In this document: positions 1 to 11,615 of the stretch, piece after piece
Position numbering within the stretch: the stretch's first letter is position 1
Layout: every line of letters starts with the position of its first letter
Origin: Candidatus Heimdallarchaeota archaeon
GTDB taxonomy: Archaea; Asgardarchaeota; Heimdallarchaeia; Heimdallarchaeales; Heimdallarchaeaceae
Reading direction: 5' to 3'
Assembly (NCBI GenBank): GCA_030668875.1
Contig: DAOVER010000073.1
Span: 1 to 11,615 of the forward strand
Length of the DNA stretch: 11,615 nt
The notes under the pieces: model-generated
What the model was told of the DNA's origin: nothing
What the model saw: only the letters and a program-made list of their open reading frames with translations
Databases searched by the model: none
Program-made: the position numbers and the translations under genes

Positions 1-178
1 ATTAGAACCAAGGAGCACTAAGCGCAACTGTAGGATGCAAATGGAGCACTTGCACACTCCGCTTCCTCCTACCCCTAATCATGAACCTCATGATTCTTCC
101 CCTCAACGCACGTGAGGGGACCCACTTAAACGACGGTCAGAATGCTTCTGGCAAGTTTGACCAAGTTTCATAACGTGC
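1..178 (-). mobile_element. Left end of a GC-rich, highly structured inserted element interrupting the beta-helix gene (class uncertain; possibly group II intron-like RNA); continues beyond position 1
   Basis: G+C is 89/180 (49%) in 1-180 versus 53/180 (29%) in 181-360. Four adjacent hairpins: ggtca/tgacc 135-162, tcccctca/tgagggga 98-120, aatcatga/tcatgatt 77-95, gtagga/tcctac 30-72 with inner ggag/ctcc 43-60 (GCAA tetraloop on the minus strand). The host repeat period breaks at the same point. Boundary is uncertain by a few nt (about 173-179). Confidence 0.55.
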
Positions 179-1054
179 GTAGTCATTACCAATACATGTA
201 TTATTTGTGATGACATTATATTTTGCTGCTTCTACATGTATACCATGTTCTGTGTTATCTGTGCAAATGTTGTTGAAAAGTGTATTCTCAAGTGAATTAC
301 TATTTTCTAGATATATCCCGTCAACATTGTTGTTATTACATGTATTATTTGAAATCAGTCCATAATCTAAGCTGCCTATATGAATACCATAATCGTTCTC
401 ATTACAGGTGTTATTATTTATTATGTGCCCTCTAGATAAGCTAGATGATCCAACTATGTGAATTCCATAGCCTATAATACTCTGTCCAGAAATACCTACA
501 TGTCCATTGAAAGTGTTGTCAGCAACAGTACAATTATTTGCGTCTAGATACAAACCTATATTGCTATCATTACATACATTATTTGTAATCGTTACAAAAT
601 CTGCTCCTAAAATCGCTATCCCTATTGTTTTATTGCTGTGAAAATAATTGTTCTCTATTATACATGTGTCGTCTGCAACAGTACCTCCAATATAGATAGC
701 ATAGTGTGTATCAGTATAAACTTCACAATTTCTGATGATAAAGTGTTGTGAAGTTCCCGCGACGAATATACCTATAATTGAATCATTAACAATTTTATAA
801 TTCTCAATTATATACGGAGTAGATTCTGAGCCATCTCCTTCTGAACTATATTTGGCAAAATCAACATCATTTATAATCTGAATATTATCAATTTGTGTTA
901 TTGAAAAACGAGGAAAGAAACCTTGATTCTCTTCTACCAGTATGATCTTTTCCTCAAACTCTTGATTAATCTCAACTTCAGCTGTAATTAAGAAACTTAA
1001 AACAAATAGTGATATAATAATACAAGAAACTCCTTTCTTCCTAACTTTAGACAC
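137..1054 (-). CDS. Secreted right-handed parallel beta-helix repeat protein (NosD/CASH, pectin lyase-like fold), apparently truncated at the C-terminus by the insertion
   Basis: The ORF track starts at 1165, but GTG at 1054 is more likely: AGGTG at 1067-1063 with an 8-nt spacer, TTTATTAA at 1097-1090, and a basic-then-hydrophobic signal peptide (SKVRKKGVSCIIISLFVLSFLI). It has a GDGSESTPYIIEN motif and repeated NNxCN..YGIxI coils. The last 13 aa (ARYETWSNLPEAF) come from the GC-rich insert. Confidence 0.85.
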   Translation of the reverse strand: MSKVRKKGVSCIIISLFVLSFLITAEVEINQEFEEKIILVEENQGFFPRFSITQIDNIQIINDVDFAKYSSEGDGSESTPYIIENYKIVNDSIIGIFVAGTSQHFIIRNCEVYTDTHYAIYIGGTVADDTCIIENNYFHSNKTIGIAILGADFVTITNNVCNDSNIGLYLDANNCTVADNTFNGHVGISGQSIIGYGIHIVGSSSLSRGHIINNNTCNENDYGIHIGSLDYGLISNNTCNNNNVDGIYLENSNSLENTLFNNICTDNTEHGIHVEAAKYNVITNNTCIGNDYARYETWSNLPEAF

Positions 1055-1180
1055 CCCATTTACACCTATTATTTCGAGTTTAACATGCTTTAATAAACAA
1101 TAGTAAGAGGCAATTTGCTTTGTATTCAGAGTTCTGTATAATTCTACACAAAGGGGTATGTCCAAGACAAGAAGAAGTTG

Positions 1181-1195
1181 TGGAAAATTTATAAA
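1181..1195 (+). promoter_or_regulatory. Archaeal BRE-TATA promoter of the 74-aa ORF (probably leaderless)
   Basis: GGAAAA (1181-1186) then TTTATAAA (1188-1195), 24 nt before ATG 1220. Confidence 0.55.
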
Positions 1196-1219
1196 GTATA
1201 CAAAGAATTTTTTGATAGA

Positions 1220-1444
1220 ATGAGTTATTTACAAGATGAGATAAGAGATAGATATGAAGGGAGAGTTGATCCACAAGCAAATAAGTGGACAGCATTTCGA
1301 ATATTACAGAAGAGTTTGGAAGAATTCGAGTTTGATGCAGAAGAAATACAATTATTAGGCGCAATTATCTCTGACGTAGTTAATAAGCATGGAGGGTCTA
1401 AAGAGGAGGTTTTTAGAGCATTGTACAGAGGCTATAAAATGTAA
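1220..1444 (+). CDS. Small hypothetical protein, 74 aa (MSYLQDEIRDRYEGR...ALYRGYKM), predicted helical
   Basis: Open frame with protein-like composition. ATG 1220 is preferred over GTG 1178 because the TATA box lies inside the GTG extension at leaderless spacing. No family recognised. Confidence 0.7.
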   Translation: MSYLQDEIRDRYEGRVDPQANKWTAFRILQKSLEEFEFDAEEIQLLGAIISDVVNKHGGSKEEVFRALYRGYKM

Positions 1445-1616
1445 AAAACAGAACCTTTAATCAAAATATTTTGCCATGATGACAACTTTTTACATTTTTA
1501 GTAAGTAAAAATCAATGCTATTTCAAATTTTCTCTGATTATATTTAAATACTATGCAAACCTTTATTCCTTTGATATTCTTAGGAGTTTCTGCTCCAGAA
1601 TAAGGGAGAAATTAAA

Positions 1617-2444
1617 ATGAAAAAAAGCAAACAAATAATGACTATATCCTTTGTCCTATTTATTTCACTAAGTCTTATACAGATTTCAAATCTAAGTAAT
1701 TCAGTGAATGCGAAAACTAATTTGACCTTTATAGAGGAAATTAGAATTGAAAGCGATGCTGATTTTGAATTATTCGCGTCTTCAGGTGATGGTTCTGCAA
1801 ATAAACCATATATTATTGAAGAATTTAATGTTACTAGTTCTACTTTGAGTGGAATTAATATCCGTTTCACTACTAAATATTTCATAGTTAGAGATTGTTA
1901 TGTAACTGGTCATTACACTGGAATCAATCTGATAGGAGTTAGTAATGGAACTGGAAAAATAATAAACAATGAGGTTGAACTTAATACAAAAGGAATTTCT
2001 TTATCTAATGTCAATCATTCTGAAATTGCTTACAACAATATTATTAACAATACAATGACTGGAATCCAATTAGGAACAGAAGATACTAGTAGCGTTGAGC
2101 CAATTTATGGTAACATCATTCATCATAACAACTTTATATCCAATGATTGGTATTATGTGAATGGGGTATTTACACCATCCAGTGATCATCAAGCAATAGA
2201 TGAAGGTATTGAAAACTTCTGGTACGATAATTCGACTAATGAAGGTAATTACTGGGATGATTATGAAGGTACGGGAGTATATACAATTGAAGGAGAAACA
2301 GGGTCAGAAGATCCATATCCATTAACTGAACAAGCTGACTATGCTACAGTAGAGACACCAATGAATTATTGGGCTACAGTTCTAAGCTTATCTTTGGCTG
2401 CAATGTTTGTATTCATAACACGAAAAAATATGAAACATAAATAA
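1617..2444 (+). CDS. Membrane-anchored surface protein with NosD/CASH parallel beta-helix domain
   Basis: Signal peptide MKKSKQIMTISFVLFISLSLI; GDGSANKPYIIEE motif; NN..GI coils; GNYWDDY and EDPYPL motifs typical of archaeal NosD-like proteins; C-terminal TM helix plus basic tail RKNMKHK; GGGAG upstream of the ATG. Confidence 0.9.
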   Translation: MKKSKQIMTISFVLFISLSLIQISNLSNSVNAKTNLTFIEEIRIESDADFELFASSGDGSANKPYIIEEFNVTSSTLSGINIRFTTKYFIVRDCYVTGHYTGINLIGVSNGTGKIINNEVELNTKGISLSNVNHSEIAYNNIINNTMTGIQLGTEDTSSVEPIYGNIIHHNNFISNDWYYVNGVFTPSSDHQAIDEGIENFWYDNSTNEGNYWDDYEGTGVYTIEGETGSEDPYPLTEQADYATVETPMNYWATVLSLSLAAMFVFITRKNMKHK

Positions 2445-2448
2445 TTAC

Positions 2449-2478
2449 TTTTTTAAATATTTTTTTTATCAAAAAAAA
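2449..2478. terminator. Bidirectional oligo-T/oligo-A terminator between convergent genes
   Basis: T6 at 2449-2454, then T8-ATC-A8 at 2460-2478, between the stops at 2444 and 2482. Confidence 0.65.
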
Positions 2479-2481
2479 GGA

Positions 2482-3300
2482 TTAAACTAGTTTGACAAGA
2501 GCTTTTTCTCTTTTAAACAAACTAGTTGATATCTTAAACAAACCTGCTGCAATGATTAAGAGTACTATTGGTGCAACTACAATTCCTAGTATCATATTGT
2601 AGAAGAATAAAACCACCTGCAATCCAATCAACATTAATAGAGGTATTAGCAGTAATCCGCCTAATTGAGTCGCATCTCTTACGGTTGAAACTCTAGTGGA
2701 AACCAAAATCAAACCTTCAACAGCTATTATTGTGATTATCGGGCTTATTACGAATAGAAAAATTATCGATATCAGATCAGGAAAGAAAATCCTGCCTATC
2801 ATCGGATACAATATAATATCCATAACTAAAGAAAAGGTAACGATAGCAACTGTAGTTGCTATGAATGAAGGAATAAATGATGAGATAATCTTGCCTGTTA
2901 CTATTTCTTTCTCACTCAATGGTGTAGTCAATAATGCTTCCATCGTTTTTCTCTCTCTTTCTCCCGCTATTGTCTCTGCAGCAATTACCGATGTGATGAT
3001 AATTGGCATCATAGCAACTAAAACTAATACAATATATCCTATTCCAATAGTTGATTTAGCTTGATTTGTAAAGTCTTCCCAATCATCTATAGCTCCTGAT
3101 AGAATATTATCCATGAATGTTACAGAACTCTCATCACTATTTTCACCAGCTCCAAATGAACCAGAATATAGCATTACTTGTAAAGGAACTATCGCTCCTA
3201 TAACCAAAGGTAGTACTATAATTGAAAACACTATATATTTTGATTTTGTATAATCTTTTATGTCTTTTACTGAAAGAGCCCAAAGTCTTTTCCACTTCAT
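2482..3300 (-). CDS. ABC-2 type exporter permease subunit
   Basis: About 6 hydrophobic segments; IAGERERKTMEALLTTPLS...GK motif characteristic of ABC-2 permeases; ATGA overlap with the ATPase stop and a GGAGG SD inside the ATPase 3' end. Confidence 0.92.
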   Translation of the reverse strand: MKWKRLWALSVKDIKDYTKSKYIVFSIIVLPLVIGAIVPLQVMLYSGSFGAGENSDESSVTFMDNILSGAIDDWEDFTNQAKSTIGIGYIVLVLVAMMPIIITSVIAAETIAGERERKTMEALLTTPLSEKEIVTGKIISSFIPSFIATTVAIVTFSLVMDIILYPMIGRIFFPDLISIIFLFVISPIITIIAVEGLILVSTRVSTVRDATQLGGLLLIPLLMLIGLQVVLFFYNMILGIVVAPIVLLIIAAGLFKISTSLFKREKALVKLV

Positions 3301-4265
3301 TTTGATTCCTCCATTTCTTCTTGGTGATTATCACCATTAACTAACTCCAAGTAAATTTGTTCTAAATCAGGTCGATTATGTCTGACTTCAGTAATGTCTA
3401 AATCTAATCTCGATAAATCTTTGATTATCTTTGGAGTAGTTTCTTCGATATTTTCAAGTTTTAATGTTACAGATAATTTCTCCTTGTCCTCATCAGTAAT
3501 TTTTATAGAACTAGTGCTAAAATAGTCTGATATCTGTTTATCCCATGTCTTGAATCTGAAGACTGTAATGATATCAGTATGTAATAATGATCGAAGCTCT
3601 GAAGGTTTTCCAATAGCAATTAATTTTCCTCTTTCTAAAATGCCTACTCTTGAGCATAATTTCTCTGCTTCACTTAGATTATGGGTATTAATGAAAACAG
3701 TTCTATTCTCATTTTTTGTTAAATCTACTATTAGTTCTCTTACCATTTTTGCAGCTTCAGGTGATAGTGATCCTGTTGGTTCATCTAAGAAAAGCATCTC
3801 TGGTGAATGAATAATAGCTCTAGCAATTGCAACTTTTTGTCGCATTCCTTTAGACAATTTTCCCGCAGATTCATTTTCCTTGTCAGCTATGTTAAATTGC
3901 TTTAATAAATTCTTAACCCTCAAATCTCTCTCCTCTTTCGGAATATTATGCACTTTTGCAAAGAAATCTAAATTGTCTCGAACACTTAATCTTTGATATA
4001 ATGAAGGTGTTTCTGTAAGAATTCCTACATTTTCTCTTATTTGATTTGAGTGCGTTTTACTATCAAATCCTAATACCGAAGCACTACCTGAAGAAGGTTC
4101 TAGCATTCCTGTAAGTAATCTAACAGTTGTAGTTTTACCTGCTCCATTTGGACCTAAAAGACCAAATATCTCTGATTCCTTTATCTTTAAGTCTAGTGCA
4201 TTAACAGCTTGCAACCCGTTGAAATTTTTTGTTAATCCCTGAGTTTCCATAACACTTTTACTCAT
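3297..4265 (-). CDS. ABC transporter ATP-binding subunit (multidrug/peptide exporter type)
   Basis: Walker A GPNGAGKT, signature LSKGMRQK, Walker B MLFLDEP, H-loop NTH, C-terminal extension ending RPDLEQIYLEL. Confidence 0.96.
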   Translation of the reverse strand: MSKSVMETQGLTKNFNGLQAVNALDLKIKESEIFGLLGPNGAGKTTTVRLLTGMLEPSSGSASVLGFDSKTHSNQIRENVGILTETPSLYQRLSVRDNLDFFAKVHNIPKEERDLRVKNLLKQFNIADKENESAGKLSKGMRQKVAIARAIIHSPEMLFLDEPTGSLSPEAAKMVRELIVDLTKNENRTVFINTHNLSEAEKLCSRVGILERGKLIAIGKPSELRSLLHTDIITVFRFKTWDKQISDYFSTSSIKITDEDKEKLSVTLKLENIEETTPKIIKDLSRLDLDITEVRHNRPDLEQIYLELVNGDNHQEEMEESK

Positions 4266-4291
4266 TTCCTTGTAACTCCATATTATTCACA

Positions 4292-4340
4292 TTTCATTTG
4301 ATACTGTAATTTGAACCGTCAAATAAGACGTCAAATGAAA
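4292..4340. promoter_or_regulatory. Nested double-palindrome operator in the divergent ABC/wHTH promoter region
   Basis: Outer perfect 10-bp IR TTTCATTTGA (4292-4301) / TCAAATGAAA (4331-4340); inner ATTTGA-ACCG-TCAAAT (4309-4324); nearly the same symmetry centre (4316 and 4316.5). Confidence 0.75.
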
Positions 4341-4350
4341 AGTTTATAAC
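4337..4350 (+). promoter_or_regulatory. BRE-TATA promoter of the wHTH regulator gene
   Basis: GAAAAG (4337-4342) plus TTTATAAC (4343-4350), 22 nt before ATG 4373; the BRE overlaps the operator's right arm. Confidence 0.6.
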
Positions 4351-4372
4351 TGTGTTGGTGTAGCTCTATTCA

Positions 4373-5056
4373 ATGAAACCCGAAGAGACTGATGTAAAAG
4401 ATATTTTTAATGGAGATAATGCAGGAAATTTAATAGAGGTTCTATCTAAAAAAAGCCGTTTTCAGATATTCATAAATTTGTTAGTTTACCCAGAATTGAG
4501 TCTTACTGAGCTAAGTGAGTCTATTGGAAAAAGCAAATCCACAATTCATAGAGATTTACAAGAGCTAATAGAATCTGGGATAATAAGAGAACATCGCCAA
4601 GATTCTTCAACTAAATCGAAATACTACGTTATACAGAAAAAATCAATTTTCCAAGATTTGCAAATAATAACATCCCCTGAGAAAATGAACAAACTATCAG
4701 CTGAAGAGCGAAAAAGCGCATTTAATCTTCTACTGTCTATGATTGATTCAGCTTTTTTTATATTAGAAAACAGTATCGGAATTGTAACCAAATATGTTGA
4801 AAGATTTAAAGAAGCAAAACAAGATCTTTCGTTACCTGATAATGAAACATTTTTAAGATGGATTAAGGAATTTGGGGTTTCACTTAGATTTGTCCCATTA
4901 AGCAACAAAACATTTCCCATTTATGAAAAACATTTGAAAAATTTTGTTTCAGAAGTCAGTTCAGAATTATTAAGTAACGATTTACAAGAAGATTTGTTTA
5001 ATGGTGATTATTTGGCTTGGAACGTAATATTACCTATGAAGAAAGCTTTGAAGTAA
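4373..5056 (+). CDS. Winged helix-turn-helix transcriptional regulator (ArsR/HTH_20-like N-terminus plus C-terminal domain)
   Basis: VLSKKSRFQIFINL...LSLTELSESIGKSKSTIHRDLQELIESGII followed by the wing KSKYY; divergent from the ABC operon. Confidence 0.88.
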   Translation: MKPEETDVKDIFNGDNAGNLIEVLSKKSRFQIFINLLVYPELSLTELSESIGKSKSTIHRDLQELIESGIIREHRQDSSTKSKYYVIQKKSIFQDLQIITSPEKMNKLSAEERKSAFNLLLSMIDSAFFILENSIGIVTKYVERFKEAKQDLSLPDNETFLRWIKEFGVSLRFVPLSNKTFPIYEKHLKNFVSEVSSELLSNDLQEDLFNGDYLAWNVILPMKKALK

Positions 5057-5080
5057 ATGAAATTATGATGTAAACTTTTG

Positions 5081-5095
5081 CTTCTCAAGGAAAAA
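5081..5095 (+). repeat. 15-bp intergenic direct repeat, copy 1 (CTTCTCAAGGAAAAA)
   Basis: Exact match to 9627-9641; 56 nt upstream of ATG 5152. Confidence 0.5.
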
Positions 5096-5151
5096 GGATA
5101 CGTGTTTGAATGCTTTTAAATACATAGAGCTCATTTACTTCACTGGTAAAA

Positions 5152-5682
5152 ATGTCATTATCTGAAAAAATTCATTTTAAAATGATTTCTTTTGTTCATG
5201 ATACAATGTATGGTCTTTTTGTCAATCCCTATAAAATACTTGAACAAGCAGGGCTTAAACTTAATCAAACAATCCTAGAAGTCGGCTGTGGTCCAGGTCA
5301 CTACACAATTCCTGCATCAAAAATAGTAGGAGAGAACGGATTTATTTATGCTATTGATATCAATCCATTTGCAATAGAATCAGTAAATAAGAAAGTTAAG
5401 AAAGCTGGAGTAAAGAATGTTGAAGGCATAGTAATAAGCGTGTATGATACAGGTTTAGAAGATCAAAGTATTGACTTAGCTTTTCTCTTTGGTGTTAGAC
5501 ATGTTTTAGATTACATAAAAGTAAAGAAAGAAATGAGTCGAATAATTAAAACTGATGGAATTCTCGCTACACAAAAATGGGGTCACAACAAGAAATTAAT
5601 ATCGCTTCTAACAGAGAATCAAGTATTTTCTCTAGTTGAAGAAACAAAGCAAGTTTTAAAATTCAAGAAATTAGCTTCTTAA
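5152..5682 (+). CDS. Class I SAM-dependent methyltransferase (UbiE-like size; substrate unknown)
   Basis: Motif I ILEVGCGPG, acidic post-beta2 YAIDIN, SIDLAFL; TTTAAATA at 5115-5122 upstream. Confidence 0.92.
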   Translation: MSLSEKIHFKMISFVHDTMYGLFVNPYKILEQAGLKLNQTILEVGCGPGHYTIPASKIVGENGFIYAIDINPFAIESVNKKVKKAGVKNVEGIVISVYDTGLEDQSIDLAFLFGVRHVLDYIKVKKEMSRIIKTDGILATQKWGHNKKLISLLTENQVFSLVEETKQVLKFKKLAS

Positions 5683-5730
5683 GCTATTGTGAATTTTTCA
5701 TAGTATGTTGGTTACAATTTTATCTTTAAT

Positions 5731-5746
5731 GAAATATATTTATTAA
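5731..5746 (+). promoter_or_regulatory. BRE-TATA promoter of the tldD-pmbA operon
   Basis: GAAA followed by TATATTTATTAA, ending 21 nt before ATG 5768; no SD visible. Confidence 0.45.
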
Positions 5747-5767
5747 TGTCCTAATTCCTATTCCGTT

Positions 5768-7186
5768 ATGTCACAGTCAGATTTTATTCTTGATTTACTT
5801 CACAAATCAGTAGATCAAGGAGAGAAACTTGGTGTAGACTTCATTGAAGCAAGATATGATGATCTACAATTAACAACTATTGCTTTAATAAATGATATAG
5901 TAAAGCAATCTTCTGCATTCCAAAGGAAAGGAATAGGAGTTATGGCATACTTCAACGGTACTCCTGGCTATTCTTACACTCCTGAATTGAATTTGGAAGG
6001 CGTGAAAAATGCAACGAAAAGAGCTATCAAACTAGCTAAATCAACTGACGAAAGAAATGTCATGAAACTCGATTTTGAATCTATACCTGCTGTTAAAGAA
6101 AAAATTGTGTTAGATGTGAAAAAACATCCTAAAAATTTTGAGTTCTCAGAGAAACTAGACATGCTAAAACGTGGTGTAAGCTCTATGAAAGAGGTGCTAG
6201 AACCTACAAGTACAACTGGAATGTATGGGGAGATGTATGGAGAAAAATTTCTAGTTAACTCCGAAGGGACAGAAATATACTGGGCACCTGTGATGGTAGA
6301 TATTAGAATGGGGAGTGTTTTTATAAGTGATGGTCAACAAGCAACATCATTCTCAGGACATGGAGCATCTAAAGGACTAGAGTTCTTTAATGAAAAAGAA
6401 ACAACACCTGAACAAACTGGATCAGATGCGGGAAAATACTGCAAAGAACAGATAGACGCAGTAGCTGCCCCTACAGGAAAACAGACAACATTAGTTTCTC
6501 CTCAAATGGGTGGGGTAGTTGTTCATGAATCATTTGGCCATCTAAGTGAAGCAGACTTTGTAGTAACTGGACAATCTCCTATAGCTGACAGAGTTGGGGA
6601 GCAACTAGGAAGCGAGCATGTTACATTAATCGATGAAGGTGTTACTCCATATGGTGGATTATATCTTCCTTATGACGATCAAGGAGTGAAAACAGGGAGA
6701 ACAGTTCTAGTCGAAAAAGGCATCCTGAAAGGTTACCTACACAATAGAGGTACAGCGCAAAAGATGAATGCTGAACTAACTGGAAATAGCCGAGCCATAA
6801 ATTTCATGTTTAATCCAATCGTAAGGATGAAAAACACTTACTTTGAAAAAGGTGATCTGTCTATGGAAGAAGCTCTTGAGCAAGTAGGAAACGGTGTTTA
6901 TGCAGTAGATATGTCAGGAGGACAAGTCGGTTTAGATGGAAATTTCATGTTCAATTGTAGCAGAGGTTATCTCATTGAAAATGGGCAAATTACCAAACCA
7001 TTGAAAAATCATGCTTTATCCGGAAACATTCTAGAACTTCTCAAATATGTTCAAGGTGCTACGAAGGATATAACTATTCGCACAGGATATTTTGGAGGCT
7101 GTGGGAAAGGTGGTCAAGGTGGTCTAGCTGTAGGATTTGGTGGACCGAATGTTATCATGGATCAAGTTCTTGTTGGAGGTGCTTAA
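5768..7186 (+). CDS. tldD: TldD metalloprotease, catalytic subunit of TldD/PmbA(TldE)
   Basis: HExxxH motif HESFGH, YDDQG motif, PIVRMKNTY, C-terminal GCGKGGQ carrying the third-ligand Cys, GGP..; 472 aa. Confidence 0.95.
   Translation: MSQSDFILDLLHKSVDQGEKLGVDFIEARYDDLQLTTIALINDIVKQSSAFQRKGIGVMAYFNGTPGYSYTPELNLEGVKNATKRAIKLAKSTDERNVMKLDFESIPAVKEKIVLDVKKHPKNFEFSEKLDMLKRGVSSMKEVLEPTSTTGMYGEMYGEKFLVNSEGTEIYWAPVMVDIRMGSVFISDGQQATSFSGHGASKGLEFFNEKETTPEQTGSDAGKYCKEQIDAVAAPTGKQTTLVSPQMGGVVVHESFGHLSEADFVVTGQSPIADRVGEQLGSEHVTLIDEGVTPYGGLYLPYDDQGVKTGRTVLVEKGILKGYLHNRGTAQKMNAELTGNSRAINFMFNPIVRMKNTYFEKGDLSMEEALEQVGNGVYAVDMSGGQVGLDGNFMFNCSRGYLIENGQITKPLKNHALSGNILELLKYVQGATKDITIRTGYFGGCGKGGQGGLAVGFGGPNVIMDQVLVGGA
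7175..7181 (+). promoter_or_regulatory. Shine-Dalgarno for pmbA, embedded in the tldD 3' end
   Basis: GGAGGTG 7 nt before ATG 7189; TAATAATG stop/start coupling. Confidence 0.8.
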
Positions 7187-7188
7187 TA

Positions 7189-8568
7189 ATGTCTTTAGAT
7201 CAAGTTCGTGAAAAGATTTTAGGTATATCTGATCAAACGCTCAAATATGCAAAAGATCTCAATATACCTTCTACTGAAGTTTTTGTTTACAATTTATCAA
7301 GCACTAATCTTACAGATAACAAAGGCAAAGTTGATAGTAGAGATGGTCTCTCTTTAGGTGTTGGAGTAAGGGCAGCAATTGGAAAACAAATTGGTTTTGC
7401 AAGTACTACAGGTTTTGATGAAGAATCACTTAAGTCAACTCTTAGCCTAGCTCACAGTATTGCAAAAACAAGCCCTGAAAACCCCATGTTCCAAGGTTTT
7501 GTTGCAGAAACAAAGACTTCCAAAGAAGGAATATTAGACCTTGAAATCCCTCATCTAGATGCAAAAGACATGATTGAACACTGCAACTTAATGGGGCAAG
7601 GTTTTGATAATAGTGATACCAGACTCATCTCTGTATCCTATGAAGTCAACATCTCCTGGGGTGGTTACGCATTAGGAACATCTGAAGGTTGTTTAGCTTC
7701 TTCTTTGATCACAACCTATGGAGCTAGTAGCTTTGTTGTTGTTACCGAAGCAGGTGATCGCAAAACAGCTGCTGATTTTGTTTTAGGTAGAGAAATAAAA
7801 CCTGTTGAAGGTCTTACTGCAAATGCTATGAAACATGGTCTAGAATCTCTAGGCTCTAAAGCCTTCGGAGGATCTGAGGTTCTTCCAACAGTCTGGAAAT
7901 CGCGTGAAGCCGCTCCTTTTCTAACATTTCCTTTCGTTAGTGTTTTATCTGGTTCTGGGTATGTTGAAAAACGCAATCCGTGGAAAGACAAACTAGGTGA
8001 AAAGGTATGTGTAGATGAATTTACATTAATTGATGAAGGACAAAATCCCGAATACGAAGCTTGTAGATCAATTGATACAGAAGGAACACCAAAACAAACT
8101 ACCACAGCAATCGAAAATGGTGTCCTGAAAACCTTTGTTTTTGACAAAATGCATGGTGAAGCAGCTGAACTGCAATCTACTGGAAATGCAACAAGAGGAA
8201 TGGGTTTTGGTGGTGGAATACCCTTCGAGAGTCTTCCCACTGTTGGACCAAATCAAGTTTTGGTTAAAAACGTAGGGAAAAATCTTGATGAACAGATAGC
8301 AGAAATTGATAAAGGAATCCTAATTACAGGAACACCCATAGGGTTGTTTACAGCTAATCCAGTAACTGGAGACTTTAGTATAACCACCAATGATGCTTTT
8401 CTAATCGAAAAAGGTGAAATAGTTAATCCTCTAAAGTCTATAAGTATCGCAGGAAATAACTATAAAACACTCAAAAACATAGTAACTATTGGATCTGATA
8501 GGGAAGCTTCTGGATGGCCTTTAGATGCTCCTTCAATGACTTTTAAAGGACACACTATTTCAGACTAA
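7189..8568 (+). CDS. pmbA: PmbA/TldE family non-catalytic partner subunit
   Basis: GVGVRAAIGKQIGFAST N-terminal motif, IDTEGTP, STGNATRG, ANPVTGDFS, I.KGEI..P, DAPS; lacks HExxxH; directly downstream of tldD. Confidence 0.92.
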   Translation: MSLDQVREKILGISDQTLKYAKDLNIPSTEVFVYNLSSTNLTDNKGKVDSRDGLSLGVGVRAAIGKQIGFASTTGFDEESLKSTLSLAHSIAKTSPENPMFQGFVAETKTSKEGILDLEIPHLDAKDMIEHCNLMGQGFDNSDTRLISVSYEVNISWGGYALGTSEGCLASSLITTYGASSFVVVTEAGDRKTAADFVLGREIKPVEGLTANAMKHGLESLGSKAFGGSEVLPTVWKSREAAPFLTFPFVSVLSGSGYVEKRNPWKDKLGEKVCVDEFTLIDEGQNPEYEACRSIDTEGTPKQTTTAIENGVLKTFVFDKMHGEAAELQSTGNATRGMGFGGGIPFESLPTVGPNQVLVKNVGKNLDEQIAEIDKGILITGTPIGLFTANPVTGDFSITTNDAFLIEKGEIVNPLKSISIAGNNYKTLKNIVTIGSDREASGWPLDAPSMTFKGHTISD

Positions 8569-8600
8569 TTTTCTCCTTTTTTCTTTCTTTTTTTCTTTTT
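8569..8600 (+). terminator. Oligo-T terminator after pmbA
   Basis: A 32-nt pyrimidine tract, almost all T, right after TAA 8568. Confidence 0.7.
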
Positions 8601-8663
8601 GAAATTCATGAGTAAATATTATATACTTCTAATTTATTATTTAACAAACTTTGAGGTTAACAC

Positions 8664-9470
8664 ATGTCTGTTACAACACAAGTATATGATAAATCAACTA
8701 CTGATATGTTGAAATATAGTGCGTTGATAATTGTCCTCTCTAGAGCAGTAAGCTTTGGTTTGGGCTTCGTAGAATCTGAATATATAGGTCTTGTTGGATC
8801 TGTAATCTATGCAGTAGGACTATTCCTTCTCGGTAGTGCTGTATATACCATTGGTATGTCCTTTCCAATTGCTAGAACTGATGCTAATTCAACAAGAACA
8901 TGGCTGTTTATTTACGGAGGTTCACTCATAGCTTCGTACATTCCAGTTGTAGGATTTGTAGGTGGCTTGATTGCCCTTGTTACAGGAATTGGCTGTTTTT
9001 TGAAATTGAATGGTTTATTTAAGAGGATAACACAATCAGCTCCCCAACAAGGTAAGTTGGATTCATGGGTTTTTCCATTATTTGCTTTTTATGGGTTAAT
9101 TGCAGGTGCTGTTCTAGTCATGGCTGCGATATTCACAGTCTTTACTCTAGGAATAGCTCTAGGATTTTTCATTGTTGTAGCTTATACAGTCACTGGTGGT
9201 TCAATATTACTATCTTTAGGAGTAGCATATGTTTTATATCAAAATTCTAAGAAACTGGAAATGATAAGACAATCTACAGACTTTTCACAGCTTGCTCCAG
9301 CTCTTGCTCCTGGTGTATATACGCCCATTTCTACTCCAGCTACCTATGCCCCTGTTCAACCTATTCAACCAGAACCTATAGTACAAGATATTAAACACTG
9401 TTCAAATTGTGGAAATAAAATATTAGTTTCTGATAAATTCTGTCCAAGTTGTGGTGCATCTCTATCCTAA
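8664..9470 (+). CDS. Polytopic membrane protein with Pro-rich linker and C-terminal zinc ribbon
   Basis: About 6 Gly-rich hydrophobic helices, linker PALAPGVYTPISTPATYAPVQPIQPEP, CSNCG...FCPSCG; GAGGT SD at 8653-8657. Confidence 0.85.
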   Translation: MSVTTQVYDKSTTDMLKYSALIIVLSRAVSFGLGFVESEYIGLVGSVIYAVGLFLLGSAVYTIGMSFPIARTDANSTRTWLFIYGGSLIASYIPVVGFVGGLIALVTGIGCFLKLNGLFKRITQSAPQQGKLDSWVFPLFAFYGLIAGAVLVMAAIFTVFTLGIALGFFIVVAYTVTGGSILLSLGVAYVLYQNSKKLEMIRQSTDFSQLAPALAPGVYTPISTPATYAPVQPIQPEPIVQDIKHCSNCGNKILVSDKFCPSCGASLS

Positions 9471-9503
9471 CTCAACTAAATAGTTAATTTGAACATTATT
9501 TCA

Positions 9504-9540
9504 TTTTATTTTTCCCTTTTTCTTTTCTTTATTTTTTCTT
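9504..9540 (+). terminator. Oligo-T terminator after the zinc-ribbon gene
   Basis: Long T/C tract 33 nt after the stop at 9470. Confidence 0.6.
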
Positions 9541-9626
9541 AACCCAAGAAGTGCATTCTCTTACTAATCTGACACCAGCATATCTCTTTCTGGATTTGAG
9601 ATATGTCCAGTTAACCCTGTTAATTA

Positions 9627-9641
9627 CTTCTCAAGGAAAAA
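9627..9641 (+). repeat. 15-bp intergenic direct repeat, copy 2 (CTTCTCAAGGAAAAA)
   Basis: Exact match to 5081-5095; 45 nt upstream of ATG 9687. Confidence 0.5.
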
Positions 9642-9686
9642 CATAATAACGATAAAACCTTTTGTTTAAGTAATTTAGTGATAGAA

Positions 9687-10112
9687 ATGGGTTCAAAGGT
9701 GAAACCTACATTAGATGGTTCAAAGATAAGAAAACAAGCTTCCGCTATTGATAGAACATTTTTTGTAGGTATAGCACTTTGGTGGACTATCTTTACTCTG
9801 ATACCTGTATTAATATTCGCCTTTCAAGGTGATTGGAACATTGCATTTTCTATAGCGAGTAAAATCGGAATCGTTTTTGTGTGCTTGGCATGCATCCTTC
9901 TAAGTGCAAAAGGAACATTCAAGGTAGTAAGCCGTGGTGGTGTGGTTGCTCCCGTTGACTATGAAGATGAAGATGAAGAAGAAGCAGTTATACTAGAAAC
10001 TAAACAAGTTATTAACTATTGGGAGGTTCTTCTTATGGGGAGAGTATGGATGCTATTATGGGGATTCATATATCTGATACCTTTAGCATTTGGAGTTCCA
10101 TTCATCGTTTAA
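9687..10112 (+). CDS. Hypothetical membrane protein (about 3 TM) with an acidic loop
   Basis: Hydrophobic segments FFVGIALWWTIFTLIPVLIFAF, IGIVFVCLACILLSA, VWMLLWGFIYLIPLAFGVPFIV; DYEDEDEEE loop. Start is ATG 9687 or GTG 9678. Confidence 0.8.
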   Translation: MGSKVKPTLDGSKIRKQASAIDRTFFVGIALWWTIFTLIPVLIFAFQGDWNIAFSIASKIGIVFVCLACILLSAKGTFKVVSRGGVVAPVDYEDEDEEEAVILETKQVINYWEVLLMGRVWMLLWGFIYLIPLAFGVPFIV

Positions 10113-10143
10113 TCTTGTCGAGCTTAATGGTTGAAAAAGTGTG

Positions 10144-10171
10144 AAAAAAAGAAAAAAAGGGGAAAAAAAAA
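10144..10171 (-). terminator. Oligo-T terminator of the minus-strand small-ORF pair
   Basis: A-rich tract on the plus strand (A7-G-A7-G4-A9) beginning a few nt past the TAA at 10177-10175. Confidence 0.65.
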
Positions 10172-10174
10172 TAA

Positions 10175-10402
10175 TTAATATGTACCAAACATAATTGAAC
10201 TTTTTTTAAGAACATCTACGCGGTGTCCTTCAACTTGTTCTTTTAAGCTAACTAAATTAAGAGAACCTTTATTTTCTGCGGAGGAGATAAGACTATTTTG
10301 AATGTCTTGTGTAATCTGTTGGAGATATCTAGATATTGAATCTCCTTCGCAAGTAACTACTTGTTCAACCATCTTTGTTTTTTGAGATATTGTTGCTACC
10401 AT
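10175..10402 (-). CDS. Small hypothetical protein, 75 aa (MVATISQKTK...SSIMFGTY)
   Basis: GAGGTG SD at 10415-10410, 7 nt before ATG 10402 (so the track's 10417 start is probably 5 codons too long); terminator follows the stop. Confidence 0.72.
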   Translation of the reverse strand: MVATISQKTKMVEQVVTCEGDSISRYLQQITQDIQNSLISSAENKGSLNLVSLKEQVEGHRVDVLKKSSIMFGTY

Positions 10403-10424
10403 TTTAATGCACCTCATGAAAAGA

Positions 10425-10529
10425 TTAGAAGAAAACTCCTCTTAGCATTAGATATGTTTGAAGATTCTTAGCTCTTAGATCGTTTTGCTTGGCCTTTTCC
10501 TTTTGATTGAAAGTTTTTTTTGCGTTCAT
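10425..10529 (-). CDS. Unannotated basic 34-aa peptide MNAKKTFNQKEKAKQNDLRAKNLQTYLMLRGVFF
   Basis: Translated by hand: ATG 10529-10527 to TAA 10427-10425. GGTG at 10539-10536 with a 6-nt spacer; GAAATC-TTTAATAA BRE/TATA at 10590-10577; ends 22 nt before the next ATG. Confidence 0.55.
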   Translation of the reverse strand: MNAKKTFNQKEKAKQNDLRAKNLQTYLMLRGVFF

Positions 10530-10540
10530 TTTTTACACCA

Positions 10541-10559
10541 TTCTCATGTTGTATGAGAA
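10541..10559. promoter_or_regulatory. Palindromic candidate operator TTCTCAT-GTTGT-ATGAGAA
   Basis: Perfect 7-5-7 IR at the expected transcription start of the minus-strand small-ORF promoter. Confidence 0.5.
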
Positions 10560-10663
10560 CTTTATTTCATTACTCGTTATTAAAGATTTCGATAAAAGAA
10601 AATCTTACCGGTATCAAGTGAAAATACAATAAACAAACTGTGAAATTCCAACTTTATTGAAAT

Positions 10664-10680
10664 GAAAACATTTTTATAAT
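10664..10680 (+). promoter_or_regulatory. BRE-TATA promoter of the second wHTH gene
   Basis: GAAAACA then TTTATAAT (10673-10680); AGGT at 10713-10716 before ATG 10723. Confidence 0.45.
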
Positions 10681-10722
10681 TTTGTGAAACCTGTACACTA
10701 AGGAATAGAAACAGGTATAATT

Positions 10723-11409
10723 ATGTCAGCTCAAAACTTCATTGATTATGAACCAGAGGCTATAAAAATAGTCCGAGATGAAGAAGTATACAAAGTATTG
10801 TTTGATCCAGTTTATGAACCAATACTAGTGGTTCTGAGGGATGGACCTATGACAATTGATGAAATAGCAATTCGTTATAATGAATATGTTGAGATACAAG
10901 GGCGAGTGAGCAATTTAGATTCTGATGCGATAGAAAAAAGTAAAAAATCTTGTATGACTGTATACCGTTACTTGAAGGATCTTGAAAAAGAAAATATACG
11001 TCTAGTAACTCAAGCCGGAAGGAGGATTGAGAAAGGAAAAACAACCACAAAAGCTCTCTATTCTCGAACTGCAAGACTATTTTATCCAATTCTGAAGTCT
11101 GTAGATTATAGGGATGATGAAACATCAAACAAATTTGTGGACGTACAAGCCTCTCTTTTACAATTATATATGAAGAATACTAAAATTTCAAAACATTTGC
11201 TTAAAAAACTTCTAAAGAAGATGGATACTGATGCAAGTGAAGCTGGGGCTAAAGTTTTCGAAGAAAACAATGAAGCTGTAACAGAATTAATAAAGGATCT
11301 AACCTTTAAGGAGTTCGATAAACATCTTACCCAATTAAGTTTTCTCATAATGCTCTTTGAGTCAGAGAAATACCTTGAAGATTTCAAAAAGTGTTGTGAA
11401 ACTGAATAG
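10723..11409 (+). CDS. Winged HTH (ArsR-like) DNA-binding protein with an insertion inside the HTH and a helical C-terminal domain
   Basis: YKVLFDPVYEPILVVLRDGPMTIDEIA ... SCMTVYRYLKDLEKE..LV, wing ending ALYSRTARLFY. Confidence 0.8.
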   Translation: MSAQNFIDYEPEAIKIVRDEEVYKVLFDPVYEPILVVLRDGPMTIDEIAIRYNEYVEIQGRVSNLDSDAIEKSKKSCMTVYRYLKDLEKENIRLVTQAGRRIEKGKTTTKALYSRTARLFYPILKSVDYRDDETSNKFVDVQASLLQLYMKNTKISKHLLKKLLKKMDTDASEAGAKVFEENNEAVTELIKDLTFKEFDKHLTQLSFLIMLFESEKYLEDFKKCCETE

Positions 11410-11457
11410 ACGTTTGAGAATGAAATTTCTGAAAATCTTTCTAGTAGCCCGTTTAAC

Positions 11458-11481
11458 GAAATTCGACATATAGCGAATTTC
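11458..11481. repeat. 8-8-8 inverted repeat GAAATTCG-ACATATAG-CGAATTTC downstream of the wHTH gene
   Basis: Perfect 8-bp arms, 48 nt after the stop at 11409; no U-tract follows. Confidence 0.5.
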
Positions 11482-11609
11482 ATGATGATACTTGTTTTAT
11501 AATAAATTTTTGTCATGTTGTCATATTAACTACCATTATATCAGTTTAAATGGACAGTCTTGAGTAAATATTACGGGAGTTTTTATAAGAATCTCTAGGT
11601 AAAGAAGAG

Positions 11610-11615
11610 ATGACG
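11610..11615 (+). other. Possible start of the next gene at the window edge
   Basis: ATGACG at 11610, preceded by TTTATAAG at 11582-11589 at leaderless-type spacing; only two codons are visible. Confidence 0.3.

Follow-up and report, generated by a model that had tools for sequence, protein, structure and literature searches.

A miniature element probably derived from the IS607 family, with an omega-RNA-like gene, interrupts a surface beta-helix gene in a Heimdall-group archaeon

What ends a surface beta-helix gene abruptly in a GC-rich, hairpin-packed sequence at the very beginning of a contig from a Heimdall-group Asgard archaeon, a member of the archaeal group closest to eukaryotes? The window, by which we mean the whole analysed stretch of 11,615 nt, is the start of contig C5 of a MAG with 99 contigs; the assembly cuts the element in question, and the contig begins inside the repeat. 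A preliminary description had interpreted the first 180 nt as an end of an inserted element that comprises a long stretch of structured RNA or ssDNA, unlike the short TIR ends of ordinary DDE insertion sequences, and the copies, their boundary, and the RNA structure presented here support this view. We consider it very probable that window 1-180 forms the right end of a MITE-like miniature (~393 bp) that codes for no protein, derives from the IS607 family in the Heimdall group of Asgard archaea, and is equipped with an omega-RNA-like gene. The features of the window on which the following argument draws are these:

1..180, + strand: right-hand 180 nt of a ~393-bp ORF-less element, very probably IS607-derived, subfamily 1 (99% identity to the complete copy at C29:51793-51972, 98% to the copy in C83; common boundary at 180).
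1..94, + strand: 3' part of a predicted RNA domain unique to the miniature elements and absent from the autonomous IS (nhmmer and blastn align only the element ends to the IS; helices upstream covary between subfamilies).
77..95, + strand: hairpin AATCATGA / TCATGATT (found in miniature subfamilies 1 and 2, variable in others, absent from the IS copies).
95..180, + strand: right-end module common to the autonomous IS607-family element, a putative guide-proximal omega-RNA scaffold and recombinase right end (94-98% identity to the last 86 nt of the IS, C48:38764-38849, directly 3' of the tnpB stop codon).
99..119, + strand: hairpin CCCCTCA (99-105) / TGAGGGG (113-119), with a loop ACGCACG (106-112) complementary to the last bases of the element (nearly invariant in 52 distinct right ends).
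173..179, + strand: terminal ACGTGCG, predicted to form a pseudoknot or long-range helix with CGCACGT at 107-113 (other copies show five double compensatory changes, spread over five positions, and two G.U wobbles).
135..162, + strand: stem GGTCA (135-139) / TGACC (158-162) (pair counts, wobbles included, fit + strand RNA only).
179..180, + strand: GT, the putative 2-bp crossover core, which forms the last two bases both of the host ACCGT and of the right end (..GCGT) (dinucleotide present once in the empty orthologous site; by analogy with the GG core of the Clostridium botulinum IS607 element, 10.1101/2023.11.20.567912).
181..200, + strand: host DNA adjoining the right end, which, to judge from TnpB elements, would supply the guide of a putative omega-RNA.
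137..1165, - strand: N-terminal fragment of the surface beta-helix gene, of which 181-1165 is host sequence; the element then codes for 13 more residues up to a stop (the 440 C-terminal residues are found at locus L082 of contig C98).

The step in base composition noted earlier is real, with a G+C content of 49.4% in window 1-180 compared with 29.4% in 181-360. When folded as + strand RNA, the first 180 nt reach -53.7 kcal/mol, against -40.3 +/- 4.2 kcal/mol for dinucleotide shuffles (z -3.16, none of 200 shuffles being as good), and the - strand attains a z-score of only -1.69 against its shuffles. Three of the stems in the preliminary description, given there as 77-95, 98-120, and 135-162, were recovered as 77-95, 99-105/113-119, and 135-139/158-162; the fourth, given as 30-72, appears in the minimum-free-energy fold as a nested helix within 11-70, and the 8-nt direct repeat GGAGCACT is read at 12-19 and 43-50 as described. 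No tRNA or tmRNA was found.

A BLAST search of window 1-200 against its own genome, which had been proposed as a check, revealed extra copies with a common boundary: all 26 matches end at window 180 (+/- a few bases), after ...CATAACGTGCGT, and 25 of them are other copies. The complete copies in this genome are 393-396 bp long, among them two of subfamily 1 with 96-99% identity to the window (C29:51575-51972 and C83) and one of subfamily 2 with ~80% identity (C95:100420-100820), and a mini copy of 78 bp is located in C88. We estimate that the MAG holds ~18-20 ORF-less copies. Thirteen right ends and 15 left ends of the element coincide with contig ends; therefore ~28 of the 198 contig ends of the MAG are caused by this repeat. 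Beyond this genome, a conserved 17-mer of the element is present in 14 Heimdallarchaeota MAGs of a species-representative genome collection, and nhmmer confirmed the element at the loci of those 14 MAGs. Five bacterial matches to the 17-mer showed no element by nhmmer and share the 17-mer by chance. Many near-identical copies stand at unrelated sites.

The junction at 170-190 is not an assembly chimera, as had been conceivable, because independent Logan contigs reproduce it. Contigs from four runs of one marine-sediment study match window 154-1353 (X1) or 154-1400 (X2 and X3) without any difference, or 154-529 onward in pieces (X4), each bridging contig carrying only 27 nt of the element and the runs possibly being the source samples of the MAG itself. 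Many Logan contigs diverge at 177-184, mostly at exactly 180, and the summed Logan depth over 95-188 is ~100 times that of the flank. Among the Logan loose ends listed, there was no empty-site allele of the window insertion.

The break in the host gene was also borne out. The ORF at 137..1165 on the - strand enters the element and ends after 13 foreign residues, ARYETWSNLPEAF, and its paralogue within the window has the expected ending, namely EDPYPL, a hydrophobic stretch, and a basic tail. The beta-helix frame, whose resumption beyond position 1 was to be checked, is taken up again on contig C98. This contig opens with the opposite end of the element, namely the reverse complement of the subfamily-1 left end with 99% identity over 140 nt. 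Window 1165..181, ACGGT, and C98 together form one open frame of 770 codons, which reads ..NNTCIGNDYGIYLEQ.. / ...NNTCIGNDYGIYLEQELSS... at the joint and restores ...NDYGIYL..., thereby continuing the expected coil pattern (NDYGIHI, VDGIYL). In the absence of the insert, the gene would read ..GACTACGGTATT.. at this position. Beyond the joint, the frame comprises more coils, an EDLYPYGL motif, acidic repeats, a hydrophobic segment, and a KKLK end, and the joined gene is predicted to terminate in a C-terminal membrane anchor. Single HSPs run across the joint to paralogues in C48 (E 1e-111, residues 26-732) and C53 (E 7e-46, residues 35-452). Contigs C5 and C98 thus appear to be linked through the element, which splits one gene between them, a link based on the continuity of the gene and not on an assembled bridge. 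We found no close uninterrupted orthologue of the window gene in 30 relatives, the best match having 38% identity; the gene is one of a very large number of paralogues, which accounts for this result. The element has been inserted in Tyr-Gly codons (TAC GGT) of a beta-helix coil and lies antisense to the gene. Splicing cannot rescue the gene in this orientation; the gene is broken, and its function could be regained only by excision of the element.

Which proteins could mobilize such an ORF-less element? Several right ends in the genome are preceded by genes instead of the interior of the miniature element. In C48, the order is ACCGT, a left end of ~90 nt, an ORF of 196 aa, an ORF of 635 aa, and, starting 3 nt past the stop codon, an 86-nt right end, in total 2723 bp. 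The same layout, 2726 bp long, is found at locus L048 in another MAG, and C15 contains a form of 767 bp with tnpA only. The same right end lies directly 3' of tnpB in C48, C37, C87, and L048, and the same left-end architecture lies 5' of tnpA. The 196-aa protein matches the NCBIfam model NF033518, 'IS607 family transposase', with 163.8 bits (cut-off 110), as well as the Pfam families Resolvase (8e-24) and MerR (9e-10). A small serine recombinase with a MerR-like HTH and a resolvase domain is a hallmark of the IS607 family, as is the lack of target duplications and long terminal inverted repeats. The 635-aa protein matches Pfam PF07282, the TNB domain of TnpB/Cas12f, with 27.8 bits (cut-off 26.3), and its C-terminal part matches solved TnpB and Cas12f chains. 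At the position of the third catalytic (RuvC-III) Asp of TnpB/Cas12, this protein has a His (NTHxNAAxN), which is kept in at least 15 intact TnpB-like copies with 67-90% identity and makes the nuclease activity of the TnpB-like protein uncertain.

A TnpB-like gene had been among the candidate partners named in advance, and it was found together with an IS607-type serine recombinase. These two were the only ORFs between or adjoining the element ends; no RT, Y1, or DEDD gene was seen next to any copy. The miniature element and the IS have the last 86-97 nt in common (89-98% identity) and also ~40 nt at the left end (78-84% identity), with the architecture ACCGT, N3, CAACTG, then AAWCTTAYYCAATCTTG. 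A third common part is a 40-nt block with TTTATATA, which in the IS is situated between tnpA and tnpB, 23 nt 5' of the tnpB start codon. Searches of the miniature element with TnpA and TnpB by tblastn detected no coding remnants. Since both ends and the intergenic block are common to an IS607-type element, the window element is, as judged from its sequence, a non-autonomous IS607 derivative.

The exact ends of the element could be defined from the target sites. The pentamer 5' of every complete copy and every left end, IS and miniature alike, is ACCGT (once ACAGT). Removal of ACCGT...GCGT (398 nt) does not restore the host frames; removal of 399 nt, or equivalently 393 nt, restores them in all three testable cases. 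For the mini copy in C88, two insert-free orthologues with 91-92% protein identity exist in the sister genome G010, and at this empty site the flanks abut and the pentamer occurs once (ACAGT in gene sense; G000 has ACGGT). The single pentamer at the empty orthologous site identifies ACCGT as host DNA: it is the target motif and not a terminus of the element, which starts after ACCGT and ends with ..GCGT. The flanks of the complete copies have neither target-site duplications nor long terminal inverted repeats, and the targets are unrelated apart from ACCGT. The filled site has GT at each of its two junctions and the empty site has it a single time, as expected of a serine recombinase with a 2-bp core. 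We infer a 2-bp GT crossover by analogy with the Clostridium botulinum IS607 element, in which the target/TAM is TGGG, the right end is ..TCGG, and the core is GG (10.1101/2023.11.20.567912). Alternative models that placed ACCGT inside the element, with a 1-nt core or a 2-bp 'TA' core, failed to restore the frames and were replaced by the model with ACCGT in the host.

Does the element encode a functional RNA? We compared 17 elements of four subfamilies (357-406 bp) from several genomes. The block TTTTTCTACGRGTTTATATAKGAAAGT, hereafter the TATA block, is conserved at >=90%, its neighbouring sequence varies freely, and the IS has a homologous block between tnpA and tnpB. Downstream of the TATA block, the helices covary: internal hairpins of the four subfamilies contain seven pairs with double changes, and five pairs with double changes lie in one long internal hairpin (e.g. 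GC 8 / CG 7 / UA 1; UA 7 / CG 6 / AU 3). Among the 52 distinct right ends, the five compensatory double changes in the terminal helix CGCACGU (107-113) / ACGUGCG (173-179) are independent, and they are accompanied by two U.G wobbles. In the stem 135-139/158-162, the fourth pair is C-G in 6, U-A in 38, U.G in 8, and C.A in 0, and the first pair is G-C in 47 and G.U in 5. Because these G.U wobbles are permitted on the + strand only, the structure fits + strand RNA. The covariation, the wobbles, and the fold z-scores together support a predicted + strand RNA of ~240 nt, extending from after the TATA block to the transposon boundary.

Guide (omega) RNAs of TnpB are encoded at or after the 3' end of tnpB and extend to the transposon boundary, with a pseudoknot next to the guide. 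The right-end module in C48 starts 3 nt past the tnpB stop codon and ends at the boundary. By this analogy, the element probably still makes the guide RNA of the transposon. Of the putative RNA, the IS shares only the last 86-95 nt; nothing in the IS corresponds to the ~150 nt upstream, whose role as a scaffold for TnpB is a conjecture. A comparison of the tnpB 3' coding region of the IS with the element-specific RNA domain revealed no supported common helices. The conservation of the right end could in part serve the binding of TnpA on DNA rather than RNA. A search of Rfam 15, with its omega-RNA and IS605-orfB RNA families, returned no match on either strand for window 1-1200 (E up to 1) or for a complete copy (E up to 5), and the listed runs holding the stretch included no RNA runs. 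The element-specific domain repeats the CCCUCA strand of the terminal hairpin, and owing to this repeat the RNA could switch between two folds.

These observations lead to the following scheme, which we regard as the most likely. The parent is an element of 2.7 kb encoding a serine TnpA of the MerR-HTH/resolvase type (196 aa) and the 635-aa TnpB-like protein. The miniature element has retained three parts of it, namely the left ~45 nt, the TATA block preceding tnpB, and 86-95 nt at the right end, with its own folded RNA domain lying between these parent-derived parts. TnpA acting in trans would excise the miniature element as a double-stranded circle and insert the circle next to a host ACCGT through the 2-bp (GT) crossover, without target duplication. 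The internal promoter would then drive an RNA of ~240 nt through the boundary into the flank, forming an omega (guide) RNA. A TnpB-like protein encoded elsewhere could use this RNA to recognize the emptied site (ACCGT and flank), which might favour retention of the element. We infer that transcription starts from the TATA block, that TnpB uses the RNA, that crossover takes place at GT, and that the element is mobile at present. In its most specific form, the scheme describes the miniature element as a guide-RNA-only parasite of its parent, having its own promoter and an extra covarying 5' RNA domain of ~150 nt and working with an unusual lineage of large His-type TnpB proteins, with a possible fold switch and with a protein that may bind without cutting. 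We put this full version forward only tentatively, as a rather doubtful possibility.

The alternative that survives best accepts the mobile IS607-derived DNA and denies the folded RNA its role as a TnpB guide: the RNA might instead be a stabilizer or regulator of transcripts, an antisense read-out into neighbouring genes might be its purpose, or the right end might serve mainly as a DNA platform for the serine transposase. The His in place of the RuvC-III Asp in all of the at least 15 intact TnpB-like copies speaks against a guide-RNA function, as do the element-specific 5' RNA domain that lacks a counterpart in the IS and the failure of any omega-RNA family in Rfam to match. However, the terminal helix and the stem adjoining the boundary covary, with G.U pairs on the + strand only, which argues for an RNA ending at the boundary. 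The module is also encoded directly 3' of the tnpB stop in the IS, where TnpB guide RNAs are encoded, and the architecture and the logic of the target motif parallel those of a characterized IS607 TnpB system (10.1101/2023.11.20.567912). On balance, we regard this alternative as rather improbable.

A self-splicing group I or group II intron, or an IStron-like chimera, which would be removed from the host mRNA and leave a functional gene, is very improbable. Such an intron would suit a strongly folded, GC-rich insert of ~400 nt, group I introns do occur in IS607-family elements of Clostridia (10.1101/2023.11.20.567912; PMC4227781), and the host frames are restored upon removal of the insert. 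Frame restoration follows, however, from any clean insertion. No group I or group II model matched a complete copy on either strand (E up to 5) or the window (E up to 1), and the element lacks a GUGYG start, a domain V, and a conserved internal guide for the 5' exon. Among the 13 host ORFs of at least 100 aa that abut right ends, 5 are in sense and 8 in antisense orientation, the window copy being antisense. Moreover, the autonomous IS has only ~90 nt 5' of tnpA, leaving no room for an intron core. The preliminary description had kept restoration of the host gene by splicing as a possibility, and the antisense position, the copies in both orientations, and the lack of a match to intron models settle this question against splicing.

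Hardly credible at all is a non-autonomous IS110/IS1111 element with a bridge RNA or a palindrome-associated IS200/IS605 element moved by Y1: an internal loop complementary to the terminus of the element itself, subterminal hairpins, and the lack of inverted terminal repeats and target duplications recall such elements, but both ends are common to elements encoding an IS607-type serine recombinase above the NCBIfam cut-off, neither a DEDD nor a Y1 gene was seen next to any copy, and the loop pairs with the element's own end and not with target DNA, the targets being unrelated apart from ACCGT.

Three known systems come closest to the Heimdall element. It resembles IS607-family elements with TnpB and omega-RNA, above all the IS607 element of C. 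botulinum studied by Zedaveinyte et al. (10.1101/2023.11.20.567912), in having a serine TnpA followed by tnpB, in lacking inverted terminal repeats and target duplications, and in standing directly after a short target/TAM motif that ends in the same two bases as the right end (TGGG/..TCGG; in Heimdall ACCGT/..GCGT). Both also have a structured guide-RNA scaffold at the right end that reads into the flank, the RNA of the Heimdall element being putative. In contrast to the clostridial element, the Heimdall element is archaeal, targets ACCGT, contains no group I intron, and encodes a His-type TnpB-like protein of 635 aa, and the window copy is devoid of both genes. PATEs are protein-less derivatives of IS200/IS605 that often carry omega-RNAs used in trans (PMC10055086). 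Like them, the miniature element is short, multicopy, and ORF-less, has both ends of its parent IS and a guide-RNA module (here putative), and would depend on transposase and TnpB in trans. The parents of PATEs use a Y1 HUH transposase and single-stranded DNA; the family of its own parent, in contrast, works through a serine recombinase and a circle of double-stranded DNA. The Heimdall element differs further in a TATA block of its own and in an additional covarying RNA domain of ~150 nt absent from the parent. With IStrons, in which a group I intron is combined with IS605 or IS607 (PMC4227781), it has in common the IS607 family and a large folded RNA in non-coding parts; in contrast to them, no group I core was detected, and with copies in both gene orientations no rescue by splicing is expected. 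Aloposons and other mobile elements of Heimdallarchaeum (PMC8813620) are unrelated. We found no description of the Heimdall miniature element in the literature searched; it adds an example to a kind of element already known and does not establish a new kind.

The identification explains a GC-rich hairpin island that recurs at ~28 contig ends, inside surface-protein genes and elsewhere, and is useful for the annotation of Asgard MAGs, in which broken genes and contig breaks arise from the element. It also provides a testable transposon system of the Heimdall group, made up of a serine transposase, the target motif ACCGT, and a large TnpB-like protein of the His type. The system includes a naturally occurring protein-less element whose content seems to be limited to a promoter and a guide RNA. 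The result may interest researchers working on TnpB guide RNAs, even though no general picture is changed.

The position of the insertions within codons deserves a final comment. The first three copies, with lengths of 393/399, 396/402, and 78/84, gave rise to a rule that the length is a multiple of three and the insertion falls exactly between codons; the lengths 56, 394, 406, 767, 2723, and 2726 refute it. The codon phase at the junction is the same in 13 of 13 host ORFs in the genome of the window but in only 7 of 14 ORFs in other genomes, which likewise speaks against the rule. In long ORFs of the AT-rich genome, ACCGT is read as ACC GTN in 50%, and its complement as NAC GGT in 62%. These two readings avoid rare codons that contain CG, and the shared codon phase is thus largely due to codon usage at ACCGT. 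In beta-helix genes, the Tyr-Gly motif recurs.

The same two element ends bound a graded series of sizes, from the autonomous parent IS607 down to two minimal forms (78 bp and 56 bp), which are hardly more than fused element ends.

Forms of the element between the common ends
2.7 kb, form with tnpA and tnpB
767 bp, tnpA-only form, G000:C15:30712-31483 (G000, the MAG containing the window)
357-406 bp, ORF-less elements of four subfamilies
78 bp, minimal form, G000:C88:71839-71916
56 bp, minimal form, examined locus L044

In the sister genome, locus L091 (G010:C167) contains part of a left end from this element family at about 3107-3153, approximately 1 kb from the orthologue having the empty site for the 78-bp insertion in C88.

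The TnpB-like protein of the parent IS607 (635 aa; L081:954-2861, corresponding to G000:C48:36853-38760) has homologues on contigs C37 and C87 and at loci L012, L025-L027, L029, L033, L034, L037, L040, L048, L056, and L057. It carries the motif NTHxNAAxN, as opposed to (A)DxNAAxN in the solved TnpB and Cas12f chains, and judging from this motif comparison the third RuvC Asp is replaced by His. The His at this position is kept in at least 15 intact copies with 67-90% identity across Heimdall MAGs.

All insertions in long ORFs of G000, as read from the host ORFs adjoining the right ends (13 of 13), share one codon phase, whereas the way codons are used at the target pentamer ACCGT would predict a single-phase share of 50-62%. 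Beta-helix surface-protein genes seem to be favoured as insertion sites: several of these 13 insertions lie within their recurring Asn-Asp-Tyr-Gly coil motif. At window 133-137, the invariant right-end segment AAACGACGGT includes ACGGT, which is exactly complementary to the target; this may be a chance occurrence for a 5-mer or may be tied to the handling of the target/TAM.

In a complete subfamily-1 copy (L002:1282-1681), the central, element-specific long hairpin has a conserved loop, GUCCCUCAG, in which CCCUCA occurs a second time; the other copy forms a strand of the terminal hairpin (window 99-105). UGAGGGG (window 113-119) could pair with either CCCUCA copy, in the terminal-hairpin strand or in the GUCCCUCAG loop, which would make two alternative folds of the element RNA possible.

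The IS607-derived repeat family is a major cause of the fragmentation of the G000 assembly. About 28 of the 198 contig ends fall within it (C3, C4, C5, C11, C15, C16, C19, C26, C28, C30, C31, C37, C39, C43, C44, C47, C49, C53, C65, C71, both ends of C73, C78, C81, C84, C85, C98, and C99), and the breaks usually lie 140 nt inside the repeat.

Follow-up and report, generated by a model that had tools for sequence, protein, structure and literature searches.

The 11,615-nt stretch of DNA analysed here (the window) opens contig C5 of a 3.2-Mb Candidatus Heimdallarchaeota assembly with a GC content of 34%, and it begins inside a mobile element. Positions 1-180 (plus strand) form the right-hand end, 180 nt long, of a MITE-like repeat of ~399 nt that derives from an IS607-family TnpB element and is non-autonomous; the start of the contig cuts this copy, and full-length copies lie elsewhere in the same genome (G000 C29:51574-51972 and C83:33626-34024, both ~399 nt and without an ORF). 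The segment differs from its adjoining flank in base composition (49% versus 31% GC) and matches about 26 places in the genome, many of them at contig ends. Directly beyond it lies a host gene for a NosD/right-handed beta-helix protein (182-1165, minus strand) that has been truncated by the insertion, its reading frame entering the element and stopping at 137, such that the element has replaced the C-terminus. The second NosD/right-handed beta-helix gene of the window is found at 1617-2441 (plus strand).

Longer elements share with the ~399-nt repeat only its last 86 nt (95-180, plus strand), a conserved module common to MITEs and to autonomous elements (on C48, C37, C87, C15 and C29) that we read as the core scaffold of an omegaRNA/reRNA. 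About 26 copies of this module are present in the genome, and it occurs in 22 of the 29 family relatives searched. In the autonomous layout, an IS607-type tnpA is followed by a gene for a 638-aa TnpB-like protein and then by the module, all on the same strand. For the autonomous copy at G000 C48:36214-38870, the module begins 3 nt past the stop codon of the 638-aa ORF (L009:1045-2958, corresponding to C48:36844-38757); across C48, C37 and C87, a TnpB-fold ORF of 638-644 aa has a stop codon that either precedes the module by 3-7 nt or overlaps with it, which puts the module in the right-end, same-strand position just 3' of a tnpB-family gene that marks TnpB guide RNAs. The tnpA upstream of the TnpB-like ORF (L009:415-1002) encodes 196 aa with Pfam MerR and Resolvase domains and scores 163.8 bits (cut-off 110, E = 3e-48) against the NCBIfam model NF033518, "IS607 family transposase"; a serine-recombinase TnpA with an N-terminal MerR-type HTH, placed before tnpB, is the hallmark of the IS607 family. 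A different arrangement is seen at the start of contig C29 (L010, G000 C29:1-1842), where a canonical 418-aa TnpB (NF040570, 135 bits) comes first, an AT-rich antisense ORF of 209 aa second, and a 3'-end fragment of the 638-aa gene with the 86-nt module last; two different TnpB elements have been combined at this locus, by nesting or by rearrangement.

The right boundary of the element can be placed to the base. In 129 distinct copies, taken from this genome, from 22 relatives and from public contigs of Heimdallarchaeota, the homology ends at T180, and the flanks from +1 (181 on) have background base composition and differ in 129 of 129 cases, the module thereby ending at the transposon boundary and giving way to copy-specific sequence, as the scaffold of a TnpB guide RNA does. 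The final conserved base at 180 (plus strand), which marks the boundary of element and scaffold alike, is unpaired and is a T in at least 90% of copies; by analogy, it may be equivalent to the fixed base that flanks IS607 reRNAs on the right (PMC10711439). The host flank at 181-200 (plus strand) is the predicted guide segment and would form the 3' end of the RNA, a role assigned by homology of position (PMC10097598, PMC10711439) and with a guide length of ~16-20 nt assumed from other TnpB systems.

Uninterrupted versions of the target sites were sought as well. A search of 23 genomes of the genus with the window's own flank (181-560) returned no orthologue. For the full-length copy on C29, the left flank has orthologues, and the matching right flank adjoins the copy on C83; in relatives, the left flank of C29:51574 and the right flank of C83:33626 are contiguous in an uninterrupted orthologous site. 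About 5 nt of target are unaccounted for in this composite empty site, and the exchange of flanks suggests either that two MITE copies have recombined or that the assembly is chimeric at this repeat. A search of 29 left-end flanks for a transposon-adjacent motif (TAM), the signal by which TnpB systems license cleavage of the vacated site, gave no clear motif beyond A/T richness.

Within the module, ACGCACGT (106-113) is the exact reverse complement of ACGTGCGT (173-180), and the first of these words supplies the 7-nt loop (106-112) of a hairpin formed by 98/99-105 with 113-119/120, exactly as the preliminary description of this DNA had reported from the letters alone. The 8-mer has no further occurrence on either strand of the whole 11.6-kb window; in 200 dinucleotide shuffles of the window its mean count is 0.01 and none reaches 2. 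The outermost pair, A106-T180, is not maintained (72 of 102 copies), and the conserved helix is that of 107-112 with 174-179. The same description had placed the pairing in a mobile element and at its very end, which the boundary at 180|181 confirms; it had also supposed that the partner spans the junction of host and insert and that the loop reads this junction or the target. Here the data disagree, in that each of the 8 nt belongs to the element, with conservation across more than 100 copies, the partner of the loop is the element's own invariant last 6-7 nt, and the flanks vary freely while the loop stays fixed. A downstream alpha-prime partner, the other explanation it had offered for the loop, was not found either: the full 399-nt copy, scanned from end to end, holds no second partner for the loop heptamer.

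The comparison of homologous copies that the preliminary description had called for is positive with respect to the terminal bases of the element. In an alignment of 102 distinct copies of the 95-180 module (A1), 97.1% of the cells of helix 107-112/174-179 are paired, and within the family compensation has occurred at three of the six pairs, from C-G to U-A (3 cells), from G-C to A-U (6 cells) and from C-G to U-A (1 cell). None of 500 shuffles reaches the observed count of double-change cells, and pairing collapses to 1-80% in controls in which the partner is slid. Furthermore, paralogous elements, obtained by a protein search of the class followed by extraction of the 3' flanks (alignment A2), keep the pairing with other sequences. 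At 40-47% protein identity, five of seven pairs are compensatory (24 cells; again 0 of 500 shuffles reach this), with the word pairs CGCAUAC/GUAUGCG (including the paralogue at G000 C95), CGCAUGU/ACAUGCG, CACAUAC/GUAUGUG, CACAUGC/GCAUGUG, UGCAUAC/GUAUGCA and UGCACG/CGUGCA. At ~30% identity, four copies belonging to another family have a GUCAGG/CCUGAC hairpin whose loop, CACAAAAC, pairs with GUUUUGUG, the last bases before the divergent flanks in these relatives. A few subfamilies have a one-base bulge in the tail. Judged by this comparative sequence evidence, the pairing of 107-112 with 174-179 is selected and not a product of chance.

The remainder of the module is structured too. Stem-loop 1 (99-119, plus strand) has the stem 99-105/113-119 around the 7-nt loop, can be extended by T98-A120, is paired in 96% of cells with double changes at four of seven pairs (A1), and is wholly replaced in distant relatives by UCGCUG/CAGCGA or GUCAGG/CCUGAC. 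A composite second stem-loop (128-168, plus strand; 128-131/165-168, 135-139/158-162 and 144-146/150-152) likewise covaries: pairing in helices 3-6 amounts to 84-99%, with GGUCA/UGACC in some copies and GGUUA/UAACC in others. Because stem-loop 1 and this second stem-loop covary along with the loop-tail pairing, both helices of a pseudoknot are supported, its 5' strand (CGCACG, 107-112, plus strand) lying within the loop of stem-loop 1 and its 3' strand (CGUGCG, 174-179, plus strand) being the last paired bases of the scaffold. Between stem-loop 1 and a CAAG motif, paralogues and a sister-genus subfamily (G024 copies L045-L053) have a small GGGG...CCCC hairpin (A2 columns 76-91), which also covaries; it is deleted in the window's own subfamily and is thus dispensable for that scaffold.

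The protein encoded by the autonomous copies has a predicted fold that is of the TnpB/Cas12f type. It matches the Pfam Cas12f1-like TNB domain, and its C-terminal 140 aa align to Cas12f/TnpB chains in the PDB. Profile alignment (hhalign) of the protein family to the canonical 418-aa TnpB of the same genome recovered the RuvC-III motif alone, so placing the full-length protein took a fold search, in which its AlphaFold2 model (pLDDT 86; input alignment of 17 sequences) matched only Cas12f, TnpB (8iaz, 8h1j) and other Cas12 structures, with E-values of 1e-9 to 1e-5. Within the family (alignment A3; 635-650 aa, ~1.5 times the usual TnpB), D433 and E532 are invariant and a CxxC...CxxC zinc finger, which in TnpB/Cas12f nucleases separates RuvC-II from RuvC-III, is conserved, and in place of the RuvC-III Asp of the D-E-D triad there is a conserved His617 (NTHxNAAxNI). 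Branches with this D-to-H change at RuvC-III have been described and are thought to be active (Altae-Tran et al., PMC10691335); with this substitution, the protein might cleave DNA or might only bind it. The N-terminal ~300 aa are all-helical and match nothing by sequence. Copies in the databases are mostly annotated as "hypothetical protein"; in a sequence search, the family appears to be confined to Heimdallarchaeota, and a literature search found no published description of it.

Taken as a whole, we consider it very likely (a probability of roughly 0.88) that 95-180 of the plus strand is the scaffold of a TnpB-type omegaRNA/reRNA, located at the right end of an IS607 element and containing an internal pseudoknot. 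Such a scaffold would fold into stem-loop 1 and the composite stem-loop, with the small hairpin added between them in relatives, and CGUGCG, directly 5' of the guide, would pair with CGCACG to give an H-type pseudoknot, so that the bases adjoining the guide engage the apical loop of stem-loop 1 as they do in this class of RNA. The pseudoknot would be the conserved core by which TnpB/Cas12-family proteins hold the RNA and present the guide, with the adjoining host flank, from 181 to ~200, serving as that guide. With the guide drawn from the host flank, each copy would have a guide of its own and the pseudoknot would remain constant. We infer that the RNA is transcribed and that it associates with the 638-aa protein, which MITE copies would recruit in trans; at the vacated site, the RNA would direct the binding or cleavage of DNA.

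The preliminary description had assumed an RNA of the minus strand, an assignment at odds with the module being co-linear with, and directly 3' of, the TnpB-like gene. One-sided changes in the pseudoknot point the same way, with 13 that leave a G.U pair on the plus strand versus 3 on the minus strand in A1 and at least 7 versus 0 in A2, as do those in the nested stems (59 versus 29 in favour of the plus strand); since the copies are related and the asymmetry is modest, this wobble evidence is suggestive of the strand and not decisive. Minus-strand folding of 1-200 is unremarkable (z = -1.25). Together, co-linearity and wobble bias make the plus strand the most likely source of the RNA. As for expression, the public sequencing runs that carry the element as DNA are marine-sediment metagenomes, and among RNA-labelled runs, which were examined as contigs only, the only hit is a 247-nt metatranscriptome contig of low depth that contains a related copy of 97-180 with other flanks, its strand and ends being unreadable from the contig.

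Several alternatives to the guide-RNA scaffold with a pseudoknot were weighed. The one that fares best, while still being improbable, retains the same plus-strand RNA and has 106-113 and 173-180 form a nested closing stem that replaces stem-loop 1, for example as a switch between processing and protein-bound states. Minimum-free-energy folding of the single sequence 95-200 indeed uses the 8-bp long-range helix in this way and dissolves stem-loop 1, and T113 can join either helix. Set against this, stem-loop 1 covaries strongly and is exchanged wholesale in distant relatives with the loop-tail pairing kept, A106-T180 is not conserved, T113-A173 and the pair closing stem-loop 1 are in competition in the window's family, and both helices coexist in the TnpB RNAs whose structures have been solved (PMC10097598). 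Given the preference of the energy model for the nested helix, the co-formation of both helices in a pseudoknot is a proposal from their covariation and from analogy to those structures; the pseudoknot would also be unusually tight, with a 7-nt loop and a linker of only one nt.

A second alternative, which we regard as highly unlikely, locates the signal in DNA: the hairpin and its complement would mark a site of cleavage or recombination in single-stranded or cruciform DNA, in the manner of IS608. IS608-type elements use a Y1 HUH TnpA and have subterminal imperfect hairpins at both ends, with a 4-nt guide located 5' of the hairpin foot. Transposase-binding DNA is needed at the right end as well, and the two ends do share an imperfect inverted repeat, AATCTTGCCAGAAG / CTTCTGGCAAGTTT (window 144-168; at the left end, for example, C29:51605-51625), which coincides in part with the composite stem-loop at 128-168 (CTTCTGGCAAG); the right end further carries the direct repeat CAAGTTTGAC-CAAGTTTCAT. 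These end repeats are probably DNA bound by the serine recombinase that overlaps the second RNA stem, in which case that sequence would be doubly constrained. The loop-tail pairing itself behaves otherwise: it uses the loop and not the 4 nt at a hairpin foot, the left end has no equivalent loop/terminus pairing, and G.U is tolerated where A.C is not, which points to RNA. Moreover, the linked IS607 serine recombinase, which is not a Y1 enzyme, acts on double-stranded DNA (PMC10711439), and end recognition of the IS200/IS605 (IS608) type was rejected.

Still less credible is the original proposal of the preliminary description, a minus-strand RNA resembling an intron or a bridge RNA in which the loop is a built-in guide to the junction or target. 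The two words are of course complementary on either strand and the partner lies at the very end of the element, yet that partner is invariant element sequence, the target flanks are free to change, independently of the loop, wobble changes lean towards the plus strand, and the TnpB-like and serine-recombinase genes are on the strand opposite to the one that this reading requires. No alpha-prime is present in the full element, and no RT or IS110 transposase accompanies it. Searches of Rfam at the gathering threshold and at E <= 10 with the window, with 1-400 and with the full 399-nt copy (both strands) returned nothing relevant. The specific analogies that the description had drawn fall with this. 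A group II intron would show GUGYG at its 5' end, possess domains I-VI, of which domain V is conserved, and pair with the flanking exon through EBS-IBS, and it would usually encode an RT/maturase; the 399-nt element has no Rfam match and no ORF, and its flanks show no covariation with the loop. A group I intron was likewise set aside for want of an Rfam match. IS110/IS1111 elements combine a DEDD + Tnp transposase with a 5' non-coding RNA, the bridge RNA, two loops of which pair with target and donor; here, the associated genes encode IS607 TnpA and a TnpB-like protein, and the partner of the loop is internal and invariant. Finally, chance complementarity within a GC-rich repeat, or the coincidental match of an ordinary alpha loop that the description had held in reserve, deserves practically no weight, for although some 8-nt complement in 180 nt is not rare (about 0.2 by its own estimate), this one is expected 0.01 times in the window and is conserved and covarying in more than 120 copies as well as in paralogues with other sequences. 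In sum, the preliminary description is partly supported, being right about a real, selected pairing that belongs to a mobile element, and wrong about its strand and about the reading of the target.

Beyond the structure itself, the genome has ~26 right-end modules and only ~3 near-intact TnpB-like genes, and this imbalance suggests that the MITE copies may serve as a guide library in trans. As a tentative idea that may well prove wrong, the gene-less MITEs could amount to a dispersed, CRISPR-array-like library of guides loaded in trans onto the ~640-aa D-E-H TnpB-like protein, which would drive MITE retention or regulate the genes into which the MITEs have inserted, and a paralogue beside a tRNA-Cys gene might be a domesticated RNA-guided DNA binder. 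This paralogue, of ~40% identity (G000 C95:34008-36131, L218; loci L187-L197 and L201), is single-copy; in 10 or more genomes of the genus it is found at one and the same locus, with a tRNA-Cys(GCA) gene 55-60 nt away on the opposite strand. At its guide position, ~20 nt resemble a degenerate copy of the 5' part of tRNA-Cys. The C95-type paralogue may be an immobilised or domesticated element.

What had looked like a self-recognising hairpin would thus be explained as the pseudoknot core standard to TnpB-type guide RNAs, with no new mechanism required. For undescribed IS607-like elements and MITEs of Heimdallarchaeota, scaffold and guide can now be delimited to the base, and covariation yields a structural model, made up of stem-loop 1, a small hairpin present in some members, a variable stem-loop and the pseudoknot, with which such RNAs could be annotated in Asgard genomes, where the proteins are mostly "hypothetical". 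The system additionally offers a compact 86-nt scaffold paired with a large D-E-H relative of TnpB.

The closest known counterparts are the IS607 TnpB systems, exemplified by the ISXfa1 reRNA and by ISFba1 (PDB 8iaz), in which a serine-recombinase tnpA likewise precedes a tnpB-like gene. The ISXfa1 reRNA has three stem-loops and a pseudoknot between the guide-flanking bases and the apical loop of stem-loop 1; this pseudoknot is required for activity, and the fixed right-flanking base belongs to the scaffold (Yoon et al., PMC10711439). The RNA proposed here shares the right-end scaffold on the tnpB strand, the stem-loops and pseudoknot, the guide taken from flanking DNA, and the fixed final base after the paired bases. 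It departs from IS607 systems in its short 86-nt conserved scaffold and almost fully paired 7-nt loop, and in a protein of 635-650 aa as opposed to ~400, with a large helical N-terminal half and His for the RuvC-III Asp; unlike ISXfa1 and ISFba1, moreover, it resides in a Heimdall archaeon, where most copies are gene-less MITEs. The omegaRNA of ISDra2 TnpB (IS200/IS605, PDB 8h1j) similarly has a scaffold bounded by the right end of the element and a guide-proximal pseudoknot with the stem 1 loop: nt -5 to -3 (with -6 and -2), 5' of the guide, pair with -103 to -105 in the loop of stem 1, an interaction that its authors consider common to all Cas12 guide RNAs (PMC10097598). ISDra2 differs in relying on a Y1 HUH transposase and single-stranded DNA transposition where an IS607 serine recombinase is found here, in a 116-nt scaffold with a triplex compared with 86 nt, and in a pseudoknot of three Watson-Crick and two non-canonical pairs with a 19-nt loop compared with six Watson-Crick pairs and a 7-nt loop. 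The group II EBS-IBS and alpha-alpha' interactions and the IS110 bridge RNA, by contrast, resemble this RNA only in the pairing of a loop near the end of an element; EBS-IBS and bridge-RNA loops read, and covary with, exon or target DNA, whereas here the partner is internal and the 3' flank would read the target. The kind of feature is therefore already known, and its undescribed member is the RNA of these Asgard IS607-like elements and their MITEs.
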